A stretch of DNA of 64,000 nt from Fistulifera solaris (taxonomy: Eukaryota): the NCBI GenBank assembly GCA_030295235.1, contig AP026124.1:434001-498000 (forward strand), given 5' to 3'. How positions within the stretch are numbered: the first letter of the stretch is position 1; every line of letters begins with the position of its first letter. A program made the position numbers and the translations under genes. Below, in pieces: positions 1 to 64,000 of this stretch. The notes under the pieces are model-generated. The model had not been told where the DNA came from and searched no databases. It saw only the letters and a list, made by a program, of their open reading frames with translations.

Positions 1-125
1 TAGAAGAGTCAGTCTTCTTACATTGAAACAACTTCCGAATCTATCAGCACGCCTTGCGATGGCGACAACAAAGATTCCTACATTATTTTCATTTTGAGCA
101 TAGAAAAATTGTCTGGAACCGAGAG

Positions 126-1868
126 ATGTTCACGTGCAGCTACTTGGATTTCTCGAGTCGTGGAGATAACCGGCCGGTGGAATTGATGATTTTCACCTGG
201 GTATTTTATATCATTCTTCCGCCAGCCGTCCTTACTCTAGCAATTACGAAGAACTTCTTCGTGACTGTGGCTGCTGCTTTTACGCTTCCATCACTTGCCA
301 TTTGCCAGGGAGCTATTGGTATTTTGAAATACCGCTACTTCTTCGGAGATGCCCCTCACCCTCTGACTCCGAGTCATGGTGTTGTCGTAGTTCATTCAGA
401 AGACGAAAATGATTTAGCAAGCAGCAACTCTGACGATGAACCCTCTCAGTCGCAATGTCATGGCGATGAGTACAAGGCCGCCCTCTTCCTCTACGAGATC
501 CTCCGAGGTGCCTTCAAGCAGCGTTGCAAAAGGCTCCGATTCGTGTACTTGTGATTGGAGATTCACTGGCGATTGGCGTGGGACAGAGCAGGTCCGCAAC
601 TCCGATCTTACCAGAGGCGATTAGTAAAACTCTTTCGAAGAAGCTGGGCGGACGAATAGTTTATTGGAGTTGTCATGGAGCCCCGGGCGCGTCGACCGGA
701 TGGATTGTGAGAGAAATAGAACGAGGAATCAAGTTTGATAAACAAGACGATCCGAAGCAGTCAACTATCGAGGATGATGATGACTCGATCGCCCTAGACC
801 AATTATGTAAACCGTGTTGCAGCGACACTGATTCCAGTTCAGATGATTCTTCATCTTGTGACGAGACGTCAGAACCGTGCTCGTCGTCTCAGCGCAGCGA
901 GAACGATGAGGACTCTGCAACCCTTAGTCAATGGAGAGAGCTACTGACAGAACATCGAAAACGCTTCGATCAATCTGATTCACTGGGGCCTTATGACATT
1001 GTTGTTGCAGTAACCGGCTCGAATGATCTCAAAAGCGCGTGTTTTCCGTTTCTGCTAAGAGGAGAAGATATTGAGTTCCGACGACAGGCGAGAGAAAGAG
1101 GTGGCAGCTATACGCAAGAGTTGCGGCGGCTTCTGGAATCATTGAACGATACGATGCAACGACAGTTTGAAACCATCCGTCTCCAAGTGGAAGTCGCCAA
1201 GGATTCTGTGCTCGAAAAAGTCGGAGAAACGTTTGAGTATATTTCACCTGGTAGTAGCCAACGACTTCCGAGTCCAAGTCAAAAAGACGGAATTTCACGG
1301 TCTAGTAATAAAGAAAGCGACCAGAAGCAGCCTACTACGAGTAATCAACCATGGCGTCAAGAATCCAGAAGTCGCCCCTTGGTTGTTCTGCCGGGCATGT
1401 GTGCGCGCGCCGTCCCCCTCCTTCCAAATATTGCCATTGAAATTTCTCTCTGTTCCGAGCGTGGACATTATGGACATGCATAAGCGAAACTTTGCTGAAG
1501 CGAATGAAGGAGACGTCATGTTCGTTCCGGCCCCGTCGATTCATAATCTTGCAGAATACCAAAACCGAAAAGGCGAATTATGGTCACAAAAGGATACGGA
1601 AAATACTATTCTAGCGCTTCGTGATATATCCAAAAGAGACAGGCGGCGCATTGAGCGTGACATGAGCCGGTATTACCGAGAGAAGGCGGATGCTGTGAAT
1701 CGAAGTATCGCTTCTCGATTTTCGTGGCTTTACTTGCATATGCCGGCCAATGATATGTTTTCTGTGGATCAAGTTCATCCATGCGACGAGTGCTATGACT
1801 GTTGGGGACGGTTGATTGGGAACGCCATTTCAGAAGAGCTACAATCGAAAAAGAAACTGGCCAGCTAA
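126..1868 (+). CDS. Membrane-anchored SGNH/GDSL hydrolase family protein (2 homopolymer frameshifts)
   Basis: N-terminal hydrophobic helices; block I VLVIGDSLAIG, block III GSND, block V DQVHP. Three ORF pieces join by +1 A at ~528 and -1 C at ~1414. Start codon uncertain. Confidence 0.75.
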
Positions 1869-2149
1869 GTTGTCGCTCCTATCCTGCTGAACGGAGGTTC
1901 CTGACTCGCCTCAATCGTTTCTTAAGGACGCCGTTAGTGGATGCTCTGTACATTTGCCTTAACGATTAAGCTGCATGCGGAAGAATCATCCACGGCTTGT
2001 ATTTCTCTCTATTGTAAGATACACTTGATACAGATGTCTTTTGGAGTCAAATTAGCCATGCCATCTGTTGTTTTCCTTCATTGATCTATATGATAACCTT
2101 TGAATTATCAAATTAGACGAATTTTTGTGAAGATGACGCTGTAATTGTA

Positions 2150-2219
<70 letters not shown>
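2150..2219. repeat. (GAT)n microsatellite, ~23 perfect units
   Basis: Directly visible; intergenic, ~330 bp upstream of the LHCF start. Confidence 0.97.
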
Positions 2220-2552
2220 GTTCGGGTAAGTTTGATTTGAAAAACTAAGATTCGTAGCTAAATTATCGTAGTTATAGCCCTGAACCACTCTTGGCGCTAT
2301 AGCCAGTTGCAGTCTTCTTTCAAATTTCAAGCGTACGCTATGCGACAGGATCAGCTGTTTACAATACAGCAATTTCTAAATATTTTTCTGGTTTTACGTT
2401 TTTGTCCCTGCTTCGCGTCGACCCGCGAACTTTGAAGTTGAAAGCGTAAAGATCGCAGATCAAGGTCGCGTCACTTCGAGCCCGATTTTGCTTCTCGCTT
2501 TTCTTTTCCCAATCTCTCGAGTTCATTCAACACCATAACAACAAAAATTACC

Positions 2553-3235
2553 ATGAAGACCGCTATCCTTGCTTCCCTTATCGCCAGTGCCGCCGCCTTT
2601 GCTCCCGTTGAGCAGAAGGCTCGCACTTCGGTCGCCACTCAGATGTCGTCGTTCGAGAACGAGCTCGGTGTTACTCGTCCGTTGGGCCTTTACGATCCTC
2701 TTGGCTTGTTGAAGAACGCCGATGAAGCTAAGTTCAACCGCCTTCGATTTGTTGAGCTCAAGCACGGCCGTATTTCTATGCTTGCTGTTGTTGGATACCT
2801 TGCCACCAAATGCGGAAACCGTCTCCCTGGTGAGATCGCCTTCGGCACCAAGTTCAGCGATATTGGCGATGGATTCACTGCTTTGGCACAGATCCCCAAG
2901 GCTGGTCTTCTCCAGATTCTTTTCTTCATTGGTCTTTTGGAGACTTCCTTCATGAAGGCATGGATCCCTGGCGAGACTGTTGGTGACTTCCGCAACGGAT
3001 ACATCGATTTTGGCTGGGACTCGTTCAGCCCCGAAGAAAAGACACGTCAATACAACGCGGAAATCAACCAGGGTCGTGCCGCCATGATGGGTATTCTCGG
3101 TAAGAACTCATTTTGTGTCGTTTTGCTGCGAATGCATTTGTGCCTTGATCTGATGAACTCTTTACTTTTTCAGGACTTATGGTTCACGATCAGTTGGGCA
3201 ACGTCGACGATCTCATCCCCTTCAAGCTTGTTTAA
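2553..3235 (+). CDS. LHCF: Fucoxanthin-chlorophyll a/c light-harvesting protein (LHCF/FCP); intron 3100-3173
   Basis: Bipartite presequence ASAAA-FAP; motifs ELKHGRISMLA, PGETVGDFRNG, EINQGRAAMMG. Removing the GT-AG intron gives GILGLMVHDQLG...stop at 3235. Confidence 0.95.
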
Positions 3236-3545
3236 GCGTTTTAAGAATTTAAATAACTAGGATTCTGGTTGGTGCTTAGCTAATCTTGCATTTAAATTTG
3301 AAACGTAGCAACATCGCGTATGACTGCATGCAGAGGCTAGTAGACTACTAGGGTGTATGAAGCTGGATTCTGTATTAAACATGGCTTTAGCACCGAAAGC
3401 GAGGCGCAAATAATAGACGTAAAAAGATTCTATCGTGACTGATCACTGGAAATTGTCGTTAACATGAGCGGTGATGGTTTGCAAGGTAATGCGGACTTCT
3501 GTACCTATGAGGTGGTCCAGAAGCGTAGTCTTCGTATTTTCAGAG

Positions 3546-3996
3546 TTAAATAATATTGAAATAGCGTTGGCTAAACTGATTCCATCGACGACGCTCATCT
3601 TCCTGTCGAATATCCTCCATGACTTGGACTATGTGGAGATACCAGGGAACGAGTTCTACTGGCCACAAAGCCATTGCGATATATAAAGCCGAATTGTGCA
3701 ACTTTGCGGCTTGATAAAGCATCCACATTTCCCCCGCCACATTCACGGGAAGAAAAACAAAGTCCATAGTCGCTCCCCCAAGGTCCATCCGATCACAGTC
3801 GTGAAATGCGAATAGTGAACACATCCTACAAGTGGCGTGAGAAACAGCTCAATTCCCAGGCGAAACATGGGTAGTAACAATTCGTACCACGTGCCGTATT
3901 TTGAGCGCCCCTGTAGAGCATAGATTAACTCAATACAGGAAATGCACAAAGCGACTTGCACATAGTAAGACACGTTGGGCACCACTCATTCAACAT
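3546..3996 (-). pseudogene. Partial tandem copy (membrane domain only) of the adjacent hypothetical membrane protein; frameshifts at ~3978 and ~3777
   Basis: Shares ELIYALQGRS, LTPLVGCVH and GEMWMLYQAA with 4000-4959; begins 3 nt after that gene's stop. Confidence 0.6.
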
Positions 3997-3999
3997 ACC

Positions 4000-4959
4000 C
4001 TAATGCTCATTCTCTATCTCCTTCAAAAACTTCGCGATATGGTGAAGCCAGAGAAGGATCTGTAAGGGCCACATGAGCACCGCAAGATACAGACCAGCGT
4101 AATGCAACGCGGCGGCTTGATACAACATCCACATTTCACCCAGCAAACATAGGGGAAAAGAGAACACATCCAGAGTGATTCCGCCCAAAGCCCATCCAAT
4201 CACTGCAACAAAATGCGAACGGTGCACGCATCCCACCAATGGATTAAGAGAGTACTCAAGTCCCAAGCGAACAATGGGAAGAAGTAACACATACCACGAA
4301 TTATAGGATGAGCGTCCTTGTAGAGCATAGAGTATTTCCAAAGAGGAAACGCCCAGCGCAAATCGTACAGAGGACGATATATTCTCATTGCACCACGCGT
4401 TGTGGGTGGTGGGATCCCATGCGCAGAGAAGCAGCCACACGACATAAAACCAGCAAAGGAACCTCACAACATAGTACCATTTGTGCCAATCCTCGGGCGT
4501 TTTCCGATTCAACTCCTGTAAAAACATTGATGATCCTTTTTTAACGAATGGATTTCGTCGCCATTTCGGAAAAGGAACGATCTTCAGATCATGGAGTAGT
4601 TTTTCCATTGAAGTTTCATCCATCCACGACAGCGCCTGTCGAAGAGGACCGTCAACATCGTTTCCTTCCGCTTGATGTTTTCTCAAGACGGCGCCAGTTT
4701 GGTGCAAGTTAGCCATTACGGCGCGAATACTACCGCCAGGAGTCGGACGGATAAACTGCAGCAAATTCAGATATTTTAACAGCGATGAGAATTCTTCCGC
4801 AACCTCCTCTATGGTGGGAACATGACTGTCGCCTTTCTCCTCGGCTGCGCGATTGGACCTCCAAAAATCGGTTTGACAGCGACTGCACGTTTCTCGACCG
4901 TGTTTGGCACAATATAAACGACCGATTTCATCTCTTTGCACTTGCACGTAAGCTGACAT
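4000..4959 (-). CDS. Hypothetical protein: N-terminal C-x2-H-x4-C-x2-C putative zinc knuckle plus multi-pass membrane domain
   Basis: 319 aa ORF; CAKHGRETCSRC; several hydrophobic helices; two paralogous copies flank it. Confidence 0.75.
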   Translation of the reverse strand: MSAYVQVQRDEIGRLYCAKHGRETCSRCQTDFWRSNRAAEEKGDSHVPTIEEVAEEFSSLLKYLNLLQFIRPTPGGSIRAVMANLHQTGAVLRKHQAEGNDVDGPLRQALSWMDETSMEKLLHDLKIVPFPKWRRNPFVKKGSSMFLQELNRKTPEDWHKWYYVVRFLCWFYVVWLLLCAWDPTTHNAWCNENISSSVRFALGVSSLEILYALQGRSSYNSWYVLLLPIVRLGLEYSLNPLVGCVHRSHFVAVIGWALGGITLDVFSFPLCLLGEMWMLYQAAALHYAGLYLAVLMWPLQILLWLHHIAKFLKEIENEH

Positions 4960-5325
4960 CGCAGCAGTCGAAACTCTTCATTAATGTAAGCTTTCGTACT
5001 TATGGTTCATCCTATGGTGCATGAGTTTTTGTTCACAACATAGGTTACTAGTACAGTTGGGGAAAATTTTGGGAAGAAAACGTTTTTCGTGACAGAAATA
5101 TTCCAGTCGGAAAATGGGTTCTTCCGCAAAAATTTGATGCGGCAGCAAAGACAAATAATAACTAGAGAAAATTTATGTTCTTGTCATTTCCTTTGGATCA
5201 AACATCAGTCATTTTAAATTTCGTCAAGCTTTTGTAATTGAGTAGTTTAGGAGGGTCGACTATCAGCTCTCTCCGTGCGGCCAGATCATCGAGGGCCGAC
5301 ACCGACACAGGGCGCCTCACTTACA

Positions 5326-6380
5326 CTATCCGCGTTCTGTTGTATTTCGAACACCCATGGCTTTCAACAAACAAGTATACCAATGAACGATTTCTAAAGA
5401 CAGCAAGAAAGCCACAGCGATGTATAATGCAGAAGAATGCAACTCAGCTGCATGGCAAATCATCCACAATTCCCCCCACCACACCCAAGGGAACAAAAAC
5501 CAAATCCATTTCCGTACAAAGTTCACCAAAAGACCATCCCATCACCGCAAGGTAATGTGAATGGTGCACACAGCCCACCAACGGTGTCACGATCAATTCC
5601 ATTCCCAAACGCAACACGGGTAGCGCCAGTTCACTCTTCGTACGTTTCGGTGAAAGACCTTGTCGAGCGTAGACAATTTCCAAGCCAGAAACACCCAGCG
5701 CAAATGGCACGGAAGAAGAAATGTTTTCAATGCACCATGCGTTGTGAGCAGCGGGACTCGACGCGCAAAGTAAAACCCAAATCACGTAAAGCCAGCTGAG
5801 AAGTCGCACATGATAATACCACTGGTGCCAGTCCACTGGCGTTTTCTGACTCCACTCGTGCATGACGGAGGAGATATCTGTTTTGAGCAAATCATACCAG
5901 CTTTTTGATGATTCTTCCGGTTCCAGCTTGAGGTAGATTTCCATCTCCTGAAGGAGTTTGTCAACGTCATTTGCATCCATCCACGATACATCGCTTCGTA
6001 GAGGCCCATCGACATCTATACCTTGTGCATGCAGCATCTGCTATCGCCGCCTGTCTCTTCCGCAAAAAAAAGAAATGAAAGGTTCTATGTCTCTTCTCTC
6101 TAGGAGGCGGATGCGTTGTCTGCAACAATGCTAGCATTTGGAGCAGCTTAGAAAATGATTCCGCGATATCTTGTACGGTAGGGGGCGCGATAGCGAGCAT
6201 ATCCTTCGGCATTGTAGTCACTTTCTTCTGCCTTGTATTTCTCTTCATTCTTGTGTTGTTCTTTTGGCTTACGATTCCACCTTTTGAAATTGACACCACA
6301 TTTGCGACATTTGTCTCGGCCGTGTTTCGCGCAAAATTTTCGACCGCTTTCGTCTACGCGAATTTTTATGGTATCGTCCG
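5326..6380 (-). pseudogene. Frameshifted paralog of the zinc-knuckle membrane protein
   Basis: CAKHGRDKCRKC near 6300-6335, then PTVQDIAESFS, DVDGPLR, HNAWCIENISSSV, TPLVGCVH in different frames. No in-frame ATG found immediately upstream. Confidence 0.6.
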
Positions 6381-6740
6381 AGTTGCTTCTTCAATGTTCC
6401 TCAAATGAAGCTATTCATTCAAATCTATGAAAGGGAAATGAATAGCAGCGAAAAACAACACGCCGTTCGATTGACGAAGAGTGTTCTCTTTAACTATGGA
6501 TGACGGGAACAAGCGAAAAAATGTCCCCTCGAGCTTCGAATACACTTTTGTTGAGTACCGTTACGATTACGATCGTTTTTTTTGCGGTGTCGACCTCGAC
6601 GAAAGATCGCAAATAATAAGCAAAATGGTAATCATTGCTATGGATGCTGTGAACTTGATTATTTCATTCAATCTCGTCTAGCGTACAGTTACTATTATTG
6701 TGATTCAGCAGTTACCGTCCGGTTGCTTGTCACCTCGTGT

Positions 6741-7502
6741 ATGAAAGTAGTATCGCGCCACAGTTTACCATTGGCTTTCTTCTTGTATCGCGCCGACGCA
6801 TGGATTGTTCCGCAGCTTTCGAAACGTATAGCGATATCATCCCGTTTCTTAACCTCTTTTTACGGCAGTATGTCATCGGAACTCCCTGCACTAACGTTTG
6901 TGACGGGTAACAAGAAGAAACTCGAGGAGGTCAAGCACATCCTTTCCTCCAACGGCAATAAACTCCCTTTCGACGTAACGAATCAAAAGATCGACTTGCC
7001 CGAGCTCCAAGGAGATGATCCAGTCGAGATTGCGAAGGAAAAATGTAAGCTTGCGGCGGAGCAGGTCCAAGGACCTTGTTTTACAGAAGACACATCTTTG
7101 TGCTTCTATGCCTTGAATGGTTTACCCGGTCCCTATATCAAATGGTTTCTCGAGAAGTGCGGCCACGATGGCCTCAACAAGATGCTGGTGGGCTTCAATG
7201 ACAATAGCGCTTACGCACAAACAGTTTTCGCATTTACGATTGGGCCTGGTCATCCAGTGGAAGTGTTTGATGGAAGAACTGAGGGAAAGATTGTCCCCCC
7301 TCGAGGATCTTTGGATTTTGGGTGGGATCCAGTGTTTGAGCCACTGGAAGGGAATGGTAAAACGTACGCGGAAATGAACAAAGATGAAAAGAAGGCTATT
7401 AGTCACCGTAGTCGTTCCTTGGCCAAGCTCTCGGCTTACCTATCGGAGAATGCCGAATCGATCGCACAGGATCTTTCGACAAAAAAAGCACGTTCCTCTT
7501 GA
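6741..7502 (+). CDS. ITPA: Inosine triphosphate pyrophosphatase (Ham1/ITPA) with N-terminal presequence
   Basis: [43 protein letters not shown]. Confidence 0.93.
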
Positions 7503-8052
7503 AATTAAAGCTTGTAGAATATGATTACTAGTCATTGTATCTCACGAGAGGTGAGCTACCTGGTACGTTTGCAGCTCATTTCAAAAAATCTTGCAAATCA
7601 TTTCGGTTCCATCTCCCATAATTTACTATAACGTCAAAGTGTTGTCTGTTTTTCGCCAAGACTGGATTTCAGTCATGACCCGGAAATCGTTTTACCCGCT
7701 TTTTGCTATTTATATTCGTGATGATGAATCATATCTGTTTCCTATCGTTGGACGTTATCATTTTATTGAATTGCATTTACATGAACTGCTCGATCTTTAA
7801 ACCAAAGGAGTATATGCTTTGGTTAAAACGTCGAAAACTCTCGTTTGAATTGGACTATCCACTAGAGGTTGCGAACTTTCGAGCAGAACGTTGGATGAAC
7901 AGGTTATGAGCTTCAGTGGCAACAAACCGGCCGCCGTTCGACGTTTTTTAAGGTTGGCTGGCATTACGCACCAGCAAAAGAACATCAACACATCATTGAA
8001 GGAAACACAACTACTCCTTTCCATTACTTTAGTTTATTTATCTGTTTGTAGG

Positions 8053-9135
8053 ATGCATAACCAGCGAACAATTAACAGTCAAAGACGGAAGGTGTATGCT
8101 TCGACGCCCGTCCGAGGCTTGCTCCTTTCCGTCTCACTGTCCTGCATCTATGCTACGGAAGGATTTGGCGCGCAACCAACCAAGCTCTGGGGACGTCTTA
8201 CTTCCACAACACAATTAAAAATCTATGCTCCTCCTGGTTCAGGATATGCCAGTTTAGATGACGAGCAGTCTGCTTTACCGAATACCTATGAACCGATGAT
8301 GGAATTTCCTGGAACGATGCGACCGGGTCGCACACCCGAAAACATGCCCTTTCAAGATCTGCCCATCGGAGACAATGACCCTGATCCCGTTCCGTGGCCC
8401 CATTTTCAACAGATTGAATGGCATCATCGTTGGGATGCACCCCATGAACACCCGATTCCGATGGAAGAATTTATTGAACTGCAAGGTCGCTGGGCGACAC
8501 CCGAGATGGAAGCTGCCATGCGTGTGGGAGCTCGAAAGGGAGTGCGGGAACGCCGTGAAATGGAGGAATCGGAGAAGCGGGATAATGTTATTACAGATGA
8601 CGATGACTATGATGAGCTGGATATTCCGGTGGCATTAGGGGATGGTATTTTCGGACAATTGGGTTCTTCCGCCGATCAAGCGGCAACTGCTGCCGCAACT
8701 TCGCCGAATCGCAAGGATCAAGAAGATGAAGAAGAAGAAGAAGAAGATTTAGATGATGGGTTCGATGATTTCTTACTGGATCTTGGTCTGGATGCTGAAA
8801 TGGAGGATGATTCAGATAGGAAGGGTCCGCAGAAAAAGATCGTGCCTCCAAGTGTCGGTTTCGGTGGCGAAGACGATGATGATGACGACGATGATGATGA
8901 TATTGGTCTGTCGTCGGTAGGTGGTGTGACCGCCTCGATCGATGTAGATGATGATGTTGACCTCGATCTGGGTCTAGATGATGACGACGATGAAGACGAC
9001 TTGGACGGTACAGACACAGTTCCCTTGGAAGATTTTGGGGACAGTGATACCATGGACACTGAAGATATTTTTGATGAAGGTGGCTTTGACTTTGATGACG
9101 CTGATTTCGATATGGATGGTGGAGACATGTGGTAA
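8053..9135 (+). CDS. Hypothetical protein, probably plastid-targeted, with Pro/Trp-rich core and long Asp/Glu-rich tail
   Basis: Long ORF; hydrophobic segment followed by ATEG-F; core YEPMMEFPGTMRPGRTPEN...WPHFQ; start uncertain. Confidence 0.7.
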   Translation: MHNQRTINSQRRKVYASTPVRGLLLSVSLSCIYATEGFGAQPTKLWGRLTSTTQLKIYAPPGSGYASLDDEQSALPNTYEPMMEFPGTMRPGRTPENMPFQDLPIGDNDPDPVPWPHFQQIEWHHRWDAPHEHPIPMEEFIELQGRWATPEMEAAMRVGARKGVRERREMEESEKRDNVITDDDDYDELDIPVALGDGIFGQLGSSADQAATAAATSPNRKDQEDEEEEEEDLDDGFDDFLLDLGLDAEMEDDSDRKGPQKKIVPPSVGFGGEDDDDDDDDDDIGLSSVGGVTASIDVDDDVDLDLGLDDDDDEDDLDGTDTVPLEDFGDSDTMDTEDIFDEGGFDFDDADFDMDGGDMW

Positions 9136-9208
9136 GGAAAAAATTACTCGCATTAATTTATAATCAAAATGAGTACAATGTTTCAGCATGGAGTTGTTGC
9201 GCTAGTAA

Positions 9209-10502
9209 TTAAATGGTGTCTTTCATGGAATCGATTTGCTGCATATCATCATTGTCAAGAAAACCGGGATTTTCTTCGAGAAGACGAGCCAGTTGCTGAA
9301 TGTGATTCTTGTTGCTTGACCTCGGTATGACGCTCATCCCATTTTGTAACGCCCAGCTCAAAACAACTTCGGCTGTGGATCGCCCGTGTTTGTTTGCAAT
9401 AGACTGAATACAAGGACTCCCTAATACAGGATTTCCAGATACAGAGTGGTGCTGTGTTCCTCTGCATCGCCAAAATTCAAGAGAGTCAGCTGTGCAGTGT
9501 TGGATAAGTTTGACGACCAACATTGTTGACTTACAAAGTACTATACGACACGAATTCAATATCGTGTTCCCGACAAATCCTTCGGAGTTCATCAGCTGGA
9601 TGAATGGGGTCGGCAAACGCCTGGACGACGTCTGGTTTTCGGGGAGGAGGATCTTCGTGCTGAATATCGCCGCTCTCTTGTCTTTGTTTTGCGAATTGTA
9701 TAATGTCCAAAAGTTCGTCCGGTCGTACATTCGACAAGCCGATTCGTGTTGCGGAGTGGTCCAAACCTACGACAGCCTCCATTGCTTGCCAAGCAGATCG
9801 CAAATCAAGAGTGGGAGGAGGATTATCACATCGAGGATGCCAACCTTTCCAACATGCCGGGGCATGAATATAGTAGACATCGAGAGGATACGGAATCGAT
9901 TTCTCCGTCATAATTCCCTTGTTCTCATCTGTAGCAGTTATCAAAATTTCATCACAAAATCCCAAAAGCTCTTCTCGACTGGCGGCAGCATGAGCGCGAA
10001 TGTCATCAAAGCTCGTCAAACTCCAGGGCGGAATCTTTGTCGATATGCGAAGATCTTCGATTTGACAGGATTTCCCACAAAAATTCGCAGAAACACACGT
10101 CTGATCTTCCTCTTCGTTCGTTGGCTGAAGAAAATAATGGGAAAGTGCTTTTCCGACACTGGCTTGGTCGTACCACCAATCTGCTTCGGCTGTATCAAAC
10201 TTACGAAAGCCGGCCTCGAGGGCAACACCGACTACGTTATAGCAGGATCCACCCAATGCGGCCGTCCCGAAACCGACACCAACAGCTGTAGAATGATTGC
10301 TCGTGTAGAACATGAGAAGAGGTCGAAAGAGGGGGGAATGTAAAAGAATAAGAAACGAAATACGGAGTAAGATACAAAATAATATAATGACGAATGAGTA
10401 AACGCGATAAGAAAAACGGTCGCCAAAACGCACAATACAAATCAATTGAGCTGAACTTACGGGACTGGAATCCAACCCGACTGCGACTGATGAGACGGAC
10501 AC
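9209..10502 (-). CDS. Aldo-keto reductase family protein; intron ~9463-9534
   Basis: GFGTA, GFRKFDTAE, STKI, LDVYYIHAP, IGLSNV, SYSTLG after splicing, VIPRSS. True start may be the ATG at 10313. Confidence 0.85.
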
Positions 10503-10865
10503 AGGACTACATTTTACGCGATAGTGATCATGGAGAGGTATTTCTAGGAAGTCAGCTACGTTTAACGCAATTCAATCCAGTGAAAACACCACCTAATCTA
10601 AATGATAAAGCTCCACAACAAGTCTTCATGAATCTTGAAAGGGGAGCGAGTTGTTTCATAAAGTGTTTTAACTTGAAAATTGGTTTTCATGGTGACTTAT
10701 TATCTTTTTTTCTGTGACGATTGGCAACCATCACATCTGGAGCTTAGTTGGATGCCGCGGCGAATGAAATAATAAGTCACAATCCCGACAAAGAGATGAA
10801 CCCTGATTGGATACTTGCGGTTTTCCAAAGAATAATTGAAACCTCCTAAAAACTGCTTATCTCTT

Positions 10866-11294
10866 TTATTCGGCGCTATTTCCCGAACGCGCATTAGTCG
10901 AGTTGGATGCCTGACTAGGTCGCTGTAGAGTCGGATGAGTGATGAATTGATCTAATGCTAGATCAGACCAACCTTCTTCCCGGCGTCGGCGTTCAGTAGC
11001 ATTGTTGGCCGCCACCGAAGAGTTACCAGTTGGGGAAACAACAATCGCATCTGCGTCCAGTTCGCCCTCTTCCAACAATGGCGCGACAATTGCTTCATGT
11101 CTCGATATGGGAATATCGTCATCTTCGAGTTGATCGAGTTCCCATGCACTGGCGCCCGTCCAAAAATATTGATCGTCTTCGATCTTGTCATTGTCGTCCA
11201 CCAAAAGAATATTCGGACGGCCAGCTGCCGGTCGAGCGAATGGTCTGCGATGTCTCGTCGCAGCGACATAGTTGCTATCTGATGGTTGCGGCAT
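10866..11294 (-). CDS. APC13: Anaphase-promoting complex subunit 13 (APC13/Swm1)-like
   Basis: WELDQLEDDDI and EEGWSDLAL match the two conserved Apc13 blocks (W-x2-D-x-L-x2-D-D-I; W-[TS]-D-L-A-L), recognised by eye. Confidence 0.6.
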   Translation of the reverse strand: MPQPSDSNYVAATRHRRPFARPAAGRPNILLVDDNDKIEDDQYFWTGASAWELDQLEDDDIPISRHEAIVAPLLEEGELDADAIVVSPTGNSSVAANNATERRRREEGWSDLALDQFITHPTLQRPSQASNSTNARSGNSAE

Positions 11295-11553
11295 TTACTA
11301 GTGGTGCGGTTAGAATCAAAGAGGGTGGTTTGTTTCATAAGTATATCGACACTGCTGTCGATAATCAGAAATGTCAGCTTTTTGCACGGCAATTAACACG
11401 ATGCAAAACTGACAGAAATCGCACCGGTACACATAGTTTTAGTGGCCAAAAACTAGGCTCCTTTTTAGGTCGGAACTAAAAACTAAATAAAAAAGGGATC
11501 AATTACAGACTAAATGATGGAATGAATTAAAGAAAAGGGTGTCGACAACCAAC

Positions 11554-14500
11554 TTAAGCCCAGTGAGGGGTTACTCTTGGATCCACGTCTTTAAGGAAGT
11601 TTACAACCCGGCCAAATCCTCTTGGCTGCTCGTCCCGAAGCCGTGTTGCTAGTCTTGGAATCGCTTCTATGAATAAAGTAGAGAACTGCTCAGTTACATC
11701 CATATCTTCACCTTGCGTGAAGATATTGATATCCACGTGGCTTCTGCCATCCCACAGGACGATAGCGTTTCCACCGTACCACAGGAGGACATTAATACTG
11801 CCTTCACCGATGTTAATTTCGTAAACTTCTGCCTGGGCCACTGCCTTATCGTCCATAGACCGAACAACGTTTCTGACGGCTTCCTTAACAAGGGTACGAG
11901 TTACTACAAAAGGGTCATCTGTCCGAGGCACCTTCTCAACGATCTTTTGACTTCCTCCTTCCCGTTGACAATGACCGTTTTCTCCGTGATAACCTTGTCA
12001 ATTATAGGTTCGACCTCGAGCTGAATAACCGTCTGTCTTCCGACTGGTTGCTGAGAATTCCATTGCTTGAGAGGGGCGCTTTGGTCGTAGTCTTTTGGAA
12101 GAAAAAAACTGAGAGGGCTTAAATTTCGGCATGTACTTGAAAAGACCACCTTGTACATTGCGGACGTCCGCTTCTAAGTTTGTCTCCTTTTCAATACTTT
12201 GACAGACGGCAAGCAGATTTTCAAAGAAGCGATCGTCTCCGGAAGACAAGACGCCCATTTCCATGCTGCTGTCAGAGTTGTTGAAAAGGACTTCGGCGCG
12301 GAAAACTGGTTCGAGGACAATAAAATCCCTTCGGAAGCGGTCCAGAAATGCCCTTCTCCATTCTTCTGTTACATCTAATGAGTTGGCAACGACCAAAACA
12401 TCGTTTGCTAGTATCTCCTTTCTTGTGAACCTGCTTTTGAAGACCCTGTGTATGATTTGACCAAACTCATATGAGACAGTGTCATCCAAGACGACAACAC
12501 GGAACACCTTGGCTTTAGCGGCTTCTGTAATGGTCGACAGCACTTGCTTTTCGCATGCGAGCTTCGCACTTAAAGCGTACTCATTCTTTAGATCGATCCC
12601 TTGGCAAGTCCACACGGGCACCACCGTGCCCTTCGCTGCTTCCTTAAAAACTTCGAGACTGTTGCACACGGAGCTTTTGTCTCCACAGAAAACAAGGGCA
12701 CTGTAGTCGGCGTCCTTAATCAGTTCTAATGCTCTCTTCAAAACAATTTTTGAGACCTGGCTATCCTCGGGGGTCTTGCGGGCTACGTCTGTTTTTGAAT
12801 AACAATCTCGTGTGAGCCGAGGTCCTCGACTCTTTTCATCTTGTTTCCACGACTGTACGCCGAATATACCACCCGCAACAATGCGGTAAGATGAAGAGGA
12901 GTGTTCGCCGGTCGACCCTGTCAATTGAATTGCAGCTTTCTTAATACTCTCATGTGCATCAAAATTAGCCCACATGTGAATATCAAACGCACAGTAACTA
13001 TGGTGTGGCCATCGCCTGGCTACTACGTAACCCTCCTCAAGAAGAACAACAACGGCACCACCTGCCGATTCCGTCGATTGAGAAAAAGCGTCGACCACTT
13101 TGACTCCAACAGCTTGCAGAGACGATAAGAGTGCGCTCTGGAATGTCTCCGCCGATTCGAAAAGAGTCGCAGCATTTTCCGTCTCAAGGACCATAAGTAT
13201 ACCCGGACTTCGCTTTTGTTCTGTTATCACTTCTTCAACGTCATCAGGGTTCTTACAAGTCTTCTGCTGACTGGCTCTCTTCCTTCTTCGGTAATCGTGC
13301 CAGCTTTCAAATTGGAGCTGATTGTCGTCGTAAGGGGTAACGAAAAGATTAGGTCCGGTGTCATGATTGATTGGGTGTTTGTATAGCATATCATTTGCGT
13401 AGCTTCCAAACACCAATGCTTGCGTGCAAATCACAGGAACATCCCTGAAATGAACTTGGACCGTATAGTCAAAAATTTCACTAAACTTTTCGAGGTACAA
13501 CTCATTCTTCACAATAATCCCGTCGGGTTTCAATAAGAGAGCCAGAGCGCCAAAGATATCGAGTCCATCGGTGACTGTCATGGACATCACTGTTTCGCTC
13601 AAATCTACGAGGACCATGTCAAAAGAACCAAAGTAATCGCTAGGGAGCATCAAAAGGCTCTTGGCGGCGTCTCCGTACCACCACTGAACTTTCTCGTTAT
13701 CCCAATGTGGCTGCGTTCCAAAATGCTTGAAGCTTCCTCTTGTGACTTGCTGGTCCAATTCCAATCCAACCACCAATTCCAATGAAGGGTATTTGATGAT
13801 TTCATGCAACAACATTGAATCACCGCCACCGACGAAGAGGACTCGTTTCACTGTATCAAAGAAACGAGCTGTATAATGGACTACCATTTCGTGGTAATGA
13901 GCGCGATAGCTACCGCATATCTGAACAACGGTATCAAGCTCAAAGCACGTGTCCTTGTTTTCAGGGTTGTGAAAGAATGCAATCTTCTGATAGAGCGATT
14001 TGGTCACCTCCAGGACTTTGTACTTGGGGAACTCCATGGTTCTACCTTGCTTACAAAGATAGGACGTATAGTCTAAATGGTCCCGTTCTTCTTGCAAAGC
14101 ATCGTATCGAGGACGACGACTTTCATCTCCTTCGAGAAGTACTTCGCATGACCCCGAGGCGTTGTTAGTCATGTCCGTACACTGGTGATCCAAATCGTTT
14201 GCCGATTCAATAGCATGAGCGATAGCATTCATTAACGCATCCAGAAATTGTCGACACAATAGTTCTTCGTTCGCTGGAACGTTCAATTCCTCCTGAAACT
14301 CAGCCCTGTAAACATCTTCCAGGCGAAGAAGTTCCCCTTCCAGAAATTCGATTCCATCGTCCGGAGGCTCATCGAACAACCACGTGACCTGCATGACTTT
14401 GTTGACCTCCCCTGCTTCGTTGGTATGTTCGACTTCATCTAATTCAAATCCAAGATTATCGTACTGGTGAAAGATCCATCTCTGAGGATATTGCTCCACG

Positions 14501-15282
14501 AAACCATAATCGCGAAGGATCTCCGGAGTACCGTAATCGCTGTCGCGTGAACTACAATCCACGCAAAAGTTGTAGGACGTATACAGCTCCTCACCGGGCT
14601 GAATATCACGCGAGGCTCGCACGGTCACATCGTTCGTGTTGTAGTGGATGGAGTCGCATTCGGTGTTCAACCATTTGCCATTCCGATGACTTAACATGTC
14701 GTACACCGGAATCAACACATCATCCCAACTTCGCTGTAGAACGATAAGATACGCGTCTTCCGTGAGATCATCCGAGTACGGATCTTTGCATTCTTCTTCA
14801 AAGGTGTATCCGAAAGGTCCTTCGGGAGGCAGAAATTGTGCGTCTTCGTGTCGATCGACGAGGATTTTCTCGAGCAGTTCTTGACCTTCTTCCGACCAGC
14901 CGTTCGGAAGTTGTCCGGTGGGTTGATCGAGTAAGTAGTTAACATACGGTGCGTATTTCGATTGGTTACCCAGTCGCATTTCGCGCACCAAATGTTTCAC
15001 CGTGTAGCATTGATCCTCATAGCCTTCGGCGGTGATGAGATATTCACGAGGTATCACGAACAGTGTCGTATTCGCGGGTATGAAAGTCGTCACAAATGCA
15101 CCAAACGGGCAAGATAAATCTTCGGGCTTGTAACGTCGAATTTCGATATTTTCATGGACAAAGCCGGTCGGGGCATCTTTCACCCATTGCACGAGAGCTC
15201 GTACATTATCTCCCATCGGATCTTCCACGGCATGGATTCCCTGGGAGCACAACAAGACTATGATCGACTTGAGCCATATCAT
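11554..15282 (-). CDS. Signal peptide + SET methyltransferase + aminopropyltransferase + two AdoMetDC-like domains (diatom long-chain polyamine fusion enzyme); frameshifts ~12105 and ~11946
   Basis: SET: LIPVYDMLSH, RDIQPGEELYTSY, LRDYGFVE. Spermidine synthase fold: YHEMVVH, VLFVGGGDS, ELDQQV, FDMVLVDLSE. AdoMetDC-like: VVVLLEEGYVVARRWP..YCAFDI and LWDGRSHVDINIFT. Confidence 0.85.
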
Positions 15283-15750
15283 GATGTTTCTTTTTCTCTA
15301 TTTGTAGCATGTAGCTATAGACGATGAATGAATTTACTTGTAATAATGTTAAAACCTTTTATTGCACGAGCTTTTCTTCATTAATGTCATTGTCTTTCCT
15401 CTCGCATCTTTTATTGTTGCCGAAGGTTCGGATTTCCCACACGTGCACATTACTATGGAGAGTGTTTTTGGACCATGATGTGATTGTACAATGCAACCGT
15501 GAGATTTAAAGGCCAATGGATCGACTATCGTTAAAAATGAAACGTGACCGTTTTTCAACGGTTTCACACATAAGAAACTGGCGACCAATCTGCACCGTCC
15601 GGTAGTCGTCCGTGGCGCACCTCTGCACACCGACCTTTCTTCATCAACCAAGAAAACAATAGAACGAAAACCCGCTTCTTCACAAAACTCAGTTCCAAGG
15701 CCTCGCATCGTCCTCATTCGTCTGCATTTGCTGATAAAAGAATATTCAGA

Positions 15751-18474
15751 ATGATAGAACCGCATCACGATTCGGAAGACAGTGATGATGATGATTCAGG
15801 CTTTGGTTTGGCGAACTTGGATTTCCAGGGTGTCAATTTTGATGCGGCAGAATTGACAAATGCCGAAACGAAAGCTTTGAATTGGGAACGGCAACTTCCA
15901 TTTCACGCTGCCTCGTTTCAACTTGAGGATCATTCTCAAAATGACTTGATAAGTATCAAAGATATAGAGGAACTCTTGATAAATGGTCGCTATGTCGATG
16001 TTTTGAGGGGAGCAAAAGCACAAAAACTCTTTCGGGGATACACACAAGGGATTTCACCCTCCGAGTATCTTCGCCAGCAAATTCGATTGCAAGGGCATTC
16101 TGTTATGAGCTGTATAGAGATCGAGTGTATAGCGGTTGCTGCCTTGAATCTCTTTTGCAGGCCAACTATACCGGACCTTCTTTGGAAATTTCGGACGTAG
16201 CTGAGATCAATCCACACACGTGTTTCTCAGAATGGCGAGATTTATCCGCTATGGAACCAAAGAACACCATTGAGGAAACAGAAGAAGAAAAGAAGTCTAG
16301 TGTTACTGGTGGGAAAAGGAACAACGCCTACCAGAATGCAATTTTAGCAGAATTGGCGGTGGACGGTACGTGGCCGGTTCAAGTATGTCAGGTGCCGTAC
16401 TTTCTATGGTTGGCGCGCACCATCTTGGCAGCGTTAAATGACTCTCAAGCGCCAATTTACGAGTATTCACGATACTTGAAGGGTCTTTCTCTCTGGAAGA
16501 GTCGTTCTATCGTGGCTCACGAGCGGCTGTTGCATTCACGTGAACCATCTCAAACGTTATGGGTCGAAGCGCAGAATACGTTTCGGTCGTGTCTCGAGAT
16601 CTATTGTGACACGAGTTCACCTGCGCATCGCAGTGAGGGTGCTGCTGTGATGTTGGAATGGGGTCTGGCGCAATTTCATTTCCAAAAAAAGTCACTTCCT
16701 ACGTTTCGACAAGCTCAAAATCTGTCGGGGTTGACGGTCGAGGTTACTGGCTCCATTGGTAAACGAACCAAGTTCCAACAAGAAGCTACCGCCCAACTGT
16801 TAGTTCGAGCCCAATCTACTGTTCCGGCATCCGAAACAACTCCGTCCGAAAACACGGCCTCCCTTCAGCGTGTTGAACACTCAAATGACGAAATCTTGCT
16901 GGAGAAAATTCAATTCGAGGACGAACGAGATATGGAGATCAAGCCCTTGACCATTTTAGACCAGTCTATTCTGATGGCATTTTGTCTGGATGTGAAAGAA
17001 AGTAATGCGGCCGACGAACTTACCGCAGAAGAAATGGGTGCCTATCTAGCTCGTGTTTTGGATCATCATGATGATTGGATGGTGTACTCTACGGCGTTGT
17101 TGGAACGATCGTGGCTCGAGTTCGAACGAACTCATGCCCGAGAACGAGCCATATTACAGATCCAAGCTCTGGTGGATCAACACACTAATCGACTGACCAT
17201 TACTCAGTCGACTGTGAAAAGTATTGAAGAGTCTGCCCCAGTACAAGTTCGACTCCGAAATCTACATTTGATTGTCTATCCTCCACGATGGTCGATGATA
17301 CAAGACTTGGCGGATCGGTACGCCAAGCTGGGGATTGTAACCAGTGCGGCCGAGTTGTACACCGATATTGAGTTCTGGAATGATGTCGTGGATTGCTATC
17401 GCCGCGCCGGCAAAATGGCGACGGCCGAAGCCATTGTCCGTGAGCGTTTGGAATTGGAAGAGTCGCCTCGCATGTGGGAGGCCTTGGGAGACATTACGAA
17501 CGATCCAAAGTGTTTTGAAAAGGCGATTGAAGTGTCACACGGGCGTTATTCCAGTGCTTTCTTGGCGCTCGGGTCGCATTACTTTGAAAAAGGACAAATC
17601 GAGACGGCAGCGAAATATTATGAGAAGGCGCTGAAAATTAGACCGCTTGTAACATCAGCATGGTTTCGCCTCGGCACGATTCAAATGCAGCTAGAACATT
17701 GGGAGGCGGCTTTGCGCGCATTTTCAGAGGTTGTGCAGCAAGAGCCAGAGGAATACGATGCGTGGGCTAACGTTGCTGCCATTCACATGCGACAACGAAG
17801 ACCAGCGGAAGCCTATCCAGCGTTGCTGGAGGCATTAAAGTACAACCGAAACAACTGGAGAGTGTGGGTGAGCAAATTATATACCTGCCTTGATTTGAAC
17901 AAGTTTGACGAAGCCGTTCAAGCCTGTGAAATGCTCCTTGATCTGCGCAAAGCCAAACAGGCTTCCGATGGCATTCCTCCTCTGGAAGAGCGCTGCGTGC
18001 GAGCGATTGTCGGCGGGTCGTTGAAATCGTTGGAAGCTAGCGCTGGTAATGAAATTCAACTAGATTCTTCTCGAAGGACATTATCGCGTGTTCACGCGCT
18101 ACTCGAAAAGATTAAGTACTTCCTCGGATGCCGAACCCTGGATGTTTGAGACCATGGCTGTGTTCAACCAGGCAGTAGGACAAAACGAGGAAGTTCTAGA
18201 CAATTTGCTCAAGGAATACCGATCTTTGCAAGCAGTAGCAGGTTGGGAAAAGGATGATAAATTTGTGATCAAGATTTGTCGAGTTGCATCACAGATTAGC
18301 AATCTGTACTGTCAGAAGGGTGACAAACAGAATCTAACCAAAGCACGCTTTCTAGTGCGCGGAATCAAGCAAAAGATTGAAGCGTCGCGACCAGGAGAAA
18401 ATACGATTCCCGAAGAAGTTTTTCAGCTTTCCAATGTGATGGATGAAATTGAGACAAAGCTAAGTAGGCTTTGA
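15751..18474 (+). CDS. TTC27: TPR repeat protein TTC27/Emw1-like; frameshifts ~16153 and ~18107
   Basis: LQANYTGP, GKRTKFQQ, WMVYSTALLERS, C-terminal TPRs (AWFRLG, DAWANVA, NWRVW). Confidence 0.82.
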
Positions 18475-18508
18475 GCAAGAGAAAGGATGACAAATCGAAA
18501 TCATGGAT

Positions 18509-19021
18509 CTACTCCTTGGTCGAACTTTGTGCCTCCGGGTGTGCTTTGAGCCACTTGGGACTATAGGCAATCTTTACTTCTTGATCCAACATCTTAGCTA
18601 GTTGCAAATCATTTTCTGTGACCCCTCCTAATTTGTGTGTGTAAAGTTGAATTTCGACGTCTCTGTAATTTGTCAAGTGAAAATCGGGATGATGTGATTC
18701 GCGTTCGGCAATTTTCCCCATGTCATTGATTGCATCGAGTGCGCATTGAAAGTTTTTCGATGTGAAACTGCGAGAGAGATATTTTGCATCTTTGTCGTTC
18801 TTGGATAAGTGCCACAGCGGGAGTTCAGCCATGGACTGCGAAAGTGTTTCGTCATCCAGTAGATATGACGAGTCCATGGTCGAGCAAGGCACGCATTTCG
18901 GTTTAGCTGATAAATCTGTCACAGATGTCATTCTCTTTAATACTTTGTTTACCGAAAAGCTTGTTGCTGTTAGAACACAAATAGATAGGAGCTGGGAAAT
19001 GATAACGAGCAAATGCAACAT
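18509..19021 (-). CDS. PCBD: Pterin-4-alpha-carbinolamine dehydratase with presequence
   Basis: CVPC, AERESHHPD, LYTHKLGGVTEND; N-terminal signal peptide. Confidence 0.88.
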   Translation of the reverse strand: MLHLLVIISQLLSICVLTATSFSVNKVLKRMTSVTDLSAKPKCVPCSTMDSSYLLDDETLSQSMAELPLWHLSKNDKDAKYLSRSFTSKNFQCALDAINDMGKIAERESHHPDFHLTNYRDVEIQLYTHKLGGVTENDLQLAKMLDQEVKIAYSPKWLKAHPEAQSSTKE

Positions 19022-19443
19022 AGCCGCTTTGTATTGCTTCTAATGAATGATGGCTTTCGATCATCGTCGCATTTCTTGTTTTGTTTAACTATTTCACGTC
19101 CTTTTGTAGACCGTGTGACTTAGCGGTACCACATAGTCCTAGTACTACATGAAAGGTCATACGCCTATCAGCCAAGACGTTTCCGCAATAATTAGCATTG
19201 GCTACAGTCCTGCTTTTAGTATGCCACGTGGGATGGATCCTTCCACCAATCATCGCTATGTGTTTCAAAATCCACAGTCACGTTCCACGAAGAAAATCGC
19301 GATCGCACCGTCAGCACGCACTGGAACGCCAAAGAAAATTTCCTCCTCCTCAGAACGATTTATTTGTCGTGAAGGAGCAATTATTGTCCTCTATTGCTTG
19401 TACCACTGCAAGCTCTATCTTCATCTTACTTTGAGTTGCAAAG

Positions 19444-20601
19444 ATGACAACGCCGACCCAAGAACAGTGCAAGTCGGAACTGAAAGCCCGTATCGTGTCG
19501 GGAACAATTGGGTCCATTATCACTTCATTAGTTGTGACGCCGCTCGATGTCGTCAAAATACGACAGCAAGCTGCGATACCAGATGTTCACGTAGCGTCTA
19601 CTCGCACAACACCGAATCTAATACGCTGTCCCCGGGGATGTGGTACTTTTGTTGTATTTAATGGGCACATGGACTGTGTCTTGTCTAAACAGTCTGTTTC
19701 TTACTTTGATTCTGTGGGAGGTCTAACGCAACAAGCCAGGGCTTCGGCAACGAATGGAGGTGGCCCTTTGCGATTGATGCGAACAATATTTGCCACGGAA
19801 GGATTGCAAGGGATCTATGCGGGTCTTTTTCCGACATTACTCATGGCGGTCCCCAATACGGTCCTTTACTTTTCGGCATATGACGAATTCATATACTGGC
19901 TCCGGAAGCGTTCGAATGATGCCAGTTGGGCGCCCTTGGTAGCAGGAGGGTCTGCACGGTTTTTGGCCTCTTCAATTACCGCGCCTCTCGAAGCGTTACG
20001 TACAAGGCAAGCGGCTGCGGGGCAAAGTGCGATCACTCTCGGATTGGTCGGTGACTTACAAAGAATTATCCGTAATGAAGGACTGGGTTCTCTGTACAGG
20101 GGGTGGAGACCAACCATGTGGAGAGATGTTCCATTTTCGGCTATATACTGGCTTTGTATAGAAGAAATGAAAACACATTTGCTGACACGCCTGGATCACA
20201 CACCCTCTCGATCCGAACAAACCGGTATCTCCTTCATCAGTGGTGCTACTGCAGGGTTAATTGCTGCAGCTTGTACTACGCCATTTGATGTTGTGAAAAC
20301 ACGGCATCAGGTTGCCAATTTACAGTTGGCCGAAAAAATCGTAGATTCTCAATGCTTGCACGATGGAGCTAGTGCTTACCGACCACCCACGCAGGCTACG
20401 ACAAAGGGCACATTTACTGCGCTACGAGAGATTATGAAAAACGAAGGAATTGCTGCTTTGTGGACAGGAAATCAAGCACGGATGCTGAAAGTCGCCCCTG
20501 CTTGTGCCATTATGATTTCAACATATGAGTTTGGCAAGCTTATTCTGACAAAGGATCACTCAGGTTCAATAGAGAATAGTTGCGATGGAAACTGTCGTTA
20601 A
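19444..20601 (+). CDS. Mitochondrial carrier, SLC25A39/40 (Mtm1)-like
   Basis: Three P-x-[DE]-x2-[KR] motifs (PLDVVK, PLEALR, PFDVVK); RDVPFSAIYW; KVAPACAIMISTYE; FNGHMDC insert. Confidence 0.88.
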   Translation: MTTPTQEQCKSELKARIVSGTIGSIITSLVVTPLDVVKIRQQAAIPDVHVASTRTTPNLIRCPRGCGTFVVFNGHMDCVLSKQSVSYFDSVGGLTQQARASATNGGGPLRLMRTIFATEGLQGIYAGLFPTLLMAVPNTVLYFSAYDEFIYWLRKRSNDASWAPLVAGGSARFLASSITAPLEALRTRQAAAGQSAITLGLVGDLQRIIRNEGLGSLYRGWRPTMWRDVPFSAIYWLCIEEMKTHLLTRLDHTPSRSEQTGISFISGATAGLIAAACTTPFDVVKTRHQVANLQLAEKIVDSQCLHDGASAYRPPTQATTKGTFTALREIMKNEGIAALWTGNQARMLKVAPACAIMISTYEFGKLILTKDHSGSIENSCDGNCR

Positions 20602-20888
20602 TGAATTCAAAAGAGGAAGCTTAGATAGATTGGTTTGGACTTCTACTCATTGTGTTTTGAATGGTATAGAGTTCTCTCTTCTCACGATAAACCTAGTCGT
20701 ATTTTTTTAAATAGAAAAAAGTCGTACCGGTTTCAGTTGACTCTGTACCAAAGTTCATACCGAGCAGCATTCGACAAGTCTCCATTCTCTCCTTTTTCGC
20801 TGAGCTTGGATGACAAATAAATAATTGAAACACAAATCAATCGTATTATCATGTCGGGGACTTGTTATCTCCAATTATAACTCTCACC

Positions 20889-23800
20889 ATGGTGAAGCCA
20901 CCTAAAACGATGCAGCCTGAGGCTATCAACCTGGAAAAAGCGGGTCGGTCGCAGAACGCGTCTTTTGGTGAAGACAGTTTTCGCAATTACATGGCACGCA
21001 AGATTGATATGCAACGTCAACAATTCGGTTTGATCTTGCCACCACCTCCTCCAGAATCTCAAGAGTTGAAGAAAGGTCTGAAAAGAAGAGTGTCATTTTC
21101 CGTGGATGTCAAAGACAAGAAGGAAAAGAAGAGAAAAAAAGTCGGGTATACAAAGCGTTCTCAAAAGGTTGCAACGGCGACACGGAAGCAGACGGAAACG
21201 GAAGCGTGCGGACATTACAGAGGACGACCAACACGACAATTCATTTCTTGAAGACGATGTTGAGGAATTTATAGACGAGACTGCTGCCAAGTCTCCCGCA
21301 TCTGACGAGATCGAATCAAGTGACTGCGAAACTCAAATGCACAAACTTAATATCGAGGCACGCAAAGACCTTTTCTTCCGAGGTATTGTAGTTATGGTCA
21401 ACGGCTATACAGATCCGGATGCCGAAAGCATACAAAGAATGCTCCACAAGCATGGTGGAGATCTGGAAAAATACGAAACGAGTAGAATTACACATATCAT
21501 TGCTGAGCGTTTGTCGACTGCCAAAGCCAACATTTACAAAAAGCAGCGGAAGCCAACACCCGTTTGTTATCCGACCTGGATCGTTGATTGCGTGAAAGCT
21601 CAGTCTTTGCTTCCTTATGGCCCCTACCTTATCAAGGAAGTGCGGGAACAGTTTGCGACGAACGGGAGCATCGCTGACCTTTTTCGTCGGGTTGAGGAGA
21701 ATAAGGTGTCTCGCGATGGTTGTTCTGTCCAGAGGGGCGACTCGTCTTTAAGCTCACCATCGAGCGTTGTGAAGAAAGGAGAACTATTGGTAGACGAGAC
21801 TTCACAGTATCATTCATTCACTGTTTCACCAGTGGGCGAAAGCTTGGAGACCCTACAGCACGAGTCCTCCGCGTATCGCGAAGACGTATTTAGCCAGTCT
21901 CAGGACACGTACACACTGATGAATGGTCTTGACAGCGCAGACTTTCCAGTTGATGAGAGTGATCGAGTTGATTCTTCGTTGAAAGTTACAGATAATGTGA
22001 CCGAATTCCGAGTTGATCAGCGGATAGTAGATGTTCCTAGAGTCATTAATGAAGGACTCTCGAACGAAAACAGTCACGACATTGTTTCCGGAATAGCTGC
22101 AAATTCATCAAAAAAAGACAGCAAGCATATCAACGGCCGTATTCGAACAGTGGGAACGGACCCTGACTTCTTGGAGTCGTTTTTTCTGCTTCTCGGTTGA
22201 GTTTCATTGGCAGCTTCAAGCAGAGAGTTCGCAACACCTCCACTCTTCAAAATGAAAAGAAAGTGAATCAGCAACGCTATGTACTTCACATTGATATGGA
22301 TTGCTTCTTCGCCGCTGTTGCTTTGCGGAACTATCCGGCGTATCAGGATAAGCCAGTCGTCATCTCTCATTTCGGAATTTCTCCTGGCACTAACGAGCCG
22401 GTCGATGAGGTGACTGCTACATCGACGTCGGAATGTGCCACATGTAATTATCATGCTCGGAAGTTTGGTATTAAGAAGGGAATGTACCTGGGTCAAGCAA
22501 AGCAGCTTTGCCCCGATTTAGTTGTTCTCAAGTATGACTTCGAGGGGTACGAAGAGGTTTCTCAGCAAGTGACAGATATCCTCGAAGAGCAAGCCGATTT
22601 ATATTTTGGTAACTTGGAACAAGTCTCTTGTGATGAGGCTTTCCTTGAGATTTTTTTTGGAAGTAAGCGACGAGTCGAGGCAGAAGGTGGCAGTCATAGC
22701 AGAATCGATTCGCACAAGTATATTCGACGTCACAGGTTGTACTGCAACAGTTGGAGTTGGGTACAATAAATTCCTTGCAAAGCTAGCGACTGACAAAGTA
22801 AAACCAAACAGGTCCTTTGTTGTTGATAATCCACACGACCTGCTCAAAGAACTGAAACTTCGCGACCTCCACGGTATCGGCTACAAGCTAGAACGCAAAC
22901 TAGAGGAGGAACAACTCGTGACTGTGCAAGATGTTTGGGACTTGGGAAAAGAGGCTGAAGGTGAACTAATCAGAGTTCTTGGACCGGGGATGGGAAAAAA
23001 GATATGGCTCTTTTGCAAAGGGATAGATGACCGTCCTGTACAACCGGCAGAGCGGAAGACAATTGGGGCTGAGGTAAGATTGATATTGCTGCCTAATAAA
23101 AAGTTTACAAGCTGCTAACAAGGGTTTTTATTGAAAAGTGCAATTATGGTGTTCGTTTCAATGGCCCCTACGGAGTCGATCATATGATGAAAGGACTGGC
23201 GAAAGAAGTTGCAAGGCGAATGGCTCATGTTGGCGTTAAAGGGTCAAAAGTTTCGCTGAAGTTAAAACAACGGAAACAAGGCGCCCCGCCCCGCCGAAGT
23301 TTCTTGGTCACGGAAGCTGCCATAACTTATCCCGATGCTGTGAAGTCCCGTTCGATGCAGTAACGCGGGATAGCGAGGTACTTTTTCACTGTGGAATGAA
23401 GCTACTCGATGAGATGTGCGTAAATCGAGATGATATCAGAGGAATGGGGTATGTACCAGGTTTGTGCCTTTTATATCCGCTTTCACTTTCCTGACATTTT
23501 TTTTGTAGAATAATTGTTAGCAAATTGGTTCGTGACAATACCGAAGTGATTGACTTGCGAACAAGGATTGAGCCATCCATCCTTGATTACTTCAAGAATC
23601 CCCATATTGAAGTGTCCGCTAACGATACTGGTGAGAGGGAAGCTGCCAATCTGAGAAATAGCCCGACATCGAGCGAAGATATTTCTGTCGTTGCGGTCCA
23701 TCACCCTCCCACAGATGCAGATTGTGACATCGATATTCCTTCTCTTAGTCAGCTTCACTTAAGCCAAGTCAATCAGCTCCCCAGTCCCATGAGACAGACG

Positions 23801-24484
23801 ATTTTATCAAAAGTAGATGCAGCAAACAAGGAGCGGAAAATTACTGATGAGAGAAATGCCATTTCCTCCAGAGACGCCCGCTTACTCCAGACAGACATGC
23901 GCCGTATGATGAAGCTTGCTGCTGTTAAAAGTGGCGACCAAAGTATATTGGGATCGTCAGACCTTGGAGTCTCCATGACACAGCTTGAAAGCCTCCCACT
24001 CGAGCTGCAGCTTCAACTTGCGAATGGCGACGACAGGCCGATCGGATTAGTACCGAGGAAGACTCGAAACACTTCGGACCTTTCCAGACCTGTTAGATCA
24101 AAATTTGGAGCTCTAGCGTCTGACCAATCTATTACTGAATTCGACGCAGAGGTCATTGCTGTGGACTCTGACAGTGATGATCCATCTGTTCCGTTGACGG
24201 TGAGAAGGCAAAGCTTCTACCAAGAAAATGTCAAGCCTCTGATGATTTTTATGGACGAGAACAGTAGTAACAACGAAGAAGCTGTCAATCAAGTGCTGGA
24301 GTTCTTTCATGTTGTCATCGCTGAGGAAGAACGTCATCAAGAAGCAGTTGTACTTCTTCGAAGTATCAGGAGGCGCAAGGATAGTTGGAGCGCTTACCCG
24401 TTCAATCAGATTCTTGATGAACTTAACAGCTCCATGAAGCGAACATTCGGATATAGTCTAGATCGCCAAATGCTTGAATACTAA
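20889..24484 (+). CDS. REV1: Y-family translesion polymerase REV1; introns 23074-23138 and 23449-23508; frameshifts ~21138, ~22183, ~22655, ~23290
   Basis: BRCT domain (FRGIVVMVNGYT..THIIA..WIVDC), N-digit SRLSFIG after repair, HIDMDCFFAAV, CNYHARKFGI, SCDEA, CNYGVRF, KFLGHG. Confidence 0.9.
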
Positions 24485-24514
24485 TGTATATTAAAATGTA
24501 TTCTTATAAACCGC

Positions 24515-26203
24515 TTAATTTTGTCCTTGCTTTTCTAACCACTTTCGCGCGATGGCTTCGCGTAGCTTCTCTTCCTGCCTTATTCTTTTGTTCCGCTGAA
24601 ACTTTCTCCAGTAAGAGCCATCATCGTTGGGATGGACCACCTCAATGCTCTTCGTCTCCTCGTTTACCAAAACAAGCGCTGTTCCATTTTCTACAACCAT
24701 GACGGTGCGACCGCCCAACGATTTTTGATTGACGACTATTCCCAGCGGCGACAAAGTTTCGGCGTCATACTCCACTAACTGTCCTTGATGTAGCCCAATC
24801 ACTTTACCATCCGCCATGTGCCACCAGCAAACCTTTGAATTGACGGACGCAGCATCGGCGATCGAACCATCCGGCGTCTCGAGGTAGCATCTGTAGAAAA
24901 AAATCGTTTAGTCAGCGTGCGTTATAAATCCGTCGCATAAAACAGTTTTCTCTGCGCTTACCCATCTTCTTCACGCGGAACTATGATTGTCACAATATCA
25001 CAGGACGTGAGCTCCAAACACAGAAATAAGAGAGAATTTCTCATCAATATACTCACCATATGCTTGAAACCAATTGTCGCGATCTGCCTCCTCAACCGGC
25101 TGATTCCATTTCATTTCGTCTGTTAGAAGATCTATTTCTACATCAACTCGAACATTGACATCTTCAGGCGTGCTCAGATGATGATTAATACTATAGATCC
25201 GCAAGCGTTGTTCATTTCCTTGTATCAATCTGGTTTGTCGACTCCCCTCTCGAGTGCTGGCAGGCCCCATGACTCCAACTTGAACAAATGTACACGATCC
25301 TACCTTCGAAATAGAATCCGGATAATCATGGGATAAATGAAAATGCCCCGAGAACCACAGTTTTATTTGTGGATTGTCTTTTATTGTCCGAATGAATACA
25401 TTCCGATTATCGGAGCAGTGATTTAACCAAGCACAACCGTTCGTGACGTGCACGTTTTGCAGAACTCGCAAGCCACTCCCCATAATAGGAGCATGTGAAG
25501 CCACAAGAATCTTCCATCCCTCGGACGCCGGATGCTCCTGGACTGTTTGGACGAACCATTGTACTTGATCGTCGTCAATGTGGACTTCGTGCGAAGAATA
25601 TGGCGCATCACGGAAGCGAACAGTCGAGATTCCCATTAATACCGTCTTTTCACCGATGTAGCGCTTGAAGTATGGAGTTTCGAGGTGAAAGCAATCCATC
25701 CAAGCTTTTAGATTTTCTTCATCGGATGCAAACTCATCGAGTCCTTCCAAATCATGGTTCCCTGTCACCAGATTGTAGGGCATTTGAAAACCATCCAAAA
25801 ATTCCTTGGCCATTTGAAAGCTAAGAACCGTTCCAGCATCGCCCGGTTCGTGTCGAATATCTTTTCTACCCAAATCACCCAGTGATACCATGAACGTATT
25901 GAGCCAGTCTCCTTGCTGTTTGTACTTCCAAAGCAATTCCAGTTGATCGGAAGATAAATCCCCAGCACGAGTGTTTTGCAAGGAGTCAATCGTTTCTTTC
26001 ACCGACATGGAGGAAGGTGACATCAAAGATAGCTTCTGACACGCATTCTTGCAATCCTGTCTCGCTTGATAATGACTTGTCATATCATCTTCCATGTGCA
26101 AGTCTCCAAGCACCAGCAGATTCCATGTATCACGGATCCGCACCGACGGAGTGGCCAACGCGTGCGCAGTGTGCACACAAAAGAGGAACGCCAAGCAGCG
26201 CAT
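24515..26203 (-). CDS. Calcineurin-like metallophosphoesterase with signal peptide; introns 24981-25056 and 24891-24961
   Basis: GDLH, LGDLG, GNHD, SHAP, SGHFH. Splicing gives a continuous reading WFQAYVPREEDGCYLE...CWWHMADGK. Confidence 0.85.
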
Positions 26204-26960
26204 TGTATTGAGTCAACAGCGTCTCTTCCTTTGTAATCGAATATACTATTGAAAAACGAATAGTGGGCACCAGCAATAAGGCAGACGTTTATTTTAGTAG
26301 TAGTAGAATGCAAACGTGCGTGTCTTTTCGAGAATTGCCTCGTGACTGAAAATTCAGACCGGAATGCAGTCATGGTTTTTGCTCCTGAATTGACACTTCG
26401 ATCAATAGTAAAATGGAAACGAGCAAATGCCGCTAAAGCCTGGAGTTGTGTCTACGATAGGAAAAACTATTGTAGCTTATAACGCAGCAGAACTATCGAA
26501 GCTTATATATATAGAGTTCTAGCCAGGAAAATAGGCGACACTACAAATATACAAGGACTTGTAGTGGTCACTGAAAGACAAAAAAATCCTGAAGGCTGTT
26601 CGACGCAAAGAACTGATGCGCACCTTGCTACATGCTGCGAAAATAATTGGATAATATTCAAAAGAGTAATTGGAGCTCGACAGACTACAAGCTAAGAGAA
26701 AAGCGAACACTCCGGACTCCGGACGCGTAGTTTAGTTTAGTGAAAGTTCGCGACGATTTTTTCACTCGGTACAGTACCTGGATTAGGGGTCAAGATTTCA
26801 GTCCTTCCGCCCATCCGCGCATGCGCACCTTGACCCCGCATTTTGAAAAAAGCAATGCGACATGCGACGCATGCAGAAAGCAATAACGAACAAGAATTGT
26901 TTGAGAGACACGTGAGAATTCGTTTTACTTTATCAGCAAACCCTCGTCCTATACATCAAA

Positions 26961-28513
26961 ATGAGCTCTTCCGTTTCTTTAAATGGAAACGGTAGTAGCC
27001 ATCATGCCGACTTTGGCAAAGCAATACTTGCTACGGAAGGCTGGCTCGAGCTTTTTCTCACACCCGCCGAGAAGTACAACTTTAGCAAGTGGAATGAGGT
27101 CGTCAAGGACAAGTCATTGGTGCATTCGTTTACGCGTAAACTCTTTGAATACCTTGCAAAGTATCTTCCCGATAATTTGGCGCCGACCTTGCTGACATTT
27201 TCGGGACTCGTCTGCCTTAGTCAAACTTGGTATTTGGCTTACACGTATCAACACATTCATCCGACTGCTTCAACGTGGTTTTCTATGATTGGTATTACGA
27301 TATTCTTCGTCATTAGTTCCCTCTACGGTCCTCATGCTGATCTTATGCGACAGCATACGTCTCTCTCGGATCTCTTCAAGTACGCTTGCGATTCGGCGAG
27401 TGCCGTGTTTCTCACTTTATTGACCGTGCAATCGTTAGGAGGAGACACCTTAGAATTGCAATGGTATGCCGTGCAAGCGGTGCAGCTCGTCTTGTTTTTG
27501 AAGCACCTATCGGCGTTTCGGCGAAAAGCGGGATTGCGGTATCATTTGGGGGCTGGGCCGGGTGAGGTTTTGGTTACTTGTGTCGGTTGCTTGGCCTTGC
27601 GAGCTATTTTTGGCCTCTCGCTTCTCAAGGAAATCGTCGGTACAATATGGGATGCGTACAGTCCACTGCAATTGACGGGAAACGAGTGCATGCGCATTCT
27701 TTATTACGGTCTTCTTGTCAGTAGCCTGATCAATTCGTACTTTCTGAAAAGCGGCTGGACCAAATTCGGACTCTTGACGAGTCTCAGTATGCGATTGATT
27801 CCCGCCTTGCTACTCCATTTCGGTATGGAGCCTTCCCCTTGACGACAGCGGATGTGATCTGCGACGGTCTCTTCATGTCGGTCCTTACTACCGATATCGC
27901 GTTAGCGAAAATGGCGGGTCGTGAATTGCATCCTTGGGTCGTGCTCATGAGTTTGGCAGCCGTGCTCAGTCATAGCATCATCTTGACTCTCGTGTCCATC
28001 TACTTTGTCGGTGTCTTTTCCGATCTTTGCTTTTACTTGAACTTGCCGTTGCTCACGGTTTGCCGCAATGTATACTGCGACGGAGTCTACGACCTTTGCC
28101 ACATTGGGCACAAGCGGGCCTTTCAAAACGCTCTACAACTAGGGAACCGACTGTTTGTGGGTGTGGTCGGCGATAAAGATGCTTCGGAGTATAAGAGACC
28201 GCCGATTATGAGTGCGAAGGAACGATGCGCCGAAGTTGAGGCATGCAAAGCTGTAACAAAAGTGATACCAGATGCTCCTTGCTTTGGCCTTACACAAGAA
28301 TTCTTAGATGAACACCAGATTCACGTGGTCGCCTTTGGTGAGGAGTATCTCGAAAAATACCCCGATCCAAAAGATGATCCGTACTATGGGTATGTTCGAC
28401 AGATTGGAATTGGTGTCCCGGTGCCTCGAACTCATGCTCTGAGTACTTCGGATTTGATCGCAAGAATCCAGAAGATCTCCGCGGATTCCCTCAAGAAGAA
28501 ATCACCAACCTAG
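26961..28513 (+). CDS. CDP-alcohol phosphotransferase-like membrane domain fused to HxGH cytidylyltransferase; frameshift ~27835
   Basis: LPDNLAPTLLT (CEPT-type LAPNxIT), degenerate CDP-AP motif, many TM helices; C-terminal YCDGVYDLCHIGH, YKRPPIM, RTHALSTSDLI. Confidence 0.8.
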
Positions 28514-28935
28514 GCAATTTTTTTGGAACAAAGACTTGTTGCTGACTAAAGAACACGAAAAGGACAAGACGCTAGCGTAATATTCCTCTTGACGCTGCAT
28601 CGTCAGACGCAGCGCTGTGAAAACTACTTTTTTGTCGAGAACAAATACGTAGAATCAAATCTAATAAACATCACGATTTTGGAAGCTTGATTTAAGGGAG
28701 ATCGCAGTCATCGTAATTCGAGTTCGCCATCGAACGAACATAAAAACAAACGTCAAGCCCTCAAGTATTCCAAGCACAGTTCTGGCTTTCCAAACACAAA
28801 TATCAAAACAAGCAAATCCAACAGACTATTTTAAGCTAATTGATGCATGTTGTTTTTATCTTGCAATATCGAGACGATACAAAACAATCAGGTTCCAATC
28901 GAGCATTGGTTCAATTCTGTAAATAAGCCGATCGT

Positions 28936-29139
28936 TTATTTCATCTTATCGGCATTGCTGTTAGGTCCCACTCGCTTTCCACCCATTCCGGTGGCAACAT
29001 TGACGTATCGTCGGTTGTATTGAAGGCGCTTCTTGGCGCGTCCTCGAGGCAATACCTTCTTATCCTCCTGCTTCTCAACCTTTGGGGTTTGTCCCTTTAC
29101 TTTACCAGCGCGAGCCAACGAACCGTGAACCTTTCCCAT
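28936..29139 (-). CDS. RPS30: 40S ribosomal protein eS30 (no ubiquitin-like leader)
   Basis: [21 protein letters not shown]...RLQYNRR...GPNS. Confidence 0.97.
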
Positions 29140-29710
29140 TTTGAATTATTTATTCAAATCACAACTATAAATGAAGCAGAAATGAAACGAAACAGCCAAT
29201 CGTGAGACAGAAGATTCACAAACAAAGTTGCACCGCGACAAAAAAAGCTATTTCGTTCGACTGTCTTTCCCGTAACCCGCGCTGCCCCACTTAAACAGCT
29301 AGTCTCATCTACACGACGGATTGCTCAACTTAACAGGCTCACGAGGACTCCAGTCGTCATGGTTGCTTACCTTCAGCTTTTTACCTTGCAACTTATACAG
29401 TTTTTCGCTGCTGCAATGGATTGCGGGACGTTTTAGTAACAGCGGTAAATCGCTACCGTCTTTCATTCGTCCGCAAATCGCTACGAAAACCGCTACGATG
29501 CGAATGCCTTGATATTTCCCTAAACCTTACTACTACTTACCAGTACCAGTACCAGGTACTTTATGTACCAACAAAACGCACTGGCATCCCATTGATTACA
29601 CAATGCAAAACACTCCTTCATCAAAACTTGTCTGCGTTGATTGTTGATAAATATATCCAAGTAATCTTGTTAACAATTACTCGTTCATCCCTACTTTCTG
29701 ATAGAAAATA

Positions 29711-30028
29711 ATGGTGGTGCGCCTTCGCTTGCAAAGGTTCGGAAGAACACACTCGCCCTTTTATCGGATGGTGGCAGCCAACAACGAAGCACCGCGCGAT
29801 GGGAAGTTTCTGGATATTGTTGGTACTTACAACCCTATTGCGAATCGCGATGGCGTCAAGGAAATTCGACTAAAAACAGATAGACTCAAGTACTGGCTCT
29901 CGGTTGGTGCACAGCCCAGTGATCGAGTGTCTTGGATTTTAGGAAAATTTGGAATATTGCCTCCGCCACCGAAGAAATTCAGTCCACAAAAGATGGTTCC
30001 CAAGTCAGAACGCGAAAAGAAAAAGTAA
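29711..30028 (+). CDS. MRPS16: Organellar ribosomal protein bS16, probably mitochondrial
   Basis: MVVRLRLQRFG..PFYR..RDGKF..GTYNP..YWLSVGAQPSDRV; Pro-rich tail; no plastid bipartite signal. Confidence 0.9.
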   Translation: MVVRLRLQRFGRTHSPFYRMVAANNEAPRDGKFLDIVGTYNPIANRDGVKEIRLKTDRLKYWLSVGAQPSDRVSWILGKFGILPPPPKKFSPQKMVPKSEREKKK

Positions 30029-30079
30029 TACTAAAAATAGCCTAGCGGATTTGTTTATAATTTTGTTGTTCTTGCTCGA

Positions 30080-31638
30080 TCATGATGATGATGGTGCCGT
30101 TTCTTCACACGGACTGATCGTTCCGCAAACCGGACAGCGGACAACTTGATATCGACTCGAGATTTGCAGCCTCTGACAGCAAGCTTGACAGCTAACAACC
30201 TGAATTGGAAAATGAGGGAAGGTCCAACTGTACCAAGCTGTGAAGAGTTCTGTATCCTCGGGGAATAGCTGTCCTGCACCTTTCGAACCACTCGAATCAG
30301 CACCAACATTGTTAGCAGTTTTATCGGGTGCATGACCTTTGTGAAGAGCCTCTCGAGCGGTAGTTTCAGCAAATGCATCTAATTTTGGAAGGTGACTTTC
30401 GAAGTGTTTTGTAGAATCACCTACGTCACTTTCGTCAATCAAGCTCATTCTCGCGCCCTCCCTGCGACTTTCGTTGTGACTTCGATGAGAGCCTTGGAAA
30501 ACTCTGCCTGAATCAGTAGTATTCTTACTGCCTTCATGTGTATTCAAATACTGATCGCCGGTAAAGTTGTTGCCGTGTAATCCGGTGCCTACTGATTGGT
30601 CATTGTTGAGTGGTATTCTTCCGTCAGAATCAAATGACGATCGAGCTGAGTGATTACCACAATCCACGCCGAATGGTTGAAACGATAAAGTTACGTCCAA
30701 CGTAGCTTCGCGTGGTGGTATTAGGTTTTCCTGATTGGTCCTTCTGATTGCGGGTGGCTGAAATTCGGTGTTCTTTTCAATAATTGCGTTGCTTTGATGA
30801 TTCGCGGAACGAAAAGTTGTGAGGTTCCGTTCTTCTTCAAAATTGCGCATTTGTCCTCGATAACGATCATTTCGCAATTCGTCGTCATCATCATGTGTAA
30901 GCGATGGTGTACCAGATATTTGACTCAATAAAATCATTTGTTCGCTGTCGAACTGTTTATGGAAGCGACGGGATACGGACCAAGATCCATTCAGCACGTC
31001 ATGCAGTTGCCTCGCCAGTATTTCATCGGTGTCCTGATCTGAATGTTGACTCTTGGATTCGCCTTTTCACTTTCCAAAAGTATATTTATTATTTCCGCTG
31101 TGGTTTGTGCAGCAAGCTCTGTTGGAAGAATGAACTCATTCTCTACGGTTCCATCGAATGGCGACCTATTGCATCTGCCCTGTTCTAAGTTCTGAAGAGG
31201 TTTCGCTGGGGTTGAATCCGATTTCGGGCTGGGCGGAAGCATATCGGAGTGCGACGAAGAATCCAGCAATGGTTTTCTTGAAAAGTAGTTCCTAGAGATG
31301 GGCTGCCTAAATACACCTTGTGGGTAGGCCGCTGGTTTTGCGTCGTCTGCTGAGTTCACTGAAATACTTCTAACAAGCTCACTGGTTTCTACATTGTCTT
31401 GTAGGCAGTTAATCAAAGACTGCGCTTCTTCGGCGTGTTCTTCTTGATATCGTTTCATCTCTTCATATAAAGATAAAGTTGGTTGGCGCGCTGCAGCTGC
31501 AGTGGGTGCTGGAATAGCATTCGCATTCGACGTTGACTCTATTTCCGACGTTCTAGCGATGAGCACTTCTGAGTTCTGCTGTTCCAGCTCTATCGGGTCT
31601 TCGCCTACGTCCATTTTTTTGCAGCAAGTGATACTCAT
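30080..31638 (-). CDS. Hypothetical low-complexity protein with C-terminal C-x2-C-x14-C-x2-C (LSD1-like) zinc finger; frameshift ~31065
   Basis: Two ORFs join by +1 A; CQACCQRLQISSRYQVVRCPVCG at the C-terminus. Confidence 0.65.
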
Positions 31639-32202
31639 TCAATGATAGGGAAACAAGGATATGGGAGGACGATTCGCTTTCCTTTCGCACTTAAACAGCA
31701 AAAGACATCAAGCTATAAGAAGAAAAAATAAAATAATCGTCATCATCAGCCGCCGTCGTTTTCCCCTTTATCATCAGCACACGGCTTGACTGCAACGCGG
31801 GGTGTACCTAAATGGTTCGTGCTTCAGTCTTTTACGACACAATCGTAATACCGGTAAGGCTTGATTTTACAATAGCTCACTACTGTACTTTAGCTGCGCT
31901 TTTGCCCTTTGGCGAGACGCTACGAAAGCGAACCTTTATAGTTCTAAAAAGTACTTGACACAGAATGCAGAACACTTCTTTTCAAGAATGAATGACCATG
32001 ACCGCCGACCAATCGGCAAGTTAAAAAAATGTGCCTTCGTCCTTCTTCGTCACAACATGATGAAAGAGAAAGATGCAACAAAGCCACTTGGAAGCCATTT
32101 GTCTATAACTAATAATCAGATTCTCGCACACAGCATTGAATCCTCTACACTGCAGACTAGCAGAAACTCATCACATTTGATTGTTTTTGCCCCATACACA
32201 TA

Positions 32203-33652
32203 ATGAGATTGAACCGAAATCTTCGCCGATTTTCACAACCACTGAGTATCATCAGTAAGTAGTAGGACCGGATTGAGAAATACATGTTTGTGCTTGACTC
32301 TCACGTTGTTATACATAGCTTGTACCGACAAATTGATCCAGAACGATCCTGGCTTTGTTGAATTATCACTAGAGCGATTAGGGGAAAACTTTGATTTGGA
32401 TGATTTTGTCTATGCCATCAAAGCGAATCAGACTGTCAAGCACGTCTGTTTCTCCGGTACATTTGTTCGCGAGCTGCAACCAGATCAGTGGAAAACAATG
32501 CTCGAGGCAGTGGGTCATCTATCGACTTTAGAAGAACTTCAAATTTGGTGTTCCACCATTCCGATTGGCGTCTTTCGCAAGACCATTGAGTGCGCCAAGG
32601 TACTCCGAAAAGTTTATTTCTTTCGGATCACCTTGTCAGGCACGCAAGCGGAATTTGATGAGTTTGCAGCAACTTTGAAAGATCATCCGAGTCTTCGCGA
32701 CTTTAGAATCGGCGGGTTCCAGACATCAGATGAAAACATCATTCTAGATTCGGTGGTAGAAGCATTCGCCGAAATGCCAGCACTCGAAGTCGTTAGTCTA
32801 CAGTTGACAGGCTTTCATGAGTCAGTCCCATTCTCAGGCAACTCGTTGGCCCGGCTTTTTCAGTCAGAGAGCTTGAGTGACCTCTACTTGTCGCGCCTTG
32901 GACTCGTCGCAGAGCATTTCGATGTTATAGTACGCGGAATGACCGAGAACGAGAATTTGCGTGTTCTTGATCTCTTTGGTAATAATATAAACAATGAGCA
33001 CGTTGTCTCTATGGCAGAGGCCCTGGCTCATAATACGGGACTCGAGACTCTTGTATTGCCTTGTCCCGCCGAAGATCTGAGTGTCGAGAGCTGCAAAGCT
33101 ATTTCACAAGCTTTGCAGGTAAACAAAACGCTGGTCACACTCAATCTACCCCGCAGTATACTTACTGACGAAGGATTGACACACATAGCTGAAGGACTCA
33201 CGGTGAACACAACGTTAAAGAAGATCGAAGTTGGTGTCAGCAAATCCATCGGCGGAAAGGGAACCGACGCGCTGGAAGAGATGTTAGAAAAGAATTATGA
33301 ACTGCAGCGGTTGGTTGTCTCGAGCGCCGAAAAGGGTGTGAAGGAAAAGGTTGAGTTTTATATGCGTCTGAATGAAGTAGGCCGAGGTTCTCTGCTTCGA
33401 GACGGAAAGGCTACAAGGGAACAATGGGTTGAGATGCTCTCCACTGTAACCAACGATCTGGACTGTCTCTTTTACTTCATATCAATGAATCCTGCTTTAT
33501 GCCAGTTTGCTAACACACAGGGCGCCGATGTGATTGTCACGGAAGAGTTTAGACCCAAGCGACGACACACGATCGAGCTTGGCAACTACAACTCTGTGGA
33601 AGATGAAGCCAACAAATTGAAAGCCAAGCCTAGAAGAGCGTCTGCATTCTAA
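32203..33652 (+). CDS. RNI-like leucine-rich repeat protein; intron 32255-32318
   Basis: LRVLDLFGNNI, ALAHNTGLETL, ALQVNKTLVTLNL; terminal FYMRLNEVGR..LDCLFYFISMNP; clean GTAAGT..TAG intron. Confidence 0.85.
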
Positions 33653-33766
33653 ACTACAACAGTACATAAAGGATGCACAACTGATTCAAATATTTACGGC
33701 TCTGTCATGATGCATTCCATAATGAAAAGATTAATTTACGACATCACAGTCTTATTTTACTAAATT

Positions 33767-35538
33767 TTATCCACTACTCTCCTTAGTGAAACGTAGTCCA
33801 TTGGCATCTTCGAAGACACCAAGAACCCGTGCACTATCGGCCCAATATTTTTGCCTCCACCAGCCGATGATTTTCTTTCGCGCAATTGACAGAGCTCATC
33901 TTTGATCGAAGACGGGATACTTTTACAATGATCGCAAAGATGACCGCTTGCTAAACTTTGGGCTGCTTGATACAGTCCTGTAGTTGTGCTTGGATAGTAC
34001 GTAGAACCGCGAGAGCGCAAATGAAGTGCCAAGTGGCTGCAGTGTCGGCATCGGATACCTACTTGTCCAAGTACTATCGGACGATTTCTACCTTGCGCAT
34101 TGGTGTTGACGTCTTCTTGAGAAGCTTCAAAAGCTCAATTTGCAATCTGACTAAGCACTGGTACGGAGAAAGCATGTCTTTGTCGCAGCGCATCGCGAGA
34201 ATTACACTGCTTCGTCCTGTCAGCGGCAATTCAGTAATGTCCTCTTGGTTTTTTGATTCAGTTTCATTACCTTGAGCGGGGGGTCCATGCATACTTTGTT
34301 GGGCTGTAGTCGGATCACTCTTTGAATCTCCCAAGTCATCTCGAATCATCGACGATGATTGCCTTGAAGCTTGACGAAGAAGTTCAGTAAGCAAACGCTC
34401 CATATCCGAGTTTTGTCGCATGGACGTGCTTGAAGAGGAAGGATGCGTAGATTCGCCGTGGTTGCTGTTTCGGGACTGGCTTTGAGATGAATTGACTGAG
34501 TAGCCGTTCGTTCCAATAACTCCTGGAGTCGACAACTGCGGAAGTAACTCCAGGACACCAATGTTACTTGGCTGATAACTACTTGTATTTAACGAGGCTT
34601 GACCAAATGTCCCATGTACCCCATGATTTGGTGGGCCATATTCGTTTTGTACTACACTGTGTCCAGGTGATGGACGTGCTCCTTGAGTCATTGTGGCTAA
34701 CAAGTGGGATAGACTGGGCAATTCACTAGTAATCGAAGGAGCCGCCGCACTGCGTCCGTTTCTCATCGGATGCAGATCTGTTGAAGTGTTATGAAGTCGG
34801 TCTTGAACCAATCTTGATGATGCTTGAGTTAGAAGAGACATAAATGAATCATGGTTAGGAAGAGAGTTGCTTGGCGAAACATAGCCAGCGCTCTCGTGGA
34901 TGGTTGGTGCACGATTCGTGACCGACAACCGTTGATTTGGTTTATTCTGCAGATATGTGGGATCAGTCTGATTCAGTGCAGAGAGATTATGTAACGCATT
35001 GATGATATTTTGTATCAAAGACAAATTTTCGTTGTTTGGAAGGGGTTGCAGTGGGGACCGTCTGCGTTTGCAACGAACCACCGTTTTGGCTGGCTGAAGG
35101 GAGGCTTGAATCAACGGAAGCAGGGCCATTTTTCTTATTTTTAATGCGAAGCATAGATGCACTTAGATCAGTTAACTGATTTCTTTCTCCCGTATTCCGA
35201 TCCTGGTGCTCGCTTCGCGAAAAGGTGCGAAGAGTATGATCAACGGGTAGCTGAGTCGCCATGCATCGCAACACCAAATGAAGAAGCAACTGTGTAGGAG
35301 TAGGTGGTGGCACAAAGCTTTGGAGCGGGCCCAAAGAAAGTTGAGAACGTAAACCTTGCGATGAATGTTCCGCGTTTACCGAAGCAGGTTCAGGGCCCTC
35401 GAGGTCATAGCGCGTTCTTCTATGTTTCGGTTCGCTATCGCTTTCGTTTCCAATCGAAAAAGATCTAGAACAAAGTTGGTTACCATTTTGGGACGTATTG
35501 ATGCTTTTATTTGGTCTTTTCTTGCGCTGGTTGTTCAT
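33767..35538 (-). CDS. Hypothetical protein: disordered N-terminus plus Cys/His-containing C-terminal domain; frameshifts ~35042, ~34130, ~33850
   Basis: Repaired C-terminus LSPYQCLVRLQIELFEA..GRNRPIVLGQVGIRCRHC..STYYP..LYQAAQ..HLCDHC..GGGKKYWADSARVLG. Confidence 0.72.
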
Positions 35539-36688
35539 TGTGAAAATGTCGTTGAATGTTGTGTGTGACAAATATTTAGCCGATTTCGTTTTGCGAAAGC
35601 AATTGGGGTTGTTGTCATGGTACCTGGTATTGTGGTGTCATAAAATAAAAATCCATGGGCCGTGCTTCTGAGCATGCAATCTGAAATGAAGTGCTGGATG
35701 TATTCTATTGATATGATTGGTCAAGCCCGCCTCACCGAAATACGTACTTGGCAGAAAACGACATGCGGGCGTTCCATTCCGAGGTTCCATGCTTCAATTT
35801 TTCTGAGGGTGATCATTCGAAGTTCAAAATACACGATGAATTCCTACTCAGTCACATGTTAGCAGAAAGAAACAGATGGGGTCACTTTCTTTTCGTTTGT
35901 GCATCATCATTCCGAAATGCCCTTTCTTTATGACACGAAACTCGTGACTAAGATAATCGGGATGCCAGCATGTGCCAACTTTTCTCAAGGTGCAAACTTT
36001 GTCATTACCTTAGCGGGGATAGCCTTTTCCTACTTGCACTAATAGCAAATAGCGGTCTCAATGTCTCAATGTGACCTATTAGGCATGAACTCAACAAGAA
36101 ACAAGTCGTTTTACCGTTTTACCCCACGGTCGCAGAACACAGGCACAGCAGCGGCGCAGCATACAAAGTAACGAAAACTCTGTACTCTCTCTAGAGAGTA
36201 GCTGTTCGACGAGACGGATGCGAAATGCGAAGGTCGAACGACAAGAAAAACGTTCAAGTTGCACTGTACAATGTACTTTGTACTCACGTACTACTACTAC
36301 TACGAACTGCGATACTCCGCGTTATCGAAAGCCTCAACCTTTTCCTGGAGATGACTCCTCCTCTCCTCCCTCACCATCATAAATAATCATACTTTGTAAT
36401 AATATCACCTCCTCGACCCTCGACACTCTGTACTTTTCCCAGGTAATATTAACATGGTACGGTACCTAATCCGGTTAACCAGCACATACCGGTACCGGTA
36501 CCAGTATCCGTAACGTTAATGAAGATACAAACGTACCGGTAGCAGGTATTATCCGAAAAAGATTTTCAGTGAACATCTTCGTCATTTTTCGCGTACCTGG
36601 TACGCTACTTCATTCATGCATCCTTGCATCGCTGATCGAACCTCTACAAATTCATTATTTATACTTTCTCCTTCGTTGTATATTAGTT

Positions 36689-38208
36689 ATGAAGCGGAGA
36701 CTGACTGGTCATGTGCTTAGCCCGGAAGAAGCTCTCCCAGTTCACCAAACGCAAGAGTCGAAATACAAGGATAAGCGGCGGCTTTCGGCGTTCACGCTTG
36801 CTATCCGATGCATTGGCTCCATTCTGTTGTTTATCTATTTATTTTATCGGACTGTGAATAAGTCGAAGCATCAATATAAATTACCGAGTTACATTCCCAA
36901 AGCTAACGAGCAGGCTGTTTGGGAATGGCCGTTGGTTCATATTGTCAATACACGTTTTATGCAAGAACAGGGGAATTTAACTGCTCTTGCAAAGGCACGA
37001 CTTGCTCTGTTCCAAGTGTTCTGCCTCCCTACAATGAGAAATCAATCGACGCAACAATTTCTATGGATCATCAAAACAGATCCAAATTTGGACCCCGATG
37101 TCCTCACGGCATTGACCGACGAACTCAGACCCTTTCCTAACTTCTTCTTGGTGGCATCCAACAACAACTTTCGCATCAATGAAGATTTCCCAGGGGCTTG
37201 GAGAGACGGTGCGGAAGTTCAGGATTTGTCTCACTCTATTGTTTACACTGGTGATAAGGCATTGCTGGAAAATGCAATGGCTTTTCATCGAGCAACAGAT
37301 CCTTATCCTGTCATTGAAACGAGGCTTGACAGCGATGACGGACTACATTTAGAATATCTTAAAGCAGTCCAGGATGCCGCTCTCGACATTTTAAAGCAGC
37401 CGGGACACGAAGAAGATTCAAGGGCTAACTGGATGTATTGGTGTTCACGTCGTCATGTAGAATGGCACTTTGCGGAAAAGTTACAAGGTAATGAAGCTAT
37501 TTGGAAACAAATCACAACGTTTGGTGCATTTCAGGGGATTCAGCATTCAAATCTGTGCATAACACCTGGAATTACTGTCGGATTTGGGTACGGCGTATCG
37601 GAAAAAAATGTCCCCGTGTATGGTCATCACGTTTTGGTCGATAAAATACGAGAGACTCCTAACGATGAAGCGTGTGGTCTCCCCTGACCATAACCATTGC
37701 CTCCAGTTCGTTGAAGGCTTTGTTTTCGAAGCAATCAGGTCAAGGAGTCCAACGGTAAGTAGTTTTTCTTGCTGGCTCTAGCTTTCACTCTCCTCGCTTT
37801 CAATTTCGATTTTTCTCTGATCGAACCTGCCTTTATCCTTCATTGAACACTTTCATTTCCTCAGTCGGCAGGAATGCTGAAGGTTGATGTCAATGCTCAT
37901 GAAGTCGCAACGGATGCTTGGCTCTATTTCGCCTATCTCAATATGGTACGCGAGAAGTTCAGCATACAAATACAACAGCTGAAGTGGATGAATGAATATC
38001 TATCCGAGAATTTATTGAAAATCGCAGAGGATAATCTTGTGGGCCAATGTACCACGGGGCATAGCTGCAAAGTAAGTTGCTCGCTCGCCGCTTACATGTT
38101 TTCCGTTCGTTTCCTTACCAATTTCCATTGGCACTCGTACAGGATGACGCCAAAGCGAGCTTAAGTGCACTTATTGCCAGTCGAGTGAATGTGACATTAA
38201 GTTATTAA
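36689..38208 (+). CDS. Type II membrane putative glycosyltransferase (putative rhamnosyltransferase-like); introns 37755-37864 and 38072-38142; frameshift ~37682
   Basis: Single N-terminal TM; TRFMQ, RLALFQVFCLPTM, FLWIIKTD, ETRLDSDDGL. Confidence 0.7.
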
Positions 38209-38508
38209 GGAGCTTAGGTAATAACTGAGCACACTCGACCTATTGTACTTAGCTTTTTACTTTTTAAAAAATACGGTCTATAGTATTTGTAATTCAAGAT
38301 TCAAGACATCAACGGTAAAGATACCGATGACGTCACACAGTTAATACAGGAATAATCGAAAAACTTTCGTTAGTTTCGCACTTCATTCTACCAGGTATTG
38401 TGCTCCGAACGAAGTATTTATTGTTGTCTCGATTTTCAACTCTGACTGACAAATAAAAGAAAAAAGCAAACCGTGATAGAGTAGCTGGTTTGGAAGGTCA
38501 AAGGAAGC

Positions 38509-39504
38509 ATGCGCAATGTCTACAGTCCCCGCGATTTTTGCTTGTGCACCTTCGTCCTTCTCTTAACTAGATCAAGTGCTGCATTCTCAACGCAAACTTT
38601 CCGCTCGTCGAAGCGAGCGTATCATACCACTAAAACTGAACGATATGACTGGTTTCTTCAAGAATCTCCACTTGATCGAGAACCCATGAACATATGTGGA
38701 GACAATATATTTTCGCGTCGTGCAACTCTCCGGTCATTGACAATGGCATCGGCTATCACTTGTCTCTCGTCAATAAGCCCCCATGCGAGCGCAGACGAAT
38801 ACACCGGAAAGGCAGAAATCACAGATCGCATCTACTTGACTATAAAAGGTCTTGGTCCGGATCCGAAAAGAATTGTTATTGGATTGTTTGGCAAAGAAGC
38901 CCCCAACTCGGTGTCGATGATTAAACAACTTGTATCCGAAAACGGACTTCCAGCTCCTTGTCGACCTCGAGCGGAAAGGACACTTCAAAAGGAGCAGCTT
39001 GAGGCAAACAAAGTCTACAGTGCATGTAAAGAAAGAGAAAGCACCGGTGTAAATCTCAAGTTTTCTTCCATTTGGAGAGTAATCAAGAATGAAAGAATTG
39101 ATGTCGGTGCCGTGTCGGGACGATTTGTCGCAAGAGCATATCCAGAGTGGTCCGAGACAAAATCATCGTCACTAAAGCATGATGCGCCCGGGTTCGTATC
39201 GGTACGACGCGGTAACGACAGTGGCTTTGGTTTCGTCATATACCCAGGTGATGGCAAAACAAACACAGCAGCGCTAAATGAAGATAATATCGTAATTGGG
39301 AAAGTGATTGATGGGTTGGATGTTGTAAAAGAGTTGAACGAGGTCCCAGTCATCCTCTCATCGAAATACAATTACATGGGACTCACAGGAGGCCCGAAAA
39401 CGTCAAATTCACCGGATCGTTCTTGCCGTTATGGAGGTCCGATGTATTGCAATGAAAACAAGCCGCTCATCAAGCTTTCCATAACGGACACTGGAGTTAT
39501 CTAG
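38509..39504 (+). CDS. Plastid/thylakoid cyclophilin-like protein (CYP28-like)
   Basis: Signal SAA-F, twin-Arg SRR, ITDRIYL, IVIGLFGKEAP, LKHDAPGFVS, VIGKVIDGLDVV. Confidence 0.78.
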   Translation: MRNVYSPRDFCLCTFVLLLTRSSAAFSTQTFRSSKRAYHTTKTERYDWFLQESPLDREPMNICGDNIFSRRATLRSLTMASAITCLSSISPHASADEYTGKAEITDRIYLTIKGLGPDPKRIVIGLFGKEAPNSVSMIKQLVSENGLPAPCRPRAERTLQKEQLEANKVYSACKERESTGVNLKFSSIWRVIKNERIDVGAVSGRFVARAYPEWSETKSSSLKHDAPGFVSVRRGNDSGFGFVIYPGDGKTNTAALNEDNIVIGKVIDGLDVVKELNEVPVILSSKYNYMGLTGGPKTSNSPDRSCRYGGPMYCNENKPLIKLSITDTGVI

Positions 39505-39561
39505 TATAATTACGTTACAACAGACGTGAGATTTTCTTCTACTTTTATTCAGCGCATCATG

Positions 39562-41277
39562 TTAAGGTACTGCTGCAAGTGCTTGCTGGGCCAGCTTTCG
39601 TGCTCGCTTACTAACCGGAAGAGGCCGTAATATGGCACTCTTCGCCCACGCAGCGATGAACAAGATCATGATTATTGTGCGATATTTGGATAGAAGAGCC
39701 AATACTTTTTGCATGACTCTCCCAGCGTAAATAAGTATTTTCGTAGATCTCAACAATCTCCGTAACAACTTTGGGGTTACGCCTTTACAAATTGCGGCTA
39801 ATTTGGCAGCTTGATAATCATCTAGTGGAAAGCCAGCCATACCCGCCATTTGACGTAACTGAGGCCCGGATGTGTTTTGCAAAACGTTACAAATTTGCTC
39901 TTGTGTTTCATCCTTGTCCAAACGCTTGGAGAGCGACGATAATACAGATTTCGCTAGGCTCCCGACACCGCCCTCATTGTTTGCCCTGGATCCCATCATA
40001 TTACTTAGTAGCGAGGATGTGAACAAATCTTTCATATCATCCATCGGTGACGCTGGTATGTCATTGCTTGATTTTTTCAGCAACGATTCCAGCAAAGCGT
40101 TCGATCCCGAAAGGTCTATTGCTTCCGACGAGCCTTGTGACGATTCCCGCATAAGCCTTCCATACAAAGCAACCGCCTTGCTATCCCCAAGAAAAGCAGC
40201 AGATCGAGCGTCTTGCAGCGCATCGGCTGTTTCACCGAGCTCCAATTCGGCTTTCGCCCTCCGATAGAACGCCCGAGCGCGTAATGCCGGTGTCGCGCCG
40301 GTTCCCTCTGACTCCACCAACTCCAAGACTGCCGTGCATGCCGATTTCGCCTCTTCGTATTCTTCACACTTCAATTGACAAAGAGATTCGTGCAAGCGAC
40401 ACGTTGCGTACTCGTTCATGATACGATTGTCGTCCTCTTCGTCTTCCGACGATGACTCGAGAAAAGGAAACAGTGACTGGGCTGCCTCCGAGAAGCGCAA
40501 AGCCGCCTTCTTAAACTTTTTCCGATCGTGCAAGCTTTTACCTTTAGCTCGTAATTCAGTAACTCGATCCATCGCTGATGTTAGGTCTTGTTCTGAAAGT
40601 GCTGGAGTGGTTGTTTCCGTTTCTAGGGAAAGAGTGGTAGTAACTAGGTCAAATGTCGAATTGTCACTCGCTTCCAACTCAATAACTGCATCATCTTCGT
40701 TTAAAAGCGTAGAAGTAACCATTTCCGCTTCTGAGAGGAGAGTATGATTATCAGGTACACGTCTCGAATCACCATTTGCTTCCATTTGCGCTGCTCGATC
40801 CATTGCGGTTGCCAGATCGTGTTCGGAAAGTAAAGGGATGTCCGTTTCGGGTTCGGGGGAAATAGCGACGGCATCTAGGTCAAGTGCCGACGTATCTTCG
40901 GTATGAGGAAATACCGTCGTAGTGGTGGTTTCGAGAAATGCCGGTATTGTTCCTACGAAGGAAGACTCCGACAACACAGCTGTATCATTGTGGATTGCAC
41001 CTATTCCGTTCTCCTCATTGCTTCCATACGATTCTGAGGTCGTTGCCTCTTCTTCCCGGCTATCCTTATTATGCTCTAGTACAGTTACAGTATTCTCGGT
41101 AGCGTTCGAATCATCGTCGATCTTTCCAGCAAGCGTATCACTGCCTCCTGCCCTGATAATCGCATAGGAAGGCGCTCGTCGCGAAACCCATGATGCTTCG
41201 ATCTGAATTAGTAATGCGCACAGCAAGAAAGCAAGTACGAGAGTCAGCCATTGTGAGTAATTTTGTCTTTGAATCAT
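39562..41277 (-). CDS. Signal-peptide TPR protein with C-terminal TM helix
   Basis: TPR helices (ELRAKGKSL, EAKSACTAVL, RAFYRRAKA); hydrophobic N- and C-termini. Confidence 0.75.
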   Translation of the reverse strand: MIQRQNYSQWLTLVLAFLLCALLIQIEASWVSRRAPSYAIIRAGGSDTLAGKIDDDSNATENTVTVLEHNKDSREEEATTSESYGSNEENGIGAIHNDTAVLSESSFVGTIPAFLETTTTTVFPHTEDTSALDLDAVAISPEPETDIPLLSEHDLATAMDRAAQMEANGDSRRVPDNHTLLSEAEMVTSTLLNEDDAVIELEASDNSTFDLVTTTLSLETETTTPALSEQDLTSAMDRVTELRAKGKSLHDRKKFKKAALRFSEAAQSLFPFLESSSEDEEDDNRIMNEYATCRLHESLCQLKCEEYEEAKSACTAVLELVESEGTGATPALRARAFYRRAKAELELGETADALQDARSAAFLGDSKAVALYGRLMRESSQGSSEAIDLSGSNALLESLLKKSSNDIPASPMDDMKDLFTSSLLSNMMGSRANNEGGVGSLAKSVLSSLSKRLDKDETQEQICNVLQNTSGPQLRQMAGMAGFPLDDYQAAKLAAICKGVTPKLLRRLLRSTKILIYAGRVMQKVLALLSKYRTIIMILFIAAWAKSAILRPLPVSKRARKLAQQALAAVP

Positions 41278-41707
41278 GTTGTTAGTTGAGTGGCAATGTT
41301 GCAGGAGCTTTGGGTGATCTTACAAATGAAAGCATTCGCATCATTGTAGACCCCTCTCTTGTCAGTCAAAATAACGAGGCGAACAAAAACCGCACAAAAA
41401 CGCAAAGATGCGACTGCGGCGCGGTCGGCGGATTAACCGGATGAATCAAGTAGTGTGGCGAGTAGCGAGCGATAGCGGTAGGTAATTAAAAAAGTCCCTT
41501 GCTGTAAGTCCCTTACTGGTTCATTCCCGGTTCTTTGTCGTTCGCAATTCGCAATCAAGCACACAAAAACAGAACGCCGCACGTACGCGCATCGTCCATC
41601 GAACATACACGACATACGACATACGTAGTAATCGCTCGCGTAAAACATGAGAATGCCAATTGGTGCACTAATTACAAAGTATCTTTTATAAATAGACTAC
41701 TAGAACC

Positions 41708-42675
41708 ATGAAAACGCCAATTCTCTGGTTCACTCTTTTATTGACTTGCCGACACACTGTTGGTGCTGTCCCTGTGGCAGGGCGGCGTGCACAGCAGCCG
41801 GCTTGGGTGGATGGCTTGAAGAACGGTTTAGCGAGTGCCCTGGCCGCCGGCTGCGTCAAAACGAGTTTACAGCCCATTGACGCCATCAAAACCATTCAGC
41901 AATATCAACAGTCCAAAGGAACAGCTTCTCTGACAATATGGGAAGCTTGTCGGGAAATTATGAGTCGGCCGGGAGGATTTTGGAACTTTTATGCGGGGTT
42001 GGGCGTCACGGTCATAGGGGCTATGCCGAGTGTTGCTCTTTATTTTGGGGTGTACAGCTATTGCAAAAAAACATTACTTAATAGTCACTGGGGTAAGAAG
42101 CATCCAACTGCTAGTGTGGCTTTATCGGCGGCTATCGGAAACTCGGTGGCGAGTTTTTCACGAGTGCCGTATGAAGTATTGAAGCAGCAACTGCAAACCG
42201 GAGTTTATACAAGCACATGGCAAGCATTGAAGGAAATATCATCCTCAAAAGAATACATGTCGCTGCTGTTTCCGAAAGGTGGTATTGCTATTCAGATGTT
42301 GCGTGATGTCCCCTACGCAGTCATCACTTTGATGTTATATGAAACGCTACAGAATACATTTCATAAATCGCGGTCCAATAAGGTGATTGATTTTTGTGTC
42401 GGGGGGAGCTGCAGGCGGCTTTGGAAGCTGGGCCACGAACCCCACGGATGTTATTAAGACTCGTCTTCAGACTAATTCGGAGCTTTATGGTGGATCCGTT
42501 CGGACATGTACGGCCGAAATATGGCGAGAAGGAGGAATAATGGCGTTTTTGAGAGGAAGCGTACCACGGCTTGTGCACAAAGTTCCCGCAAACGCGTTTT
42601 TTCTTTTTGTTTTACGAGGGCTTTCGGCAGTTACTGGGAGTGCGAGATAACGAAACAGGGTCAAAAGATGACTAA
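41708..42675 (+). CDS. Mitochondrial-carrier-family protein (SAM-carrier-like) with N-terminal signal peptide; frameshifts ~42396 and ~42603
   Basis: PIDAIKT, RVPYEVLKQ, RDVPY, NPTDVIKTRLQ. Confidence 0.82.
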
Positions 42676-42711
42676 GAAAGCTTCATAGGATATAGCTTAT
42701 CGCCTAACTCT

Positions 42712-43056
42712 TCATTGGTTATAATCGTCGTGGGCACTTTTTGTTATAGCTTTGTTAACCTCGCTTGCTAAATAAAGAGGCAACTGAAGTTCGACCGGTG
42801 TCCACCCGTCCAAGGCAGATAAATCAATCTCTTTCAAAGACGGAGGGCACCAGTCCATGGATCTTTTTTCGTCGTCGTGCGCCATAATTGACTGATTAAA
42901 GCAAGTACTGACTGCTGAATCGTCCCATTTAAAATCGGGCGACGGTTTCGCTGGTAACTGTTGTTTTTGCGGAACAGATTGTTGAAAAATAATATTATTA
43001 TCATCGTCCGATCCCGACGATGCCATTTCGTCGTCATCACCTTCCCTTGTAGACAT
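42712..43056 (-). CDS. Small acidic protein with an SMN N-terminal-like (WDDxA) helix
   Basis: 114 aa ORF with ATG in AT-rich context; FKWDDSAVSTCF resembles SMN WDDTALIKAY. Confidence 0.45.
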   Translation of the reverse strand: MSTREGDDDEMASSGSDDDNNIIFQQSVPQKQQLPAKPSPDFKWDDSAVSTCFNQSIMAHDDEKRSMDWCPPSLKEIDLSALDGWTPVELQLPLYLASEVNKAITKSAHDDYNQ

Positions 43057-43514
43057 CGTTACTTATTTTTTCTCTTTTAAAAAGTTTGGGCGATTGAAAC
43101 GGCACTTCGACTGTTACTCTAAGAATGTGCGTGTCCATCTACAAACGATGAACAAGAACTACAAGAATTATTGACGATGAATGATGATGAGGCAGGAGGC
43201 AAGCGGAGGGAAAAACTTTTCAATTGCCGATAAGACACGCGTCTGCTTGATCCATTTTGCAAAGGCGAAAGTCAATGACAATAGTGCTTAAGTGCTACTG
43301 GTACGGAGTAGACTGTACCTGGTATTTCTATAATGCTACGTTTCGGCTTAAAACTTAGCGAAACAGGCCAAAATCAATATAGCGAGAGTTGCTGCAATGT
43401 CGTACAAAGTAGTTCTTTTCATTCTAATCTAACTGGTTATTTTTACACCGCCCTTTCCTCTAGATTCTTGCCCTTGAATAGCCCAGTCGAAGACGCTTTT
43501 TGTTCTAATTTTAT

Positions 43515-45530
43515 CTAGTAGGATGTAGTGGATCCGTTTGCTTCATCGAGCGCATCAAGAGCTTCACTCACACAAAAATCAGCCCCAATGTTTCGGGGGA
43601 TACCGGATCTACTCCCGCAATAAATGTCTGGTCGAATACCCCCGCTCACAAACTCGCCGCTGCTTTTATCGTAACGTGCCGCGCCCACAAATGTTACATG
43701 TTTCAAGGCCGGCGTCAAATATTCTGCCACGGTCAATCGCAAACCTCCGCCATCGGGCATCGGAAATGTGTGCTGGATTAATCCTTTTCCGAACGTTCGC
43801 GTTCCAATCGTAGCAACAGTTCTGCCATTGTCACGTAATGCCGAAGCGAAAACTTCGGCAGAGCTGGCAGTTCCTTCGTTGATCAGCAAAACGATAGGCT
43901 TGGACTTCTTTGTAAAAATGGCTGTCCGAGAAGCCGGTAGGATACCACGCTTGAGTCGTTGCTCTCGTAATGAAGCATATGCACTTGGTGGTGACCAATT
44001 GATCCCATTCTCGTCAAACATATCTGGACTTTCTCGCCGAACTTGATCCAGGGTCGTCGACCTAGGTTCACTGCTGAGTAGATAGCCCGGGTATCTTTTG
44101 TCAACAACGTATTCTTCTACATCATGTGGGGTAAACCCACCTCGCGAGTTGAGGGTGAAACACAGAACGGCGTGTGAATCTTTGAGTAAACTGGAGGCGG
44201 TCAGCATTGCTTCTTGAATGACACCTCCATAGTTGTTACGTAGGTCAATAATGTAGCTCGATGCTCCCTCCTTTTCCAATATTTCCACAGCCTCAACGAA
44301 TCCAGCTGTTGCCGCTTTCGAGAAGCGCGTCAATCGAATGTACCCAACCGCATTGTCTTGGTCGGTAATGGAAAATGGATCAAAAATCGTTCGATGCAAC
44401 AGCTCATAATGCACGACGGCATTCCCACCGATCAGTCGCTCCTCTGTCGGGCTAAAAATAGTGTCGGCCGTCAACAACGTGGGAATTTGCAAGCGAATGG
44501 GTCGATAGGCCACCACAACTTCACGGCCATCTTCGATCCCTGCGTAGACAGGCTTAGCGACTGTCAAGTCGGGGTAACCGAAATAGTTTTCGGCGGATGA
44601 AAACTTTTCGAGGGATTGCAGATTCCTGTCCTCACCAACCGCAATTATTCGATCACCAACTACCAAACCAGCTCGTTCTGCTGGCGAGTCTGGGATCACT
44701 GCTGTGACAACGGGTAGCTTTGCCACTTTGGCAGCGTCAAGAAGTTTTTGGTGACTGTGTTTCGCCAATTCGGGGGGTAAGCTTGCCATAACCGGGGCTC
44801 TATTAGCCCCAAAGAAAAACGAATCTTGGCTGTCGTTCGGCGACTTTACAACAACACCTAGTCCAAGGAATCCATTGTTGGAGGGCTTGAGTTCAGCTCG
44901 AAGTTGTTCTAGTGTCAGGTAAGAACTAAATGGATCATTCAGCTGCTTTACTAACCACTGCAATCCTTCCACGGCACCATCGCGTGTTTCTAACATTTGC
45001 TTATCGCGACTGAGCCAATCTTTCCACACAATATAGAAATCTCGCGGTTGAAAGTATGCGCCGCCTGACAAGTCGTAATACATGTTGTTGATGGTTCCTA
45101 CCGCGTAATCCATGAGTGCTGTGTTTGCGGCAATCCTTTCTTCCGGAAGCCCATCCTGAATAATGGACCAATATTGCTTTCCGGCTGGTAAACGGCTTTG
45201 CGGCTGATCATCTGCTAAAGCGAATTCGGGAGAAAACGACAATGCAGCCACAAGCCCGAATGTTAAGAGACAATTACGAAGAGTCTTTTGCAATTGCGTG
45301 CTCCGTTTCGAATATTTTGAATTGTCACATGCGTCCTGCTCATCCGCTTTCTTTGATTGTGGCTGAATCGAAGAGGAAAATTTGGAAGGAGCTTTTCTGG
45401 AGAGAGACAACAGGTGAAAAGATGTCACCGAGAAGTGCCCCAACAGAAAAAGAATGACAAGCATCAACCGTTTCATGATGCCTTTCTTTCTCAATTTTAT
45501 GTGCTCCGCCGCGTGCAAATACTTTGTCAA
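43515..45530 (-). CDS. ctpA: Carboxyl-terminal processing peptidase (S41A, CtpA-like) with PDZ domain, plastid-targeted
   Basis: LNDPFS, GLGV, PDSPAERAGL, GYIRLTRFS, IIDLRNNYGG, GTASSAEVFA, TFGKGLIQ. Confidence 0.88.
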   Translation of the reverse strand: MTKYLHAAEHIKLRKKGIMKRLMLVILFLLGHFSVTSFHLLSLSRKAPSKFSSSIQPQSKKADEQDACDNSKYSKRSTQLQKTLRNCLLTFGLVAALSFSPEFALADDQPQSRLPAGKQYWSIIQDGLPEERIAANTALMDYAVGTINNMYYDLSGGAYFQPRDFYIVWKDWLSRDKQMLETRDGAVEGLQWLVKQLNDPFSSYLTLEQLRAELKPSNNGFLGLGVVVKSPNDSQDSFFFGANRAPVMASLPPELAKHSHQKLLDAAKVAKLPVVTAVIPDSPAERAGLVVGDRIIAVGEDRNLQSLEKFSSAENYFGYPDLTVAKPVYAGIEDGREVVVAYRPIRLQIPTLLTADTIFSPTEERLIGGNAVVHYELLHRTIFDPFSITDQDNAVGYIRLTRFSKAATAGFVEAVEILEKEGASSYIIDLRNNYGGVIQEAMLTASSLLKDSHAVLCFTLNSRGGFTPHDVEEYVVDKRYPGYLLSSEPRSTTLDQVRRESPDMFDENGINWSPPSAYASLREQRLKRGILPASRTAIFTKKSKPIVLLINEGTASSAEVFASALRDNGRTVATIGTRTFGKGLIQHTFPMPDGGGLRLTVAEYLTPALKHVTFVGAARYDKSSGEFVSGGIRPDIYCGSRSGIPRNIGADFCVSEALDALDEANGSTTSY

Positions 45531-46016
45531 TCAGTTAAGATGTGCATTGCTGGTCTTCTATAGTTTACTTTTTGAGTTCGTAATAAGCGAATTCACATCG
45601 GAACAAACCGAAATTCGAATGCAGTTTTGTTGTTGTTCTGCGTTCTGCGAGGTGTTTTTTGAGAAAATGCCGCTTCTAAACTAATGCAGCAGGCGCGCGT
45701 GACGTGGCGCACAATACCATTGCTATACATCCAATGTGTGGGTGGCACTTCACCGCCTGGTTTTCAGTCACGCGTCCTGAGTCCACGACAGAGAGCATCG
45801 ATTATTCTTTTTTAGCTCGGTAAGCAAATGGGCTCTCTATTTTGAAAATAATATTCAACAACATATGCAATGCAAGCATAGAATATCTACGTTGATATTT
45901 CTTGCAAACGAATTCTCGTTTAAATTTACTCAGGCAAAGTGTTTTGTGGACATTGCAATTACCTACGATTGCATTTCTTTGAAACTTGTTTTACTTTCTT
46001 TGGAGAACTCTCTTAG

Positions 46017-46370
46017 TTCAGAAATTCTAGATACTGTTCATTTCATCATACAGAAATTTTGGGTAAGTTCCAGATATTCTATAGGGTTTTTGTATTTCAT
46101 GATACAGAAATTCTGGTACGCTTCAGAATTTCGGCAATGGTGTTTTACATCATACAGAAATTCTGTGTACTTTTCAGAAATTCTGGAGACAGTTATTATT
46201 TGATCATAATGTGGTAGTTCCAGAAATTCTGGTTGCGGTTTTATCCTGCGGAAATTCTGTCTACGCATGAGAAATTATGGAGACGGTGTTTTTGATCATA
46301 CCTGGTACCACCTACGAAATTCATCCAGAATTTCTGGATACGGTTTTTTCGTCGTAGGGGAAATTTTGGG
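46017..46370. repeat. Degenerate ~50 bp tandem repeat (about 7 units) containing ~13 copies of a CAGAAATTCTGG-like motif
   Basis: Motif copies at ~46019, 46051, 46071, 46105, 46124, 46155, 46175, 46221, 46249, 46269, 46314, 46326, 46358. Confidence 0.85.
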
Positions 46371-46494
46371 TACCGGTACGGTACCTGTGTTTGAACAAAA
46401 ATGCCATTATTTTTCCATTTTACCCACAGCAATGTCATTATCTTTGTGTTTCTTTTACTTTCAATACAAAATAATATTAGCTACCTGTCAGATA

Positions 46495-47739
46495 ATGATG
46501 GCCGCATTGCCAGTCATGAAGTTGCTCCTTATTATGAGAGTGCTCGCATTGACATCAGCGTACTACTCGACAACGTCCTTCCACAGACACGTCGGCGTAT
46601 CAGCTTTTCTGCAATCTTTTGTGCAAGACGATTCTAGCATTCAAGAGAAATATTTTACAGAAGCTCATGTGTTTGAACAATTATGTAACGAAGTTGGCGT
46701 TCAACCAACCGGGCTGCTGCGACTCGGTGAGTCCGAAGACGGTATCCGCGGTTTATATCTTAACCGTGCTGTAAAAACGGGCGACCTTGTTCTTTCCATC
46801 CCTTTGAACAAGTGCTTCAGAGATGATCAGCAATTGCCCGATTGGATGCCGCGAAAGGAGGATGAGTCGGTAGAGAAGGATGGTGCCTGGGCTCTGCGAT
46901 TGGCGGCTTGTCTTATGGAAGCCCAAAAATCACCGTATCAATCGCACCACTCCTTGTGGTTCTCTTTACTTCCAAACCCCTCTGATCTCAGGTCATCATT
47001 ACCGATTCACTGGGATGATGAAGTCATTCAATCTACAAGTCACACTGCCTTCACCATGGCGGTTGATTCTGCATATTTTGCGCGAGTCGGAGCAATTCAA
47101 TCGATTGGCGTTGATGTGGATCTGAACGGTGCTCTCGATGTGATACAAACAAGGACTTGTCGCGTACAGACATCCAAAGGTGATCCCCTCCGACTACTCG
47201 CCCCGGTCTTTGATCTTTTCAACCACGCGAGTCCTGCTACCGCCGAGTTTTCCATAGAGAATGACGACTTGTTGGCGGTTCGAGCGATGGCTGATTTGGA
47301 CCAACATCAACATGTATGCATTGATTATGGGTCATCGACCACGCCGGCATGGAACTCTCTAGTTTCTTACGGATTTATTCCTGCTGAAGATGAAGAGCTC
47401 GCGGAAGTCTATCTCGATGGTGTGCGTTATGAGGTGGGCCCTGATTTTGTTCCGGAAGACATGGTTGTCGCAGCCTCGTCTGTGTATCTCGCACAAACGC
47501 AAGCTCTGGACAATAATGTTGTTTTGACACCTGAAATCGCCATGCTTCTAGCTCGACGTATATCGGATGTCGCTCATAGTTACTCGCTTCCACCAGGAAC
47601 AAAAACTATTGAAAGTACACCGGAGAGCACAATTTCCATCCGATTGGCTTCTGCTCTCCGATGGAACCAGCATCGTATTCTCCTCAAATGCTCTTCGAAC
47701 CTTCAAGACTGGGCGGAACAGCAATCATTTATAGAGTAA
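46495..47739 (+). CDS. SET-domain protein (Rubisco LSMT/SETD3-like) with presequence
   Basis: GIRGLY, LAPVFDLFNH, VCIDYG, LVSYGFI. The longer ORF extension upstream runs through the repeat array and is probably non-coding. Confidence 0.85.
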   Translation: MMAALPVMKLLLIMRVLALTSAYYSTTSFHRHVGVSAFLQSFVQDDSSIQEKYFTEAHVFEQLCNEVGVQPTGLLRLGESEDGIRGLYLNRAVKTGDLVLSIPLNKCFRDDQQLPDWMPRKEDESVEKDGAWALRLAACLMEAQKSPYQSHHSLWFSLLPNPSDLRSSLPIHWDDEVIQSTSHTAFTMAVDSAYFARVGAIQSIGVDVDLNGALDVIQTRTCRVQTSKGDPLRLLAPVFDLFNHASPATAEFSIENDDLLAVRAMADLDQHQHVCIDYGSSTTPAWNSLVSYGFIPAEDEELAEVYLDGVRYEVGPDFVPEDMVVAASSVYLAQTQALDNNVVLTPEIAMLLARRISDVAHSYSLPPGTKTIESTPESTISIRLASALRWNQHRILLKCSSNLQDWAEQQSFIE

Positions 47740-47811
47740 ATTAATTTATTATATTCCATAGTAAAAGGAATTTCGCTATTTTGACAATCACCTTTGCGTT
47801 CCCTAAATTGT

Positions 47812-48909
47812 TTAGAAGTACTTGGTACCAAAGACGTCTCGGTCGTGTTGTCGTTTACGTTTCGATCGTGTCGTCAGTTTCACCGACCCATCAGATTCAA
47901 TGTTGGGACGATCTAAGCGGTTCGCGTAGGGAGGCTCTAGTACAGCTCGTTGAGCTTCGGTCAAATCTTCGTAGATTCCTTTGGGCCATGTTGACTCTCC
48001 ATCAGCCATGTAGGATCTCCCGTAGCTGCATGTTGCGGGTGCAAAGCGATACAAGCAGGCTCGCCGTTGTCGATTCTCTGGTGTCCACGCCAAAGCTCCG
48101 TGGACCGTACCCTCCGAGAACAAAACGACATCGCCTGCTTTTGTGACAGGCTGAATGATGTACTCGCTGTACAGTTCTCCGTCACGCATACCGTCGGGCA
48201 TTTTAAAATTCGATTTATGACTACCGGGGACTACACAAAATCCACCGTCACCGGGATTGTGATCAGTGAGCATGACGTTGCATCCTAACAAGACCGATCG
48301 AATGGTTCCTTGGAAGCAACTGTAGGCCAGGTTCGGATTGTATTCCCCGGTCTCGCAGTCGATGGTCCCTCCGTGTAACTGAAAGCCTTCTGCACCATGA
48401 TCTTGGCATAAAACGAAGGGTAAATGATCCATTCGATACCCTTTACCGAGAATTCCATGAAAGAGAGGAACAAGACGTGGATGCCCCAAGATGGATTTAA
48501 ATACTTTGGATTCGGCTCCCCATTCTAAAACTCGTCCCAAATCTTTACGTCCCGGTCCAGATCCGTACAACTTTGTTCCTTGAACAGCATTCCGTAACGC
48601 CGCATCCGATCGTTCTACCATCTCATGTTCGTGTCGATCAATGACCTCATTGGCTTCTCGAACTTCTTCGGGTGTCAAAACACCCCGAATTACTATAAAA
48701 CCATTCAAATCAAACAAATATCGTTCTGCCTCCGTCATTTCAGTAGGAAATGACTGTGTAGATAACGGAGCGGCCGACATGATACGGTTGTCGGCAGCAA
48801 CGGAAAGGACTGTTTTATTGACACGAGACGGCTTGGCGATGACAGTCAACGATCTCACTGCGCTCGTTGTCAATAGAACCGATTTTGCCAGCGTGTTCAT
48901 GAAGCGCAT
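47812..48909 (-). CDS. Phytanoyl-CoA dioxygenase (PhyH) family Fe(II)/2-oxoglutarate oxygenase
   Basis: YLFDLNGFIVIRGVL, LHGG, GGFCVVPGSHK, KAGDVVLFSEGTVHG, RR. Confidence 0.88.
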   Translation of the reverse strand: MRFMNTLAKSVLLTTSAVRSLTVIAKPSRVNKTVLSVAADNRIMSAAPLSTQSFPTEMTEAERYLFDLNGFIVIRGVLTPEEVREANEVIDRHEHEMVERSDAALRNAVQGTKLYGSGPGRKDLGRVLEWGAESKVFKSILGHPRLVPLFHGILGKGYRMDHLPFVLCQDHGAEGFQLHGGTIDCETGEYNPNLAYSCFQGTIRSVLLGCNVMLTDHNPGDGGFCVVPGSHKSNFKMPDGMRDGELYSEYIIQPVTKAGDVVLFSEGTVHGALAWTPENRQRRACLYRFAPATCSYGRSYMADGESTWPKGIYEDLTEAQRAVLEPPYANRLDRPNIESDGSVKLTTRSKRKRQHDRDVFGTKYF

Positions 48910-49063
48910 TGCTTGTTGCTGCTGAGACTCTAAGCGGCGAGGGACTCTACGAGCACGACGAGATGAACTGTAAACAATACTGATAATGGACCCATTGCTA
49001 TCACTTTACTTCTTTCTCTTTCATTGTCGTCCTTTATTTTGCGGGAAAATCAAAACGGGGGGG

Positions 49064-49090
49064 CTGAGTCACTTTCCAGAGGTGACGTCA
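49064..49090. promoter_or_regulatory. Adjacent AP-1-like (TGAGTCA) and CRE-like (TGACGTCA) bZIP sites in the PhyH/GH161 divergent promoter
   Basis: Sequence match only; another TGACGTCA at 38328 and TGACGTGG near 45701, both in upstream regions. Confidence 0.25.
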
Positions 49091-49509
49091 TGCAATGGCC
49101 TTCCCTCGCCCAATAAGTTTCGCAGATAGCGGAGAACTCAAAACCTTTGTGACAGATGGGATCTTTTCACCATCTGTCAAAGAGGTGCGATCCGATAACA
49201 TTGACTGTGGCGTAAAAGGTACTCAGATCCACAAGATCTTTGCACCCCGTCGTTTTGTTCGCCAGGCATTTTCTCCTTTCGCTTCAACTATTTTTCTCTT
49301 TCCGCTTCGATCCATCGGAAGATCATTGTTGCAGAGAGTATAGAATTTTTCAAGCTGTTTTTGAATTGAGAAGCCTTACATTGATTGCGTTCTCTCCAGA
49401 AGCATCTATTTTACGGAAGAACGGCGCATCGGTTGAATCAAGCGACTGGCATTAACTGTAAGCTCGAGATTCGAAACGAGAACCCTCTTTGACAGTATTG
49501 CACGTTAGC

Positions 49510-52500
49510 ATGTCGAACAACAATTCCTCCTACCAAAAGTACGACGGGAACACCGGTACTTACACTTCGGCGGATTCGAGCTTCAACGAAGCTCCACGAG
49601 GAAAGCAGAAATGGCTCATTGGAGCTGTGATTGTTGCCGCTGTAGGCATAGTCTACGGATTGACATTCCCCAAGCATAATTCGCAACAAAACATTGATAA
49701 AGTCATGAAGGCAGATACCAGTGTTGACATTGGATCGAACGGAAAGCTCAAGCTTTTGACGATCTAAGTAAGTTGTTAATGCGGCTCGGAGAGTACTGAG
49801 AAAATATTGTGCCCATTCTTTGTCGTGTTTCACGGTCGCCTGTTTGTGTATCCGCTGTTTAATGTTTCTCACCAGCTATTATTAATCTCTCGCTCGCAGA
49901 TCGCTACGTCCTCGAGGATTATGATGCCAAGTCAACCTTCTCTTCTTTTTTTACCGGGTGTGGCGGGCTATTTCGGTAAGCCGGTCTGGGCGTTTTACGT
50001 CAACCGGGGTCAAGTGATGAGTACCTTTGGGACCGAGTCGAAAGATTACCCAATGCTGGAGTTTAATCCGGCCAACAAAGCGTATCAGAATACGCCCTAC
50101 TTGGGTTTTCGTACCTTTGTGCATGGAACGCGGAGTGGTTCTTCTTTCTTGGTCGAGCCGTTCTCTCCGGAAGGGACGCGCAACCTAGAGGATAGTAACG
50201 ACGACGTTTCGAAACCCAAGCGTGTCCTTTATGTTGGGACGAACGAAGTAGAGATTCAAGAGGTGGATGGCGTGAACGAAATGAGTACCAAGGTTCAGTA
50301 CTTTATCATGCCCGAAGAGAACTTTGCATCGCTGGTTCGTCGAACTACATTTACGAACAATGGAAATACCGACTTGACCATTTCAGTACTGGACGGAAAT
50401 GCCCGGATGGAACCATATGGTGGTCAATTGGATTGGGGACTGAAGCAAATGGGACGTACCCTCGAAGGTTGGATGGGAGTGTACCATGCCGATGACACGT
50501 TGACAATGCCTTTCTACAAATTGTCGACGGAACCCACCGACACTGCTGATGTCAAAATTGAAGTATCTGGTCATTATTGTCTCTCGTTTATTGAAAGAGC
50601 CGACAAGACTGCTGAGCTCTTGCCTATTGTGTTCGACACGCAAAAGGTTTTCGGAATGGACACAGCTCTCTTTACACCAGCTGGTCTGAGATCCAGCAGT
50701 ATCGAAAAGATTTTGGAAAATCCGCAGTACGGATGGGCAAAGACTTCGTCTGCTTTTGCTGCAGTTTCCCAAGTGACATTGAAACCCGGTGAGAATATCA
50801 CAGTGGCTTCTGTGTACGGCAAGGCTGACACCATTGAACAATTACCAACTATTAGCAGCCGTATCACCTCTCCCAATTTCATTAAGACGAAGCTGGATCG
50901 CGCTCGTTCGCTAATCGATGCTTTGACGGCTGGTGTGGAAACCAAGACAGCCAATCATCTCTTTGATGGTACAGTGAAGCAGATGTTTCTGGACAATAGT
51001 CTTCGTGGAGGTGTTCCGACTATTTTGGGTAATGTCGATAGTGATGCCACCTATGACGAAGATCCAGCTGTCAAAGTATTTCACGCATTTTCGCGTATCC
51101 ACGGTGATCTGGAACGTGACTACAATGCATTTAAAATTGAACCGACTTTTTTCTCGCAGGGACCCGGTAACTACCGTGATGTTGCCCAGAATCGTCGAAA
51201 CGATGTGACGTTCTTCCCTCGAATGGGGTCGTTTAACATCCAGATGTTCTTATCATTTATCCAAGCCGATGGATACGAACCGCTAACAGTTGAAGCCGTT
51301 GCCTACCGGTTTGAAGATCCTCAAGTGGCCATTGATGTAGCGAAAAAGGTGACTGCCGATGCGCAAAGCGCGGATGTACTTGCCAAGGTTTTGAATGGAG
51401 GCCCGTTCCGCCCAGGCCAAATTTTCAGCCTTTGCGACCAGCTAAATATTAAGCGTGACACGAGCTTGACTGATTTTGAATTCATCAACACAATCGTAAA
51501 ACAGACCGAGGACCATGCAATGGCTGTCTACGGACAAGGCTATTGGTTAGTAGAATCTGTACAGCACATTATTTTGATGGATTATATGTCTCACTTTGTC
51601 ATGTATTTCTCTCCTTTAGGGGCGATCACTGGGATTATTACATCGATTTGATCGAGGCTTACCTGGCCATTTACCCTGATGGCGAGGGAGGAGCTCATGT
51701 ATGACAAGCCTCTTAAGTACTTCTTCTCAACTGCTACTGTAAAAGCCGCGCAGCGAGAAATATGTATTGACTTTGACGTATGATGGAACTTCCCATCATG
51801 TGCAACAGTTGGATGCTACTTTCTTCGACGATCACAAGGTGAACGAACAGGAAGCATTCCGCAATCAGAACACAGGGCTTATCAGCATCGAGGCGAATTG
51901 GCAACGTACGAACGAAGGTGAAGCTTTCCGAAGTAACGCCATTTCTAAACTGTTTCTGTTGGGTGCTCAGAAATTTGCGATGCGTGATGCTTACGGTATG
52001 GGGGTCGAGTATGAAGGAGGACGCCCTGGTTGGCTGGACAGCATGAACGGTCTTCCTGGAATGATCGGATCTGGTATGCCTGAGTAAGTAAATTGGATCT
52101 TTGTCATGTGTACCTTGCATCGCAACAGTATCGTCTCACGAGCTAATAATGTTAATACTTAGGACCTACGAACTTCTTCTATTGCTGCAATACGTGAAGA
52201 AGGTTGTTGATACGTACGATCGTGCTCTGGAGATTCCAGAGGAGCTACACAAAATGTTACGTACCGTCAACAAGGCTTTGGATACTCTGGAGGAATCGGG
52301 TTATTTGGACGCTGAAGATTTATCGGAAGATGTCCCTAAGCCCCTCTTTGAATATTGGGATATTGTTGCCGCTGCCCGTGAAAGCTACAGAAACGATGTT
52401 CAATATTACTTCTCTGGAAATACCACAGTCCTTTCGGCTCATCAGGTTTCAAAGATGGTGGGGCGATGGATCGAACAGGTAGAGTTAGGCATCAAACGAT

Positions 52501-53458
52501 CGTTCCATTTCGCGACAACAGGATTTGGTGACGACGGGACAAGTGGCATCCCCGCCTGTTTCTTTGCGTTCGAAGTGACCGACTGGAAACTTAACGATGG
52601 CAAGACTCCTAAAGGTCTACCAACAGTTAACGCCCTAGCTATGAAAGTAAAGAACTTCCCTCTCTTTTTGGAAGCACCTGTCAGATACATGAAGACGATC
52701 CAAGATCAAAAAGACAAGATGCTTGATATGTACGAACGTGTTTTGGATTCTGGCTTACGCGATGATTATCTGAAAATGTATTACTTGTCTGCCAGTTTGA
52801 AAGGACAAACGTTCGACATGGGCCGTCAGATTGCGTTTGCTCCTGGCTGGCTTGAAAATCAAAGTATTTGGATGCATATGTCCTACAAGTATTACTTGCA
52901 GCTGATTCGAGGAAAGCTTTACGACCAGTTTTTCTCTGAGATGAAGGGAGGTGGAATTCTTCCGTTCATGGATCCCGACGTTTATGGACGCTCTCTTATG
53001 GAATGCTCCTCGTTTATCGCGTCTTCAGCGTTCCCAGACCCTTCTATTGTCGGTGAAGGGTTTCTCGCTCGTCTCAGTGGATCGACTGCGGAGTTCATGG
53101 ACATCTGGAAGCTCATGTTCATTGGACCTAAACCGTTCTTTTGAACGAGAAGGGTCATTTGCATATGCAACTTGTTCCCAGTCTCCCATCTTGGCTTTTC
53201 GAAGACCCCGAAAGCGGTTCGAAGCCTTATTATGACGATGACGGCAACCACGTCGTCAAGTTCAATCTCTTTGGTACAATCCCAGTTACGTATCATAATC
53301 CCGGCGGAAAAAATTTGTATGGGGTTAGCCCAAACAGCTACAAAGTGACGATGAAGGATGGCTCGACGTTGGATTTCGATACTCCAACTATCCCAACTGA
53401 GACCGCTGAAGCCATTCGTCGCATTGCCACAGTTGACTCGATTGATGCCTACTTTTGA
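49510..53458 (+). CDS. GH161 beta-1,3-glucan phosphorylase with N-terminal TM anchor; introns 49768-49899, 51546-51619, 52084-52162; frameshifts ~49755, ~49948, ~51686, ~51742, ~53140
   Basis: AFYVNRGQ, FLDNSLRGG, FSRIHGDLERDYN, GNYRDVAQNRRND, IQADGYEPL, YWGDHW, EGGRPGWLDSMNGLPG, GWLENQSIWMHMSYKY, ARLSGSTAEF. Confidence 0.85.
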
Positions 53459-53545
53459 ACTAGTCGATGTTTTTTATGTTGCGAAGATATTTATCACGCC
53501 ATTATAAGTTAGTTTTAAACGGTTGGGAGAAAACGCGGATACGGA

Positions 53546-54622
53546 TCAATCTTCCATATTGGTTTCGGGGCCCAACTTTTCTAACTTGTTTTTGACCGTC
53601 TCGATCTGGCAAATTACTTCTTCCAGCTCCTGGTTCAATTCTTCCTCTTCGTCATCATCCTCGATGCCTAGCTGTTGCTGTTCATCCAGAGACTTTTGTA
53701 CTGTTACCAGCATTTCTAGCGCTCGTTCCCAGTAGTGCTGGGCTAATTCTGAATTCATCAATGCAGCAAATGCATCACCGATTAGTGCCCATACCTCCAC
53801 AACCTCATCGTTTTCGGCTAGAAGGCTCCCCAATACATCGATTGCCGCCTGTAAACAAACCTCTGGTTTTTGCTCAAGCGAAGCACACTCGAGCAGTATT
53901 TTGGCCGTTTCGCAACGAAATTCGTATTCGGGAAGATTCTGTACATTTTCTACTTGCACCAGCTCGACGGCATGCTGTTCCGATGCTGGATCCTCACGCA
54001 ATCCGACCAATTTCGCCAGCGCCTGACATCCTTCTTTCATCGATTCAAAAGCTTTCAGTATCATGTCCACTGCATCAGCTGGTCGGCGTTGAGACAACCG
54101 TAGACTCGCGCATGTTTGTAGGGCATCGGGTAAATTGCTGTCAATCTGCAGAGCTTGTTGAAGGTATGTCTCGCATTGCTGCTCCGCATCGTCCGCAAAA
54201 CACAAATCAGTCAAATATAGTTCCGCAGCGGTACAATATACAGTGGCTAATTGTCGTCTATCATCTATTTTTTCCAAATATTCGATCGCTTGCCTATAAA
54301 ATGCCAACGCCTCTTCCCCTTGGCTCAGTTGTCCCATATACATCAACAGTCCAGCCTGACGCTCCGGTTCTTTCACCAAAGCCAAGGCACACTCATAATC
54401 TTTCATAGCTTCATCAATTTGTTGCAATGAAACGTGTATAGTCGCTCGTTTTTCGTGTATATCGACGAGAAGCGACGGATCTTGGGTGCTTTGGAGGGCC
54501 GCCCCAAAAATACGGAGAGCTTGCTCGGGATCGGCAGCTTGATCGGCAGCTTCCACCAATTGCTCTACGCTCACTTGCGGTTTCGCCTTTTTATTTTGTT
54601 TGTTCTTTTTTGCGGAAGGCAT
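53546..54622 (-). CDS. ACL4: TPR assembly chaperone of ribosomal protein L4 (Acl4-like)
   Basis: MYMGQLSQG, AELYLTDLCFADDAEQQCE, PDALQTCASLRLSQ, PEYEFR, ENDEVVEVWALIG. Confidence 0.75.
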   Translation of the reverse strand: MPSAKKNKQNKKAKPQVSVEQLVEAADQAADPEQALRIFGAALQSTQDPSLLVDIHEKRATIHVSLQQIDEAMKDYECALALVKEPERQAGLLMYMGQLSQGEEALAFYRQAIEYLEKIDDRRQLATVYCTAAELYLTDLCFADDAEQQCETYLQQALQIDSNLPDALQTCASLRLSQRRPADAVDMILKAFESMKEGCQALAKLVGLREDPASEQHAVELVQVENVQNLPEYEFRCETAKILLECASLEQKPEVCLQAAIDVLGSLLAENDEVVEVWALIGDAFAALMNSELAQHYWERALEMLVTVQKSLDEQQQLGIEDDDEEEELNQELEEVICQIETVKNKLEKLGPETNMED

Positions 54623-54874
54623 ATTGGATGGATCGGATGTAAGACACGTTGTTGTTTCCCTGATTTCATGGAAATGAATTTGGTCGGCAGAAAGCAGAAA
54701 CCAAAAGTAATTTGAGTGGTGAACGTCCATCCGTCGTCCCTGTTTTTGACGCGCACGACTGACGATGATATTATTATAACGTCGTTAAACACCAACAACC
54801 ATCTTCATTCGTATTTTTGTCTTCTTATCGAACCTACTTGTCGTCCCTCCTCTTGTTTTATCTTTACTATTATC

Positions 54875-55900
54875 ATGTCATCTACAACGAACGATCCATG
54901 GGCATGGTTGGGTCTGCTGAAATGGAGCTTGGCGTACTCAGACGGCACTTCGCCGTCGGCGGCCCATCCACTCAGTGACGCCGATCGAGAATTTCTCGAA
55001 AAGGTCATGAAAGAAGGAATCATTAATGAGGGAGATCGCATGAAAACCATTTTAGAGGAAGTGACAATGCAGTTTCAAAAGTGGAAGGACACAAAGCGTT
55101 ATACGCAAGAAGAAGACGATCAAGTCTCGGATCTTTTACAAGAACTTCGTGACATTGTCGAACAAATCGATTACGCGACGGCATTCTGCTCGTTACAGGG
55201 TATTCCTTTTCTATTAGGCTGCGTACAGGAAACAGAATGTATACCACGATCCTCTCGGTTAATTTGTTTGGGTATTTTGGCCACTCTCTGTCAAAACAAC
55301 CCTGAAGTACAAAAACAATTGCTGGAACGTGGTGCCCTGCAAATCTTAAGTGATTTGTTCTTTGCGACTACCGACGATGGAGAATTGCGTTCTCGAATAT
55401 TACAAGCAATTAGCGCCAACGTGCGGTCGTATGATCTGGCTGAGGCTGTATTCGATCAGCTCGAGCAGTCTGTTACATTGCTGCAAGAAGGACTTTCGGA
55501 TCCGTCGACTGTGTCACGAGCACTCTTTATGCTGCGAGCTCTACTCACGTCGGATTCTACCAGTCGCTTTCGAATGACGCGTTTCCAGTCGTGCGTCTTG
55601 TATGCATTGGATAATTTTTGTGGAGAATTGTCCGATATACATTTGCGTGAGGTGACTTTGGAGCTCGTTCAACAGATACTGATCCAGAAGGTCAGCGTCA
55701 ATCCAATTCTCTCAAGGAAAAACGCATTGGTTGTCACGGGAGTTGCTAGGGTGTCAGAACTGCGAAAGCTTGCTAGCGACGATACTGCCCTGGAGCTCAA
55801 CTTGTGGGAAGAAGTGATTCAGTTGCTCGCCAGAGCACAACCTGACTTGGTAAATAATGATGTTGCCGAACCTACGGGAAAGGAAGTTCCACCACAATGA
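54875..55900 (+). CDS. FES1: Hsp70 nucleotide-exchange factor Fes1/HspBP1-like (armadillo)
   Basis: GLLKWSL, DREFLEKVM, IVEQIDYA, CQNNPEVQ, AISANVR. Confidence 0.8.
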   Translation: MSSTTNDPWAWLGLLKWSLAYSDGTSPSAAHPLSDADREFLEKVMKEGIINEGDRMKTILEEVTMQFQKWKDTKRYTQEEDDQVSDLLQELRDIVEQIDYATAFCSLQGIPFLLGCVQETECIPRSSRLICLGILATLCQNNPEVQKQLLERGALQILSDLFFATTDDGELRSRILQAISANVRSYDLAEAVFDQLEQSVTLLQEGLSDPSTVSRALFMLRALLTSDSTSRFRMTRFQSCVLYALDNFCGELSDIHLREVTLELVQQILIQKVSVNPILSRKNALVVTGVARVSELRKLASDDTALELNLWEEVIQLLARAQPDLVNNDVAEPTGKEVPPQ

Positions 55901-56050
55901 GAGAACGCTGGTAGCATCAAGAACTATGAATGCTGGCACCAGTTTTTTTTAGCATTTAGTGAATAGATAAGATGATTAGGACATTCTCACTTTACTTGCA
56001 AATCTACAATAAACAAAAAGATGATGAAAGTGTAAAGTTGTTCCTATTGT

Positions 56051-56577
56051 TTATTCGTTGAGTGCTGCACGCTTGGCCTTGTGCTTGGCAATAGAAGCAC
56101 CAGTACCACGGACCTTGAGTCCCTTGTTCTTGGCTTCCTTGATAGCCTTTCGCGATTGTTCTTTCTTTTCGGCAAATCCCTGACGCACTTGTCGGTGCAA
56201 CGGCTCGAACTTGCGCAAAGATTCCTCATTGTCGTAAATCAAGCAAAATCCAGTGGACTTTCCACCTCCAAACTCAGTTCGGAAACCAAACAAGATGGTC
56301 AATTTAGGATCGGCTTTGTACATGCCACCAACAACATCGGCAAGCTCCTTCTTGGAGACATTGGCTCTACCAGGATGAAGCACATCGACGATGAACTGCA
56401 TTCACAGAAAAAATGCGTGAGGAATAAATATCAAAGTATTTAAGAGCACCACTATTGTTGCTGACGAACAGAGAGCCATTCACATCGAATAAATGTCTGA
56501 TTACAACGTACCTGCTTTCTGCTCAGAAGCGGGTTCTTCTTGAATTTACGTGTTTTTACTACAACAGTGGAGCTCAT
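56051..56577 (-). CDS. RPS24: 40S ribosomal protein eS24; intron 56396-56511
   Basis: Spliced [40 protein letters not shown]. Confidence 0.96.
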
Positions 56578-57049
56578 TGTCGCTTTGTATTTATGTTGAA
56601 TAAGAAAGCAAGTTCCGGAGACACAGCAATAGCTACCAAGCAGGTGTTATTCGTAAAGCCGATGAAGTCGAACTGCAGGGTTTGTCGTTGTCGCAGAGAA
56701 AGTTTAGTAGAGCGGTAAAGATTGTGACGGATGAAGAGCCAGACCGGCAGAAACAAAAGGCATTACGCAGAAAGCGTGACACAGAATGATGTCCAGTCAG
56801 GGTTTGAGACTCAACCGTTCAACGTCACACTCCGGAAACACATTTACTATCGGTGTAAACTGAACACGGTCATGGTAGACTTTCTCCGTGAAATTCATGG
56901 CGCGGTGGTACTACTCACTAGATAGTAATTCAAAACAAACGCCTGTCGGCCAAGGGGGAAAATGCCGCCATTCTGCGCGGATGCCGAATGCTCTGTGCAT
57001 GCAGCAAGGCGACAACAGAACCAGTTTTTGACAGCAGAACCAATTTACA

Positions 57050-57712
57050 ATGGTACGTGAGCAAATCGTGAATTTTAATCAAATTCAAGTGCAAATCAGA
57101 TATTTCATACATGATTGTGCAGATAATGACAAGGATAATCGAACAATGCTGTCGGATCGACCTTAGCGCCTCTGGTTGTGAAAATATTCCCCATCAAAGT
57201 TTACAGACGATCGGGTCATATCTTTCGTGTGTTTAGTCGTCATGAGGGCATAATGTCCCTAAGACTTTCTTTTCTAATCATTTCTTCATGTTAATGTGTA
57301 GTCTGGCAAAGGAGGAAAAGGAGGCAAGGGTGGAAAGGGAGGAAAGGCCCCCACCTCGAAGAAAACGCCCCAGTCGCGCTCGAGCAAGGCTGGTTTGCAA
57401 TTTCCCGTTGGTCGTGTGCACCGTTTCCTCAAGAAGTCGGTACACCAAGGACACCGCGTCGGAGCCACCGCTGCTGTATACACTTCAGCCATTCTTGAGT
57501 ACTTGACAGCTGAAGTTCTCGAATTGGCTGGAAATGCGTGCAAAGATTTGAAGGTCAAGCGTATTACTCCTCGGCATTTACAGTTGGCTATTCGTGGTGA
57601 TGAAGAATTGGATGCTTTGATCAAGGCCACCATTGCTGGTGGTGGTGTCATCCCTCACATCCATAAGTCTCTTGTAAACAAAACAGGAAAGGGTAAGAAG
57701 GCCCAATTCTAA
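57050..57712 (+). CDS. H2A.Z: Histone H2A.Z; ATG-only first exon, intron 57053-57301
   Basis: [54 protein letters not shown] donor at 57050-57058 and TAG acceptor before SGKGGK; first-exon position is inferred. Confidence 0.93.
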
Positions 57713-58078
57713 TTTGGGTTGTTCTTGATCCCCAAAGTTGAATTACCCCCAGGCGGCGCGGTATGGATCGTCGCTTTGTTTAATTGTGAACTTAGAAAGC
57801 AAACTACGCGTTTTTACTATTTATCTTTCGTAGTCTAGACGTACACTTAGTCGTTTTTGTATGGAGTAGTGGATTGAACTGAGTGATGGGCCACAAAATC
57901 CTATTCGCGGTTCTCTGAGACGAGAATGCAAAGGGGGAGACACAGTATCAAACCTCAAACATCATTAATGAAACCCAAAACACCTTTCTTTTACTCCGTA
58001 TTACCTTGTAGGGCATTGCGAGCAAAATTTGTCAACATGCACAGCTCGTGGACCTGCAAGACTCAACGAAGCAGTATA

Positions 58079-59410
58079 TCAGTTGGCAGCATTGGTAGCC
58101 GCTGGAACCGCCGAGGCTTTTGTATTTGCTGGCTTTGGCTTTGAAGCGGACCCCGTGCTTGAACCCGATGCACGTCGTTTTCGCTTGGTGGAAGAATTTG
58201 CTGTAGGATTGAAAGCTCGGGTTGGCGGAGGACCCAGACCTGGAATGACGATTCCCCACTGCTTGGCTAAAATCCATTGTACATCTTGTACATCGAGCGC
58301 CGGACTTCCCCTGTGCTGCGCAAGCTCAAACGACTGCTGTGTGACCTTGGTCAAAAAGTCATTGGCGAGTTGCAGAATTTGAGCTTCGGCCGCACTATCC
58401 AGCGTGTAATTCGGATCAATGGTGTTGAGCAATGACTGAATGCGTTCACCTACGGGTGGTACAATTTGTGGACCACCTAGAGACAAGTGGCCTTCCTCAA
58501 TGGTTGGTTGAGGGGTAGGTTCTGCCTTTGCCTGCATAACTGGACGTTGAACTGCCGGTTGAGGTTGGTGATAACTGCTGATCAGCGCGGCTTGGGGGGT
58601 TGGGGCGGATGCCGGAGCTCGGCCAGCCGCAGCAATTGGGTGACTAGAAGCAGAATGAGATCCAGCTGCCGGCTGCATCGGCTGTTGCATCTGTTGCTGT
58701 CGCTGCATTGCTTGTTGCTGCTGTCTTTGTAGCTGTAGCTGTTGTTGCTGCTGCTGGTAATAGGCAGAAGATGAAGCAGGTTGCTGAACGACGCTCGTTG
58801 AAGCATGCATTCGAGAAGTCAAAGACGAAGCACTTGCCGCAGGATTGACATTTGACTGTCCCAGGTTCCTGGGCGACGGAATTGTGGGAGGAGTGGTAGT
58901 AACAGAAGTCGCCGTAGGATGAACCAGAGGCGGCAACCCAGCCGCGGCCCGGGCGGCATTCTGCATCTGTGCAGCCCGCGACTGCTGCTGCTCTTGTGTC
59001 ATCGGTTGCGACTGCTGTTGCTGGATTCCCATGCGATTCGACAACGCAGAAAAATCTTTCCCCTTGGGTCGAGAACCTTGAGGCGCCATTGGATTTGGTG
59101 CGGCTTCAACTGCCGCTTCTGAATCGGAAGGGCGGTGATTGCGTGCACTCATGGCTGCAAAATCTTTGCCCTTCGGACGGTTTGACGGCGAATTCTGAAA
59201 CGCTGGAGCAGGCTGCGAGGGTTGCTGCTGTTGTTGTGGGATCTGTTGCTGAACTTGCTGAGGTTGTTGCTCATCTGGTTGCTGCGGAGGTGCCTGTTGT
59301 TGCTCATGACTCTGCGCTTGCATACGCTGCTGCATTAGCTGCAAAGATTTCCCTCCCTTTCCCGGAGACTTTTGTCCTGATGGAGCATTACCTTGTCCCT
59401 GAGAACTCAT
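58079..59410 (-). CDS. TAF12: TFIID/SAGA subunit TAF12 with Gln-rich N-terminus
   Basis: Histone fold IDPNYTLD..ILQLANDF..LAQHRGS..DVQWILAKQWGIVIPG. Confidence 0.85.
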   Translation of the reverse strand: MSSQGQGNAPSGQKSPGKGGKSLQLMQQRMQAQSHEQQQAPPQQPDEQQPQQVQQQIPQQQQQPSQPAPAFQNSPSNRPKGKDFAAMSARNHRPSDSEAAVEAAPNPMAPQGSRPKGKDFSALSNRMGIQQQQSQPMTQEQQQSRAAQMQNAARAAAGLPPLVHPTATSVTTTPPTIPSPRNLGQSNVNPAASASSLTSRMHASTSVVQQPASSSAYYQQQQQQLQLQRQQQQAMQRQQQMQQPMQPAAGSHSASSHPIAAAGRAPASAPTPQAALISSYHQPQPAVQRPVMQAKAEPTPQPTIEEGHLSLGGPQIVPPVGERIQSLLNTIDPNYTLDSAAEAQILQLANDFLTKVTQQSFELAQHRGSPALDVQDVQWILAKQWGIVIPGLGPPPTRAFNPTANSSTKRKRRASGSSTGSASKPKPANTKASAVPAATNAAN

Positions 59411-59794
59411 TACGTTTCTGCTTTATGATATTGCTTGAAATCTCGATGCGGTAATTTGTTTCGCAAATAATTATTGATCATCAATAAAATAAAATAATGC
59501 AAATCAAAAATGCATCAGTGTGCATGGTGTCGAAAACAAAAAATCGCTCACCGGTATAGGCTGATACACGGTCACCCAAGTTTATAGGAGTAAAATCGTA
59601 GACATTCATTTCACGTCCCATTCTAAACTTATTCATAAAAAAATAACAAATAATATTCTCTCAATCTTTAGGAAAGCGCTACTCCGTACAAGCGATCATC
59701 ATAGCGCTTTGTTTTATTAAAGAGTTATTTTGAAAGGCCATTCAAGTCCTAAAGGAACTCCGTAGCCAACAAATTCCGAACTAAAATTACTTAA

Positions 59795-60701
59795 TTACCA
59801 CTGTTCGGCACCTCCAGCTTGGTCTCCTTCCCAAGTGCTAGCACCGTAGGCATCGGCTTGGTATCCGTCAACGCCGGCAGTGTCCACAAGCTGAGAAGGA
59901 TCCATCACTTCGGCCGGAGCAGCTTCATAGCCGCCAGTGCCACCAGCTTCATCCAACTTAGCTTGCTGCTCCTCCTCGTTCTTCTTCAACTCCTCAACGT
60001 CACGGTGGAAGAAAAGATCAACAGGAACTTCCCAAGGCTCAGCACGGCTGATGGATCCTCGCAATCGGAGAACCTCACGGGCAAGAAGCCAGTAGAGGAG
60101 ACCGATTGAAAGCTTACCCTTGTTGTTAGCCGGAATGGCGATATCAACATATTGAAGAGGAGAGTCCGAGTCGCACAAAGCAATCACAGGAATGTTCACG
60201 TACGAAGCCTCCTTCACAGCCTGGCTATCCGTGCGAGGATCAGTGACAATCAAAAGACGGGGTTCACGGAATTGTTTAGTGATCTGGTTGGTAAAAGTAC
60301 CAGGAGTGAAACGTCCAGCAATCGATTGAGCACCAGTGTAGTTGGCTTTGAAACGATAAGGTAAATGATTAGGGCATGAACAATAATGGATAGATCGTGA
60401 TTGATGAAAAAATAAACGTACCGAACTTGAGAGTAGCACGCATTCCGTAGGGGCGGGCAGAAATGGCAATCACATCAGCAGGGTTCTCAATAGATACAAT
60501 AACACGGGCGGCTAACATGAGCTTTTCCCAAGTCTGTCCAATGTTGAGAATGTGGACACCATCGACACGACGACGCCAGATGTATTCCGTCATCATTGAA
60601 TCGGAGTTACGGGTGCCCGTGTGCACACCGGCACTCAACATCATTTGGATGTCTTCCTCCTTAGGCTGGAGGATGGCGGGGAGGTTGGAGAAGGAAGCCA
60701 T
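59795..60701 (-). CDS. RPSA: 40S ribosomal protein uS2 (SA/Rps0); intron 60346-60421
   Basis: [42 protein letters not shown]. Confidence 0.97.
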
Positions 60702-61599
60702 GGTGAATATCAGTGGACTGGCAAGTTAAATCGATTGATTATTACGCGTTGATTAACAGTTTGCAATCGACGGTGAGATCATGTGTTGAAGGATGGACGA
60801 GAAAAAAACTGAAGAAGAGCGGTAAGAGGTAAATTTACCCCGAACATTAATAAAGTTTACCCAAATGAAATGTGCCGAGAACCTACGACCTACGACCTAC
60901 GAAATACAAACCACATCAGAGTAAACTGCACTATACTCCCTATGTGTAAGCAACCTTTTCGCCAAGACTGGATTTTAGTCATGAGAAAAACTGTCATCAA
61001 TAGCCCTTGTTTGCAAGCTTCAACAGTTCCCGAATACCTGGTTCGAGGAAATCGAGAAGACGCCAAAATTGCGAGTGCTGTCGACTTTGGCAAATCCATG
61101 ACAAAAATGAAGTCGTTTAACCGAAGAATTAGAGATTTCTTTGTAACTGTTTCATTCTCAAAGGGAGTCGGCTGAAATTGCGACGTAAGCTGATCTCCTG
61201 CTGAGAGAATATAGCAAAGGCCTCTAATCTGTTCCTTTACGCAGTCATCCGATGAGCGACTCTGTTCCCCCTCTTGAAGATACGTTGATGATTTCAGACA
61301 GTTACCTGGTACTACCCATCCCGATGAATGGTAAATCTTCCAAAAAGACAACCCAGTGATTCATTGACGTGTGGTGCTCCATCCGGTATCATCCAATGAA
61401 GCAATGGACAGCTCATAGCGCTTGAACAACTTCACTGGATGATTTCCATTTCATCCACTTGATGCATACCGGTTCATCTTAATGTATGTTGCTCTTCTGG
61501 TTCTGAAGGATGAGGCACTGTTTATCTCTTCAAAAAAAAACAGCAGAATATCGGACGAGTTGCATCCAGAAAAAACGCAAAATTTATGCCAGCAGCCAA

Positions 61600-62432
61600 T
61601 TAGTCTCCATTCATCAAACCCAAATCAAACCGATGTCTGACCGTCAAGCTTATTCTCTCCTGCCGGTGGGCTTTCGTACCAGCAGGAACATTGCAACATG
61701 TCGGTTCAGCTGTTTCATACTCTTCGTTGGTTTCACGTATAGAATGCATACACTGACTGTACGCATCGCCTTCGAAAACGACCAATGAACCTCTTCCATG
61801 TAGTAGGAGCTGTCGTTGAGAAAATGCGCCCTTTGTCGAGGCTCGAAATGCAAGAGAACTTGTCCATCACCAAGACTCAAAGTGGCGGTGCGGCTGAAGT
61901 ATGCGGGCCCATCGGTATGAGGCATTATTCCCTGAGAAGAAGTGTAATGATTGATTAGAATGTGATTCGGTGGCGCCGATTCATCGAATATTCCAGCTTC
62001 CATCAACGCCTGTGTTATAAGTTGAATAGGCCGCGGAAACGATCCGTCAAACACGGCAACTTTCCTCTTCGAGTGATGTAAATTGTGCCAGTGTCCATGC
62101 TTCTGGTTTTTTGTCGTGGCAGCCACGGGGAGTTTTTCAAGCCACTGCCACAAATCGTTGCAGAAATGGAATGGCAAGAAGGACTCTTTGTAGAAAATAC
62201 TACCGGGGTTTTGGCTCGAAACACAATCTGAGAGTCGATTCAATTCAGGAACCTTTAAGGTGTAAAATTCTCCACTCCACTCTGGGAGTTCTTTGGAAGT
62301 AGGGCGTCCATCTCTTGGGGAACTCGGTGGTGAGTTATTTTTGGCAATGCTTTCTCGGTTTCTTTGTCGAGCTTTGCGCTTCTCGTCGAGGTAAAGTTTT
62401 CTATAGTCAATCGCATCTTCTGTCGGTGCCAT
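61600..62432 (-). CDS. ALKBH6: AlkB homolog 6-like Fe(II)/2OG dioxygenase; frameshift ~61832
   Basis: PNHILINHY..QGIMPHTDGPAY, then GSLVVFEGDAY..HSI..RISLTVR. Confidence 0.82.
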
Positions 62433-63122
62433 AACAGTAAGCTTGCTCCTAAATGGTAGCAGTTTGATAAAGAGCACTTATTGTGCTTTATCGATGTGTT
62501 TGGCTCACAAAACATGGCTTATTGCCACGAAGATGATTGATGCACACTGCGAGCTCGGATTTGCTGTTCAATCAAAATCACAATTGAAAGTATTTCCGTC
62601 TGTTTTGAAATGTTTGTGAGTCTGTGACTTACATGCAGTCGTGGCGAAGTGTCGCCAATCTCCCTTCATTTATTATAGCAAGAAAATTGTCTACGTAGTA
62701 CGGAGTAGAAAATTATCGATTCATGTCTGAAATGCAGTCTTGGTAGCTGTGAGACAACACTATTGTTTTGCTTCGAGGCTCTTAACGACGCCCTCTTATT
62801 ATACGGAGTACTATTTTTACTCCCCCCTGACTGTACTTTATTCTATTTATTGATCAGATAGTAAAGCTTGGAGCGGTGCATCGTGCATCGGATTTCAAAA
62901 TTTCATTACAATCATTCAACGGGAGCATTAAAGCGACGAGGGATTATGACTAGCAACCCAGAAATCATTAATGGGGCAACAATTCACATCATAGATGTCA
63001 TTGGTTCCTTGTATAGGCGTCGCTTTGAAGAGATATAAAGTAGCGTTTTGCTTTTAATAGAGGGACACCATCTGCCGAGTGTACTCGGTGCTTCCATCGC
63101 TTGCAATAGTTAAAGCAAGCCT

Positions 63123-64000
63123 TTATCCCAGTGTTCTTCGCGAAGATACGAGACGTATGACCACAGCTACGAGTATTGTTATGAATGCCGTTTTTAACCA
63201 CGGCAGCAAATGACCATCCATTGTTGTGTGTATCGTCCGCAATTCATCTTCCGTCCAAGTAGGATGCGGAGTTTGTAGAGTTCGTTGCCCCGTACTTAGC
63301 ACAGTCTGACCATCCTGATTTCGCACCTTGATTTCTACCGTTGAATTATCCCAATCGATGTGAATGACTCCATAGTTGATGCCAATGTAATAGCTGGAAA
63401 CGGTGTGAGTGGAGTATCAAGCCATAGCTCAGAACCATAAAAAACGCTTACTTTTTGATATTGTTGTGGCGATGACTGGAATACGTGTTCAAGAGAGGCT
63501 CACACAATCCTCCATAAAACGGAGAAGCGCAATCGTGGGTTAAACCCGAACTGGTCACCTCCAAAAACGAATCTTCTTTCATCGCCATCGGGTCGAGAAC
63601 CTCTCCGTGATGCACATCACCCGAAAGAATATAAACCGCAGTCTTTTCTGACATCTGGGATATCAACCGAAACAAGCGGTCTCGTTCCGATGGAAAATGT
63701 CCCCAACCTTCCATCATAGGATTTGTGGATAAGACCTGAATGCTACTGACGATTAGTGTCAGTACACTACCCGATGCCTCGGTTTCTTGCTCAAGCCACT
63801 GCCATTGTTCCTCACCCAATAAAGTGGACTGTGACGGACACAGGCTGGGAAAGAAAGCAGCCGCGAACCACCGCGAAAGACAAGCAAACCCCGACCCCAA
63901 AGGTACTTTCATGGCGACGGAAGGAATACAATGCTGTTCCCGGTGCCAGCGAGTATCTAGAAATAGGACTTTGACCTTTCGAGGTGCACTGCCGACCGTA
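63123..64000 (-). CDS. PhoD-like alkaline phosphatase, 3' part (runs off window); intron 63394-63451
   Basis: LLGEEQWQWLE, SSIQVL, EGWGHFPSERDRL, LSGDVHHGE, EVTSSGLTH, NYGVIHIDWD; C-terminal TM. Confidence 0.85.

Follow-up and report, generated by a model that had tools for sequence, protein, structure and literature searches.

A CEPT-like membrane domain with a replaced but conserved phosphotransferase signature, fused to a cytidylyltransferase in Fistulifera solaris

One gene across a reading-frame break

The window analyzed here is a stretch of 64,000 nucleotides of Fistulifera solaris DNA. As assembled, it has one frame open from an ATG at 26961 to a TGA at 27840-27842 and a second frame open from 27725 to a TAG at 28511-28513. 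The in-frame TGA arises because one base is missing from a CCCC/TT run in the window, and the coding sequence is laid out as follows.

26961..27838, forward strand: coding sequence, part 1 (codons 1-292 plus the first two bases of codon 293), starting at the first ATG
27834..27842, forward strand: reading-frame break, where the CCCC/TT run of the window is one base short
27839..28513, forward strand: coding sequence, part 2 (codons 294-517), with the stop codon TAG at 28511-28513

A first-pass annotation, made from the letters alone, had proposed a +1 repair near 27835 and a single gene, and public data agree on both counts. In contigs of the three public runs that cover the site, which come from two studies, there are two haplotypes, each with a frame-restoring insertion of one nucleotide. 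One has a T behind 27838 (contig depth of 10.6, 4.26, and 14.8 in runs X1, X2, and X3, respectively) and the other a C behind 27834 (15.1, 11.1, and 6.11). Together the two insertions make up all of the contig depth at the site. Either insertion gives ...HFGMEPSPLTTADVICDG... (...MEPSPLTT...) and a single open reading frame of 517 amino acids, and the read-through also contains ...HFGMEPSPLTTADV.... Moreover, a public protein of 517 amino acids, P0183, is colinear with part 1 and shares all but 3 of 517 residues with the read-through, and the alignment of homologues continues across the break without interruption. The remaining three indels, listed for contigs that match the window at every other position, lie at 26957, 28518, and 28627, all in homopolymer runs. 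Among the haplotype differences listed inside the coding sequence, 32 of 38 fall at third codon positions and 35 of 38 are synonymous, and purifying selection acts in the correct frame before the break as well as after it. We conclude that the frameshift is an error or a private change in the window and that 26961-28513 is one gene.

Removal of a 26-nucleotide GT..AG "intron" at 27823-27848 also restores the frame. That candidate was rejected, as it would remove nine residues that are present in homologues, and it is also ruled out by the contigs, which show a one-nucleotide insertion and no joint, and by P0183, which reads through. A scan for bacterial promoters and terminators returned counts at chance level and is irrelevant to a eukaryotic nuclear gene. 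None of the public runs is recorded as RNA for this stretch; that the fused open reading frame is transcribed is suggested by relatives that carry transcriptome records as their source names. The locus would be read as one intron-less gene for a 517-residue integral membrane protein, its stop at 27840 probably the product of a base missing from the assembly.

A CEPT-like membrane domain and a cytidylyltransferase domain

The read-through contains an N-terminal CEPT-like domain followed directly by one HxGH cytidylyltransferase domain, with these features.

27033..28066, forward strand: CEPT1/CHPT1-like membrane domain, residues 25-369 (profile against the PDB, Foldseek)
27315..27392, forward strand: remodelled CDP-alcohol phosphotransferase (CDP-AP) signature, residues 119-144 (profile alignment, translation)
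28067..28513, forward strand: single HxGH cytidylyltransferase domain and 20-residue tail (PF01467, PDB matches)
28100-28111, forward strand: HIGH (translation)
28190-28204, forward strand: YKRPP (translation)
28427-28450, forward strand: RTHALSTS (translation)

The N-terminal half is a true homologue of CEPT1/CHPT1, that is, a CDP-AP of the CEPT/CHPT branch. A profile built from it and its relatives matches human CEPT1 (8gyw, E 9.2e-12) in the PDB, as well as human and other CHPT1 entries (9uet, 8urt, 8ul9) and a Cpt1 entry (8ero), these four with E values of 7.6e-9 to 2.5e-8, and in the HMMER alignment to these structures the motif is matched column for column. Structure points the same way. 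The AlphaFold model of a homologue, P0012, comprises about ten helices, the ninth of which is short, together with a lid made of two short strands, and its Foldseek match to 8gyw_A has an E value of 9.8e-10 and a target-normalised TM-score of 0.66. A model of the window's own N-terminal part matches the same chain with an E value of 8.4e-5. For both models the four best matches are CEPT1/CHPT1, and bacterial and archaeal CDP-APs follow in the ranking for the window's part. Thus, the CEPT-like assignment of the first-pass annotation is upheld, and the fold, which that annotation had named as a point on which it could fail, matches CEPT1/CHPT1.

Of the HMM searches that the first-pass annotation had suggested, the one for PF01467 found its domain in the C-terminal half, but the CDP-OH_P_transf model did not match the N-terminal half of the window protein even at E<=1. 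The label "CEPT-like" therefore could not come from Pfam. PF01066 (gathering score, 22 bits) likewise had no match in P0012, P0021, P0029, P0030, or P0035, and P0034 scored 33 bits. In the Pfam/NCBIfam search, a weak hit of DUF6632 to the N-terminal half (E 0.0044) fell below its cut-off and was taken as chance.

The eukaryotic signature to which the protein was compared is D1xxD2GxxAR..GExxD3HxxD4. According to two structural papers, its four Asp residues form a two-metal site (PMC10156783 and PMC10182977), and Glu and His of G2ExxD3H are a eukaryote-specific catalytic pair (PMC10182977). The window reads S..YG..AD........S...K...D, and re-translation of 27324-27392 gives Y-G-PH-A-D-LMRQHTSL-S-DLF-K-YAC-D, identical to the motif text first reported. 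The changes are D1 to S, D2 to Y, R to D, G2 to S, E to D, D3 to K, and H to Y, such that only G, A, and D4 are retained of the ten residues; in the Glu/His pair, Glu is replaced conservatively by Asp and His by Tyr. Moreover, the cytidine-binding Asn of APN is Thr in the F. solaris protein. The first-pass annotation had counted four of seven signature residues as replaced; the loss stands, but its extent is wider and takes in D1, the catalytic His, and the Asn of APN as well. In the same papers, activity was nearly abolished in CEPT1 by D136A and D154A (PMC10156783) and almost abolished in xlCHPT1 by E129A and H133A, and Arg119 of xlCHPT1 binds the CDP diphosphate (PMC10182977).

The C-terminal half appears to be an intact HxGH cytidylyltransferase, as had been claimed from its motifs. 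PF01467 matches it with 66.6 bits (E 3.4e-18) over profile positions 1-132 of 133, at a gathering score of 21 bits, and the domain matches human ECT (3elb, E 2.4e-31) and rat CCT (3hl4, E 1.3e-20) in the PDB. The residues of HxGH, the conserved Lys, and those of RTxGxSTS have a catalytic role in such enzymes, and H381, G383, H384, K412, and S495 do not vary among 120 relatives. PF01467 matches a single stretch, and each half of human ECT aligns to this one domain. The protein stops at residue 517, 20 residues past RTHALSTS, without a CCT-type M domain. As for substrate, the domain scores similarly to CCT (76 bits) and to the first ECT domain (68 bits). One source names this protein a choline-phosphate cytidylyltransferase, and related dinoflagellate proteins are named by another as ethanolamine-phosphate enzymes. 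In the P0012 model the cytidylyltransferase domain has a pLDDT below 50. A homodimer prediction with two copies of P0183 residues 25-517, made without alignment or controls, scored 0.28 against a mark of 0.32.

Conservation of the replaced residues and the wider fusion family

The replaced residues are shared by relatives. In a first set of 35 clade members, Lys stands at D3 in 32 of 34 and Tyr at the His position in 34 of 34, Asp is absent from D1 in 33 of 33, and 31 of 34 retain D4. A second set of 96 relatives, found via the cytidylyltransferase domain, has Lys at D3 in 92, Tyr at the His position in all 96, D4 in 93, the Ala of the signature in 95, and Asp at the Arg position in 72. The stretch hADRiRQ.t.L..LFKY.CD is among the best conserved of the clade, D2 and G1 are variable (at least eight different residues at each), and the GPGE lid loop is invariant in both the remodelled clade and the intact-motif group. 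Whether fusion and motif loss are conserved in orthologues had been posed by the first-pass annotation, and both are kept. Because both are conserved, the window does not simply hold a decaying copy, and the signature change is old and conserved rather than decay.

The fusion extends beyond the clade. The window falls within a clade of 23 rows with an SH-like support of 100. Among the motif-covering sequences of the family, 81 of 136 have the cytidylyltransferase domain, most of the others ending at or before the domain border, and the motif is intact in about 40% of those that cover it. Forty relatives with an intact motif carry the cytidylyltransferase domain, and all four tested (P0033, P0036, P0046, and P0049) match PF01066 with 47 to 53 bits. 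The intact-motif fusions have the same domain order as the window protein, are matched by the profile of its relatives with E values of 1e-67 to 1e-103, and have the same cytidylyltransferase residues; unlike the window protein, they keep DDGARGDD with E and H (H in 56 of 56 of the intact-motif group). Since the signature is kept and PF01066 is passed, intact-motif fusions are presumably bifunctional. They include an ESM Atlas cluster in which the commonest phylum is Rotifera. By sequence, then, the fusion is special neither to the diatom-type lineage nor to the apparently dead form, and the wider family keeps the motif intact. A literature search, which did not extend to subscription journals, found no paper on a CEPT-like/cytidylyltransferase fusion or on a pseudo-CDP-AP, and the remodelled clade sits within a larger, apparently undescribed fusion family.

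The signature was also lost independently in other lineages of the family, with at least six changes forced by well-supported branches. To compare constraint, identity in the membrane domain was divided by identity in the cytidylyltransferase domain. The ratio is 0.49 in the other degenerate lineages (231 pairs), which indicates that the fusion tolerates a degenerate membrane domain. It is 0.71 in the remodelled clade (10 pairs) versus 0.76 in the intact-motif group (630 pairs), the clade value coming from five full-length members, for which the cytidylyltransferase identities lie wholly outside the range of the intact group.

Possible role and comparison with known systems

What the remodelled membrane domain does is best explained, in our view, by tethering. 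The ancestor would have been a choline/ethanolamine phosphotransferase already fused to a cytidylyltransferase. In the diatom-type clade, a new conserved set of residues has taken the place of the two-metal site (D1, D2, and D3), of the Arg that binds the diphosphate, and of the catalytic His: D1 has become Asn or Ser and D3 Lys, while Asp stands in for the Arg and Tyr for the His. Because metal site, Arg, and His are replaced, Mg-dependent transfer of the phospho-base to diacylglycerol was most probably lost. The C-terminal domain is predicted to be a working CTP:phospho-base cytidylyltransferase of the choline or ethanolamine type. It would lie on the cytosolic face, adjoining the opening of the membrane domain, since a linker of some 10 residues separates it from the last membrane helix; in xlCHPT1, the termini and the cavity opening are cytosolic (PMC10182977). 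The membrane domain may thereby tether the cytidylyltransferase permanently, instead of reversibly as does the amphipathic M domain of CCT, and its conserved polar pocket is probably a binding site for a ligand (CDP-base, lipid head group, or diacylglycerol) through which the pathway is regulated or scaffolded. We infer the loss of transferase activity, the topology, and the tethering or sensing role alike, and we consider it probable that this one gene encodes a permanently membrane-tethered cytidylyltransferase whose ex-phosphotransferase domain lacks Mg-dependent transfer and perhaps senses or scaffolds through its polar pocket.

With Lys, Arg, and Tyr at its core, the rebuilt site could bind, and conceivably even transfer, a CDP-linked group. 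The residues concerned may be the Lys in place of the bridging Asp, the Tyr in place of His, the Asp in place of the CDP-binding Arg, and the conserved RxRQ loop. We regard as possible, though only tentatively, that the rebuilt pocket is a functional metal-free site, either an allosteric sensor or a phosphotransferase whose chemistry is new or whose head group is specific to diatoms. As a sensor, it may detect a CDP-base, diacylglycerol, or a lipid head group and gate the fused cytidylyltransferase.

Considerably less likely than the tethering reading is that the membrane domain is still a phosphotransferase and the protein truly bifunctional, perhaps with a new donor or acceptor. Its site would be rebuilt and possibly metal independent, comprising the Lys at D3, the arginines of RxRQ, the Tyr at the His position, and D4. 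A sensor and a pocket that is still catalytic would fit the very high conservation of the former active site equally well: the residues that were replaced lie, with their neighbours, in some of the best-conserved stretches of the clade, D4 is kept in both sets, the lid loop is invariant in both groups, and by the identity ratios, with the nonoverlapping ranges noted above, the membrane domain is no more relaxed than in intact-motif relatives. Against this, the site has lost three of its four metal-binding Asp residues, along with the Arg that binds CDP and the His proposed as catalytic, and D2 and G1 vary freely in the clade. Moreover, in the F. solaris protein the Asn that would bind cytidine is Thr, and our literature search found no metal-independent member of the CDP-AP family. 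Ala at D136 or D154 of CEPT1 or at His133 of xlCHPT1 suffices to nearly abolish activity (PMC10156783 and PMC10182977).

That the membrane domain is an inert anchor, a fossil that holds the cytidylyltransferase and binds no ligand, seems improbable. It would account for the lost signature, independent losses did occur elsewhere in the family, and the low identity ratio of those lineages speaks for a fusion that tolerates a degenerate domain. Hydrophobic helices alone would suffice for anchoring, yet in this clade the polar and charged residues buried in the former site hardly vary, and nearly all of the listed haplotype differences are synonymous. The strong conservation of the replaced residues thus argues against an inert anchor, and it does not single out one of the other roles offered by the first-pass annotation, namely lipid sensor, heterodimer partner, or new specificity. 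Finally, a broken locus, be it a pseudogene or two genes, one for a membrane protein and one for a cytidylyltransferase that has a short membrane leader, is very hard to sustain: the TGA is present in the window itself, but the restoring base in all contig depth of both haplotypes, the homopolymer setting of the other listed indels, the match of P0183 to the read-through, and selection in the correct frame on either side of the break all speak against it.

Diatoms are major primary and lipid producers. Cytidylyltransferase and phosphotransferase are consecutive enzymes of the same lipid-synthesis (Kennedy) pathway, and choline-phosphate cytidylyltransferase is usually rate limiting in phosphatidylcholine synthesis. 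If the enzyme is permanently membrane bound by way of a converted phosphotransferase domain, phospholipid control in diatoms must differ from the model of reversible membrane binding that applies to animals, yeast, and plants, and if the pocket is a sensor, it would be another solution to membrane sensing than the amphipathic helix of CCT on which other eukaryotes rely. If the rebuilt pocket is functional, it would, together with the intact-motif relatives, represent an undescribed form, present in many eukaryotes, in which the last two steps of the Kennedy pathway are fused. With intact fusions, independently degenerate lineages, and one clade with conserved replacements, the family may offer a natural series for the passage of a polytopic membrane enzyme to a pseudoenzyme. 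The N-terminal domain is missed by automatic annotation for want of a Pfam match, and pathway reconstructions in diatoms may therefore misread the gene.

How the window protein relates to known systems differs for its two halves. Its membrane domain is homologous to those of CEPT1, CHPT1, and yeast Cpt1 (8gyw, 9uet, 8ero, 8ul9, and 8urt) and has the same fold. The model shares with them about ten helices with a short ninth, and the sequence shares a first helix of the P..APN type, the GPGE loop, and the signature spacing. Unlike them, the window protein has 7 of 10 signature residues replaced (D, D, R, G, E, D, and H by S, Y, D, S, D, K, and Y), is undetected by PF01066, and carries a C-terminal cytidylyltransferase. 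The latter shares HxGH, the Lys of YKRPP, and RTxxxSTS with PCYT1/CCT (3hl4 and 4mvc) and PCYT2/ECT (3elb). CCT has, as its defining feature, an amphipathic, membrane-binding M domain after the catalytic domain, and it has a phosphorylated tail; the window protein lacks both. Unlike ECT, it has a single cytidylyltransferase domain, not two in tandem, and unlike either enzyme, that domain is anchored by a polytopic membrane domain. Archaeal IPCT-DIPPS (4mnd) is also a natural fusion of a cytidylyltransferase and a CDP-alcohol phosphotransferase that perform consecutive steps, and its membrane domain is a weak fold match to the window's N-terminal part (Foldseek rank 19, E 0.46, probability 0.97). 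IPCT-DIPPS has the opposite domain order and an unrelated cytidylyltransferase fold and, unlike the window protein, a six-helix prokaryotic membrane domain in which the signature is intact.

The reading frame and its surroundings

The gene lies on the forward strand in two open frames, with these features and neighbors:

24998-26212, reverse strand: calcineurin-like phosphoesterase (Metallophos, E 7.2e-7)
26961-27842, forward strand: ORF 1, translated from the first ATG (26961) to TGA (27840-27842)
27725-28513, forward strand: ORF 2, the second open frame, translated to TAG (28511-28513)
28100-28111, forward strand: HIGH motif, by translation
28427-28450, forward strand: RTHALSTS motif, by translation
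28936-29145, reverse strand: ribosomal protein eS30 (ribosomal protein S30 match, E 2.7e-27)
29705-30028, forward strand: S16-type ribosomal protein (ribosomal protein S16 match, E 6.4e-26)

Judged by these matches, the surroundings are a compact eukaryotic nuclear region of ordinary nuclear genes, and no link was found between the three neighbors and the fusion gene.

The first-pass annotation had joined the two frames into one gene by a +1 repair at ~27835, and contigs over the break bear this out. Contigs from four public sequencing runs were compared with window 26800-28700; three runs, from two studies, covered the break, and the contigs making up all depth there carried one extra, frame-restoring base. 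The base was a T behind 27838 in contigs with no further difference from the window (records 6 and 12, with 0 other letters changed) and in one metagenome-run contig, and a C behind 27834 in a second haplotype, ~6% diverged. Either insertion gives ...LLLHFGMEPSPLTTADVICDG... and a single 517-codon ORF. Moreover, P0183, a public 517-aa protein found in two sources by search with the cytidylyltransferase domain, is continuous across the break and has all but 3 of its 517 residues in common with the read-through, and the region is uninterrupted in every homologue extending that far. No intron joint across the break occurred in contigs of the covering runs. We conclude that the frameshift that creates the stop at 27840-27842 is not real biology. 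Single-base indels between the window and otherwise identical contigs fell at 26957, 27838, 28518, and 28627, all in homopolymer runs. Homopolymer-length errors are thus probable in the window's assembly, and its other apparent frameshifts deserve suspicion. A 26-nt GT..AG skip, also frame restoring, was rejected, as it would cost nine residues present in homologues and was seen in no contig.

Identity of the membrane domain and its signature

Of the two domain families named in the first-pass annotation, the CTP_transf-like family was recovered on ORF 2 (PF01467, E 3.4e-18, 66.6 bits against a Pfam cutoff of 21), and CDP-OH_P_transf was not, as the Pfam model for CDP-alcohol phosphotransferases gave no match on ORF 1 even at E ≤ 1. 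NCBIfam likewise matched zero families on the N-terminal half. A profile of ORF 1 relatives searched against the PDB, with entries named as by their depositors, found human CEPT1 (8gyw, E 9.2e-12), human CHPT1 (9uet, E 7.6e-9), and the cholinephosphotransferase entries 8urt and 8ul9 (E 1.3e-8) and 8ero (E 2.5e-8). HMMER aligned the motif column for column, lDaiDGkqARRtnsssplGElfDHgCDs in CEPT1 with tSsleGlhADrirqrtalGDlfKYsCDs in the family. Foldseek with the full-length AlphaFold model of the homologue P0012 (membrane-domain pLDDT ~90) gave four significant matches, all CEPT1/CHPT1 (E 9.8e-10 to 9.1e-8; target-normalised TM-score 0.65-0.69). The window's own N-part model (289 aa, mean pLDDT 78) returned the same best four, with bacterial and archaeal CDP-alcohol phosphotransferases lower in the list. 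Profile, motif alignment, and predicted fold identify the N-terminal domain as homologous to CEPT/CHPT, as first proposed. Relative to xlCHPT1 (PMC10182977), the P0012 model shares the short ninth helix and has two short strands at the place of the lid.

Search with ORF 1 found 28 relatives, six of which carried PF01467. Most of the other ~400-aa relatives terminate only a few residues from the domain border, and they look less like free-standing membrane proteins than like gene calls truncated by an intron or contig end. Eleven predicted proteins (P0001-P0003, P0006, P0007, P0014, P0016, P0017, and P0022-P0024; 276-484 aa, most ~400 aa) end no more than ~30 residues past the border, near ...CRNV(YCDG), which suggests an intron at the junction in their genomes; the window's gene has none.

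According to PMC10156783, the family signature is D1xxD2GxxAR...GxxxD3xxxD4, and its four Asp residues bind two divalent metal ions. PMC10182977 extends it in eukaryotes to ...G2ExxD3HxxD4, with the Glu and His as the proposed catalytic pair. The window's motif at 27324-27392 translates, exactly as annotated, to YGPHADLMRQHTSLSDLFKYACD.

Signature positions in canonical enzymes and in the window
D1: canonical D, window S
D2: canonical D, window Y
G1: canonical G, window G
A: canonical A, window A
R: canonical R, window D
G2: canonical G, window S
E: canonical E, window D
D3: canonical D, window K
H: canonical H, window Y
D4: canonical D, window D

In the same sources, D136A and D154A nearly abolished CEPT1 activity and D158A left ~15% (PMC10156783), and E129A and H133A almost abolished that of xlCHPT1, where the CDP diphosphate is bound by the Arg in "AR" and the cytidine ring by Asn64 (PMC10182977). 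From the HMMER alignments, we equate Asn64 with the N in a conserved APN stretch, an N retained in at least 90% of 120 relatives; the stretch (first helix, window 27180-27188) reads APT in the window and P0183. Given the replacements and the published mutagenesis, classical Mg-dependent transfer by the membrane domain would be very unlikely.

Conservation and origin of the altered signature

The motif loss reported in the first-pass annotation, like the fusion, is conserved across orthologues. Among 35 members of the window's diatom-type clade from the first searches, the D1 position held N, S, or T in 33 of 33, Asp replaced Arg in 25 of 33, Lys replaced D3 in 32 of 34, Tyr replaced His in 34 of 34, and D4 was retained in 31 of 34. 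Searching with the cytidylyltransferase domain yielded a second set of 116 new proteins, 96 of them covering all ten positions. Here D3 was Lys in 92/96 (otherwise 3 Gln and 1 Arg), His was Tyr in 96/96, D4 was retained in 93/96 and Ala in 95/96, the Arg position was Asp in 72/96 and Arg in 1/96, and D1 was Asp in 1/96 only. The D2 and G1 positions vary freely in the clade. Two haplotypes ~6% apart in DNA over window 26800-28700 co-occur in the same runs and in the other study's metagenome run. Coding sequence holds 38 of the 40 differences listed (102 more exist besides); with the frame switched at the break, 35 of the 38 are synonymous and 32 fall in the third position of a codon. The ratio of membrane-domain to cytidylyltransferase-domain identity was 0.71 in the clade (5 full-length sequences only, 10 pairs) versus 0.76 in intact-motif relatives (630 pairs) and 0.49 in other degenerate lineages (231 pairs), and thus the clade's membrane domain does not look relaxed, albeit in a small sample. 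These comparisons indicate that the remodelled signature is old, conserved, and under selection.

Tightening the E threshold from 1e-3 to 1e-10 and then 1e-30 reduced the family profile's matches from 1031 representatives to 343 and 155. We surveyed 175 sequences (174 fetched proteins and the window), with the eight classical positions covered in 136. DDGARGDD was intact in 56 of the 136, and 40 of these carried the cytidylyltransferase domain, most of the other 16 being truncated at the domain border or ahead of it; the signature was degenerate in 80, with the domain on 41. Four tested intact-motif members passed PF01066, as did one in which D1 and D3 were the sole changes (33-53 bits for the five), and five members with an altered motif gave no match at E ≤ 1. 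A midpoint-rooted FastTree phylogeny (98 rows, 474 columns, SH-like support only) placed the window in a 23-row clade (support 100). The two groupings that enclose it, a clade of 29 rows (support 99) and a weaker one of 42 rows (support 88), comprise degenerate forms only. The label "intact" needs at least six changes on well-supported branches. The signature is present in all solved outgroups (CEPT1, CHPT1, and bacterial enzymes), which makes its intact state ancestral by parsimony; the fusion is then older than the loss, and the loss occurred several times. The 40 intact-signature fusions (P0033, P0036, P0046, P0049, and 36 others) are presumably bifunctional Kennedy-pathway enzymes.

Other signature losses differ, e.g., D4 to S or D3/D4 to S/G (in relatives such as P0040, P0044, P0071, P0118, P0120, P0138, P0047, and P0091), and in such lineages the membrane domain is far less conserved relative to the cytidylyltransferase domain. 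In the ESM Atlas, P0012 and the intact-motif P0033 were both nearest one 100-member cluster (commonest phylum Bacillariophyta; PF01066 on 36% of members). In a second cluster, a lead only at a score of 0.76-0.77, 95-100% of members had both Pfam families, and Rotifera was the commonest phylum. Several relatives are marine transcriptome records marked as complete ORFs, and thus the fused ORF is transcribed in relatives; Nitzschia proteins among the relatives have the source name "cytidyltransferase like protein."

Proposed working and known counterparts

Both termini of xlCHPT1 and the opening of its catalytic cavity face the cytosol, according to PMC10182977. By homology, the cytidylyltransferase, starting ~ten residues past the last helix, would sit where the membrane domain opens to the cytosol. 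In the ancestral intact form, this arrangement would have handed CDP-base straight to the phosphotransferase. The window's clade has most probably lost the transferase chemistry and retains a polar pocket with a new, fixed residue set. We favor, as somewhat better than an even bet, a cytidylyltransferase held permanently at the membrane, with an ex-enzyme domain that regulates or scaffolds the pathway by binding a ligand or partner. A membrane domain that is still an active enzyme, its site rebuilt and possibly metal free, is a minority prospect; for it speaks the old-site stretch hADRiRQ.t.L..LFKY.CD..sTVfL, among the best-conserved portions of the domain, and against it the replacement of the proposed catalytic pair. 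An inert anchor would suit the replaced signature and sits poorly with the fixed Lys and Tyr, and we hold it improbable. Finally, a broken locus, as the window's stop codon might imply, is scarcely credible beside the extra base in the contigs.

The first-pass observation and its anatomical reading thus stand. The gene is already in public databases, named solely as a cytidylyltransferase (P0183 is "choline-phosphate cytidylyltransferase" in one source). What is new is the recognition of its CEPT-derived domain, the replacement of the catalytic set in a conserved manner across a large diatom-type clade, and the existence of a broader family of Kennedy-pathway fusion enzymes that is apparently undescribed; literature searches outside subscription journals found no paper on the CEPT-like/cytidylyltransferase fusion, intact-motif fusions, or pseudo-CDP-AP proteins.

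Ten proteins (P0175-P0182, P0184, and P0186; 272-331 aa, P0177 and P0179 longer) are 58-65% identical to the domain at window 28052-28510. P0175 and P0181, examined over their whole length, each carry two copies in tandem and lack the membrane domain, and two of the ten have Symbiodiniaceae dinoflagellate source names and are called ethanolamine-phosphate cytidylyltransferase. This soluble tandem form, of the same subtype, may derive from the fusion or be its source.

Across 120 relatives from both groups, there is no variation in the HxGH motif, at the YKRPP Lys, or at the STS Ser. The domain aligns over its full length with rat CCT (76 bits) and with both halves of human ECT (68 and 42 bits), scores that do not discriminate the phospho-base. 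Unlike ECT, the window's protein has a single cytidylyltransferase domain. CCT carries an amphipathic M domain; the window's protein, ending 20 residues past the STS motif, has no room for one and differs from CCT in lacking it.
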